A stretch of DNA of 63,625 nt, filler included, from Choristocarpus tenellus KU-1152 (lineage: Eukaryota; Protista; Phaeophyceae), in the NCBI GenBank assembly GCA_964200185.2. It is 11 parts of 11 records of this genome, joined end to end, with 100 filler letters (N's around TTAATTAATTAA, not from the genome) between each part and the next. Parts side by side here need not be neighbours in the genome. Positions count along the whole stretch, not along the records: positions 48,335 to 52,787 come from CAXNAD020014480.1; 10 more parts are not named here. One strand, 5' to 3'. The number at the start of each line of letters is the position of its first letter. Position 1 is the first letter of the stretch. The notes beneath the pieces are model-generated. The model had not been told where the DNA came from, made no database searches, and saw only the letters and a program-made list of their open reading frames with translations. Shown one piece after another: positions 1 through 63,625 of this stretch. The position numbers and the translations under genes were made by a program.

Positions 1-1270
1 CTACCCCCCTCCTATACGCCCCCCCATATCCCTTCATACACTATAGGAATGTCTGGAAAGCCGATATACATTGAGGTTCCAGAGTTTTTGACAACATTTT
101 TCAAGATTTCTAGCACTGCGAAAGGAATGACCGGAAAAAGAGACTCTGCGCTACTGCTAAAGGAGTATCGGGAAGCCCTCAAGGTCAGATCAAAGACCGT
201 TGAGGATATTTTGGCACTTCTTTTCGCGCTAGATCTACTCCCACAATACATGGGTGACCTTGAGCAGTCCATACTGTAGATTTGTCAGAAGAACGTCTTC
301 ATTATTGAAATTGTTGTCATTAGAATGGCACTTGCCATCGATAAAGTGTAGATCGACTTTCTGAGTTTTTTCCTTTTGAGGATTAGTCGATGCTTGTGAA
401 CGAAGTTTTAAGACGTTTGTGCACCCTGTCTTCATGTTACATGAGGGGACTGGTGCCTAAGAGGAAAAAAAATGTATTGCACCAACATCTTGTCATTAAG
501 CATCTGTCATAGAGTTCTTCTCAAGGCTCTTGAGGTGTGGTCGAATCATAATCAACAACCTGGGCTTTCAGCAGGTTGACATCTGATCGAACACAGGATG
601 TAATATAACCTGAATTCCCCTTCAAATGAAAACCAATGTGTTAGTGCCTCTTATCAGAACTGACTCTTTTACAAGGTATCAGAGATGTCACAAATGATTT
701 AGCTTATCAGTGTGTGACCATTTGGACTCCATCCAGATAGATGTGAGTATTCTAGAAATTATTTCATGTTTGATTTACAGTAATTTAGAGAGAGAACTGG
801 ACAGGTACTTGGTACTCCAGAGTATCAAGGAAATCTGAGTACCACAGACAGATAGTGGGTGTGAATGGACTCTGACAAATTATGAAGTGGAAGACAGCCT
901 CAACTTTAGCACTTCCCTATAGTCCAATATACTACTCTTGTTGTATCACAGAAGGAGGTTGGATTGTGAAGTGGGAAGGAAAAAATATTCTCTAATGAAA
1001 AATTTTGGCCTGAAAGATCGTTGAGAATCAGAGGGCATTTCTTTTAATAAATACTTTAGAAAGGCCATGCACCATTGAGATAATGTAAAATTTTTCTTTG
1101 AACTTCTCTATCCTCAAAGCTCTCACTCGTAACATACATTGCGATGCCTACCTATTCCTCAAGGAGTAGCTACAACCTCCTTCCATTCCCCTTGTGGACT
1201 TGACGTTTTCCTGATATCCGCTGTCTGCCTCTTTGCATTCGTCACCAACTTGACAACCCTGTGATTACAG

Positions 1271-4200
1271 GCCCGCCTTGCCCAACAAGAGCAGGTTCGG
1301 CGTACACTGAAGGCAATGAGAGATTGTCCACCAAAGCGACCATTTACAGTAGATAGCGGCTTAGCCAGGTACAGCATGCGCTTTGGCTTGATGCACACAA
1401 CCATATTGTTGCTCTAACTACTCCTCTGTTGAAGGAAAAAAACAATATCAAGTGATCAAGCCATCATCCTATATCGATAAGTCTCGGCCTTAGAGTATCC
1501 CTAACAGCTCATGCTGCTGAAAAGGCTCCAGCAGCAGTAAACCACAGGCTTCTGGAAATAACGTAGACATCATATACATTCCTTCTAGGTATGAGATTAA
1601 TCGCATACACAACATATCACTAATAAATGACTGCAGACGCATCTCACAGAAGACCCTGTTTTGGCACACCAAGTAGCTATTCTGAGAGAACATGACATCT
1701 CAACCTTGGAAATGATCTATGCCTAGAAGAAGCACCACGGAACAAACAAGCAGGAGCTCAATTGAAACAACTTGCAAGTTTCCCTCTCTCCTCAGTCAGA
1801 GCTTTCCTCCCTTTGTTCTAAATCCTCTCGTCGTTGACTCCTATTTTACTCTGACCTGGAGCTAACGGCCAACATGTCCTCTGGCTTGATGCTGCACAAA
1901 ACTGTTCTATGAAGAGATAAGGAATTCGCAAAAATAGTCGTGCCCAGACAAGCCAATTGCAACCACCAATCCTTTCTATCGTCCTCTACTTGTTATTTCC
2001 GTCACCTGGTCTGGCCTCGCCTTAATTTTAACTACAACCCTAACCCTGACCCTAGTCCTAACCCTGGATACATTTTTTAGAGCCAAAGGCAAAGGAAAGT
2101 GGGGAGGGTGTCCTCACAATGGACACGTGGACATTGCAACACAGATTCGAACAAGAATTGCTGCGGCACAGGGGACATATCGCCTGGACCTCTCTACCTG
2201 GGCAGACAGAAAAAGGGGAAACTTCCTTCTGTCGAGGGTGCCACGAGTGGTGAGGATATCAGTATATACTCAGTCGTTTTCTCAACACGAAAAAAAGCGA
2301 CTACTACTCTGGAGAGGCATATCATTTAAGAGTGTTGATGTTTTGCCCGTGTCTGTCCGTTCAGGGCTTGAAATATTGTGGAAAAAAACACTTTTTGAAA
2401 CCCCTTTTTTTTATTCAAGAGTCAAAATATCTTAGAGGGTAGAGCCGCGTCCATTTGGGGTCAAAATACAATGTTGTGATTTTGATGCCATTTTGGCTAT
2501 AATGATTGTTAGGAAATGTAAAATCCTAGTTCCGGACACACCTTTGCAAAACATATACATTTTACCTACTCCGAAACATTTCAGAGTAGGTAAAATATTA
2601 AAAAAAACGTGGGAAGCCAAGTCCCCAATGGACAAACAGGGCAAAACTCGTATCCTCTAAGATACTTTCACTCTTAACCCTGTTCCGGATTTGGTTGAAT
2701 GCACAAGAATTGTCGATTTTGAAGTCCATTCTTTCAATTTACTCTGTTCTGGATTTGGTGACGTCAAAATCACAACGTGGAACAACTACCCTGAATGGAC
2801 ACCTGGCACTCCCTGTAAAATGGTATGGCTCTGGAGTAGTCTACTAACAATGGGTGGAAGAGGTGAAGGAATTGAGATGATTAGAAGCATCCTTCCTTAG
2901 CACACCTCTTTATACAAGTTGTGTGTATGCCATGAGAATAGCAAAGGTTGTACACCCTTTCAATGATGCAAATAATTATGCAGTCAATGCTGCCCAAAAG
3001 TGGAAGCATTACGGCTTTGTGAACATCTCCAAACACTATATATCTACATGGATATTGTGATGGTAGCATGCATAGATGAGTACCAGCTTTCATAGTAGGG
3101 CGGTGACAAAAAGAACCGCTGCCACAGTTCATTTCTGATTTGATGTAGAGACAAGAAGTCTTTAGTGTCCCAAGTAGACATGTGAAAAACTGAGACTTTT
3201 CACTGCCCAACTTTGCCAGGCTTACCAAGCATGAACCCGCGCAAAAATGTACTAGAGAGGTGCAAAAGGCGAGTCAACTTGAAACTGACCAACAGGTCAC
3301 CCAACTGGTCATTAACCCTTTGCCATTGTTCGTTCACTTCGTTCCAACAGGTGTACCGTTTGAAGTTCTTGACTGCACTGTGGCTTACAAACAACAATTT
3401 GAAAGTGCTTCCTACTCAAATCAAAGAACTGAAAAAGCTGAGGACGTTGGGAGTGGGCAAAAACTATATCACGAGGCGAGAATGCAGAGGTAGACGTACA
3501 GAGCCCTTCTAGACACTTAACAAGCGACCCTGCCCAATGCCTCCAGTCATGCAATAGAAACCACTTTATGCTCGTGCATTTAATGTACACTCCAGAGTAG
3601 ATGAAATTGCTCAACGGTGATAGGTATGCCCTAAAGGTCTGTGCTTGCATCATACGTCAAAGCTGTAGTACTAAATGTAGTGTGTTTGCATCTGTGCCAA
3701 AATAGTGACAGGTGAGAAAGAGGAAACTATTCTGCCCGATCATTTCAATAAACCAAAATATTTAATGTTCATCTTAACTCCTCTCTGATCGCCGCAAAAC
3801 TCCAGGAGTCTCTCCTCAAAGCTAAGTTTGACCAATCCCCACTCACTCCCGTTGCCACATATATCTCTTGAATACACAGGTTCCCAGCAGAGCTTGGCAC
3901 GCTACCTGATTTGAGGCATATATATGCCGAGAAGAACTGGCTCAGCTCATTACCTGCTGAGTTGGCCAACTGCAAGTAATGCACAGTAACCCTAACCCTG
4001 ATACTAACCCTAATGAAGGCAATAGCAACTGAGCAGCATTCAAAAAACATAAAGATTTCATACTCCAGCACCTATTGCTGTGATACAGTAGAAACACATC
4101 AGCAACCTTACAAGGCCATGCATACAACCAAATTGTAGTTTAATTAAAGCACAAGGTACACATCATGCATGTTGAAAAAGAAGGAGCATTTGAGGGTAGC

Positions 4201-4888
4201 AGGAGAGATTCCCCCCCTTATCAAAATCTCCTCGTGTTCAAATCTGTGGTGATGAGCTTATAGGATGTGTATTGACTCCTATCGACAGGGATACGTATGT
4301 ACTATGTGCTGATCCTCAAGTCCTTAGCCTCCATAGTTGCTCTTCGGCAACCACCATCCCCATAACAGTAAACACCCACCCTTGATATTGCACTGTGCCT
4401 GTTTTGCTCTAGATTCTGCTTTTCGTAGTAACCAAAAGTGTTTATCTAAAACGATCAAAAGCAACGCTCGAAGGAAAAACCCAACAGATTTTAGTGTTGT
4501 TTTTATGTACACTTTGCAACAATACAATAGATTAAAGATATTATAGTAGTTTAAAGAAGTCAGACTTAGGGCTAGGGCCGCCATTACCCATCTCCACCAA
4601 TGTAGCGATGTATCCTTTGATCCACACCCAACTGATGACATACACAAATGCCAAAACTCTTCACGCAAGCTTATTCGTGTTATCTGGCGGATCAAACTGC
4701 CCAGGGGTCTGAAGGAACTAAGGCTGGACAACAACCAGTTCTCTCGCTTGCCCAATTGCATAACAGAGTTGAGAGGCTTAGAGGTGCTGTCACTACAGGG
4801 AAACTCCATTGAAGTCCTACCTTCTGACTTGAAGTACTTGCGGTCCTTACTGGATTTGGACCTGGATAACAATCCCATAGGGCCAGAG
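1271..4888 (+). CDS. Leucine-rich repeat protein, multi-exon, partial at both ends
   Basis: Phase-compatible exons 1271-1368, 2081-2249, 3351-3475, 3880-3975 and 4705-4888 join to ...RLDLSTWADRKRGNFLLSRVPRV|VYRLKFLTALWLTNNNLKVLPTQIKELKKLRTLGVGKNYITR|FPAELGTLPDLRHIYAEKNWLSSLPAELANCK|GLKELRLDNNQFSRLPNCITELRGLEVLSLQGNSIEVLPSDLKYLRSLLDLDLDNNPIGPE. The repeats have a 23-aa LxxLxLxxNxL period. Confidence 0.88.
2419..2673 (+). mobile_element. MITE family A, full-length (255 bp), in an LRR gene intron
   Basis: TIRs GAGTCAAAATATCTTAGAGGGTA ... TATCCTCTAAGATACTTTCACTC. Similar copies occur elsewhere in the window. Confidence 0.85.
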
Positions 4889-5167
4889 GTGAGCCTGTTC
4901 TCGAATGTAAAGAGTAAATTGAGTAAAAGGCCACAGCGACATTCATTCCGAAATTCTGTCGCAATCTGAATGGGATCACACACAGAGAAGGTGAGAATAT
5001 AGGGTGGGGTGAGCGTACATGACAGCTACACCGTCAAAACAAGCCCCAAGACCTAGTGGAAGAACAAGGGGGCTTTTCTAAATTGAAGGGGGGTTTATCG
5101 GGATCAGTTGAAAGAGATCAATAAGTGTCCCTTTCAGGTATCTTGAAAACGTTCTGGGAACAGGTAC

Positions 5168-5368
5168 AGGCTTGAATTTATATATGATATACTGCTTCCA
5201 CTGAGCATTAGCGCAAGGTGAGAAGGGATCACTTTGATGGTAGACATAGGAACCAAAAATACATTATTTAGGCTTGAATTATACATGATATACTGCTTCC
5301 ACGGAGCATCATCGCAAAGGTGAGAAGGGGTCACTTTGGTGGTAGACATAAGAACCAAAAATATATTA
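5168..5368. repeat. Tandem duplication of ~100 bp (2 copies)
   Basis: aggcttgaatt...tatactgcttccac...ggtgagaaggg...ggtagacata.gaaccaaaaata occurs at 5168 and 5270. Confidence 0.85.
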
Positions 5369-6442
5369 GGAGAAAAAAATGGTTGACAATCCGTCCACAG
5401 CTCGGTTATGGAGGATAAGGAGTCGAGTTCACAGTTCTTTTAAAACGCTTGTCCTTCAGACAGCAGGAAAAAATATAAATGAGCAAGGTGCTCTCCAGAG
5501 GCAAGCAGTATGTGCTCCATCTAGGAGGAGTTGACTTGGAGAGGTTTTGGGAGAGTACTCTGCAGTAAATTGTAGTGTGCAACACAATGAGGGTGGGGGG
5601 TTTTAGGCCAGGTGGTCCATTCAGGGCTTGATGGGGTATTGTAAAACATCCCAGTTTGATGCCCATGTTACAGATGATTTTTCTTGGGGTTTGGTCCAGG
5701 CAGGGGGATGGAAAATGAAGGTGCACCCAGGTGAAGGAAATCGCCCTTAGATCTAGCAAGTTCAGATTTAGCAAGTTCACTCAAATGATACGAAGATGAC
5801 TACAGGGTCACAAAGGCCCACAATGATCACTTGATCCCCCCACTAGGATACTTTGTGCCTCTTTAACATTGAGTGAAGAGATGAAGTGCATAGGATTTGT
5901 AATAAATGTATCACCAAGGAAACGAAGGCACCTCTACTAGAGTTTTAGTCTTCAGGTGTCTAGGTGAACCACCTTCATACTCTGGGTCATGGAAAAGGTA
6001 GCTACACAGAAAGGTTGCCGATGCAGAAAGGGCTGAAAGGGGAGAGAACGAGGTATTCAAAGACTCCATGAATGACATCGTAGATGAGGTACAATGTGAA
6101 CATCGAGGTGTCCTTAGGCATTATTTTAGCCAATGTATTTGCGGGTCTGTTTTCACAGCCCAATGACAGACATCCTGTCTTCAATAGCGGTTCACAATTG
6201 AAACATCACATCCACTTTCAGTTCTCCTAACCCCTGAAACACGCTAGGTCCCAGAGCCTATCCTGCTCCTCGTAAACCTGGCTCGACTAAGCTTAGTCGG
6301 GACTAGAATCGGCTGCGAGAGCGGATCAATACTTGAGGAGAAACTTCGATTAGACACCTTGAGTATGAATTCTGCTGTACCATCCTCATTATCACCAATG
6401 CTTGGAGAGGAGGAGAAGCATGACGCGGGGGGGGGAGGGGGG

Positions 6443-6542
6443 NNNNNNNNNNNNNNNNNNNNNNNNNNNNNNNNNNNNNNNNNNNNTTAATTAATTAANN
6501 NNNNNNNNNNNNNNNNNNNNNNNNNNNNNNNNNNNNNNNNNN
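6443..6542. other. Artificial contig-join spacer (Ns + TTAATTAATTAA + Ns). Also at 15704-15803, 21839-21938, 27617-27716, 32680-32779, 36604-36703, 43453-43552, 48235-48334, 52788-52887 and 59163-59262
   Basis: The same 100-nt spacer with an all-frame stop linker occurs 10 times. Confidence 0.98.
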
Positions 6543-6614
6543 ACCCAAAAATCGCGACTTGAAAATATTGACCCCAAATGGACAGCCGCCACCCCCTCCC
6601 AGATACTTTGAGCC
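6543..6614 (-). mobile_element. MITE family B, terminal fragment at contig edge
   Basis: Reverse complement of GGCTCAAAGTATCTGGG...GTGGCGGCTGTCCATTTGGGGTCAAT. Confidence 0.8.
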
Positions 6615-9468
6615 ACATGTTGCCTCCACAGTGAACTTTTGATAAAACAAACTGGCTGAGTGTTCCCATAAGTGGCACTCTCAAACAAACCGTAACGTTT
6701 ACATATATATGTAGGTGTCAATCCTCAAAGAGGAAGATTCACCTTTATGTGTCAGCCCTGAACATCCTTGCTACATGTAGTTTTCACATGACATGTTGTC
6801 ATGAGTTCAGCTGGGGGGTGGCAAAACCATACAAACCTGCACTTTGCAGGTACTCTTTGAGTGGATATATTCTTGTCAAGAAAGTCCAGGGAGAGGGAAT
6901 GGCATCTCTACTTTGGCCAAACTTCTCTTGAAGAGAGAATTGGAAGTATTTTGTTGAGACTCGAAAGAAAGACTTGCTCCTGTTGCTGTATGCAGCCTCT
7001 ACCACAGGTTACGATTAACCAGTTTTTTCCCGGATTGACAAGATGCTGCCTGGACCAAAGTGGACAAAACCAAATGATCTGCCAAGAGCCTACTTGAGGA
7101 TGTGTCTCCTTCCACATGAGTGACTACAGGTATAGAGCATTTGCCCCTCATATATGAGTACATTGTTTACTCTCGGTGCCTGTTGTAGACAACTCTGGAG
7201 ATGCTGCGATCATGCCCAACCCCAGCCAGTGTTATCACCATTTGAGAGATGCCCCATTAAGCGTATTTGTAGGCAAGGGTGCAGCAATCGTCATAATGAA
7301 GGCGGTATTCCCAAATACACCTGTGGAATACAACGATTTTCCAGATCCCTCGGCCTAGTCAAAAAGTGCACATGTTGTGTGCATAAATGTAAACCATCCA
7401 TTATTTAGTTGTTTCAAGGCAATCATATCTTGTCTACACGACTGCAGGATCTGATGCCATTGCAGGTGTCAGCATTACTACCTCATCAATTGAATTATAA
7501 GGCTGCCCTAGTGGTTGTTTTGGGATGAGCAGAATATATATTTGTGGGGTGTGCCAGACCACAGCAGGTGTATAGTTCAAGGGGCGAATCGTATGCACTG
7601 CTCAAAGAAGTATATTTTATATTATGATTTTGCACAGAATAAGCAATGGTAGCACTGTTGAGATGGGTCCCTATGGCCATGGCCAATGGAAAGCACTGGA
7701 CATCCTATTACTTCCCAATGCTGGAAACATATGAGATGTCCTCAGGCATTCCCTGCTGCACCATTGAGGATGAACCATCATGACAGATCATTCTGTGAGT
7801 GTTCGTGTCATACGCCTCCACAATAGAGTCTTCCCATATATGACCAAATCAGTCTAAAGTTTGACCATGAAATGTGGTGGGTGGGTACATCGTACAAAAG
7901 TATCTACTACACTAACGAAATACAAATTGCCTTTGAATGTTTGCCATGATTCAGAGGTTTCATCTATCATGCGATACAATGCAGTCAGTCTAGAGTACAT
8001 CTGCAACCTATTTCCTTCTCTCTGAGAGACCACTTGCAAGGCATCAGGATGTTCTCAGGCAGGTATGTCGAGCAATGAGTGGATTCTTACGGAATGTTAT
8101 CCATTTGGTTGCTGCAACAACAGTAAAAGAGTGTAGATACAGTGACTTGCGTCCTGTGCATGCATATACTTCCAGATGCAACAGAGCAAAGTAATAGTTT
8201 TTTTTGGGGGGGGGATTAATCCAGTGTTTTTTTTCCTGTGCAAAAGAAATTAGCACATCAGCATTTAATATTACTTGCAATTATTATAGGAATACCTGCA
8301 TGCATAGCAGTAGGGTTTAGACTTCTGCCTTGCATGAAATAGTCTGCATATTTGGGAGAAGGGGTTTGAGTATCTCACCAACCAGTACTACCACCAATTT
8401 TTCCAGTGCAATAACTACACAATAGTTTGTGATCACATTCACACTGACATCCATGTACACACTTAGGAGGGGAGACCTACAAACCACACCTAGTCCTCCA
8501 TGACTAAACCACAGGCATGTCACTCAAGCAAAAGATTCAAATGCTCGAGGTTTGACTGTATATTCATGGTAGCGTAATGAGGACACTCTGAAACAAATGA
8601 AGTGTCAAGGCCTTTCCACCAAAGTACCAACTCCCACTCACTGCTTTGCATCACTAGTGTAAAAGGGAATGCAAAATCTCACTAACACTGCAATACAAAA
8701 AAAAAAATCAAGTGTTTGCAGGCTCCCATTGAGTGCTTACTTGAATGTTTTCACGTGGACTTTGACAGGAAAAATCCAAAGGAACATGGTATCAGAGGAT
8801 AACAGGAAAGGTGTCTCACAACCACAATGATGCTATCACACACCAGACAGGGTGCAAGCAAGGTGTGTTGGCAAAATGGCTCGAGTTTGAGCCTTAAGAG
8901 TATATTCTGGAGGGATGGATGTAGTCCTGGACTGGTCACAACCATTTTGTAATGAATGTCATCATGGTCACTTTTGTCTGTGGTGATCACATAGTCTACT
9001 AGAACTCCTGTGGTATTCAGGAATATTTGATTGCAGTGTCAAGCCACAGGAGTCTTTCCATGCTTGGAAGGGACTGGTACTGTGCGAGGTCCACTAAGTT
9101 GGAATTCTTTCAGTAGCTTTTGAGGGTATGATTAAGTATGACTAAGCAGTGCATACCTGAGGAACTTGAGCATTCTGATCCTACTCATGTTGACCACATT
9201 GCTGCTTCAAATGACTTGCCTGCTGAGTGCCAGCAGTGTTGCACATACAGGTTGTAGGTTGTCTTGACTGTGCCATTGACGTTCACAAAAATAAATTAAC
9301 TTTCTTGAGCTTGGCCAGTCACCACCCAAGCTCACTCTTGATAATAGTACATTCCACAAGCCTACCAAGGGGAGGGTCCATACAAAAGGTTGACCGATCA
9401 TGGTCCACAGTGTCTAAACAGGCCACAATTACACAATAATCCACTAAAAATGGGTGCAGCACTCTACT

Positions 9469-12400
9469 CTAGCATTGTTTTGAGTATCCCCACCGCTCAA
9501 GAAGGAGAAAAATCTCTTCCTCATCCTCCTTGTACATGCACTTCGCCCAATTTAAAGCGCGGACTGGCTCATTGGCACAAACAAGCATACCCAACCTTGT
9601 GCTGGGTTGGTTGAGACGAAGCAGGAACGGTGCTCGAGGTCCACAAAGCAGTAGGTTGCCTCTGAGTGTCCCCATAACCTCAATAAACCCTGGAGGGCGG
9701 CAATGCTCCCAAGGTCGCAAACTTCCAAGGGGATGTGGGCAGTCCCCACCATCAACGGAAAAGGCAGCTGTGACGTTGCGGTCAGCAGGTGCAGCATGTG
9801 AAGCCAGGAGGACCCTCTCCACCATGTCGCCCCGGCAGTAAACAGCATAGACAACAACTGGTGTGCATATATACAATGTGCCATATGACCAGCACATAGA
9901 GGTCACCTAGAACAGAAACACGGGTGGACCAAGGATTTGAAAACATCAAGCCAGAGCTGAGAGAGGTGAGTGAACAGACACCGACTTTGACAACCCCTTG
10001 ACAAAAAAATGAGGTATTCGTTGACAGGAGATAAATGTCACCTACCTCATCCTCCCCAGTTGGGCCAGTGGTCACGCTACCCAGCAGCTCAAGGGCAGAT
10101 CCTCCATTTACCAGGTATATATATACCCTGTTACTGCTGAACAGTGCACATCGCTTGGCATCCCAGTCCCAAGCAACAGCTGACACCTCAGGCATCAGTG
10201 GACTTGCTGGGGTCATTTCAGGCTCTGAATCCTCAACAATCCCATTCGCATATTTGAGGGCATAGAGCTGAACTGAACCTTGTGACTCCACCATTGCAGG
10301 CGCTGCTTTACTGTAACCCACTGATGCTGGCAGGGTGGAGGCATACAAACTGTGAGGGGACCCTTGCTCCATCTTTGCTGAGTGGCGGACCGAGTGAGCA
10401 CCACTATTGAGACCTGACTTCAAAGTCCCCTGTGCACTCACTGAAGTTTGTTTGTCCTCTGCAAGAAACCCCACGCCAAGCAACAAACCCCCATGAAGTG
10501 TTGAAGCATTTGAGGGCATCTCACACATTCCTAAACGGATCACATGTCCGCTGGCAATAGCCATGAAGGTCAGTGTCACACCATGGTCCTCTTCGGCAAC
10601 TTCCTTCCCCTAACAATTATCGAATATAGCATGCGAGAAAATCGATAGATGAATAGATAGATACCATATCGCCATACGAAATCAAGGGCAAGCCACATCA
10701 GTGACACACAACACTAGGCCTCTACCGTCAGGAAGGTTGCGCTAATGATGCAACCTTCTTCAATTACCTGTATTCAATGAAAACACAAGCAGTGAATACC
10801 AAACCACTTCACAAGCACAAACTCACATCGAAACCCGATATATACCCAAAGGTCAAATTCAAACATGAATGGAACAGTGCATTTGTCCCCTTCAATTAGG
10901 CCATTGTCCACAAACTGAACAAATCACAAGAGGGAATCCATGAAGCAAACATTGGAACAGCTTGAGTCGTACAATTAGCTGGAGCAACTAATATAGCAAT
11001 GATGGCTGCACCTTCTTTGTGATGGCATGCGGCAACTGTGTCTTCACCCTGTTAAGCACTGCAAAGGTCTGCTCCCTGTCACCAACCCAGGCGAGATCTG
11101 CACAGGTACCTCTACACAATTCTCCTGCAGTCAGGTCGTCCCCAGGGGCACTTTTTTCATGTGAAAGAAAGTATATTGTGTACGCCTGCACCTCATAGTT
11201 TACTGTAGCCAGCAATCTGATACCGTGTGAGGAAGCGCCAAGTGGTACAGGTGAGAATTTGGACAAAAGCAATTCCATTCAAATGTTCCGGTTGCTAAAT
11301 TGGGTCGGGATGCAATAAAGGGGCCAGCCAAGGCAAGGTATCTAAGGGATGCCCTATCTGTAGAATGCATGCATGTAGATGCTCTAAAATGCACACACAC
11401 ACCATACATATACACACGTATGAATAAATGAATAAATAGTAATGGGTGTAGCAAATGAAAGAGGATGTCTCTTCGCCTACTTTATGGGTGTAGCACAGGC
11501 AAGGTGGATGACCAATAAACTTGGATACAGAATCAACACAACATCATTTGTGTTGAGTTCACTGCTGACTACACACATCGCTTGTGAATACTGCATCACA
11601 TATCTGAACACCACCTATGTTTGGTACTGATTAAACAGGGAATATATCTGAGCTTTCTGCAGCAGCTTGCAATGGTTTCGACCATAGATGTATAAAGCAA
11701 AGACAAACACACAAGAAGCACAGCACCAGTCTCAGTACCTGCCTGAGGGGTGAAGCAGGATTCTCCTGCAGGAAGATGAGCTGGTGTTCACAAGATGGTC
11801 ATCGACTGCTCTGTCAGCAGGTTCAGAAGAACCTTCTGCCTTTGCAAGCTGTCGAGGTGGACCGAATCGAGGCTTGAACAAATTTTCTTGTAGGACCTCA
11901 GTGGACGCACTCAGTTGCGGAGACATATTCTGCTCTGAGGCAGAGCTTTGAATGTTTTCACCTGAGGAAGACACATGTTAGTTTAAAATGTACTTCAAAG
12001 GTGACCTTGCAAGGACAAGTTCTAGTTTTGGTGACCTTCAGGAAATCCCCATCGTTCATCACTGACCACAACATTTTATAAAGATCTGACGCATACAACT
12101 GGGCAGCAGTGAAGAGCATACTTGTTGGGTACAACTTGTAGTATTTTGTGTTGATGAGAGAAAATATATATATTCTTGTTGTCAATCAGTTTGCATACAC
12201 ACATACACACAAACACATACACACACAGGAGATGTAACATTGGTCTTGACCTGTAATCACATCCATGCAGCTTAAGCCATCATGATAGCATGAGAGCACA
12301 GTGCTTCCAAACAATGGGTGATAGGCATACATCTGCGTGTTGACTGGCTGAAGGGAGAGCACAATGACGCCCACCCTTGACCCGCAAATAAGCAAGTGCT

Positions 12401-15080
12401 GCTGCACTGGGTGATGTTGAAGCACATATACCTTTACCACTTTGCGTTCCCTCGGTGGTAAACCTGGCACTACATCATGAAGGTCAAGGCTATTCAGGAG
12501 AACCAGGTTTGACTCTTCTGTCAGTGAGATCATTTCAGGGACACTAGCATCATGTATTTTGTGGACATCCCCCTTATCTGATGCAGTCACAAAGTGAACA
12601 AGTGAGTCCTTGGCACATGAAACCATTGTCCCACCAGGGTAACTGGGGTGGTCCAAGCAAACAAGGCCAGCAGACCCCAGTGACCTTCACGATTGAGCAC
12701 ACCGAGGAGTTGAATGTAAGGGGATGCACTCGTGTTGAATGAATAGGTTTGAACACCATCTTGACAAAATGCAAGTGCATGACTAACAGTGTTGACCAAT
12801 CAAAGCCCACTTTGCACCGTATGATCAAGAGATACTGGCAAAGGGTAGAGGCTAGCAGAATTAGCACTAATCAATCTTGTTTGGCACTGTCATGGTATAG
12901 GCAAAGAATTTAGTTGCCACGAACATACCATGTAAAAGAACACTACGGCATGAAACCTTCCTGAACAATTCCTTAGCCTGTTACATGGGGTGACAAGGGA
13001 TGATATGTAGTGCTATCTAATAGCGTAAACCAGTTTTAGGAAATTGCTACCAGTTTTAAGGTCCTTGAATCATTTTCAAAAAATATGTGAGCGCCCAAAG
13101 GACCTTATAACCCCACATCCCATTTGTTAGGTACTTACCTGCCAAGCCTGTAGAGTCCTTGTTGCTGAATAGAGCAACCATTGCCCTTCTCCATGGCCAA
13201 CCTCAGGTCCCACACCACAACACGCATGTCCCCTTGGGTTGTTCGTCTGCGCCCTAGCAGTATTGTCAGAGTGTCCATGGTGGGGTTGAAGGTCACATCG
13301 TGCACATGGTCTCCTTTGACCTGCAGATTTCACAAAACACAGTCAAGAAATATTTGCAACGTAGGTCTGCTACTGTAATGAATAACATGGACTGAAGAAT
13401 AGCACATCCTTTCTACTGATGCTAGAGCTCCAAACAAGTAACAAATGAAGTCAAAACATCAGAGCGGCAGGCCATAAAGATTGCAATGGCAATAAAGCAT
13501 AAACAAGAACACAAAACAAAAACACGTAAATTTACTGTTGACCATACCAGGCCATCCAGCTGGCACATGTGTGTTTCCCTCTTAATGTCATTGGCTGTGT
13601 ACTGCATATCCCACATGAGGACCTGTAAACATCGAAAAATGCAATCGCAGCGTTGGTCATAGGCTCAATAATTCACTCTAATGTGCCATCCACAACTTGA
13701 AGATCTATGTGCAAAATACATACTCTGAGAAGGGTTTACCTCAGCAATCATGTGGGTATGTCTCACCTGTGCATCACTCCCCACAGACACAAATTGCATG
13801 CGGTTCATGTCATCCCCCATCTTCTGTGTCTGCCTGTGACGGAGTATCTGCAAACAATGCAAGGCACACAAATAATACACAGTCACCTACGTCTACAATA
13901 GAAAATGTTGCAGTCTGCATTGATCCTCATGAAAAGTCGGCTAATTGATCCCTGGGCAATGAACTATTAATAGTGTTCTATCAAGCAACCATATGCAACA
14001 AATTGAATGTAGATAAGTTGGTATTTATCACAACATGCTTTTCACGAGATTTTAATGTAAAATGATATCAAAATTCAACGAATGAAAAGGACGTCACCTT
14101 CTGTTGATTGGTGTACTTTGGCTGCCATGAGTTTCCAAGGTGTGTGCTCACAATATGCGTAACATCGCCCTTATCCCTGTGACCTCTCAGAACCTTTACC
14201 AGTGTCCAGCACGTCCAGTCCCATAGTCTTACACAACCATCTGCACACCCGATGCCTATCCACGAGCTAGACATTATCTCAACAGAGGTAGGGGCAGCCC
14301 CAGAGAGTTGGTCGGGGGAGATGTGCCGGCACTGCCAGAAGGAAGGGATGACATAAGCAAATATAGGATAAGCTCATGACTCTCACAAGATGGACTGGAG
14401 AAAATAGAGTGCCGTTGAGTTCAGTGCCCAAATCACTCACCTCTAGTGTGACTGGATTGATGAGGAGGAGTTTCGTTGATGTCAGCACCATGATGAATTC
14501 TGGCGTTTTATCTGCGATCGTGGGCAGCGAGCAACGGCATCTCCACCACAAAACATCCTGCCAATATTTGGGTGCAAAGTTGGGGATAGGTTGAAGATTG
14601 AACTCTTCAGCCGAGTAGACCATGTCAGGAATTTGGGAGAGACCTTACACAGCTCTTGCACGCACCGGGTCATAGAACTTCACGGCTCTGACTTCACGAA
14701 TGGGCACGTCAAGCCTGGAGGGAATGTGCTCGGTTGTAAAGGCACCACCTTGTTCAGCCGAAACCTGCCCAGGGGCACCTTGCACATCCCTCAATCCTCG
14801 CTGCTGTTCCTGGAGGTCTTGTGGTGTGAAAGTTTTTACCACTTCTTTCCTGAAAGATGGAGGATTTGGCACGGCCATGAGTGCTTTGACCCATGGCTTC
14901 GACGGAACTGGTAGAGAAGCAAGATGGAGAATCCCTTACCTTGCGTAATCCCATACAATCACTCGATCCCTCTCATCAGCACTCACAACCCATGGCTTGA
15001 CAGGATGCACATCTACAACTTTGACCTTTGCCATGTTCTTGGGATCTGCCTCATAGGGATCAGGTCCATAAAACAAACAC
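9469..15080 (-). CDS. TWD40-2: TSET/TPLATE complex WD40 subunit (TWD40-2 / TTRAY2 / TstF-like)
   Basis: Twelve phase-compatible GT-AG exons: 15080-14940, 14849-14666, 14557-14441, 14331-14098, 13847-13767, 13622-13548, 13320-13139, 12684-12251, 11961-11739, 11216-11012, 10609-10046, 9906-9469. Motifs are colinear with plant TWD40-2 as recalled: VDVHPVKPWVVSADERDRVIVWDY (cf. HPTHPWLVTAD..V.VW), VRAVKFYDPDVLWW (VKQVKFYDDDVRYW), IGCADGCVRLW...GH, HPSYP..MVSCAKDS (HPRAPNLDILTCVKDS), KVYVLQHHPVQQHLLICGSRVGVIV (RVYCMVAHPLQPHLVATGTNVGIIV), RPPGFIEVMG, RALNWAK...WGY. The 5-prime end is uncertain. Confidence 0.85.
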
Positions 15081-15635
15081 CTAGCTTTGGCAGACATGAT
15101 GCGCACAACTGAAGTTACACGACTTGACTGCTAATCTGTCTACTGCTCCCTATGTTTGAGTACTTGTAGAACTACAACAAAAACGAGTATTTTGGAAGTA
15201 TTGTTGGTATGATAATATCTATTTCTATACTGCTAACTACTTGAGTTCAAAGTTTATAGTCCTAAAGTACAAAAAAAGGTTCAAGATAGAATGATCTCAC
15301 TACAGTTAGTGGCAGTCCCTTTTATGGCGACCCTATGTCAACTTGAAACGGATGGATCCCCTTCATATAGCATCTATCAAAGAACTGTCTGATATCTGTC
15401 TGCCTCAAACATCTCCAAGCAGTAACACTAAAGAACTCCGTTTTGCCTTGTGTAGCAATGTGCAAGCCAGATCTAGTCCACTCTCTTTCCCCTTGTTCAA
15501 ATTCAACAAACTGTGGTGATGTCACTTCAACAAAGGGAGGTGGAGAAAGACCCACTCCTCCACCGGTATCACTATCGCCATCACCACCACCACCTTCCTA
15601 TCTATCTATGTCTCACTCTGGTCTCCTGAAAATCC

Positions 15636-15703
15636 GAGTCAAATTATCTTGGAGGGTAGAGCTGCGTCCATTTGGGGGTCAAAATCCAATGTTGCGATTT
15701 TGA
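15636..15703 (+). mobile_element. MITE family A, left end truncated by contig edge
   Basis: GAGTCAAATTATCTTGGAGGGTAGAGCTGCGTCCATTTGGGGGTCAAAATCC. Confidence 0.8.
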
Positions 15704-16599
15704 NNNNNNNNNNNNNNNNNNNNNNNNNNNNNNNNNNNNNNNNNNNNTTAATTAATTAANNNNNNNNNNNNNNNNNNNNNNNNNNNNNNNNNNNNNNNNN
15801 NNNCTCATTTGACTTGGCATGGATTATCTGGTTCAGAGGCCTGGGCCCCCATGAGTGAGCCTTAGTGAGCAGGTGACAACATCGCATAAACGGGAAATAA
15901 TGGAAAGAGAATGGAGAGACAACAACGCGCATGTTCTCCGGGTGAAGATGGTCTCTTCTGGCGTCAAAATCATCCTTAAATGCGCGGTTCGCACGAAACG
16001 CGCGCTTGGACTACTTGGTTTAAGTATGGTCCTGTATTTCTCACGATTACTGTAAGTTGATCAACCGAGACCCATCAAATAAGGTAGAGTATGCTGATCC
16101 GATTACAGCAAACGAATTTTCATGAAAAAAAATGTTGTTGATCAAGAGTTGTGGCACGACAAAGCTGATGAAGGAGACGACTGCCAACACGGTATTGTTT
16201 CATACTTGAAATGAGAAATTTCATAACATTTGGTAATTTAAAACACTAATAGCAGAACACAGGGTGATAGATAAGACTTTCTTATAGTGAATTTCATTTT
16301 GCCCAAACACTCTAAAATAATTGAGCAAAAGATTATAACTTCCTATTCAACTTCAAGTTGGTGTATTAAGATATGTTTAACATAATGCATTATACTCAAT
16401 ACTTACATATTTTGATCCCAAGCTGTAAATAATCTCACCTTAAACAATACAACATTCAAGAGTGTGTAATATCCATAACACAAAAAAACTCAAATATACA
16501 AACACTATGTTAAAATTTGTAACAATCCACTACTAAAAAAATACAAGACTGTTTTCTGCTAAGCTCGTGATGACTCAATTCGATAACTTACACAATATA

Positions 16600-16730
16600 C
16601 CCAGGAAGGCAGTAGTACAACATATATAGTGGTGAAATAACAAATAGATTAGTGTCTTTCACATTTATGACATTATATTTCTTTAGTGCTTATATACACA
16701 TCTGGAAAATGTCAGAGGGCATAATATTAA
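16600..16730 (+). repeat. Family C dispersed repeat (LINE/SINE-like 3-prime end with TAA tail)
   Basis: ggaaggcagtagtacaa...aaatgtcagagggcataat is shared with 35380-35522, 43553-43779, 57427-57648 and 58200-58350. Confidence 0.6.
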
Positions 16731-17199
16731 AAAATAATGTACAATATAGTATATCTGCCGTTTTAACATAACATAGTTATGTTTTAACAAAAAAAAACTT
16801 GCTTTCAACTATCATACAGCATTTTTTGTGTATGGCTCAACACTCTCCAAAATGTTGTGGTACCACCCCACAATTTTGTACCGTAACATAACAACGTTAC
16901 ATGGAAGGATTCCCTTCAAAAATCAGCACTGCTGGACAAGTGTGCAAAGACTTACCCATACTATGTGATTGTTGGCAGAGGAATAAATTGCACCTACTTC
17001 CACAGGTCGATGTTTAATATGCAACAGAGCCAACCTCACCTTCTCAAGTAGGACTTTCGAGAATACACCTCCTACCCTCTCACTGTTGTTGCAGAAAAAA
17101 TATCCAAGATGAGTACGTACTTGCAAAAAATAAAAATTGACATTTTGTACAATAATATAGTATATTGTCAGGTGGCAACTCTTAAGGGTCATTCTACCC

Positions 17200-19700
17200 A
17201 GTCATGCCTTGACAATTCAGATGATACTTGTCGGCTATAGTCGTAGGGGAAGAGGCTGCCAACACCAAGGCTGAGACGATAGGCAGCCGTAGCTCCTGCG
17301 CCACCTTGCTTACAGGCTGGGATAACCCTGTGACTCAAGGGTGACATTTTACCATAGTAGGTTACATTATACCTATCACCCTGGTTGTAAAATGGTTGAT
17401 GGGGAAGAATTCGGGATTGGGGCTACGATGTATTATTACTTAGGGAGGATTCGTTGTCATCCTTGCAACAAGCATTAACAAGTCACCACAGTGAAGGAAA
17501 GTGATAGCAGGGGAACATGGTATAGTGCCCAATAGCAGGATAATCAGTTCAAGTCAATCAAAGGGTCAGGAGGAGATTCAGGGCAGAATAGTGTGGTAAA
17601 TTGATATGGATATATGCTTACGTTTACAGTGGCATGGCACGAGCGTCTCCAACAGTTTCGAGTTGAACGAGTGGTGGAAATGGGTGTGTTTAGGTTGAAA
17701 GGGGGATATATAAACATGCTACATTGTCTTATTTAAAAAAACGGATAATTGACTAGGAAGAGTTGGAATGTTTAGATGGAACCCTGAACCATATCAGAGT
17801 AATGTACACTTTGCTGATCCCACGTGCATTATATAACTATGGATTTCTCACGACCAAGACAACTCACTGACAGCTATGACTGGTCCACATTAATACATGT
17901 ACGTTACACGCTCTAGTCTTTACACAACCCATCCAGACTAGTCACTAACAGATTGTGCAAGGCGCTGATGATGATAGCGCATGAACTATGTTTTAGCTGT
18001 GGATTGATCCCTGACTAGGTGTGGGATGTGGACTCGAGAACACAGGTATGGCATAGACATTGGATTGAGGTGATCATCAACAGCCTTCCAGGGTAAGAAA
18101 AGTCCAAGAACTAATATTCCTAGAAAGAAAAGGGCAGGGGGGGGAGGAGAGACTTAGAGAAGCCCTAATCAAACCAGTCCAAACCTTTCAAAGCACTCAG
18201 TGCTACAGTTCCTATCTCATGACGTCCAGCAGTAAAAAGAAAATCACGAGTAATACAGAGGTATGGCGTAGGTCATATCTGGGGAGATACAAATGAAAAC
18301 CTAAAGGGGAAGTCCAATGTCAGAAATACAAGAAGGGTGTTGGTAGCCAAGAACTAGGGTACAAAGTATGGGGAGGAATAGCCTGGAATCACAGAACCCG
18401 ATAATGACTACAAGGGACATTATGAGGGTACAATATACCATAACCCAAGCAGATTACACCTGAGACTAGCTGGTTTGGGCGATGTATGTTTTAATCCAAA
18501 TATATATATATATTAAAACAACCTGAGGGGATAGATATAGGCCAGGTGACGAAGTTTCAGGGCCAAAGAAGATGGAGTCAAGTCTGATGGTGAAGTATGA
18601 GGTTTAGAGAATGAAAGAATGGGTTTGACTATTGATGATTTTGATACAACTTAAGAGGGAGGAGTCGTCAGTAGGAGAGAACCTCAGGTCATATGAGAAC
18701 ACCTTTCAAATCAACTCACAAATTCTCGAGCGCAAAAGAAAAGGAAAGTTCAAGAGTCGAGGGAGCTGAAGAAAGAAAGAAGCATACAAGAGGACTGAAG
18801 ACATCCGTGCATGATAAGTACTATAAAGGAATTGGGGAGAAGGAGAATGGTAAGGAGTGTACTAAGGTGTTAAGTTGACTATTGTGGTGGGAAATGATAG
18901 AAATATACAGGAGAAGAGGATACGTGTCTACATTAGGGCTAGGGCTGAAAAGGGGTGAAGCATACATAGAAACTCCAATACTCCGCAAATACTGCCGTGA
19001 CCGGCCAACAAACCATACATCTCCAATTCCTATACTCAAGAGGGGGCTTGGGAGGAGTGGGTCAAGCGTGGTACATACAAAATAACTTGAGTATTGTACA
19101 GAGCCCAGTAGTCAGGAATGGCAAGCGAAAAAAAGGTAGGTTATATGCGACCCAAGTTGGGGAGGGCAGACAACTGAGTTGGTAGAGGAAGCGACAGGAC
19201 AAACAACAGGTAGGGTTGAGGTTTAGGGCTCCAAGGTTTTCAACAAACAATTTCTTGACTTTCATCCGCTAACACACTTACAAAAATAATTTGTATCCAG
19301 GCCAGAAGCATGAGAAGGGGTCATCCAGGAGTGGGGAATCAACCTTGGATAGTGGAACAGCGACAGAACTCAAAAATGAGACTGGAGTATGGGTGATACT
19401 CAGGGATGGCGGGAGTGGAAGGTGATCATGTGAGGCCAAGCTGCAGGTGTCCTGAGAGGGTTGGTCAAGGAGCTCAAGCAGAGACCGGAAGAATGTGCTA
19501 CACTTGGGCAGGATAAGAGGAGTCACAATAATGGCAACAATCGGAGCATCGGAGTTAATGGTACGGAAGAAGGGGAGGTGGAAGTAGGGGTTATTTATGG
19601 TATATGTTAGGGCCAACCAGAGAGACCCAGTACGAGTTTTCGTACTGTCTGGCAGAGAGTAGGAAGGATTGGGTGCAGCCGGGGCAGGGGGGAGAAGTGT
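17200..19700 (-). mobile_element. Possible highly decayed non-LTR retrotransposon relic
   Basis: Strong purine skew on the plus strand and fragmented minus-strand ORFs with weak APE-like remnants (DFFLLLD near 18240, DDH near 18070). No intact domain. Confidence 0.3.
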
Positions 19701-19947
19701 GAACTAGAATAGACATCAACCCAGAAGGGGGGGAGGTCAAGTTCTTGCGGGGTAGATGTCTTCTAGTTCAACAGCACGGTATGTAGTGGACGATGAAGCA
19801 GTGTTCTTGGAGGATTGTGGGGTGGTGTTGAGTGTTGTGGAGAAGCGGAAATTGGTGGAAAGTGTTGGGGAGGGGAGTGGTGTTGAATGGTGTGGTGGAG
19901 TGGTAAGTGGTGTGGGGTTGTGTGGGGTTGAAAGGTGAGGTGGTGAG

Positions 19948-20155
19948 TGGAAATCAGTGTTGAAGGGGTCGCACCGGTTAGTCATTGAATGTGGGGGAGT
20001 CTGGAAATTAGTGGCAAAAAGGGGTTCACACTGGTTGGTCATCAGATGTGAGGGTGACTTGAAATCAGTGGCGGAAGGGGTTCGCACTGGTTGATCATTG
20101 GATGTGGGGGTGACTTGAAATCATTGGCGAAAGGGGTTTACACTGGTTGGTCACA
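19948..20155. repeat. Tandem repeat, ~57-bp unit, ~3.5 copies
   Basis: gaaatcagtggc.gaaggggttcgcactggttggtcat.ggatgtgggggtgactt units. They read as TDFKSPSHLMTNQCEP-like repeats in ORF 19737-20087 (minus). Confidence 0.8.
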
Positions 20156-20521
20156 AGTGGTGATACAATGAGGAGGAGGAGAATGGGTGGAATGCAAACA
20201 TAGAATAAATAATAATAATCCAGAATTCGTGAGCAAAACAAACTGATCATACACCTTGTTGTCATGTGAAATGGTCCTGGTTCTGAATTGCAGTAACTAA
20301 TATTTTTATACTATTTATATTATTTTACTTTTTCAGTTCGAAGGATATTTTTTTTAGAGGAGGTTCTGACACAGCTACCTACCTACCAACAGAAATCTCG
20401 TTAGCAGGTCTCCACGGCCGCATGTCCAAAAAAAGACAAGTCCTCGCCCATACGCGGTTTAAAGCTTCGCTTCTCAGTCACATATATCTTACACTGTACT
20501 CGGAGTATCCGTCTCACATTA

Positions 20522-20672
20522 GACCCAGAGCATTTAAGCGGGTAGGGACGCGTCCGTTCGGGATCGTAAATACAAGGTTGCGATTTTGATTAGTTTTGGG
20601 TACTGTGTTTGTTAGCAAGCGTCAATACCCTCCCTTGCTTCGGACACATCTTTCATAGTCGTACACATTTTA
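20522..20672 (+). mobile_element. Diverged MITE family A copy
   Basis: gggtagggacgcgtccgtt...ttgcgattttga...tgtttgttag...cggacacatctttcata matches the family A internal sequence. Confidence 0.55.
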
Positions 20673-21145
20673 GGTATCTCTGTTCATTATTATGCCTACT
20701 GACATTTTACAGATATTGTCGTGGAGAACGTGAAGAAATACAGGGCAAATAATGTAACAAACACAGCAATAGCAGAGTTTTGTATTGCTTGCGGGAAAGA
20801 CCTGATACATTAAAGAGAATTGTCATGTTTTGGAAAACAAGAAACGATTATACACTACTCCAATTATGTATGAAACTCCTATTTTCCTAAATTTGTGCTT
20901 GAAGGGAAGAGTACAATAAGTACATAGAAGATATTAGTAACTGTCACGACACACACATGGAGCAGTAGACATTTCTAACCATTGCCAAGCACCCATTTAT
21001 TCCCTTTCACCTGTGCCCAAACCATTTTTTGTTGAACATTGTAGAGAGCCAAACCAATTGCGAGGAAGGAAGGGTTGGATTTAAGAATCCTGAGAAAGGG
21101 CAAAAATATTACATTTTGTACAATTACACAAAGAGCCTTAGCTTG

Positions 21146-21432
21146 ATTGTGGCGTCACTTTGTGTGTGGAAAGGGGGGATATCAATTTCGTGTACACTAT
21201 TGTGCACACAGAGCAGTCAAATAGAGTGTGTTGCACAGGGTAAGAAAGATGGCTTGAGTCAAACCAACTGAGATGTAGGCGGGGGTGTATTTTAAGGATC
21301 CCGAGGAAGGGTAAACTTTACTGAATTGTGGTGTCACTTAGTATGTGGAGAGGGGGAATATCAATTTTCCATGCACGATTTTGCACGTAGAGGAATGAAA
21401 TAGAGTGTATTGCACAGGGAAATGAAGATGCC
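21146..21432. repeat. Diverged direct repeat (~105 bp, 180-bp period)
   Basis: attgtgg.gtcactt.gt.tgtgga.aggggg...aaatagagtgt.ttgcacaggg occurs at 21146 and 21326. Confidence 0.7.
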
Positions 21433-22185
21433 TTAGAATGCGTAGGGGTCAAAATCTGTATACCTCTCGATTGGTTGGTTCTGAGAGGATGCTTGGCTCT
21501 AAATTCGATTGGTCTTGATTCTGTTTAGCAGGGCCCTGGCCTGTGATGCCTCTATTACTAATTTCGACTTCCCCGTTGACCAGTTTGAAGGTCAAACGTA
21601 CAGACCCCATGGCTGGACATGTACTATTTTAGGTCAATCATCAAATTCCACACAAGCCAGCACAGATCCCCCTAATACACCCCACCCCTTTTACACAGGT
21701 ACAGTCCCTGTCTTTGTCATTTCTCCTGGTACAGGGGGAGCACCATGTTGCTATCTGGTGGAGCTTCTCTTTTTTCTCAGGCATAGACCACACAGCCACC
21801 CCTCCATGCCCTTCCCGCTCCTGCTAATGCTCGGGCACNNNNNNNNNNNNNNNNNNNNNNNNNNNNNNNNNNNNNNNNNNNNTTAATTAATTAANNNNNN
21901 NNNNNNNNNNNNNNNNNNNNNNNNNNNNNNNNNNNNNNTAAGAGGGCAATCATTAGTGATGAAGCTATCAGAACCTTTTACTAGTGATTAGCTGTATGAG
22001 AACGTTTCTCAAATCAAAGGAGATACTTCTGATATGATGGGGTGCTGCATGTCCCACTTAGCTTTAATCAATCACTCTACAGACATCAAGCAATCTCCCA
22101 GGGTTTATTACCTATATTCTTTAGATGATTTGGGCGATACTTAACACAATTTTTTGAACCTTAGGTTTCTAACCCATCATTTCTC

Positions 22186-24970
22186 ATGTCTTCACATGGA
22201 GATGAGATTCTACCTGTTCCTGCCGAGGGCCCATCTGTTCAAGAAATTTGGCACCTTATGGCGACGGTAGCGGATCTGTCAATAAACGTTGGCAATCTCA
22301 TGTTGCAGTCTGATAAAGTTGGCGACGGAAATCATCCCATCGTCCAGGCTGCTGTGCCCAGCACACGGCCTCCGGCTGGGCACCTACCAGCCGAAGTGCG
22401 TCCTATGGAACCCATATTGAGGGAAAATTTCCCAGAGAGGGGAAACAGTTCCGATGCTGTGAGCGGCAGAAGTGGGGCGAGCCAGAGGTCCGGTTCTTCG
22501 AAGAGTGGGGTCAGGCGCACATATTGTTCGCCCTAAGACTAAGAGATCAAGGACTCAGCCACCAAATTTATTAGACGACTCGGACTACTGGGACTGGTGG
22601 AGGCGCTTCATCGTGCATTGCCGATATACCCACTGCCTGTGTGCGTTAACAAGTGAAAGACCAGTTAACCAAGAAAACTCTACGAGGGGCTTCTCTCGGA
22701 TGGCTTCAGAGCGAAAGATATCTGGATGGTCAAAGAGGCTTACCATGCACTTAATGTTGCTCTTGTCGCACTCACTACCGGAGCTGTGTACTATACACAC
22801 CAAAGCTCAAGGGAGCTTTTCCAAGCAATAGATGATTGGTTCATGCCTAATACGGTGGGTAATAGCCCAACATTTGTTCTGTGGGTTTTTCTCTTCGAAG
22901 GTGGAGAAGGGGCGAAACTGTTGAAACACTAGTAAACCCCTGAGCTACCGAGCAGATAGTCAGCACCCGCTTGAAGGAGCTACGGGGTAGGATGCTATCA
23001 ATGGACCTCGTCATCTCGGTCAAGCTACTGCTCCTATAGTTTCTGAGTGCTCTCGGATCAGATTATGATACCAAGATATGCATGATGGCCTTGCAGAGGA
23101 CACTATGTCGAGCAGACATAGAATTAGATTTAGATAAACCTGTTCGAGAGCGATATGCTTCCCTTCATGAGGGGAAGGACTCAAGACACAAGAATAGCCA
23201 CGCGTTGGTTGTTAGCATCTCGTCACAGAGGATGAATCAGTGTCCTCGTAATGGGCAAGGTTGTGGGTTCGAACGTAAAGTTCATGGTGGAAGAAATAAA
23301 AATGGTTCTAACTCCAACCCTCAAAGTTCCGCGAAGATTCCTTGTGAGAGATTTGGTAAGAATGGACATGAGAAGGGAGGTTGCCCAAGTCGCATTTGCA
23401 CCAAGTGTGGTGGACGTGCCCATGATGCTGCAACCTGTACTTCAGTTTTCATGGCTACGGTGGAGTCTGGGAAAGTAAAGAACGAGACCTAGGTGAAACC
23501 TTCTCACATTACTGTGGAAAGTGTGACCAGCAGTGACGGTAACGAGCAGTACGCACTACTGGCTGCCACAGATGACTCTCCGAGCAGCAATGCTCCAGAC
23601 GAGTGTGGGGTAAATGAACGTTTGGTGTCAAGTGTTGGGGTTTGCAGCGAGAGTTAAGAGTGGACTTTCGACAGTGCAACTTCATGTCACATAACATACA
23701 TGATGACACACACATGACTAACTACAAGCCTTATGTAGGAGATCGAAGGGTAGTTACTGCCAGTCAAAATTCCTTTCGTGTCGCTGGTCATGGTGATATA
23801 ACAATCTTGTTTCCCTCATGTGACAACAAGGAAGTAGAGAGTATCTACTCCTTCAAAATGTCGCCCATGTCCCAGATCTTGGATTCACTATTTTTTCTTG
23901 CCAAGCCGCAGCTGATATGGATGCGAAATACATTGCACAGCCAGTTCATTTTCGTTACTAGATGGCAACTTATCTTCATAAGAAATTCTGGTTGTCATTA
24001 TGCCCTCCATTGTCAACGCATATTGCCACGACTGGGTCGAAATGCTGAAGTTGCTTTGAAGGCCACCATAGCCCCCTCGCTTGCACCTCACACTCCCCAC
24101 TCTGACGTTGACATTAACTTCTTCCATCGCTCTTATTGTCACGTACATGAGGTAGTGCTCAAGTCCACTGCCACTTCAATGGGTATCACATTGCTGAGTG
24201 AGCTGGAGTCATGTGCAGGCTGCTCTACGAGCAAGGGCATACAGAAGGACGTCCATTCCAGCACGTCTAAAAGGGTGGTGAGAAACCTGGGTCGGGTTTT
24301 TGTCGATCTAAGTGGGAATAGGGCTACCCTTTCAATCAGTGTAAACAATACACCATGATAATCCAGGACGACTAGTCTCGTTTTGTTTGGTTGTACTTCC
24401 TTCGTGCTAAGTCGGATGCTACCGAAGCCTTTAAGAAGACCCGGGTGATATTTGGACTGACGGTAACTCCCTCTCAGGTCATGTGTGTGCGGTCTGATAA
24501 TGGGGGGGAATTTTATGAGGATACTTTCGGTGCTCTTTGCCGTGGTTGTGGGATAAAACAGGAGTTTACACCTGCAGACAGTCCTGAATTTAATGGAGTC
24601 GCTGAACGCATGCTGGGTATTATTGATGAAGCTTCATTAGCTGCCCGCCTTCAAGCTCCACTACTTTTCCCCCATGTCACTATCCCCAAGACAGACTCCC
24701 TATGGGCTGAAGCTCAACACTATGCATGTGACTCACTTAATCGCACATCGACCATGGCAAACCCTGGTTGTAATCACCGTATGAAATGTGGTATGGCACC
24801 CCTGCACCCCTGTTGACCTACCAATTTCTTCAACCTGGTTTTTGCTGTCTTAGTAAATCCCGTAAGAATTTTTAAAAGGCTCAACGGTGTTTTTATCTGA
24901 GACCAGGGATCAATCACCCCCGTAATGTGCACCGTGTTCTTATTTCGACTGGTGCCATAGTTACTACACG
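22186..24970 (+). mobile_element. Decayed Ty1/Copia LTR retrotransposon (gag, protease, GAG-pre-integrase, integrase); RT and RNase H missing
   Basis: Zinc knuckle CTKCGGRAHDAATC, protease WTFDSATSCHIT (~23660), HRSYCHVH...ESCAGC, and integrase VFVDLSG, VRSDNGGEF, QEFTPADSPEFNGVAER. Order is PR then INT, with many frameshifts and stops. Confidence 0.92.
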
Positions 24971-24978
24971 TAACCTGA

Positions 24979-25050
24979 GGGCCAAAGTATCTTAGAGGGT
25001 AGAGGCGCGTCCATTTAGGGGCCAAAATCCAATGTTGCGATTTTGACGTA
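24979..25050 (+). mobile_element. MITE family A left end at the point where the Copia breaks off
   Basis: GGGCCAAAGTATCTTAGAGGGTAGAGGCGCGTCCATTTAGGGGCCAAAATCCAATGTTGCGATTTTGA. Confidence 0.75.
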
Positions 25051-25329
25051 ATTGAATAGGACCTGGTCGTACAGAGGGGGGGCAGTAGTTCTGTGGGGTC
25101 ATGTGTTATATACTGGAGGAGGGGGAGTCATTCCTACCAAGTAACATGTTTTCTGTTATGAACAACCGTGTGTGTTGTTGCTGGAGTATGTGGGATGGGG
25201 ATTAGTACAGGAAAAGGCAAATGCATTGTCACACATGCGGTGTCCACCGCATCCCTTTGGTCCTGATGACCACATACCGACCTTTCACTTCGTGTTGGCC
25301 TTATCTGAACACCCTGTGTCATCTTCGTC

Positions 25330-27200
25330 GTCGTTCTCTTCGGTTGTTGTCCTCCTCGAGATGGGGTTCTACTCGCCCGCCATGCAAGTGGCGAGGATGA
25401 AGTCGTCGGTCATTAGATTCTTGGCCCTGAATACCGTGTATTTCGCCTTTATCCTCTCGATTATTTCATCCTTCGTTGTGCCGTTGGGGGTTACGAGCCC
25501 AAGACGAGAGGACAGTGCCTTAGGCATGGCAAGTTTTGAAGACAGGGGTTGTGTGCAGTTTTAGCAGGGGACGTGTTATTGAAATTGAAAGTGTTGTATT
25601 CCAAAATAAATGTGTGGGGTCAGAGTAACCTCTCCGATATTGCAACAATAGAGAGATTAACAATTATATTGATTGACGCGTATGGTGTTATTGGGTTTCC
25701 CTTTACATAGCCACATCTCACACACACCTTGATCTCCTTGGAGGTCTCTCCTGCTAGGTCCCCCTCCACAATCGGAGTGTATGCGTGGACAAACTCGTTC
25801 CATGTTACCGTGGTACTGTGGGCGTTGATCATACAAGGGCACTTCCACATGGGGTGCTTAGTCCAGTCGCAAATATTGCATGTTCCATCCACACAAGAAG
25901 TTTTATAACCACCTTCTGAACCACCCATGGACTGGTTGCCGAGGGGCTCCAGGATGTGGAATCGTGGTGGGGGGATTCAGTTTTCGTCCTGAGTTGGACA
26001 CACTATATGGTATTGTGTTTGTCTAAGGGCATATGGGCAAGTTGCCAACGTTAAACATGGACGACAACTAGTAGATTGAGAGAAGTCGTTTCGTTTGCAG
26101 GTTGGAGCATGGGAGAGGATGGCATGTGCATATGGTATTGGTGTTGTCGAAGGGTTTAGCATTGGTTGGACGTTGTTGAAGTTTCGGACCAGCATAAGAT
26201 TACTTCCAGGAGGAAGTCCATCATATTGATAGCGCTCTCAAGTGCAGTCTTCACATCTTGAGAGTCGCACCCTTTGTCCTTGTAACAGAACTCGCAGGTA
26301 CAGGCGCAAGTGCGTTGGCCATCGTCACCAACCACCGTCTGAGAGTGTACTTTTGTTCCAGTTTTCCCTCAGGCATTGGACCAATAGGTCGCTTGGTCAT
26401 GTGGTGAATGCAAACGCACGTCCTGTATTATACGCAAGAGATAAGGTAGGTAGGGTCCCGATTGTTTTTTCATGACTCTGCAAGGGGGAAAGATCGATAT
26501 TGTATATCGCAGTTGAGTTGGTGGTAATACATGGAAAGTGTTGAGCGTTGGTGCGGTCCTATATGGTTGTACCTCTGCTCGAACAATCAATGTGAAAAAC
26601 GGTTGTGTTTCTCTACACACTTTTGAGTTGCCTTGGTGATGTAGAAGGGTCACCGCTTCACGAACGTGGACAGGCACGGTATCGGCCCATCTGTTGATTC
26701 CATCTCAAACCTCTCTTTGAAGTTTGCGTAAACATCGTCGTCGGTTCCAATCTGTACCCTGTCTTGAACGCATGCACAGTGGGGATGTAAAATATTTATG
26801 TCGTCGTGTATATGTTTGTTGTTGTATTTCGAGGAGAGAGTGTACACAATTTGTCGGGGTGAAGGAGCAGATTGCGCGCAGGAAGAATATAAGCCCTTTC
26901 GCTTTATGGTGGCTGGAATACAGTACCTCTGAGCGTGTTGCTGACACAGTGCATCTGGGTGGCACACCCTTTTATTGATGTTAGGGTCCAAGGAGTGCAT
27001 TCCCTCAGCGGAATCGTGAGAAGTGATTGGGTGGTGGGGCTGGGCCGTGCTGTTGCTTTCCCAAACGGTTAGGCCAAGGACGTGTGTTTCAGGGTGCTGC
27101 ACATCGAACCGTCACGAGGAACTGTCTCTTGTCGCGTCGAATATCCTTGCCCTGTCCTTGTTCAACCTAACAATCACGAGTGAGAAGGAGGGAATTTTGG
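25330..27200 (-). pseudogene. Decayed DNA transposase, Sola2-like N-terminal half
   Basis: VYANFKERF...LSTFVKR*PFYITK (cf. the STFxxxRPF motif recalled from Sola2-type transposases), RTCACTC, SCVDGTCNICDW...CP...TVTWNEF and GTTKDEIIERIKAKY occur in the expected order. The catalytic DDD region was not seen. Confidence 0.45.
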
Positions 27201-27297
27201 ATGAAGGGGTGGATGATGCTTTTTTTTTTATGTGTTGAAAATTTCTTAGGAGTGTGTAGGATACGGCGTTCCGTGTTCGAACCCTGGTGGAAGAACG

Positions 27298-27585
27298 TTT
27301 TTTAGGGGGTTGCTGGATTTCTGGGTTCTAACCTTAGCTTTAAAAAAACTTATCCCATTGGGGGGGACACCCCTTCTTGCCTGGTGCAAGATATTGTTTT
27401 TAAGGGGTTTGCTGGATTTCTGGGTTCTAACCTTAGCTTAAAAAAAACTTATCCCATTGGGGTGGACACCCCTTTGCCTGGTGCAAGATACTGTTTTTAA
27501 GGGGTTTGCTGGATTTCTGGGATTGAGCCTTAGCTTAAACAAACATACCCCATTGGGGTGGACACCCTTACTTGCCTGGTGGGGG
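27298..27585. repeat. Tandem repeat, ~97-bp unit x3
   Basis: ttttaaggggtttgctggatttctgggttctaaccttagcttaaaaaaaacttatcccattggggtggacacccc..tgcctggtg occurs three times. Confidence 0.9.
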
Positions 27586-27716
27586 ATGGTGCAGAGGCCT
27601 GTAGGTCTTCTGTGTCNNNNNNNNNNNNNNNNNNNNNNNNNNNNNNNNNNNNNNNNNNNNTTAATTAATTAANNNNNNNNNNNNNNNNNNNNNNNNNNNN
27701 NNNNNNNNNNNNNNNN

Positions 27717-27740
27717 CCCCCCTCCCAGATACTTTGGGTC
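27717..27740 (+). mobile_element. MITE family B right TIR at contig edge
   Basis: CCCCCCTCCCAGATACTTTGGGTC. Confidence 0.7.
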
Positions 27741-27803
27741 AACAGTGCTTCTCCTACAATGCAGTCGATGCGGCACACTAAGTTTGTTGTTTTTTCTCTG
27801 CAC

Positions 27804-27810
27804 TATTATC

Positions 27811-27850
<40 letters not shown>

Positions 27851-27869
27851 CTTATTTTATTATTATTAT
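27804..27869. repeat. (TTA)n microsatellite
   Basis: Visible directly. Confidence 0.95.
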
Positions 27870-27922
27870 GTTTGTTTTCTTACGTCTCTTACGTTGTCCC
27901 CTCCTCCTGTCATGCCGACCAG

Positions 27923-28057
27923 GCCCTAATGGTTGTACGCAGTGCTCTTGCCAATGGAGTGGACTGGCAAGACCTAGAGGATCTTGTAGAAGTGGAGAAG
28001 GCAAATGGCAATCCCATTGCTTCCCTCATACATGGCCTGCGATTGAATAGGAACCGG
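27923..28057 (+). CDS. NEMF: Internal exon of ribosome quality-control factor NEMF/Rqc2
   Basis: 135-nt phase-0 exon bounded by cag and gtgaga, encoding ALMVVRSALANGVDWQDLEDLVEVEKANGNPIASLIHGLRLNRNR. This matches the conserved NEMF segment AIxAVRSALANxMxWxDLxxxVxxExxxGNPVASxI. Confidence 0.88.
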
Positions 28058-28347
28058 GTGAGACCTTTAGTTGTTATATTTTCAAATTTATTGTAGTGGA
28101 AAGAATGCCAAACTGTAAAAGCCCTATATTATATATTCAAGTGTTTTGGCATGATCTCATTCAATAGTCCCGCCTTCCTCCTCCAAAGAGATCCAATAAT
28201 GAACAAAAAAAAATTGTACTGAGCACCAAAAAAAATTATGGTTGTAACTGCTGCTGTATTGAAACTGTAATTGATAAATAGTTACAGTTATTATAGTTGA
28301 TACTTTGGTGAGTCACACTCACAGGTAAAGAACCCCCCCCCCCCCCC

Positions 28348-28384
<37 letters not shown>

Positions 28385-29666
28385 TCTTCCGNNNNNNNNN
28401 TGTAGTTAAAAAATAATTACAGGTTTTCTTGGTGCGGCTTTGGCGGGTCCCCCCCACGGGAAAAGAACCCCCCCCCCCCCCCCCCTCCCTACGTTGTGTA
28501 TGTTCTTTTAAAAAGAATGTCAACCCCTAATTAACCAGTTGGGAGGTGCGGTTTTAGTATCAGTATTTCAGTATCAATACTTTTGGGAAGAAAAAAGAAA
28601 ATTATGGAAGAGACTTGGAAAGGCTCACAACTTTTTCCCTTAATAGGTAGAACTGATGTGACTGTTGGAAGGGGGGGAGTGATGGGATTTTTATAAAGCA
28701 GTTTATGAAGGACCTTTCTTGGGAGGGGGGGGGCTGGTGAATAAATGTGGGAAATTCTTGAGTCCTGTTCCACAGAGAACATTGAAGGTGGGAGGTGGCA
28801 AGGTATGACCTCTAGGGTATTTCCCTGCTTCATGGCAGGGAAACATATTGCTGAGCAGTCTTGGGGAAGGACAGTTTCAGAACTTTGACAATTAGTAAGG
28901 AGTAGTATTAATCTTGATAATGGTTTCTGAAGTGGTAGTTGAAGTGGTAGTTGAAGTGGTAGTGATATTTCGTGTTGGGTAGACTCTGTAGGTGCTTAGC
29001 TTTTCATTGTGGAAATTTTAATGCTAAGTACCTTTTATGTTAAGATACCCCTGGAAGAAACTGATACAGTGGTGGTTGGTGCTTGACTACAACTTCATCT
29101 CTATACACTACAGTTTTACGTCTGTACATACAACAACAATAAAATATGCTCCCCAGTTGTACTTCTGATTGTATAATATATTGTATATTATATTGTATAT
29201 TATACCCTGCAGCACTAAGATTCATGCTTTGTAGCACCACTCTGCACAAGTTTGTAGATTAGATTTGCCACACTTAGATTGACCCTACCCCTATCAAGTG
29301 TTTGCAATAGGGTGTTGCTTGAATAGAAGAACTTCTTCCAAAATGTGAACGGGTGCGCGCATCATCAGAGGTGATTATCAGATCCCTCGTGGAAAATCAG
29401 ATTGGGTAGGAAGTAGGTTCTTTTGATGGGCGTAATCTGTCAGGCACACAGGTTCATTGCTCTTTGAAAAGAAAAAAAATTGACTGTGAGTCTATGGTCC
29501 CTGCATGTTCCCCATTGAAATGAAAAAATAAACTTTTAGATTCATTCTGCACTTGCACTGGACTATTTGTGAACTATGTGTGGGAACGTTGCGTCTTACC
29601 TGCTATTGAGAGAAGGAAGTAACTGAGAGGGGGGTGCTTGTGTTTTTTTGTTTTTTTTTGAAGGGC

Positions 29667-30236
29667 GAGAGAGAGTATCTTAGAGGGGTATGAGTTTTGC
29701 CCTGTTTTTCCAATTTGAGTGAAAGTATCTTATTAAGAGAGGGTACACGTTTTACCCGGTTTGTCCATTTGGTGCTTGTCTTCCCATATTTTTTTTAATG
29801 ACATTTTCCTACTCTGAGACATTTCGAAGTAGGTAATATTTATATTTTATGGAAAGGTTTGTCCGGAACAAGGATATTGGCACTTCCTAACAAACACGAT
29901 AGCCAAAATTACATCAAAATCGCAACATTGGATTTTGGTCCCCAAATGGACGTGGCCCTACCCTCTAAGATACTTTGACTCATTGGGGCTTGGCTTCCCA
30001 CAGTTTTTTTTTTCTTAATGACATTTTCCTACTCCGAAACGTTTCGGAGTAGGAAAATGTATATGTTTTGGATTAGGTACAATGTATAAAACTATGAAAA
30101 GGTGTGTCCAGAACAAGGATACAAGGATATTGGTGGCACTTCCTAACAAACATGATAGCCAAAATAACATCAAAATCGCAATATTGGATTTTGGCCCACA
30201 ATTGACTCAGCTCTACCCTCTAAGGTACTTTGACTT
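29667..30236 (-). mobile_element. MITE family A outer copy containing a nested second family A copy (29717-29981)
   Basis: The outer copy is split at ...ccaattt | attggggcttggcttccc. The inner copy has both TIRs (GAGTGAAAGTATCTT ... AAGATACTTTGACTC). Confidence 0.8.
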
Positions 30237-31319
30237 GGGCCCCTCTGACATTCTGGTGGCACATGCTTTTGGATTAGACAATAAACTGCTGTGGAGTGTG
30301 TGTTTGGGTATTTTTTTGTAATATTGAGTTTACAGAAGCATGCTATGTGGTTAATTTCTCCTTGTTTTGGACTGCTGCTGTTGAATGTGAACAGTATATG
30401 GTTAAAATGACACATTTCAAGACAAAATCGCTTTTTCTGAATGTAGTATGTTATGTACTATGTTATGTACTATGCCAGCGGCTCTTCGAACTTTTATTAT
30501 TTTAATAAAGTATTCAATTCCTACTCGAGTGGAAGTTGATTGTTCTTTTTCTATTTTCAACAGGATCAATATTTATATTTATTTATATTTATTAATTGTG
30601 ACTCCATGTTCCGCAGATCTGTATTCCTCTGGTACTGAAGGCACTGATGCTATATTATTTGAGAGCTTCTCACTCCCAATCCTTAAGACTATGTAGTATA
30701 GACAAGGCACAGATACAATGCAAGTGAGATACAGATTAGATACATGTCGGACGAGAGAATATATCACACCTTGGTCAACATAACACTCAACACTATGTTA
30801 CGCCCAAAATACTGACGGTGAAAACATACACAATATTGTTGTGTTGTTGTTGCAACCCTCTTTACCAAAACATATGCAGTACTATATTGAACATGAACAG
30901 ACCTTTGTAGTGCTCACAACACTCTGGCCCAAAACATACGAAACATGTGTTGTCATTTTATACCGTAACACATGTTAGACCACAACACAACATGCAATGT
31001 TATAACATTGTGTTATGAGACAACGTAGTGTTATGGCTTAGCACTCTCCAAAGTGTTGTGTACCGAGACATAACGTTGGACGTTCTCAGAATGAAAGAGG
31101 AAATTGCACAGTGTCTTTTGACCGACTTGACAGTAAGAGATTGTGTCTCTGAGTGCTTTTTATTTTGTTCTCTGTTTCTGGTTCAATCGTTGTATGGTGA
31201 TGACTTTAATGTGCAATGGCAATCCAGATGTTCTATCATATAGACACCCCTTAACTTGCAAGTTCACTGGTTGTTGCGATATTTCATCACACAAAATATT
31301 GTTTCGTAAAACGAAATTT

Positions 31320-31356
<37 letters not shown>

Positions 31357-32262
31357 TAATTTTAAAAAAGCTACATTATATCGTAACACAATTTTTTTTA
31401 GTGTTATCACGTTTTTTTTAGATGACATGTTGCAGCATATTATAATGGTATGGTGTTGCATTTTGTGTTGAGAAAGAGTAGTGCCCGCAGCACTCCAGTT
31501 CAAAACACATACTGTATGTTACTGTATGTAGCAGCTTGCGAAAATTTAACCCAAAAATGTAATGTTGGCCAAGGTGTGGAAGATATGGACTAGTTGCAGA
31601 TACTCCGGAGTACGTTCTCTTCGGTGAAAGGTCAATACAGACAAAGCACATGTTACATACAGCCAGATAGGTGCTACCACAATTTAAATAGGGTTTCTGT
31701 AAACAGTACGTAATTTGAATATAAGTACTTGTTTCATTAGGCGCAAATGCATACCGTCATACTGCTATGCTGATTGTAAATTTTGTTTGTCTGGAGTTAT
31801 TGATTCAACGGTGGATTGCCTGAAAGACGTCCCTAGTTGAAAATGGTGAAATTCTAAACACAGATGAGATGCACACAAGAAGCACAGACAGTGCGTATTG
31901 AGATAGTGATGAGAACCACAACGCACACATGTGGTATGGATGAGATACATAAAATATTTAGACACAATCCATGTAAAGATATAGTAAGGTACGCACTATA
32001 TGTCGAAACCAGACATATTATGTGGAGATATAGAAATACAGACTAGATATGTATCAGATAAAGATGAGGTATGAATATTATACATGGTGAGATACAGATC
32101 CCCTTTCTGCACTAACATCTTTTTCAATGTTTCAAAATGTCGTAACAGGTGGTGCTTGGACTGGTCGACCATGAAGGCCAGCTGCAGGAAGTAGAGGTGA
32201 GTCAATATATTCATGTGCTACTTGCATGAGGGTTTTTGGTCAGTTTTTGCCCTTTGCCGTGT

Positions 32263-32506
32263 ACAAAGATATGATAGTTACAAATATATGATAGCTACAA
32301 AGATATGATAGTTACAAAGATACGACAGTTACAAATATATGACAGTTACAAAGATATGATAGTTACAAAGATACGATAGTTACAAAGATATGACAGTTAC
32401 CAAGATACGACAATTACAAAGATACGATAGTTACAAAGATACGATAGTTACAAAGATACGACAGTTACAAAGATATGACAGTTACAAAGATATGATAGTG
32501 ACAAAA
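32263..32506. repeat. Minisatellite, 17-bp unit ACAAAGATAYGAYAGTT, ~14 copies
   Basis: Head-to-tail repeats with no spacers, visible directly. Confidence 0.95.
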
Positions 32507-32779
32507 AATAGTAAATAAAAATTGAACCAAAGTTTTTTTCATGGAAGTAAAATGATCGTTCTGTCTCCAACTGTGGCTCCCTCGTGAAGGTCTTTTTTTT
32601 TTTCGATGTTTTGTTGCCAGTAAAGTAGTGCGTTCTAGTACTGTAGTTGTATGCTAATAGGTGTATAATGGGTGTGGCANNNNNNNNNNNNNNNNNNNNN
32701 NNNNNNNNNNNNNNNNNNNNNNNTTAATTAATTAANNNNNNNNNNNNNNNNNNNNNNNNNNNNNNNNNNNNNNNNNNNN

Positions 32780-33002
32780 GTCAAAGTATCTGGGGGGGGG
32801 GGTGCCGGCATCCGTTTTTGACCCTGGCTCAAAGTATCTAGGGGGGGGGTGGCGGCTGTCCATTTGGGGCCAATTTCTTCATGTCACGATTTTTGGGTGA
32901 CTTGGTTCCGTACGTTGGATGGATAAAGATAGTGCACTTTTCCTGGTTTGGGATTAAATGGACACTCTGGTGTAGTCCCCCCCCCCTCAGATACTTTGGG
33001 TC
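32780..33002 (+). mobile_element. MITE family B: short fragment (32780-32824) plus a full copy (32826-33002)
   Basis: GGCTCAAAGTATCTAGGGGG ... CCCCCTCAGATACTTTGGGTC. Confidence 0.85.
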
Positions 33003-33699
33003 TATCCTGATGAGATATTCGTTGTGTGCCTCGCTTATATTGATTGTATACTTCATTTTGTAGTAATGGAGTCGTGTAATACAATGGTGCAATAGTATGC
33101 TAACAGTCACACATGTTTCCCATTTCGCTCCCAGAGCTCACCTTCTGGTTGACCTAGGATAATGTTTACATGGCTTCAAGGCCGATCATAAGGGGGGGTG
33201 ATCGGAAAGCATGTTTCCTGTTGTTATACCGTTATTATCGTATCGCATATACCGTTATACCGTTGTACCGATTGAGGTTCCCAATCAAGCGTCCATGATT
33301 TTACGGACAGACTTTCTGTCAGAATGAAACCATGGAATCTCTTCATGTGACCAATCCCATAGACTGGGGAAAGCTCGTCATTCAGAGTTGTCACAAATGG
33401 AAGATCCACTTTGTTATCACATCTTGACTGATGATGAAGCCCCATCTTCGATGATGCTCATCACTCCTCAATTTGCACTTGTCCAACCTTAACCTCACAC
33501 CCTCGGTTACGGTTCGTCCTTGTTCGTCTGGTCCGACTTGCCCAATGATTCTCTTCGTCACCCTTGCCTGAGTGAACCACGACGCCACAGAATCACACGA
33601 TTCACACTTTGCATCTTCTGTCAATTTAAAGTTGCTCCTACAGGAATTCTTACGTATGTATACTGCTACGCGCATGTTGGCACGCAGAAAGAAATGCTC

Positions 33700-33990
33700 G
33701 CGCTATTCGCCTGTAACACTCATAGTGGGTGCGCTATTCGCCTCAACTGCAGCAGCAGCTACACCATTGCTGGTGGATGAGTGTGGCAGGTGAGATGCTG
33801 CCTGGGCTTCTGCAAACCTGACGTCCAGGAGGAGGCCTTTATCTCGGTAGGGAGCTGATCCGGTGTCCGTGAGTGCACCAGCATGGAAGACCAGATCCAT
33901 GCGGAAATTACTGTCTACAGTAAATGGACTGCCGCCCTCGATAGTGCAAGGGACGCCCACAATCCTTTGCAAAGTTGCCCCAGACGCTTC
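33700..33990 (-). mobile_element. Fragment of a REL-endonuclease (CRE-like) non-LTR retrotransposon C-terminus
   Basis: PFTVDSNFRMDLVFHAGALTDTGSAPYRDKGLLLDVRFAEAQAASHL...NGVAAAAVEA resembles the RMDIV...LLDVTxADPQA...GxAAxxxE restriction-like endonuclease of brown-algal CRE-type elements, as recalled. Confidence 0.7.
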
Positions 33991-35379
33991 ACCATCGGCG
34001 TTGTTATCATGTTACTACCGTACATCATATATCGACATAACGATTGAGGTTATTTTATTTGAACTTTGGTTCAATTGTAGAGTATCTTTGAAGGATATTG
34101 TGTTACAGGGGAATAGTGTGAGCATTTCTTCTCGTGTTCTAGCAAGCGCGAGCATTACACATACATAAGGATTACAAGAGGAACTCTGATCTGCTAGAAG
34201 ATGCAGAGTAAGATATGTGATGCATAGATAACCTTGCAGAATGAATACCGATTTGCTAGAGGCACAATAAGATTTGTATCGCGTAGGTAACCCAGAGAAT
34301 GAATGCCGATTTCCTAGAAGTTGCAGAAAATATATTTTTGTCGCCTCTCGACAGAGAAGGTGCCGAGGGTAGATCCAGGGGGCAGAGTGGCCTCGGTTAC
34401 TCTCTTTGTCTCACCGTCGTGGTTTATGTTGCTGTGTAAGTCTCGAGTGTGAGTGCTGACAGAAAGTCTGCAAAAGGCGATAAAAAGATGTCCGCAAATC
34501 TTGCTTTTTTTTTCGGTATCCCCACAACGGCCAGACTTGGGCAGTGACATAGTGCAAACCAATTTTTTGCAAGGAGTTGAATCAACCACTCCATTTTTGT
34601 CCGTTTCGAAGTGGTGACCTTCAAAATTGCGGACATATTCCCCCACGTTTTTGCCATTGCTTGATCGGGACATAGCTCCCCCCCTGTGACAATCGTGGAT
34701 AAAAAACTTCAAAAGCTCCTGTCAGACCCATCCATTTCATATATACATTTGTTGCATAATTGCTGTGGTGTTTTGATGAAACAAAGCAAGATTGCCGAAG
34801 AGGGTGAAGCTACTGGTACCACCTTATGTGTGCAACAGCTTGCAGATGTCTTTCAACTCGTAGTCTGTAGAAATCGGGTGGACGATGATAATAAAAAAAG
34901 TGTTGTGGTAACCACACATGACACTCTCTTCCGTTTCTTTGATAAACAAATTTGATAAGTAAAGTGTCGGCTGACACCCGAATGTGGTTATCAACTGTGA
35001 GAAGTACCCCCTGCTCATCTACCAGACATGCACTGGACTCCCTTGACTGTTGGAGTGTCCAAGTAGCGCCGTTTAAAGGTTTTTGGGATTGGAGCTATAT
35101 ATCCTGTAGAGGTAAGTTTCTGGAGCGTGTTGTAACAATTGTACATGTTTTATATGACGCGAGGTTACAGGGGGAAATGAGCTGTCAAATCCCGTTTACA
35201 ACAGATAGTTTCTGTCACTACACAACTGGCTCTATCAATACGTGTCATGCGTTTTATGTTGGAGACACCAGGCAGATGGGCAAGGAGGAGTCTGTCAAGT
35301 TCTTGGGATGCTTTCCTATCTCCTCGCCCTGTGGTGCAGGGATAAGCTAGGTTGGAGGCATAGCAGGAGAGTGGTGTAG

Positions 35380-35522
35380 TATGTATAGTTGGTAGTAAAT
35401 AACTGATTTTTGAGAGATATCTTTCACATTTACGACAACTGTTACTTTTACAGGGGTCCTTATGATATTTAATTGCCTTTTCCCCTGACATATCTAGAAG
35501 ATGTCAGAGGGCATAATAATAT
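35380..35522 (+). repeat. Family C dispersed repeat
   Basis: Ends in gatgtcagagggcataataat. Closest to 58200-58350. Confidence 0.65.
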
Positions 35523-35998
35523 GGTAGTTTTACATGACTTCCTATGATGTCTCTTCTTGACCACGTTTCCTAAGGCGGATCTCCAATCTCTGATGGGTTT
35601 CTTTTCTGAACACCATCCAAATCTTGACCCTCCTAACTTCCTCAGTCGCTGCCCTTATATCCAACCTTACCCTCGTCCTCTCCGTTACGGTCTGTCTTAG
35701 TCTGGTCTGGTTTACGCGGTGAATTTTCCATTACTTAGTTAACCAAGCCACCATATCGTGTTGGCAGTCACCTCTACGATAAGACCAGTCTTGATTTTTT
35801 TGAAACGGTTTCCCAACTAGTTGAACTATAATCAGCATATCAAATGGATGCTCCCGGTCTAACCTATCGATTTCCGGAAAGAAGTTTGTTCGGAAAATTA
35901 TTTTGGTAAGATTAAAGTTTAACCGAATGTTTTCGGCACAACCTTGAACATGTTCCGGAATGAACTACCACGACCAAACCTATTTTTCCGAAAGCATT

Positions 35999-36256
35999 GG
36001 GTCAAAGTATCTTAAAGGGTAGGGCCGCGTCCATTTGGGGGCCAAAATCCAATGTTGCGATTTCCATGTAATTTATCCGTCGTATTTGTTAGGAAGTGTC
36101 AGTATCCTTGTTCCGGACACACCATTTCATAACATATACATATTACCTACTCCGATACATTTTGGAGAAGGCAAAATATCATAAAAACCCCATGGGAAGC
36201 CAAGCCCCAAATGGACAAACAGGGAAAAACTCGTACCCTCTAACATACTTTCACTC
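35999..36256 (+). mobile_element. MITE family A, full-length
   Basis: GGGTCAAAGTATCTTAAAGGGTA ... TACCCTCTAACATACTTTCACTC. Confidence 0.85.
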
Positions 36257-36299
36257 ACTACTTTGCTTAAATCGATAGCCTAGACCCAGAGCTTTATTT

Positions 36300-36595
36300 G
36301 ATATGCTGACCGTTGATTAAATCGTTGGGCAACCTTTTCAAACAAATCAAGATTGGTCACCACCAAAAACGGTATGTGGGCTAACCTCGGCTTAATACTG
36401 TTTAAGCCACTCACAGGACACGATTCTGTTTGAGCGTCGTCGAGGACACTGCTTGATGCTTCCAAAGTACCACTATGAATTGAACCCAATAGATATGGTC
36501 TGGGGACGGCGAAGCACTATGTACAAGACCACTGTGACTACACGTTGCCTGGAATGAGACCCAACATTCCTGTCAGTCTTGAGGAGGAAGGGGGG
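36300..36595 (+). pseudogene. IS630/Tc1/mariner-superfamily transposase fragment (region of the third catalytic residue)
   Basis: MLPKYHYELNPIDMVWG, then a frameshift, then KHYVQDHCDYTLPGMRPNIP. This fits the LPKFHCELNPIExVW...CDYT motif. Confidence 0.75.
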
Positions 36596-36719
36596 CTGTC
36601 CAGNNNNNNNNNNNNNNNNNNNNNNNNNNNNNNNNNNNNNNNNNNNNTTAATTAATTAANNNNNNNNNNNNNNNNNNNNNNNNNNNNNNNNNNNNNNNNN
36701 NNNCCCCTAGAGTCCCTCG

Positions 36720-36995
36720 AGCACCGTGTTCATCTTACAGGTATCCATCTTGAACATGTGTGGTGGGTACTGAGTTCCTGCCTCATTGGTATCTTCAGTA
36801 GTCATCTCATTACCTTTATGGCGTGAGAGGCTATACAGTGCTCACCGAATTTACCCGTGGGCCACCACCCCGCTAGTCCTGGATAGCCCCCGAGTAGTCA
36901 TCTCTGTCTTTGTGTTTCCTGATGAGCCCACCCAGCTGAGGTTTGAACCTGCAACCTGTGGTGTCTCAGGTCTTTGCCATTCCTGTGGTCCAAGT
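36720..36995 (-). mobile_element. Possible tRNA-derived SINE
   Basis: The minus strand reads ...gacctgagacaccacaggttgcaGGTTCAAACCt (B-box-like). No complete cloverleaf. Confidence 0.3.
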
Positions 36996-37353
36996 CTATT
37001 CGCTTTTTAAAGGCGATTCTAATGTGTGTTGTGTGTGTGTGTGTCACCACAGTTACGTAGTATGAGGTGTACTCAAGTTGTGTGTTCGGTAAAGTGTGTA
37101 CAAAAAAAAAAAAGTGCTTGCCTTGGCAGTTGTTGACAATTCTGTTGCCTCCATGTCTCACTGTCTCACATAACCCGTACTTGCTCTGCCAGCACCTTCC
37201 TACGTGTTCTAACATCCTCAATGTTGAGTCCAACATTCTGTGTTAGGAATCCTGAGGACTGAGCCAATTTTCATACAGGTCGCACTTGGCTTGACTTTGC
37301 AATTTCAAGAAATATAGTGTATCCGCCCCGCATTTTCCCCTGAATTTTGTCAG

Positions 37354-38867
37354 GCACTGGAGACCCATGGTTGGGCCATGAATGAACGATACAATGCCCT
37401 TAAGAGTGAGAGCCTGGCACTGTGGGAAGTTGTATCCAAGGGGGATCAACAACTGCGAATCAATGCCCTCGCTGCTGTTCACCAGCAGGTGAGCGTAAAG
37501 AACTCCCCCCCCTCCCCTCCCTCCCGTCCCTTCCACTGTCTGAACTCAACTCTTTCACAATGCTTGCTCTGGTCTGGTTGAAGCTAGTGCGTAGTGTTTG
37601 TACGTCATGCTTGCATGAGAGAGAGTTGCTGGGCAGGTACGAATGGCGTTTGCGTGATGACAAGTACAGGATGTTGGTGGGCGTGTTGAATGATAGGAAG
37701 GGATTCCATTTTTGTTTTCGGGTCCGTGTTTGTACCGACTCCGGGATCCACGCCTTTCTGTTCTTGTTTTTTTGCTTGTTTGTTTTTCATCTTAAAGTCT
37801 TCTAGTTTTTTTTTACAACACTAATACTATTATTGTTATTAGTATTACAAACGTATTTTCATTAATAATATTTTATTATTATTTTGTATAGAGGGGCCAC
37901 TAACCCAACCCTAACCCTAACTCTGCAAGTACTGATACAGAGAGGTAGAAATGAACTACGTCAACACATACTCCATATTACATAAAAAAAACAAGAGGGG
38001 TTTTTCTAGTGATGAGAAAAACTGTTGTTGGTTCATCCAGACTTGAATTGAACCCCAGACTCAATTTGCCGCAAAAGCACGGGCGTTACTATTTTTTATT
38101 TATTAGTTATTAATTGTATATTCTATACGCACAACACGCATGCATGTCTACTACTATGAAGATAGAAATAACCTTCTGTTGTTGTCACCCGACTTGGTTT
38201 AGGAACTAGCTATTGATAGGAACCTAGAAGGAAATGTGCAGCCCATTGATTTTATTATTTTTGTGTGACCTTTGCTGTTATGTTACTGTTGCTCTTACTG
38301 TTGTACTACTTGGTTGATTTAATAAAAATAGGAGGGCAAATATTTTGTGTTTTCTTAGGGTTTGGGAGAGGCCCATGCCTGCTGATCTATCTGCACAGGA
38401 AAAAAAATGTATCTTTTTATGGACCGATCAGTCATGTTAAGAAAAAAAACTAGTCACCAGTCACATGGTGTTGATTTCTATGTTTTAGTCTTCCAATATG
38501 TGACGGCCGCCTCATCTACTTCCGTTCACCTTTTGTTCGACGCATGCTTTGCAACATACTCATTTCATTTTTTACTTCCTTTTCAGGGCGTCTTCCTCTT
38601 AGTGTACACTTTTCAGTGTCTTTTTTTTATGATTACTTACGTACAGATTTTTTTTTTCTACTGTACACCTCGCAACACATTTATTTTCACATTTATTCAA
38701 TACTGCTTCCATTTTGCCTCCTTTTGTTCAAATGCACACTTCACAGCCTATTTATCTCATGGGTCCTTTCCTGTTGTTTCAGCCCGATACTCCTCCTAGC
38801 GCCCCTAATCACAGTCACCTGCAATGCTGAGCAGTCTGTTACATTCCAAAATCTTTGTTTTTATTTG

Positions 38868-38906
<39 letters not shown>

Positions 38907-41675
38907 TCTGCGTCTGCTGATATGATTCGCCTATGCTGTCACAATGCGCGGGTAAGAGTGTACTCACTTTGTGTGTATATTTATCTATTATTCAAACCTG
39001 GGCAATTTAATTTTTTTTCATCTTTATTACTTCTTTCTTGTATATGACTGTCTCTTTATATATTATTATGTCTACTTTGAAAAGAAAAAAGGTATGTGTA
39101 CGCAAGAGTATTTTTCTTAAAACCTTACACACCGGTGTTTTTTTTTTACCTTGTGGTTACCTGGCTGTGTGACCTTGAGAGGCGGTTTCCTGGCTGTTGG
39201 CGAATATTGCTACTTCACAAGGGATTCCTAAGAGTCACTTGAAGATGTTGCAGTGTTTTCTCATTTGTTATTTATATATTTTTATATATATATATTTTTT
39301 CATGTGTGAGGATGTACGTGTGGTGTTGGAGCTGTTTGCTTTTATTATTTTTATTCTGTGAATTTGCGAAGAAAGTTCTTGCTCCCTTTTTTTTTTGCGG
39401 CTGCACATGTGAAATGATACTCTGAAGGTGACAGCAAGAGAGAGAGAGAGAGCCTCGACAATAATCCTAAAAATTGTAACAGTGACAGTTAACTGTGACT
39501 GCTATTGTTGTCTTCCCCTTTGTCTTGGGTCTATCCCAACCTGTTGTCAGAGGCACTACACACTGCACTACTTCTCATACTATTAATACTATTATTACTA
39601 CTGCAACAATCTGTCGTAATCTGATAAATCGATTGCACTGTGTTACCTCCATTCCAGCCTTGCTTCTCATGCATTGGGCTCAGCCATCCCATTTCTCATC
39701 GCCCCGTCTCCTCTGTGATTTCTTGTGTGTGGATCCACCTGGAGGTTGCTCTGCAAAGTAATATTGCCGCCTTCGATTTTGGTTTTTCCACTTTTTTATG
39801 GTATGCTGACAGATAGGATAGTGTGGGTGCACGATGTGTAGAGGTTGTTACGTGTTTGGATCGTCAGAACCAGATTTATTTATCAGAAGGTTCACCTGGT
39901 GTCGAAGGTGTCCGAGGCTGTGAAACTTATGTGGGGAAGACTTTCTGGGTAACTGCTGAGCTATGAAGACCTTCTGAGATGGTGCTCGTTGGCAGGGTTG
40001 AGCGTTTTCTGAAGAGAAATTACGGTAGCATGGCATGCAATGTACGTTATGTCATTTTTTTGGTTGTGGTCACCTCGATGTACCTATGCCTATTGCCACA
40101 CGGTTCTTACACCTTGGATGCATTTTTGAGTGCATCTATTTCTTATTTTTGTTTTCAGAGTGGTAGGAAATTTGGGTCACTGGCACGCTCTAGATTGGTG
40201 TGTGTATTCCATCCTATCAATCCTCCGTGACACAATTTTTTCAACTTTTTTCTGTGCTATGATATTGTCAGGGGGGGGGTGGGGGTGGTTTATTGTGTAT
40301 GTTTGAGGTGTTCCCAGAATGTACTATATAGTATGTAGTTGTATATTGTTACTGTTGCAAGAGGAACTCCTGCTCTTGAAATGTGTTGCAACAGTTGTGA
40401 CAGGGAGTATTGGTTGTGTCCGATTTTTACTGTGTTGAATGGCCCATGTTCCACAAGGCATGAAGGTGTAATATTTTTGCTGAACCTGCAACTCCCTAAC
40501 AATGAATCATCCAGCCAATATCTTTACAACTCCCTTCCTCTGCTCAGGGGAACAACACACAGTCATCTCCTGTGAGTCAGTCACAGACAGGGCAGGTCCA
40601 TGCTCAGCAGACAATGCCAGCCACTGCCCCCCACAGCCTGGCCAGCAGCCCCCCAGCTACCAGCAGTTACACCTTTTCGGTTCCTACTGGGGATTTCACC
40701 ATCCTGCCAAGGGTGTCTGTCACCCAGGCTTCGACTGATTTGCATGTGCCACCCTCATCTTCCCCAGCGACATCTTATGTGATGGGACTGGGGGCTGAGA
40801 CTGTGATTGGGACTGGGAGTGAGGCTGGGACTGAGGTAGGCCCTGGGGCAGGAGTAGGTGCTGTAATGGACACTGCAGATAAAGGAGTGTTGAGTACACC
40901 TACTGGAACTGCGGTTGGGGGTCCTACTGTTGCCTCAACTGTACCAGCACAGGTTTTTGGATTGGATGCTGTAGGTAGTGTGGAGGGATCAATGGGGGGG
41001 AATTCATTGTTGGGGGGGGATGGGGAGGAGGACGGGTTGGGGCTTGGACAGATGGTTCCTGGTCATATCTTGAGTGGAGGTATGGGCGAAAGTGGATTGG
41101 GGAGGTTGGCCGAAGGAGAGGACCGGTTGCAAGGCATGATCGATATCCCGAGCTTGCCATCCCCACAGGAGCTCTCATCAACAGCAGGCACAGGCATAGG
41201 GGGCTGGCCGAGATTAGGAGGGGGAGGGACAAAGGAATTGGGACTAGGAGAGTCAGGGGAAGTATCTGTGGCAACTGAGGAAGCAGTCTTAGAAGCAGCA
41301 GCGGGGCAGCAAGGTGTAACAGAGATGTCCTTGACAGGTAGTGAGGGGTCAGTTCTGGAAGGTGGTGGGATGGTGACAAATGCAGCAACAATGGCAAATG
41401 AAATGGCAGGTGGGGCAACAGAATCAGAAGAAGTTGGTTCCTCATCTGTGGATGGGAGGGGTGTGGGAGAACTTGGTGATTTCACAATGGGAGAGGGAGA
41501 GGTTGATGGTGTCAGCGACAATCTGACTTTGGGACAAGATGAGGCACAGGGCGAGGGAGGCACTTGGACCAAGCGGACTAGGGAGTTGGATTCTGTGGCC
41601 AAGGATGTTGACCTGGATGTCAGGACTTCAGGGGATGGGGAGGGGAGGCCGCACAAGATAGTCCGAGGCCTGTAA
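37354..41675 (+). CDS. Unknown protein, 3-prime part: exon 37354-37488 and long terminal exon 40548-41675 (Gly/Glu/Ser-rich, low complexity)
   Basis: Both exons have strong polypyrimidine-CAG acceptors and are phase 0. The last exon is open for ~375 codons and ends in a basic NLS-like tail (KRTR...RPHKIVRGL*). Joining the two exons is inferred. Confidence 0.65.
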
Positions 41676-42049
41676 GGGTATACAGAGTTTCTGGTAAAAG
41701 AATGCAGGAGAGAGGGAAGGTAATGACTTCTTGTGTTGAGTGGTTAGCCGAGGACATGACCAATCACTTTCTGGGAGACTTATTGTTCGCTAAAGCTAGT
41801 GGATCCCCCAGGTCAATACTTGGGTTAAGGTGGGATTGGGTTCACCAGAAGGGGATATTGGAAAGAAGAAATCTATTCGCCCCAGGTTGCATCTCTTCTT
41901 GTCTTCTTGTATTCACTTGTATGTATTGTACAGTAGCATCAAATGTATTAGTTTAGATTAAGAGACTTCCACAGGATGCAAGTAGGCTATGGGTCGTTGG
42001 CTCTCAGATGAGCTCGCTCGGTAGACATATTTTGGTTTCAAGGATAACT

Positions 42050-42225
42050 GACTCAAAGTATCTGGGGGGGGTGGTGGCTGTCCATTTGGGGTCAATTTTT
42101 TCCTCTCACAAATTTTGGATGATTTGGTTGCATATGTCGGATAGATAATGTAACTGCACTTTTCCTGGTTATGAACCAAATGGATACCCTGGTGTAGACC
42201 ACCCCCCCCCCAGACACTTTGAACC
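42050..42225 (+). mobile_element. MITE family B, full-length, flanked by ACT/ACT
   Basis: GACTCAAAGTATCTGGGGGGG ... CCCCCCAGACACTTTGAACC. Confidence 0.85.
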
Positions 42226-43552
42226 ACTTTTTTCCTTACTCAATGATGCTCTTTGCTCAATTGGCATGTTTCTGGATGGATGTGGCTTGAGTGAGCTGTA
42301 CAGGGAGTACTTCTCACTTTGAAGAGAATGTAGTACAGCACCATTATGGATGTTGTTACTGCTTCAGAATAAGATTAGGGTCCTGACTACAGATCTGTCA
42401 GGAGATAGTACATCAATAGTTTCAGTCATGAAAAGCTTTGAAACTGCGGTTTAGATAATAGGGTTTTTGGTTCAGTAGGCAATGTAATACGACCAAGAAG
42501 AAAACGTTGACTTATTTCTGGAATAACTTGTGGTGAATGCTGTAATGATGTACTGCTGCACTAAATATCTATTTCTTCGTTGGTAGGAATGGAGAAATTT
42601 CTGGACAGGTCGCCCGCTTTGTCAGCGCCTCCTAATTGAACCATTAAGATGTTAAATTTATAGGTACGTACGTAGTACGTAAGGAAGGTTAGGTAAGACA
42701 AATTTTGACAAAGTTACCATACCTTCAACTCCTTCTAACTGTATGAGACTGTACTTTCTGGCATTTTGAAACCTTTTTGACTCTTTTTCGGTCTATTGAA
42801 GCCATATGCGCTGGTTAAGAATATGCGCGTGCAAAACGTTCTTCCGCCTCGCGCGTTTGGAGGTTTTACACGCGTAATTAAGAATAAATTCTGATACACC
42901 GTTAAAACGTGCACTTAAGAAGGGTGATCTCATCTAATTAACGTCTTGTAGCAGAGAGCGGATCCGATTTTAAAACAGTGCTTTGTTTGGAGCATGGGGT
43001 GATTTTTAATCTCTGTTGAGCGTTGAACACAGATTTTGATTTACCAAATACATTGTAGGTAATAGTGTTCTTCTTCGTACTAGCAAAGGCAGTGAGGGAA
43101 CTGTCTGAGGATGTAAAGTTAGCAATGATAACCTGGATTGGGGTCAGTGCACACCTTGATGACACTCCCTTTCCGCCTTCTTCTTCCTGCCATGTTAATG
43201 TACGCATCATCTGTCATTACATTACATTTAATAATTCACATCGTATGATTTAGTGACACATTGTTACGTCAGTAACACCTATGACTGCCAGTAGGGGTTT
43301 CTGTGGGGTTGCATGTTGATGAACGGGAACAATTAATCGGGCTTGTTCAATAGATGAATATTCTTGTAAAACTTCACTGGCACATAACAGCCGATCACCA
43401 AAATTGAGGATGGAGCATACTATGGAGGATGAGTTTGACCCAAAATGGTGCGNNNNNNNNNNNNNNNNNNNNNNNNNNNNNNNNNNNNNNNNNNNNTTAA
43501 TTAATTAANNNNNNNNNNNNNNNNNNNNNNNNNNNNNNNNNNNNNNNNNNNN

Positions 43553-43779
43553 AGGGGCACAGGAGTAGGTAGATGGGAAGATAAGGAAGACAGTAGTACA
43601 ATATTTGATACAGGTGAAGTAACTGATTAGTGGTTTCCACACAATGTTTATAGTGTTCTTATGTTTAGGATATTTTATTTCTTTAGGGCTAACAACGACA
43701 TATATATAGTTTTCATTGGTTTCCCCCCTGACACATCTACATCTGCTGCAAAATGTCAGAGGGCATAATAATAATAAAA
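43553..43779 (+). repeat. Family C dispersed repeat, long copy with (TAA)n tail
   Basis: Colinear with the reverse complement of 57427-57648. Ends in gtcagagggcataataataataaaa. Confidence 0.75.
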
Positions 43780-43933
43780 TACTTATATCTACTGTCATCG
43801 ATGTGATGATGAGAATGCGCAATAAATAAAAGAACACTAACAACCAGTGCAGTGCACCAATCAACAGTCAGTACAAGCTGGTAGATGTGTATCATATCAA
43901 AAAGGAACAAATGAGTAGCCTATGTTTTAACAA

Positions 43934-44810
43934 GAACCATGCACACACGACCTGTCAGCCATGGTGTCACCAACATTTCCAAATTCGATGCCCTTTATTT
44001 ATCACGATTAGAACCGTGTACACACCAGCTGTCACTAGTGGTATCACCAGTATTTTCAAGATGGATGCCCTGTATTTACCACCATTCGAACTGTGTACAC
44101 ACCATCTGTCACTAGTGGTATCACCAACATTTCGAAATTGGATGCCCTGCATTTATCACCATTAACCGTGTACACACCAGCTGTCAGCCGTAGTATCACC
44201 AACATTTTCAAAGGAGATGCCCTGTATTTATCACCATTCGAACCGTGTACACACCAGCTGTCAGCTGTGATATCACTAACCTTTTCAAAGGAGATTCCCC
44301 CGTATCATCACCATTGGAACCGTGCACACACAAGCAGTCAGTCGTGGTATCACCAACATTTCCAAATTCGATGCCCCCGTATTAATCACCATTAGAACTG
44401 TGTACACACCAGCTGTCACTAGTGGTATCACCAACATTTTCAAATAAGATGCCCTGTATTTATCCCCATTCGAACCTTGAATGCACCAGCTGCCACTAGT
44501 GGTATGACCATCATTTCCAAATTGGATGCCCTCTATTTATCACCATTAGAACCATGCACCCACGAGGTGTAAATTGTGGTATCACCTACATTTTCAAAGG
44601 AGATTCCTCCGTATATATCACCATTAGCATCGTATACACGCCAGCTGTCACTTGTGGTATCGCCGGCATTGTTAAATTCGATGCCCTCTATTTATCACCA
44701 TTCGAGCCGTGTACACGCCAACTGTCAGCCGTGGTATCAGCCCCCGTATTTCTTACCATTAGAACCGTGCACACACGAGCTTTCAGTAGTGGTATCACCA
44801 ACATCACTAG
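43934..44810. repeat. Tandem array, 77-bp unit, ~11 copies
   Basis: Unit gaaccgtgtacacaccagctgtcactagtggtatcaccaacattttcaaa.t.gatgccctgtatttatcaccatt., starting near 43934, 44011, 44088, 44164, 44240, 44318, 44395, 44472, 44549, 44627, 44704 and 44762. Confidence 0.95.
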
Positions 44811-45044
44811 TCGGGCACCTATAACCTGTTTGATCGAAACCGTTCATAAACCGTCTTATGCCACCCCAATCGCTGACAATGTAAGCCCTGAAATCAACAC
44901 CCATGGTCTTAACCTTAACCCTAACCAACATTTATAACCTACATCTCGAACACTCAACCCAACGCGCGAAGAGACAGATTTCACCTTACATCTATCTTGT
45001 CGAAGTGATTGCAATGCAACGGCTATCATCTGAATTAATTTCAG

Positions 45045-47991
45045 CGAATGCAACCGAACCGTACGCGTCGCGCTGAGGTTTGACCTGCCCACATCTGCTT
45101 TCTTGATCGAGAGGTACAATGCTAATCTCCTTGACAAGGATAGGGTAGAGTTCATGATGTCAAAGCTGGGACCAGACACAGAGGTCGCTGCCAATAAGCT
45201 TGGGGGTTCCTGAGTGGACAGCCTTTCTCTTTGTGCTCCAGATTGAAAACCATCAATAATTTCAAGGCCGACATGTGCAAGGCAAAGGTACCCTCTGATG
45301 TGCCGGACGGCCAACTGCTCGCGCAATACACTACCAATGGCAACCTGGACGTAGATGAGGATGGCGAGGCCAGGAATCCCGACGATGACAACTATATCTT
45401 CTTTTGTCTGAATGGACAACATCGAACAATGTTCCTGAGGGTCATTGAGTGCGTAGCAAAGGAGGAAAATATCCCATACGACATCAACCTCCCGGCCCAT
45501 GTCACAACGTCATGGGCCCCTGAAGTTGGAGTGAACCTCCAGATAGAAGTACATAGGACGTTCATGTGGAAGATGTATCCACACTGCACTCGCGAGAAGG
45601 CAGAATCTATATCAATTAGGAGAGAGTGTGGCGACCAGCAGGTCACACGTACCCAACATCCTGGACATATTCCGTTGGATGGTATGTTGGGTTGCGGCGA
45701 TCATTGAGTATAGGCGCGACTTCAGATGTGGGAAGTCCCACCCCTACGTCCAGGGATACGAGTGATGACTCCGATGGTTCCACGTGCATGAGGACGCTGG
45801 TGACGAGATGCAACCAATATTGCTTGGGAGACATATACTCTCGAAGTACTGACCCCTTATTCCAGTCCGCAATAAAGAGGAGAGTTGCAGCAAAAATGAA
45901 GGCATCACGGAAGCATGGGTGGTCACAGTCATGGAAACCGAGATGAGTAGACTCGGTGACCAAAGCTCCGCCCAGTTCTTCAATTCAATTGCCACCCTTG
46001 TGCATATATGCGCGGGAGAAGGTGAGATTCTCACGACTCCTTCCTAGGAAAAGAGTGAAAGTATCTTAGAGGGTACGAGTTTTGCCCTGCTTGTCCATTC
46101 GGGGCTTGGCTTCCCATGGGTTCTTAGTCACATATTTTCCTACTCCAAAATGTTTCGTAGTAGGAAAATTGTATACGTTATGAAAATGTGTGTCTGGAAC
46201 CAAGGATATCGACACTTCCTAACAAACACGACAGCCCAAATTACATCAAAATCGCAAGATTGGATTTTGGCTCCCAAATAGACGCGGCCCTACTCTCTAA
46301 GATACTTTGGATCAAAGATGCGTGAAATGCTTATGAAGCATCGCCTACTTTTCGTCGCCCGTGTCCATATTAGTTCAACATTGGTGATCCAACTAACCCA
46401 TTCCCTTTCTTCCCCTCACTATGTTCCACCAGAGACAAAAGAACTGGAGGACATCCTTCTCGGTGTGTGGAGAGAACACAAGAAGCGCGAGGGGGCTTCA
46501 GTGTAAGTGCGGTGCAGCCATCTCGATGTTTCGTCATCCAATACCCCATCACTGACGGTCCAACAACATCGTACTAACCCCCCTGGCTTCGCAGACTGAA
46601 CCTGAATTGAAGATTTATGCATGTGTTTCGCCATCAGCGATATGACACACGCCATTAACCAACAGACCCGTTCCCATTCTCACGTTCTTCTATCCTCATA
46701 TCGTGACTTTATCCTCCGCACACCTAACGTGCACCCGACAAGGACAAATTCGACTTTAGGGCGGTTCACATGTTCACTGTGCTGTGGTACGCTAACCCGG
46801 ACACCGCCATCAAATCACTCAACAACTGCGGGGGGTTCACACACACCTACAGGTTGCAGGTGAGATAAACATTCCAAACACGTTCCCACACGTCGAGAGC
46901 CCTAAGACCATGGGGTTCTGCTGTGCGACACGCATCCCCTGCAAACCCTTCCCAGATTGATACATCGTTAAGCCTAAATCCTTCATATTCTCAAAGCAAA
47001 TTCTTTCCCAGGTTCCTAACGGAACACGATGGCCCACCTGTACATGTAGCTCACATCCGAGGTCAAGGAGCAGCACTTTGCAAGAATGTGCACTGATGTC
47101 CTTGCTGGAGTCGGACTTTCCATCCTCAGAGGGGAAACCCCCCAAGGCCATCGCTGGCGCGACATAGTCTAAGTGACTGCGCATGTGTTTTCAGAGCAGG
47201 CAGCGAAAACATTACCTACCCACGTGTTCACATTGACGTATGTTGTCGGGACAGAGACATTTCTAGAGGAATGGTTTAGTCAAACTTTGACTGTGACGAT
47301 TCACCCAACGTATACACGTATATGCGTATACCCCCCTCCTGAGCCTGCAACAGCCGCAATATTCACCGTCAAGTTTGCGCCTCTTGCGAGGTAGACACCA
47401 ATGTCATGCATGTGATTTATTTTCATTCCACTATCCATACGCTCCTCCATGACAGTTCAAGGGGCGTCCGGAACAAACGACCCCCGGCCGACCCCGAACA
47501 AGGAAAGAAGAAGAGGACACGAGGAAAGGGAAGAAGAACAGATCAGGGGACGGCGATCCTGACCATGTGTCTGCCACCCAGTCCGAGGAGGTTGTACATC
47601 AAGAATGTTCTCATCAAAAAGGCTGCCCTGGGGGTCGCCGTGCAGGTCATGAACGACCTCAAGAGAAAAGACGAGCTCGGGATCGATCCTGACGCCAATG
47701 AATCCTCAGCCGGGTCTTCAGAAGAGGCTGCTCCAAAGAAACAATACACCCTGAGCGAAGAGGTACCCAAGGGAGTGTCGCATTCATCCACTCATCTGTC
47801 CCCCGTATTTAAGTTCGTAACAAGTCACCTCACAATAAATGCCTTGATCGCGCACATTATTTTTCCCTTATAAATCCACAGGTGAAAAGGGACCTCGTGT
47901 TGTGGGAGGATGTGGAGGAGGGTACAGTCTACCTGGACATTGTCAAATACTCAGAGGGTGTTACCTTGAACTCCAGTGGCGAACACGCAGG
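45045..47991 (+). pseudogene. Spliced, partly decayed gene with an N-terminal ParB/Srx-like domain
   Basis: FDLPTSAFLIERYNANLLDKDRVEFMMSKL...LGG, a 1-nt frameshift near 45205, then FLSGQPFSL...YIFFCLNGQHRTMFLR. Later exon-like blocks at ~47456-47762 (basic KKKRTRGKGRR) and 47882-47991. A MITE is inserted at 46053. Confidence 0.6.
46053..46313 (-). mobile_element. MITE family A, full-length, flanked by AAA/AAA
   Basis: GAGTGAAAGTATCTTAGAGGGTA ... TACTCTCTAAGATACTTTGGATC. Confidence 0.85.
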
Positions 47992-48178
47992 CAAGCAATT
48001 ATATCATTGTACAACACCGCCATACGTGAACGTCAAACAACGTCCCCTACACCAAACACATCGCCTTGACTCTCAGAGATCTTACCGACGTTTGACAGTT
48101 TCAGAACAATGTACATGCTCGTCGAACAGATTTATTCATACTTTTGCTGTGCTCTACCGATCGGTACAACCCAGTGCA

Positions 48179-48234
48179 GGCTCAAAGTATCTGGGCGGGG
48201 GTGGCGGCTGTCCATTTGGGGTCAATTTTTTCAT
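48179..48234 (+). mobile_element. MITE family B left end at contig edge
   Basis: GGCTCAAAGTATCTGGGCGGGGTGGCGGCTGTCCATTTGGGGTC. Confidence 0.8.
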
Positions 48235-48766
48235 NNNNNNNNNNNNNNNNNNNNNNNNNNNNNNNNNNNNNNNNNNNNTTAATTAATTAANNNNNNNNNN
48301 NNNNNNNNNNNNNNNNNNNNNNNNNNNNNNNNNNGGGGAAGAAAAGGGGGGGGGGGGGGTGGGGGGGGGGGGGGGGGTGTGGGGGGGGGGCTAGAGTTCG
48401 GTCATTCATGAATGGACGTGATTTGGAGGTGTGCGACCGAAGGTGGTGTAAAAACGGCAACCTTATTGTGGCAAACGTTGAACACACGGCGGATCCAACA
48501 CTTATCCGCAAGGCCCATAGTCTTCTACACGATGCATTTGGGTGCCGCATTAGATACATTCGGACTCGGGAAGAAAAAAAACGTGTCTACTGCGTGCCAA
48601 GAGCGTGACTCTGCCCTACGTTGTTGACAGATATGTTACGAAGTGCATTCTATGCCAGATTTACCTCGATCTAGTAGCCGAAGTCCGTCGCCGTCTTCGC
48701 AACGAAAACGGTCGCCTCATCGCGTCCCATTGCCTTTCCCTGAGGATTGATGGTCTCAGTAAAACA

Positions 48767-51700
48767 TCACTGCGTCTCAATTGGGACGAGGGTCTGCCCC
48801 AAGGCTTCCGGCAGGCAGGAAGGGCCTATCACGCGTTCTTGAACAAGAGACGTGGATACCTGCAACATCATGTGCGTACATGTGACAGCCCAACCATGTG
48901 GCATTCCAGAGTTTGCCATGCGATAAGGTTACGTCATGTACGTAGGGGTTATTCTGGCGTTAGTTCAATATCTTGAGGTGTACCGCAGCACGTTGTTTTT
49001 TCGTGTGGGGATGGAGGACAGTACAACGTACCGACACTCACACACAAAGTCGTGGGGTCTCGCGATTTCCGTTTGTGGTGTGGGTCACTGCGTGCACCGT
49101 GTTAGCAACGTATAAACATGGACAAGGAAACATCACTACCACAACCGCACGCCCGACAAATATCCGTAGCGAACGAAGACAGACAGTAAGTTGGAAAGAA
49201 ATGGAAAAAAGTCAGCACACCCTTTTACCTTCCACTTGCCGTCCTTGTAGGCTTGGCCGAAGGAGGTCTCCATCTTCTCTTTCACATCGTCCTTTGACGC
49301 CGCATTGGACACGAACACCTCCACCCTCCTGCTCCGTTCAAGGGACGTCTCCGTCACGTTGTTCCTCTCTGCGTTGAAGGAGACGACGGTGTCCCCAGGA
49401 TTCGTGTACCTATCATAGGAGGGCGAGTCGAAAATTATCCCGAGGAGTACATTGTATTGTGCACGGATTCATCATATGGCAATGTACGAGTAACGTACTG
49501 ATTCAGGGCAACACACTCATGGTGCGGTTTGACCTGTAACGTACTGATTCAGGGAAACACACTCATGGTACGGTTTGACGCCCCTGAACCATCACCCAGC
49601 TTGTTGCCTTACTGTTTAACGATGATCTACACCTATACGAAAAAAGTCGTTGCTCCCGTGAACAAGGGCGTGTGTGACGTAATTAACAAACCTGTTAACG
49701 AGGAAGTGGAGGCCCCTCATGGGGATGTCCGTTGCAGCACCTTGGTACTCGACGTCACACATGGTTTGGAGCACCGGAGGAGATGGATCACTCCCGTGGC
49801 CAAAGATGTCGTCGACGGTGACTCGCTTGTTGTACGTGAACTCTGTCCCATCGTTGTGCGCGAGAAGAATAATGTCCTGACAACATCTGAGATGGTTATC
49901 AGTGCCTGCGAGAGGTCGCCCCCCCCCCCTCGTCTTGTGCATTGTAAGTAGGGGATGATCTTCCACAACCAAGCCCACCTTCGATGCCATAAGAGCCCCT
50001 GAATGAAGAGAAGGCGGGAGCGAGCGCGTGGGTCTGGCATGCGTTAAACTTGACAGTGACAGCACACAAGTACGGTATCGTTGAGCTTCACGAAATTGCG
50101 TACCACTAACATAATAATAGTATAACAAGGGTGGAACGCAAGCCAAATAACAAATGCAAAAATTCAAACAATAGGAAATTCGTTAATAGAAGGAAAGACG
50201 GCAAAAAAAAGTAGTGAAGACAAGTAACACCAGCATGCGATTCGCGGACAATCAAACAAAGAACTACGAAGGACCCGGGGGCAAAGAGCAAGAGACACAA
50301 AAGGAAATACAAGGTACGAAGAAGATAAAACAACATGGGGAAAGCGAAAAAAAAAGACACACGACAGAATCCGCATCTCCTGAACGGCCGCCACCGTTTC
50401 CGATGGACACACGGGCGGACTGATAACGACTATGGCGGATTGCAATAGTCTCCCACAATACACCCCGTATTTCCGCGCTGGCGAGCTCTGCAACTCACCG
50501 TGTAGGCGGTGTGATTGCACGGCCCACGGGTGGGGCACAAATAGCGTGATGGTGCCCTGAGGATGTAACTTAACCTGCAAGTACTTCATCACCTGGCGCA
50601 AGTGGGTGTTGGTCGCCTCTTCGTCGTTGAGGAGTCTTGGCTCGGTGGTGATGGACACTATGTCGAGCTTTGGGGCGTTGCGGAAGGCGAACTCTTTCAG
50701 GCCACCTAAGGGTAGTGTCGGGTCGAGAGGGCGAAGGTCGTGTAGTGCAGTGTTCTCAGCCCTGGTTGGACATCATGACACATGACACAGTACACATACA
50801 GCACGACAAAAAGGACAGCATCGTAAACAATGGTGCAGGCAATTGTATCATTAAGTGAGGACCTGATAATTTTTCCCGGCATCCCCAAAATGTTAAGCCG
50901 TACCCTCCACAACGCCAGACCCATCAGATACATCTCGTGGAAGGAGGGGAGATGTCAGACAGGTAAGTTCAATGGCCCATGGAAACCTCCAAAAAAATGC
51001 CATACCGAACACACAAAGGACGAGCAATCCACATGATGTACAACCAGCCAAGACCCACGTGCAAACCAAAGCGAAGCCGAACACGCAGAGACGACTTGTA
51101 TGTCCGTAAATGTGCAACCATGCCAAGACCCATATGCACTTCTCCATGTCCGCCGTTTCGTTGCGTGAGGGGGGACGTAAAGGGCTTTGCCTGCTGGGTG
51201 ACCCGCCCGCACTCCTTGCGTTACGTTTACCCTTACCCTTGCCCCTGCCCCGACCCGTCGCTGCATTCCCCATCGGTCCAGTCCCTTCACTGCCCTCCTG
51301 TGCCACGGGGCAATTGATAAACAATCGATCCTTGTGCCTCTCGTCGCCCACAATCTCCACGTTGGCACATTTGCCCATGTGCGTGATGGAGCACTTTGGG
51401 CAGGAATACCTGCCGCGCGTGGCATAGAATGAGAGCGTCAAACAGACAGAACATCATTTTTTCAAATCATTAATTGGGCGCAACAACGCAATGCGGGGAT
51501 CCACGGCTACGACGGACCCCAAAATTGGCGGCACAAAACAATACGAAGTACAGGTGAGATACAACAGTCGGTTGCGACATGTACTAAAACACTCGGGCTG
51601 TGGCAAACAAAGAGACCTGGGGGTAGCGACTGCAGCACCACACACAGAGGGACCCCGCGACATCCACCGGTGTGGTGGCATGCATTGCTGAAGCAAGACA

Positions 51701-52787
51701 ACTTAGTTAGCCGTTCGGACGATCGGATGAAAACCAATCTTACGCCATTAATTACCCGCCTTCCGCATGTGCACCATTACAACTATATTACTCACCGAGC
51801 TGTAGGTGGAGGATTGCATTCAGTACAGCAAACGCCCGCATTCCACCCTCCATGGCCGTTTTGTTCGTCTTCCGCACCAGGAACGCTGTCAACAGAACCC
51901 CCCTCGCCTGTATCCTCCCTGTCTGGCAGTCTGTCCCCTCCCTCATCTTCGTCCCCTCCTTTGTGCTCGCACCCTCCCTCATCTTCTTTCTCCCCGCCAT
52001 CTGATGCCGATCTGTTGTTGCTCTCGACGTCGGCCCCGCCACCATCACCGCCCCGCCTGCTGTGGACCTGATGGAGGTTGACCTGATTGAGGACATCCTG
52101 GTATTTCCCATCCCAGGTGGTGAGGTAAGCGCGTAGCGTTGAGTCCTTCTGGAGAATCTGGTGGTGGACACGACAGAGAACATTGTTGAGGAGAGGAGGG
52201 GACGGTGGTGACGTAAAAAAATGGGAGAGTGTAGTGGAAGAGCGGTAGCATGTCAATCGAGCAGAGCATACGATACGGTTGAGGTGGTTAACACATCTAA
52301 TGGAGGCGGCTTGCGGGGCGAAGTAGTTTGAAATAAGTCATTGTCGAGGATGCCAGCCTGTCTGTAGGTTATGACAGTGACACATGTTGGAGGTGGGAAC
52401 GAGGTACAGATTGGCCAAGATCTTGTCCGGAGTTGAAGGCAACGGTTGGCTATTCTCGCTTTTAGCAATGAAAGCTGAGATCTGACAAAACAACATCGTT
52501 TGTTGTAGGGAAGGCAACTCTGTAGCTCGTGATGATGACGAAGATCCACCACTAATCCTAGATACGTTAACTAACTGTTGTTGTACAAGCCAGCACAAAT
52601 GTAATTACGAACACAGGAGGCACGTTCACGGCTCTGACCTATTGCAGAGGTTTCATCCCGACTACTGACGAGATATTTGCCCTCAGCTGCTGGACGGGCC
52701 CCGCTTGTTGGTCGCCAGATGAAAGCTTCTGCAGAAGTTGGGCCACCTCCATCTTCCTCTCCTCGTGGTGGGACTTGACTCAGACCT
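48767..52787 (-). pseudogene. Spliced gene: acidic region, PHD-like finger, basic linker and a degenerate beta-class N6A/N4C DNA methyltransferase-like domain
   Basis: The last four exons (50761-50499, 49998-49692, 49409-49229, 48859-48767) are GT-AG, phase-compatible and stop-free. They encode KLDIVSITTEPR...LQVKLHPQGTITLFVP...HPLLTMHK...LRCCQDIILLAHNDG...IPMRGLHFLVNRYTNPGDTVVSFNAE...SRRVEVFVSN...VKEKM. Upstream exon-like blocks carry in-frame stops (TGA 51456-51454, TAA 50895-50893). Confidence 0.65.
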
Positions 52788-55700
52788 NNNNNNNNNNNNN
52801 NNNNNNNNNNNNNNNNNNNNNNNNNNNNNNNTTAATTAATTAANNNNNNNNNNNNNNNNNNNNNNNNNNNNNNNNNNNNNNNNNNNNCGAGGTGGGGAGG
52901 GAGTGAGAGGGAAGATTCCCATCTGCAAGGCCCCTACGTGCCCACCGACCAGTTGTCTCCGCCTTTAAAAGTATCACCCTTTTCTAAATAAAGACTTGTG
53001 CAGGTAAGGACGTACTTCGTATATGTATATATATCCAGCAGCAATCTCCCATTCTATTAGTTAATCGGCACATTATCATTCCTCACGTGAAGCTAGCGCA
53101 TGAAAATGACTTCACCGCACAAAATCAAGCTTATGGGGTATACTCGCAGGATGTTATTCCAATGCCCTAGACACCAGGCGGCATATATATATGTATATAT
53201 ATAAGACCAAGAGGTAACGGCGATCAGATAGAGCTAGCTAGAGTCGGTGAAAGACACAGTCAACGCCCATATATAGATGGTAGGCAAGGTTGATGTGAGC
53301 ACAGGTGTGAGACCAACAGCTGAAATGGTGTTGGACAAACATGTGAGGCGTGACACTACGAGCATACACACAATATCACGAGCTGGTAACACTAGAGACC
53401 AGTTTGAGTGTATTTAGAATCAGCTTAATCCACAGCAGAGGAATGCGATATTGGGTGTTGCGTTTGTAATAGAAATAAATGATCAGTTCTTAACTTATCA
53501 CTACCTAAAGTAACTAAAAAATACATGAAATAGGATATACAATGTCACTGGCCTAACTACACAAGTGAAGCAAAGCATGAATGAGTCATAGTCCACTTCA
53601 GATACTACAGGAGATCATCCACGCCTCTGTGTATGGAGGAACATTGCAGAAGGGAGTGTAAGCCAAGTTTTCGTGCTTGTAGGGGGGCTCCATTCCAACC
53701 ATGAATTCTGTTGGCTCACGGTGGGATACCCCGCTCCACAACTGGTCCGCTTTTCGCGCCTTTCACCTCGCGCGCGTCAGTTTAATCCTTGTATTTCAAA
53801 GCAATTGTTATCCTTAGTACGCACATCTGAAAGAAGACTTGGATGGCAACTTTGGTGAACAGTGCTCTATGGACACGTATGGCTATCTTGGGCATTGTCT
53901 TTCTTTGTTTGGCTGGGAATGGCATGTAGCGTTACTTATCATCATGCTGCTTGGAGGATCTCTAACGCTTTGGGCAATGCCACCCAGAACTCATGTTGAA
54001 ACAGTATTACACACCTAGGACATCATTACACTACTACTTTAATATCACAATGTTAACGCGTGGGTTAACATTTGCAAAACGTAATGGACTTAGTATGCAG
54101 GTGTGTTGGACTGTAGTGTTACTGCCATTGCATAATGTTAGGTGTGCTTTGGAGTGGAGACATGGACTGTTTCGGTCAATAATTACATATTCCTGCCTGT
54201 TGAAAGCAGAGTTGTCTGTTATCATACCGATATTTCTGTAAGTCATATACGGTTATACCGATTGAGTTTCCTCGTCAGGAATCCCGAATTCCAGCGGAGG
54301 ATCTTTCATGATATTGAGGTGTGGAATCTTTGCAAGAGATCAATCCCACAAGTAGTGGATGTCTCTTCAATCAAATATGTCAAACACAAAAGACTCTTTG
54401 TTATCACGTCTTGATATTTCTCATGACCCCTCTCTCATGAGATGCTCTGCGCTTTTTGCACTTGTCCAACCTTAACCTCATCCTCTCCGTTACATTTTGT
54501 CTTGATCCGTCTTGCTTGGTTGATTCTCTTCACCACATTTGCCTGGGTGAACCACGTCTCCACAGAATCATACGGCTCTCATGCCTTTATAACTTACATT
54601 ATTACTACTGTTTCATATGTTACGTTACAGTACAAAATGTAATGCCATCATTTGCTGCATTGATTTGTACTGTGACACAGCGTGATAAAATAATGATTAC
54701 ATCTCGTGTTATGAAACAGTATCGTAACGAACGATGATACAAGGTATGCACTGTTTTATATCATGTAGTTAAGGAGAGACAAAACCCGAAAGATAAGGGA
54801 GAACAACTTGTCATCACATCAATACCACACAACCATTAGAACATGGAGCAACGGGCTAAAACACTGGCAGGATGTCAAGTCTGTTGACCAGATATCATTC
54901 CCAACTATTGCTGAGGACGGCATATCGTCAAAGCTAACGCTTTGGCCAGTGTTCAGCCAGAACCCGGGTACCTCTCCTTTACTTTGGCTCTTCAGCAGCA
55001 TAAATTTCAACATAATGATACAGGACTGCATGATGTTACGCCCTCTTTACACTTTGGATATTGTGACCTCGTAATGTTGGTATGTTACAGCACACAGTGT
55101 TGGTATTGCTATCACAATTAAGATCCTGGAGATTGTTTAGTAGTGGGTGTTGTTAGCCTGTAACAATATGTTGTATCATCACAACATGATGTAGTCTTAC
55201 ATTATTTGTGTCATGACGTAACACACGCTATGATTGAAGGCTACATAGTGTTACAGATATGTATGCTTTGAACCGCACGGTTATGAGCATTACATGGTGG
55301 TGCATGCTTTTTTGACTCCTGTGTTGAGGAAACGAAATTGGTTCATTAGTTTTGAACTATAGTGCTATGGACATTGCATAGAGTTGAGTGTGAAGTTGTC
55401 TAAGGTGGCAGTATTATTAATAATAGAAAGTAGAGCTGCCTTTGACACATTTCAAAGTAAGAGTTTGGTTGAGAACCCGCCTGCATGCACCCACTATGTT
55501 CCTTTTTGGGTGTAAAATGTGAGAAGTAGTACCAATAGTTGGTGTCATTTGACCCGGCATATATTCTAACACGTGTACACATGAAATACAATTAGGGACA
55601 TTCACTTAGAGTGTATGGAGCAAAGCCTGGTAAGCACATTAAATGTTATTACTTCTGTCGTATTGATTCATTGTGGTTGAGATTGTAACACCAATGAACA

Positions 55701-57426
55701 GTGTACAGAGAAGATTTGTGATGGGGAGCATAACAACAAGAACGAATCCTACCACTTCCAGATGTGTGGATAGTTGCAGTTAGTTGTGCGTAGAAATTGA
55801 AGTATAACAAGAAGAAACCGCGATATATCACAACTGTACTTGATCACAGTAAATGCTGACAGCCATATGTCGCACCAGCACAACGGTAATCTCTGCTATT
55901 TTAATTATACTACTCCAGTTGTAGACAACAAGGCACCATTATCTGAACATTGACAGCTACTCCAGATAGTACATAAAAATATCACGTGTATGTAATTCGA
56001 AGATCATAATGCTTATGTAAGAGTTCAGGTTCACAGCAGGAAGCACTTCAACAAATGAGATACTGGATATCATCTTACAGAAGGGGGTGCACTTTGGTTA
56101 ATTACACGTCACTGCAAAAAAATACTGTAAAAATAGTATAGTGAGAGAGGAACGGGCATTGATTCACCCCGGCAAACCCAAGCCCAGACTGCACATCCTC
56201 GAAAGGTAACCCATCTCGACTCATTCGACCCTTCCATGGTCACCAAGCGATGATGCATCTTTGCAACAAAACTTACATCACACGACGAGTATCAAAATAC
56301 CGACTATTGTTGCAAACATTATGCACTTCTAATCGAAATGTGAAAAGTAACAACCTGAGAACATCATACATCCACTCTATTAAAAATGTTGTCTTAATAG
56401 GTGAAGGGCAACCGCTTTCGAAGATAGAGTGCGAAGGCACCTCTAGCAGGGAAAACATTCCGTGAAATCCTCAATAATCTTGACCGGGAGCTTCATCAGC
56501 GTTGTACCACAGGATAAGATTGACTGCGGAATCAGGAGAGAGGGTCATGTAATTGAGTGTAAGGTCAGGACCATTCGAGGTCACTCCGGAGGAACGCACA
56601 TCCTAGGGGCTACCCAATCTAATCGCCTTGAATGACTAAGTGATGTAAGCTGACACAGTATTTCAGTTTACATCGCCATCACTAACTAGAGAGGGCATGG
56701 TCGCATGGTCGACTCCGGAAACTTAATTTTTGGGTTGATAAACAGCTTACCACGGCGCAGCCCAAACAAGGACAGATGACCGACAAGATAGAGCCCACAA
56801 TGTAAAGGATCACACCTATGGGGGAGAGTACGAGGAGATGAGAAATAGCGCGGAGTTGAATGCGTGACGACGGTTGGAGCTGATAACTAAAGTCCTTTCC
56901 AGCACACGACTGCTCAATAACAACGCGGTGTCTGCTCTTCTGGACTCCCAGCAATGCTGCTTACCCAAAAGGGAAAGCACCAGGCTGAGAAATGCGAAGG
57001 GGAGGCTAAGAAGAGGACCGATTATCTTCACCATCTTAGAACCTGGACAAGGAGAGGTTCGTGTTAATTTAGGGTGAGGTTTGGTGGAAAGAGAGTAAAC
57101 CAACAAGTAAGAAACAAGAACTATATTATATTATTATGCGCTCTGACATATCTGCAAAACAAGAACTATAATTTGATTACTAATACAATATCAGTCAATG
57201 TCTCGGACGAATTGTTTGTTGAGTTAACTGGCTTTATCTTGTCGGTAAATATATTTATTCCTTACGTACATAGAAGATATAATTTAAATATTATGTTATT
57301 GATATTTTCGAGATGTATCAAGGACAAAACCAAAGAAAGCCATTCAAGATATATCCTGTGATCAGGGTTGTTGATTGATTATTTTATTTTTATTATTATG
57401 CCTGTTATATTTTGTAGATGTATTTA

Positions 57427-57648
57427 TATTATATTATTATGCCCTCTGACATTTTGCAGATGTATCAGGGAGAAAACAAATGAAAACTATACACGTGTCA
57501 GTATATTAAGCCGTAATAAAGAGATAAAATATCATAAATGTGAAAACACTATAAAACACTCTGTGAAAACCGCTAATCAGTAGCTTCACCAATATCAATA
57601 TTGTACTACTGCCTTCCTGTGCTTCCCATCTACCTATTCCTGCACCCC
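57427..57648 (-). repeat. Family C dispersed repeat; further fragments at ~57120-57420, 58200-58350 (+) and 58525-58590 (-)
   Basis: ttattatgccctctgacattttgcagatgt... is the reverse complement of the family C 3-prime end. Confidence 0.75.
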
Positions 57649-59134
57649 GGGGAGGGGAGCTAGGGAGGCATCCCAAGAATTAAAAAAAAAACTCCGTGCC
57701 CATCTCTCCCTGGTGACTCTAGTTTAAAGCGCATGACACATCGAGACAATGCCACTTGCGTAGTCACCGAAACAATTTGGCGTATCCGGGATTTAACTAC
57801 TCCTTTCTGGCAACTATGTATTATCATAGGGCAAAACCAATTGATTGTTCTTTTATTTATTTTGTGTATCCAAGTATAACGTTTTATACAGACCATAATA
57901 TTGACATCACAATCCGCATCAAGCAATATATGATCTTCCCAGAATCTTCCCATTTGTTGCTCATCTTAAAGACAAACAACCAATCGACAAACTAGATAAC
58001 ACATGTAATAAATGTAGGTGGTACAGATAATTTTTGTTAGTTATTGTGGGTAGAAACATTGAATTTCTTCTCCTTTTCCTTTTCTTCTATTTTCTTTGCA
58101 TTCTTTCCATTTTTCTCTGCTTTTCTCACATCTCTTTTTTTTGTGTAGGTCTCAACAATTGGTATAGGCATATCTAGGTTAGAGGCAAAGGAAGGCCTGG
58201 TACAGCATAGTTGGTAGTAAAATAGCAAACAGAGAAATGTTTTCACATATATGACAACTATTACTTTTTTAGGATTTTTCTGACATGTTATTAGTTTTCA
58301 TTGGTTTCCCCCCTAACACATCTCTAAAATGTTAGAGGGCATAATAATGAAATATTATTGATAGTGTGTAGTGTGTATTACCCTCTTTTTGACTATCTTT
58401 CGACAAGAATGGGATTGGGATTCCTCTTACCAACCTACTACTAATAATGTGAAAATTAGTATGAAACACAGTGACAGCCTCAACAGATATCACCTCCAGT
58501 ATCAAGACGTAGGATGTATACATATGTATTATGATTATGCTCTCTGACATTGTGCAGATGTGTCAGGGGAAAAAACAATGAAAACTACTTACATGTCTAT
58601 CACCACCACCTACCCTCACTACCCTCCCCCCCCTCCACAGGAAATCTAGGCCACCTACCACCACATCCACGTCTGCCTTGGGGGCTTCACACTCCAGGTG
58701 TAGCTTCTGCCCTTGACCAAGTCCAGATGGAGACCCTGGAGCGGGTAAACATCACCACGGTCAAGAAGGTCCCAGGCAGGTTCCGCACCACCAACACAAT
58801 CACCCTCATGCACACAGTGGATCTCCTGATACATGAGGTAACCGCCCCAAGGCTGGAGGAGGGGAACCAACCATAGGGGTCATCAGAGCGTCCAATCTCT
58901 TCCACATGATCTTTGGCCTCTTACTGGTAAATGATGGAAAGTTCTCGAGGGAGGAAAGGTTTGCCCGGGTGGCATCTGGGAACGTCCAAGACCTGGAGAG
59001 GACCCCAAATCCTGCTAGGAATGCGCTTCAGCTTGGGTCACCACCATGGAGGAGACTCCAAGGGGGCGAGTGTGCTCCTAGCATAACCCAGAGCCTCGGG
59101 GATGGAGGAGACTTTCAGTGTGCTGGTCCCCAAA

Positions 59135-59162
59135 GTCTCAAAGTATCTGGGGGGGGTGGCGG
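59135..59162 (+). mobile_element. MITE family B left end at contig edge
   Basis: GTCTCAAAGTATCTGGGGGGGGTGGCGG. Confidence 0.75.
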
Positions 59163-60678
59163 NNNNNNNNNNNNNNNNNNNNNNNNNNNNNNNNNNNNNN
59201 NNNNNNTTAATTAATTAANNNNNNNNNNNNNNNNNNNNNNNNNNNNNNNNNNNNNNNNNNNNCGTAGATGAAGCCGTTAAAAGAAAAAGAGAGGAAAAAA
59301 AAATGTTGTTTGGGAAGAGGGGGGGGGGGGGGGGATGACAAGTACTGACAACTATCAAGGTCATCCTACTGCAATACTACATAGAAATAATGCTCCAGAA
59401 CTAAAGAACCCTGCAGTATCAATACTGCAGTACTAGTGGCAACAAAAATAGAGTACAACATCCGACCAGCAACATCAACACACCAGGGTATCCTCAGTTC
59501 ATGTTTCACTTTTGAGAATGCTGCAGTAGGAATAACGGCCCTTGAACAACTGCAGCACCCCACGAGTGAAACATCCTTGAACAAAAATTAAACACTTTGT
59601 AACAACAGCAAGGAGACTAATTCAGTCACCATACTTAAGAGCACAAATACTCTTCACTGCAGATGTAATGAAAAGAGCAATACCACTAAGCACACCATAT
59701 CAATGAGAGGGTGGGCATGGGCCATATTAAGTGCACAGCAAACTAAAAAAATACAATATCCACCCACCGTCAAATCCTTAACACCCTCCACTGATAAACC
59801 CCTGCCACACAGTCAGAGCAACTCAAGCATAGCATTTCATATACATTCCCCTTCAACTCCCTCTCAGGTATCATTTCCCTTCAAAACAACAGATTATGCT
59901 TACCACGATTCCCTCCGTTGTATGGAGACCCTGCCCTTCATCCACAGTGCTGCCCCAGTTGTGCATTAATAGACACCCACAACATACACACCGAACGAGC
60001 ATATCAAAAACCAGTACCATCCATGGCATCAATCAGCAGTACCACATGACAAAATATCAATAATAATATCAATCAACTATGATGGCTTTTCATAGCATTT
60101 TATTATGATGCCTTTTTCAACCAGTATGCATTGCCTTCTTTGGACTACAGGTACCTTTGACCACGGGTCTGGGATCCCTCAGACTAATATGATGAAATGA
60201 TGACACAATAATTTTTTCATATTATTGCTGTCACTGGCTGCTTCCCTACAAATATTGTTTATTGGAGATGGAAGGCAGTCAAGGGCAAGGGCAACACGCC
60301 GAGGGAAGGGGGAGAAGAGACATGTGGATTGTACAACATACATTATACAAACACAAAACATCATTTCTAAGAAATTCCCTCAAAAAGAGCACAAGTATTC
60401 AGACAGGAAAAGACACACGGGCCTTGATTCCACAATATACCATAACCTTCCTGAAAGAGTTTCTGTCCTTGCTGACCACTAAGCCTTCCTAGACTACCCT
60501 AGGGTAGAGTATTACAACCCAGAGTGCTCTCCAGGAGATTAATAAGCCGTGCCTAATCCCTCTTATCCATGGCTACAGCTGGCTCATGGTACTTATGATA
60601 CATACATCACGAGTGACTGGTGGGAGTAGGTATTTAAACCAGGTATTCCAGATTTTTAAGATGCTTGCAACAATAATT

Positions 60679-60937
60679 GAGTCAAATTATCTTAGAGGGT
60701 AGAGCCACGTCCATTTGGGGACCAAAATGCAATATTGCAATTTTGATGGAATTTTGGCTATCGTGTTTGTTAGGGAATGTCAATATCCTTGTTCCGGACA
60801 CACCTTTTCATAACATACACATTTTACCTACTCCAAAACATTTTGGAGTAGGTAAAATACCATTAAAAACTCATTGGAAGCCAAGTCTGAAATGGACAAA
60901 CAGAGAAAAACTTGTACCCTCTAAGATACTTTCACTC
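60679..60937 (+). mobile_element. MITE family A, full-length, flanked by ATT/ATT
   Basis: GAGTCAAATTATCTTAGAGGGTA ... TACCCTCTAAGATACTTTCACTC. Confidence 0.88.
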
Positions 60938-63370
60938 ATTTGAATAGTTCACCTTCTGGATGCAACGTAATTTGCAGCAGCCTTGGCCTGCGCATCCTCC
61001 TTGAATACTCCAATCAAATCGCCCAGGAAGCCCCGGCTCACTCCATACACCTTGGGTCAGGGTTGAATTCTGATGTAAGGAACATCTCCGCCAAAAGACA
61101 TCACAATACTATGATTGGGAAGTGCCAACCATCATATTAAAAACAACAAAGCACTAAATTATTTGAAATATGAGTGGAGACTTGATCGTTCAATGTAGAC
61201 AAGCACACCTTGTTAGCACTTTGACCAAAGGAACTAGGCAGTTATGCAGGGATGAGCGTATTACTCCACTACAAGCAAGATATGTCTCTGAGGATGTTCT
61301 TGTTGCATACAGATCGAAGACTCGCACAGTCTGATTGCAGACTGCTATTGATCAATAGAGCGCAACAACCTTCCTGTTCTACATATGGAGAAGAGTTGAA
61401 GCCCAAGCTAATTGGTCCTTCCAGGGCATGCAATATCTCTACGTAGGGTTTTGCTCTAAGAATAGGTGCCTGTGCTCAAGAGGCATTAGTAGTCATTTAT
61501 GATGTAAGACCATATATGTACACACTCAGGCACAGACTAAAGCAGGTTGAAAACACAATGAATTTCTCTGTATCATGGTTGTGTCAAGCTTTTATTTCAA
61601 AGTACACTCAGATATATATATATATATCCTAGGGCAAGGCACCATTGAAACATACAAAGAAATTTACATTAACATTCAAACACATCAAGAAAAATGGTTA
61701 GGAAGACACCACACCAACCAGTCCAAGAGACAAAGTAAGCGAGAGAGTAACCCAGGTTTCGGTCGATTTGATCGTTTTGCATTTTAAGCCATCTTTTACA
61801 TATTTGCTGCTAACCCATATTTCTATGGGAAAGCGCCAAGATTGACTTGAGAGCGTTGATTTCTCCTTTGCTTGAAAAAACCCGACAGAAGTCAGAAACG
61901 TCCCTACACGCATTTGCGCAAAAAGTCGAATTTTGTTCAAAATTGTCGGCGTTCTTAAGAATGCAACCCTGGGTACCTCCTGTTTGCTTTGACTCCCAAG
62001 CATTACCGCAAATAGACAATGTCAACAATAAAGTGCCCAACAAGTAGATACCAATACTCTACTGTCCAATCTGTAAGATACTCAAGAGCTCTGCTCCACA
62101 AGAATTTCGATATCCGCCAACCCAGGAACATATTGAAATGCATAGGAACGCACAAATTTGGTGGAGGTCTTACTTCCAAAACACACGAGGCACTCATCTT
62201 AAAAACACATGTGTCGTTGGACCAGCCCCTGAATGCACCTTATTGTTTTGGCAGGAGTGGTAAAAAAAATATAACCACGGTGAAAACAATTTGCCCACCC
62301 CACCTCTCCTCTCTGAAAAGTTACAGTTCAAATACCAAGCTCATTCTCACAAAACTTATCCTAACCCTCACCCTAACCTTCACGGGCCCTAAGGTCACTT
62401 AGAATAAAATAACAACAAACACCATCAACAACCACAGGATGGGAAAAAAAGAAATGTACACTCAGGAGCAGCCTCACATAGTAGGTCGGGTCTTCCACGG
62501 GAGGTAGGGAATTGAAAGCCTCCACGCGTTGAGAAAGGTATCACTTACTCACACAACATAACAGAACATCTTAGAACCGTACCCAAAAAAGCATTGTCCA
62601 GACAACAAATGTTATAGAACAAATGGCCCCAACTGATGTCGTGGCAATGGACATCACAGAGAAGATGGTCCCAACCGTTGTTGTCCAGGACAGCTGACAA
62701 ACAGAGCAAACGGACTCGAGCAATTTCTGGGAGATGAGTATACATATTTGGTCAGAGACAGGGACTTTTGGGGTCTCCTTGACATTCTTGAGAAGGATTG
62801 CATTAAAACATATGTGTTGCTGGCAGTTCCCTTGTGGCCATCTGAGGTGATGAAATATGGGTCAAATGCATGACTGGGTTGAAGTGACCAGAAAATGTTC
62901 AAGACAGCCAACCCGCTTATACTAGAGACCGTGAAATGTTCTGACTGACTGCATCCAATAATAGTTGGGGACTCTGGAATGCGCTGTTCTCAGGGTCATA
63001 AGTTAGCCTTTGCCCAGCTTCCTCCAAGCCCTCCTCATAAACTTCCTTTGAGTCATCTCTCTCTTGATTCTCATCGTTCCTTACGAAAAAAAAGTCTGTC
63101 TCACATATCTTTCCTTTTGGCACTAGCTGTATGTATCATCTGCCACATTTCTTCTATTATCACTTTCGCTGTTTAAAAAATTAACATTTCATGTGTAAGA
63201 ATAATTAATGTCAACAGCTTCGTGGAAAAAAGAACCAAAAAATGACCGCGAGTGTTGTTCCCAACAACAAATCTTAGAAGACAACAAATCTTAGAAGACA
63301 AATGGACTCTAGTATTTCCCATACAATCAATGCTACAGAGTAAATGGTGTCGACCACCTTTCCGGCAAGA

Positions 63371-63519
63371 GGCTCAAAATATCTTTGGGGGGGTGGCGGC
63401 TGTCCATTCAGAGCCAATTTTTCCATGTCACGATTCTTGGGTGATTTGGTTTCATGCATCAGATGGATAGTGCAAGTGCACTTGTCCTGGTCAGGGTCCG
63501 AATGGACATACTGGTGTAG

Positions 63520-63555
<36 letters not shown>

Positions 63556-63568
63556 TCACCCCAGATAA
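63371..63568 (+). mobile_element. MITE family B with an expanded poly-C tract and a damaged right TIR
   Basis: GGCTCAAAATATCTTTGGGGGGGTGGCGGCTGTCCATT ... ctggtgtaga(C)n...ccccagata. Confidence 0.8.
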
Positions 63569-63625
63569 GACAAAACAAATATTCTATGTAAATTATTTGT
63601 TAACGGAAACAGGTAGGAGGTTAGG

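Follow-up and report, generated by a model that had tools for sequence, protein, structure and literature searches.

The window analysed here is a 63,625-nucleotide stretch of Choristocarpus tenellus KU-1152 DNA (assembly GCA_964200185.2), and the piece of it that comes from CAXNAD020014480.1 (positions 48335 to 52787) carries, on the minus strand, one copy of an intron-bearing gene with a methyltransferase-like domain. A sequence-only reading had placed four exons there (50761-50499, 49998-49692, 49409-49229 and 48859-48767), described as GT-AG, phase-compatible and stop-free. This model stands: each exon has AG and GT flanks, the chained phases run 1/2/1/0, the in-frame translations contain no stops, and the boundaries fall at the same positions in three paralogs and three orthologs. 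Compared by tblastn with the Choristocarpus paralog contig L002 and with a ~60% identical ortholog (L001), each exon gives E-values from 1e-22 to 1e-48, and these matches, with their shared boundaries, are far beyond chance. Conservation of the junctions in paralogs had been proposed as a check, and all splice dinucleotides of the four exons are intact in L002, L005 and L006. The spliceosomal introns that the gene was said to have gained are conserved across brown algae, their positions being kept from Choristocarpus to Ectocarpales. The gene extends beyond the four-exon model, with three more exons upstream in the piece and exon 4 running on to 48665. Its features are these:

At least 52787-52630, minus strand: exon E0, truncated at the piece edge, with a GT donor after 52630; collinear tblastx matches to 52630..52787 lie at L003 8677-8850 and L001 7310-7469.
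52782-52780, minus strand: stop TGA in exon E0, private to this copy.
52641-52639, minus strand: stop TAG in exon E0, private to this copy.
52157-51796, minus strand: exon upB, an open frame for an acidic/Gly-rich linker with a Cys cluster at its end; tblastn/tblastx matches at L001 8282-8677 and L003 9195-9580.
52159-52158 and 51795-51794, minus strand: acceptor AG and donor GT of exon upB, read from the sequence.
51409-51134, minus strand: exon upA, a Cys-rich segment and a basic Gly/Lys stretch; matches P0044 residues 1-74, L001 8966-9253 and L002 486-818.
51132..51133, minus strand: destroyed donor after upA, AT against GT in all relatives (G-to-A at 51133).
50761-50499, minus strand: exon 1, which encodes strand 4, the motif IV slot and strand 5, in the N-terminal half of the methyltransferase-like domain.
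49998-49692, minus strand: exon 2, covering the central/target-recognition region, where conservation within the family is highest.
49409-49229, minus strand: exon 3, motif X/I region, strand 2 and the next helix.
48859-48665, minus strand: exon 4 at its full extent, with a conserved GT donor after 48665.
48769-48767, minus strand: stop TGA in exon 4, previously taken as the gene end; private to this copy.
48673-48671, minus strand: stop TAG in exon 4, private to this copy.

Exon upA is joined to exon 1 in the annotated Scytosiphon ortholog P0044, and the secondary-structure register of exon 1 is that of the AF2 model of this protein. Exon 2 finds 37 homologs at E<=1e-3 in a representative search, many of which stop exactly at the exon boundary, and it contains an 11-G run (49929-49919) where L002 and L006 have indels. 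The top match of the representative search, P0006 (5477 aa, 19 stretches), was rejected as a bacterial He_PIG/fn3 repeat protein and not a relative, as were P0028 and P0029, bacterial proteins of the same kind whose weak matches are summed over repeats. Exon 3 holds the YTNPGDTVV block (49408-49382). The gene does not end at the TGA of exon 4, as had been thought, since ortholog similarity (P0044 residues 335-389) continues in frame past it to the conserved donor after 48665. Outside the gene, at the contig end, lies a poly-C tract (48335..48410; poly-G on the plus strand) that is probably an assembly boundary; in the mapping of DNA runs, 48335-48396 is a skipped repeat at which reads seem to be cut. 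Similar poly-G/C runs border the assembly gaps of L004.

Lesions of the CAXNAD020014480.1 copy

This copy is a pseudogene: four stops interrupt its frame and one splice donor is destroyed. As the introns are retained, it is an unprocessed one. At the two stop positions of exon E0, orthologs have Y/W and R. At those of exon 4, paralog L005 reads CGA and CAG, and ortholog L003 reads CGC and GAC. The donor at 51132..51133 was compared by alignment with L001, L002, L003, L005 and L006, and the sequence shows no other in-frame donor/acceptor pair that could replace the AT donor at 51133. All the paralogs and orthologs covering a given site lack the stop or donor change found there in this copy. The earlier idea that the gene had kept its frame is contradicted by these lesions, which lie outside or just past the four exons. 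Damage is found in three of the four copies compared, and the dN/dS between two copies (0.50) shows some constraint in the past.

Methyltransferase fold and motif slots

The evidence for the fold comes from P0044, which is 52-66% identical per exon to the CAXNAD020014480.1 copy, and from exon-wise references, rather than from the joined protein of the copy itself. The AF2 model of P0044:66-345 (pLDDT 78, pTM 0.79) shows a Rossmann-type class I fold whose elements follow the beta-class order: motifs IV-VIII, then the target-recognition region, then X and I-III. An AlphaFold and Foldseek comparison had been suggested on the strength of the four exons, and on P0044 it returns a beta-class match at E 8e-10: the best PDB matches (E 8e-10 to 1e-5) are M1.HpyAVI, TTHA0409, CcrM, M.MboIIA, bdelloid N4CMT, M.BceJIV, M.PvuII and M.RsrI. 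Against these enzymes VIA-align gives Z 15.9-18.9, with the highest values for M.BceJIV (18.9, over 205 residues) and CcrM (18.6), whereas MT-A70 enzymes reach about 13. All clusters matched by the ESM Atlas model of P0044 residues 73-345 belong to PF01555 (TM 0.65-0.68), several of them with a ParB_N fusion, and a shape search of the Atlas with the AF2 model again finds only PF01555. Judging from these models, the domain of the family can confidently be assigned to the beta-class (circularly permuted) N6A/N4C DNA methyltransferase fold. Its structural neighbors are bacterial and phage enzymes, ParB fusions included, in agreement with the prokaryote- or phage-type fold proposed earlier. A conserved C-terminal domain, modelled by AF2 from three sequences, gave no usable structure (pLDDT 32).

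Sequence profiles do not see this domain. No methyltransferase match was obtained with Pfam and NCBIfam, either exon by exon (E<=10) or for the full-length homologs (E<=1), or with PHROGs for four full homologs, so the PF01555 profile proposed as a check finds nothing at either level. The family profile has 0 matches among PDB sequences (E<=10), and Pfam likewise matches none of the upstream exons, antisense ORFs or C-terminal domains. Three ribosomal-protein matches of exon 3 in Pfam/NCBIfam are weak, far under the cut-off, and were rejected. Of the colinear methyltransferase blocks recognized by the sequence-only reading, hhalign aligns the motif X/I block with the NPGD...DPFAGS segment of E. 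coli YhdJ (E 1e-3, probability 21%), and it is the only one with statistical support in the sequence, the others being supported by structure. The N-terminal half gives no alignment with YhdJ (E 0.44-0.73), which leaves the proposed DPPY-block correspondence without sequence-level support.

Motifs IV and I are both replaced, as the sequence-only reading had seen. The motif IV (DPPY) slot of this copy reads TTEPR (50649-50635; ITTEPR with the preceding residue), and across the family it is TTEPR, GAEPR, AAEPR, AADQT, TSEIA, GAYPE or GAFQG. In the register of the predicted secondary structure, (D/N/S)PP(Y/F/W) does not appear directly after strand 4 in the family. The motif I (FxGxG) slot reads FNAER in this copy (49378-49364) and FNAER, LSAEK, FSAER, FGAEH, CGESN, GVEST or GVETT across the family, and in the hhalign comparison with E. 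coli YhdJ, SFNAER/SLSAER faces DPFAGS. The glycines of this loop are substituted, both being missing in the subfamily of this copy, whereas all members share one conserved Glu. Strand 2, whose register is putative, ends in beta-class enzymes with an acidic residue that binds the SAM ribose; this subfamily has Ser-Asn there, and the divergent L010 and L011 have Asp or Asp-Glu. A search for paralogs keeping DPPY/SPPY and FxGxG had been proposed, and none of the homolog searches turned up a member in which motifs IV and I are canonical. With a variable DPPY slot and a substituted FxGxG loop, the whole family has probably lost catalysis.

Copy number, genomic setting and the ParB link

At the DNA level the gene is a high-copy repeat that keeps its introns, because thousands of unitigs with 90-99% identity (2345 and 2708 in two DNA runs) cover 4.4 kb, exons and introns included. 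Their summed depth is 1e3-1e4, against about 9-28 for the exact-match unitigs. No RNA run containing this stretch was found, both matching runs consisting of DNA contigs. Choristocarpus paralog contigs are 83-88% identical across exons and introns; like CAXNAD020014480.1, all are 2.7-4.4 kb long with only the gene on each, and within these contigs no transposase, TIR or target-site duplication is seen. The flanks of L004 are assembly gaps, and its apparent inverted repeats were rejected as runs of N. The Scytosiphon ortholog has ordinary host genes for neighbors at a distance of about 1 kb (2OG oxygenase, Arf GTPase, RRM protein) and looks like a resident gene; the flanks of L003 are host genes. 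Between loci of different species the shared sequence is the gene itself, and the flanks differ. Relatives in Ectocarpus are multi-copy too, with only 30-35% identity between their subfamily and that of CAXNAD020014480.1. A viral origin was considered and rejected: IMG/VR and JGI metagenomes, scanned for patterns taken from P0044 and from an exon-2 alignment, contained no relatives.

The N-terminus of the Ectocarpus homolog P0042 carries a DGAHR motif, and its Atlas model falls with ParB_N/HTH_ParB clusters, including ParB-methylase fusions (TM by query 0.32-0.48, TM by row up to 0.66). In the subfamily of the present copy no ParB-like motif was found upstream (L003, L008), and the CAXNAD020014480.1 piece itself ends short of the region where the ParB part would lie. 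The 21.5-kb Ectocarpus giant transposon Sola1-1_Ec32 carries a 1104-aa accessory gene with a ParB-like and a DNA methyltransferase part, and the protein is predicted to make 4mC or 6mA (PMC12477816). P0042, P0025 and P0043 together come to about 1100 aa and share its N-terminal ParB-like domain. By architecture, length and copy number, rather than by alignment, the Ectocarpus homologs probably correspond to this accessory gene. We infer that the family as a whole is one of the "ParB + DNA methyltransferase" accessory genes on giant algal DNA transposons. The Sola1-1_Ec32 gene and the present family both occur in brown algae in multiple copies, are compatible with introns and have a DNA methyltransferase domain of prokaryote type, but the present family has neither a PF01555 match nor motifs IV and I. 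The sequence-only reading, which cited no brown-algal precedent for this architecture, had missed both this published precedent and the high-copy nature of the gene.

Competing explanations and known systems

The explanation that we consider probable is that the piece is a pseudogenised copy of an intron-bearing pseudo-methyltransferase gene of the transposon-accessory class, repeated many times in the genome. The intact protein joins a linker with a Cys cluster, a beta-class methyltransferase fold and a conserved C-terminal domain, to which the more distant Ectocarpus relatives add a ParB-like domain at the N-terminus. The methyltransferase-like domain descends from the bacterial or phage PF01555 type, with a family-wide loss of motif IV and of motif I, the latter having become a loop with a conserved Glu. 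From its motifs, the domain is most likely unable to bind SAM or to methylate, and it may act as a DNA-binding module, along the lines of the scaffold or reader role suggested earlier. The family would be carried by giant algal DNA transposons, and such carriage would account for amplification at the DNA level with introns intact.

A less probable account sees an ordinary host gene family, perhaps domesticated long ago from a mobile element, that segmental or tandem duplication has multiplied in Choristocarpus without any transposon carrying it. The host genes around the Scytosiphon ortholog, with no transposase nearby, agree with it, as do the restriction of cross-species sharing to the gene and the retention of intron positions from Choristocarpus to Ectocarpales. 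However, dozens of sequence variants at each position, with a depth ratio that points to hundreds of copies, are unusual for a host gene. Three of the four copies compared are damaged, the multi-copy state extends to the Ectocarpus relatives, and a gene of the same architecture is documented as Ectocarpus transposon cargo (PMC12477816). It is hardly credible that the four exons ending at the TGA of 48767 make up a whole, functional gene: they are open and splice correctly on paper, but exon 1 starts in phase 1 and needs an upstream exon whose donor is AT in this copy alone, in-frame similarity runs past the TGA, and exon E0 has two more stops.

The domain might also be a non-catalytic DNA-binding partner that helps an active paralog in real DNA methylation, as METTL14 is for METTL3 and MTA9 for MTA1. 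The well-preserved fold, the conservation peaking in the central/target-recognition part and the MT-A70 heterodimer chains among the weaker structural matches would suit such a role, which we nevertheless find improbable, no search having returned a family member whose motifs IV and I are canonical. A methyltransferase still active through unconventional active-site and cofactor-binding residues is highly unlikely. The family-wide Glu of the motif I loop, the retained NPGD-like block before strand 1 and the published prediction of a 4mC/6mA maker in Ectocarpus (PMC12477816) speak for it, but the motif IV slot varies even inside the family, which argues against an active site there, both FxGxG glycines are gone in this subfamily, and neither single exons (E<=10) nor full homologs (E<=1) match PF01555.

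The reading as a pseudogenised copy of a transposon-accessory gene can be carried further, to a proposal that we regard as unlikely: the beta-class fold would have turned into a sequence- or modification-specific DNA reader which, with a ParB-type clamp or nuclease and the new C-terminal domain, serves a mobile element of brown algae to recognise, mark out or partition the copies of itself. At its most extreme, the proposal has the protein itself mobilise a single-gene DNA element without a classical transposase.

Most brown algal lineages are thought to be without canonical cytosine methylation, and how these algae distinguish their own transposons is a question on which the gene family bears. 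It is repeated many times and invisible to Pfam, with a phage-type ParB-methyltransferase origin, its catalytic motifs lost and its fold and target-recognition region kept. On the probable explanation above, it would be a concrete case of a mobile-element accessory protein that binds DNA and does not modify it. This would qualify the published idea that algal accessory proteins epigenetically modify their own element, which at least the present subfamily is probably unable to do. As for annotation, the exons of this one repeat family make up many of the short "unnamed protein products" in Phaeoexplorer genomes.

Among known systems, the phage and prophage ParB_N-N6_N4_Mtase fusions (PF02195 + PF01555) are the nearest structural neighbors both of the methyltransferase-like domain and of the ParB-like N-terminus of the Ectocarpus homolog, with the same domain order; methylases of ParB-Tls loci have been discussed (PMC4738411). 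The phage proteins have no introns, retain DPPY and FxGxG and are recognized by Pfam, whereas genes of the algal family contain introns and their products combine degenerate motifs with an acidic/basic linker, a Cys cluster and an extra C-terminal domain. The permuted Rossmann-type fold of M.BceJIV, CcrM, M1.HpyAVI, TTHA0409, M.MboIIA, M.RsrI and M.PvuII is shared by the algal domain across ~200 residues, with Z 15.9-18.9, rmsd 3.0-4.0 and 8-16% sequence identity, but their catalytic and cofactor motifs are absent from it. Bdelloid rotifer N4CMT (PDB 8s9m/8s9n/8s9o; Z 16.2-16.8) is a beta-class amino-methyltransferase that originated in bacteria and occurs in a eukaryote; the enzyme is active and carries a fused chromodomain (PMC8885841), in contrast to the algal domain, which has no catalytic motifs and other partner domains. 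The MT domain of the DIRS1 retrotransposon and METTL14 are inactive methyltransferase domains (PMC4738411) of other clades (PCIF1-like and MT-A70, respectively) and not beta-class PF01555 relatives; DIRS1 is, unlike the algal family, a retroelement polyprotein without introns. As in the algal family, the methyltransferase fold has been retained in both after the loss of catalytic residues, and DIRS1 provides an example within a mobile element.

Exon structure and extent of the gene

On the minus strand, AG precedes each of the four exons of the sequence-only reading (50761-50499, 49998-49692, 49409-49229 and 48859-48767), GT follows the first three, and their lengths (263, 307, 181 and 93 nucleotides) chain in phase, with open translations as quoted. 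Each exon has a counterpart with identical edges in L002, a Choristocarpus tenellus paralog contig (82-90% amino-acid identity), and in L001, an ortholog locus on a 1-Mb contig in ENA that belongs to a different organism (57-63%), at E-values of 1e-22 to 1e-48. The four-exon pattern is therefore beyond chance, and the observation is confirmed. An unrestricted HMMER search with exon 2 returned 37 proteins at E<=1e-3, most of them single-exon fragments that end or diverge precisely at the exon 2 donor. The proposed joins recur identically in annotated brown-algal proteins (exons 1-2 in P0022, exons 2-3 in P0001 and P0004). Bacterial He_PIG/fn3 repeat proteins P0006, P0028 and P0029, which match exon 2 residues 25-69 in 19, 8 and 6 stretches, were rejected as relatives: these matches, the source of the search's best E-value, look like chance resemblance summed over repeats. 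No RNA run containing the stretch was found, the two matching runs being DNA.

P0044, an annotated Scytosiphon promiscuus protein of 590 residues, is collinear with the entire contig piece (52-66% identity per exon). Comparison with P0044, L001 and L003 (the Scytosiphon locus) placed the extent of exon 4 and three further exons:

Exons upstream of the first four
Piece edge to 52630, minus strand: first exon
52157-51796, minus strand: upstream exon
51409-51134, minus strand: upstream exon, completing the first codon of exon 1 with two bases

The gene had been thought to end at the TGA at 48767. It does not, since the exon 4 frame and clear similarity to P0044 run on to a donor just after 48665 that is kept in L003 and in L005, another Choristocarpus paralog contig. 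Beyond the end of this contig, the orthologs continue into a conserved C-terminal domain of some 190 residues (P0044 residues 399-586; L001 11834-12403; residues 246-386 of the Ectocarpus homolog P0043). It is 55% identical between P0044 and L001; Pfam has no match for it, and AF2 gave no model that could be used. In L003 (6643-13679), three adjoining gene models (93 aa, 145 aa and P0044) are collinear with the single gene of L001 and the window, and are probably one gene split by annotation. The upstream exons also hold a cysteine cluster (window 51796-51830 and 51340-51409: CCxxC, then CPxC, a further Cys and a CP pair) that is found in L001, L002, L003, L005 and L006 (a third paralog contig). 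This cluster, whose region has no Pfam match, looks like a putative small zinc-binding module.

A methyltransferase fold with degenerate motifs

The product had been read as a beta-class DNA methyltransferase homolog. A match to the Pfam PF01555 (N6_N4_Mtase) profile was not obtained: neither the exons nor the full-length homologs are matched by a Pfam, NCBIfam or PHROG model, and a search of PDB sequences with the family profile came back empty even at E<=10. The fold itself is confirmed by models of P0044 residues 66-345, the ortholog standing in for the window's own joined exons. The ESM Atlas model of this region matches only PF01555 clusters (TM 0.65-0.68 over about 220 residues), several of which are phage ParB_N fusions. 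The AF2 model, built from a 40-row family alignment (pLDDT 78, pTM 0.79), has as its best PDB matches only beta-class DNA amino-methyltransferases: M1.HpyAVI (E 8e-10), TTHA0409, CcrM, M.MboIIA, bdelloid N4CMT, M.BceJIV, M.PvuII and M.RsrI. VIA-align Z reaches 18.9 with M.BceJIV (205 residues, rmsd 3.1), 18.6 with CcrM and 15.9-17.7 with the others, whereas MT-A70 enzymes are clearly lower, at about 13. An Atlas shape search with the AF2 model returned the same families.

The motifs had also been read block by block, which proved a good lead but one that took structure to confirm. In sequence, only the block flanking strand 1 is detectable: hhalign pairs the family segment NRYTNxGDTV...SAER with SSNPGDIVLDPFAGS in E. 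coli YhdJ (E 1e-3, probability 21%), and finds nothing between the N-terminal half and YhdJ. In the AF2 model, the motif IV slot, expected to be (D/N/S)PP(Y/F/W), lies in the loop following strand 4. It reads ITTEPR in the window and GAEPR, AAEPR, AADQT, TSEIA, GAYPE or GAFQG in the family, is unconserved, and in most members contains no aromatic residue. The FxGxG loop becomes FNAER, LSAEK, FSAER, FGAEH, CGESN, GVEST or GVETT, with the Glu kept throughout. Conservation is strongest in two places: the central/target-recognition part (GGRP, HLR, LLAH, FTCNKRVTxDD) and the helix preceding strand 1. From these motifs we infer that SAM binding and catalysis were lost in the whole family and the DNA-facing parts kept; the proposed catalytic death is thus likely, and family-wide.

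Decay and number of the copies

Lesions of the window copy were called against every paralog or ortholog covering each site. There are five, none of which occurs in any relative covering the sites:

Lesions of the window copy
52782-52780, minus strand: TGA stop; Trp or Tyr in relatives
52641-52639, minus strand: TAG stop; Arg in relatives
First intron base after 51134, minus strand: splice donor change, A for G; GT in L001, L002, L003, L005 and L006
48769-48767, minus strand: TGA stop; CGA in L005, CGC in L003
48673-48671, minus strand: TAG stop; CAG in L005, GAC in L003

No alternative in-frame splice pair for the damaged donor was seen in the window sequence. Relatives carry sense codons at 48769-48767, and the supposed terminator is a nonsense mutation at what was once a CpG. 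The gene's frame, said to have been kept, is open across the four exons first described; the whole copy, with four stops and a lost donor, has not kept it. It is an unprocessed pseudogene of a high-copy repeat family.

Among the paralogs, L005 is intact across exons 1-4. Exon 2's 11-G run has lost 1 bp in L006, whose exon 1 also contains a stop, and 4 bp in L002. This homopolymer (window 49919-49929) codes for the Gly run preceding RP, and is either a frameshift hotspot or an assembly-error site. The window copy and L002 are 90-92% identical in their exons and 82-89.5% in their introns, with a dN/dS of 0.50, values that fit descent from constrained master genes and later decay of the copies.

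In window 49401-52337, compared with L002, L005 and L006, C-to-T and G-to-A predominate among the single-copy private changes, at 43-60% in the three paralogs, and a quarter to a third fall at ancestral CpG. All five disabling changes are such transitions, or two of them at one CpG. CpG observed/expected across the piece is still 0.91.

Short unitigs of 90-99% identity from the two DNA runs, 2345 from one and 2708 from the other, cover the 4.4 kb, exons and introns alike. Their word depths sum to 1e3-1e4, against about 9 (X1) or 23-28 (X2) for exact-match unitigs. These counts and depths imply dozens of sequence variants at each position and a copy number roughly in the hundreds; because summed depth is not copy number, the latter is no more than an order of magnitude. 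In two separate brown-algal assemblies, long poly-C/poly-G runs lie at contig ends and beside assembly gaps (window 48335-48410; near 780, 17750, 18093 and 24790 in the Ectocarpus locus L004); they probably reflect an artefact of sequencing or assembly, not biology.

Ectocarpus relatives and the transposon precedent

A further, more distantly related subfamily in Ectocarpus (P0042, P0022, P0025, P0041 and P0043) is 30-35% identical to the window, several of its copies being 90-100% identical to one another. It has the linker, methyltransferase-like domain and C-terminal domain in common with the window's family, plus an extra region at the N-terminus. The Atlas model of this region, which contains the motif DGAHR, is similar to ParB_N/HTH_ParB proteins, ParB-methylase fusions among them. 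No such motif was found upstream in the window's own subfamily, the contig piece with the present copy ending short of the region. By protein-language-model features, the nearest neighbours of residues 1-345 of P0042 (encoded at L004 10001-16330) are fungal DUF3723 clusters, with scores of 0.93-0.94 and 162-169 features in common. Starship giant transposons are known to carry DUF3723 as an accessory gene; the likeness, with no Pfam match to DUF3723 in this region, is only a lead.

All Choristocarpus copies retrieved lie on 2.7-4.4-kb contigs that hold the gene and nothing else. Carriage of the window's subfamily by a transposon is the reading we prefer, as an inference rather than a result, since the Scytosiphon ortholog is surrounded by ordinary host genes and the published protein was likened by description, not alignment. 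The gene for that protein, ParB-like with a DNA methyltransferase, lies on the 21.5-kb Sola1-1_Ec32 element of Ectocarpus, opposite the transposase (PMC12477816). In the account of Iyer et al. (PMC4738411), phage ParB-Tls loci gave rise to several eukaryotic methyltransferase clades, and DIRS1 elements contain inactive methyltransferase domains. The likenesses to the algal-transposon class are four: a prokaryote/phage-type fold, a ParB-like partner in the Ectocarpus relatives, multiple copies and retained introns. Algal genes of this kind have been described before; the new details are a degenerate subfamily, invisible to Pfam, and the massive scale on which it has been amplified in an early-branching brown alga.
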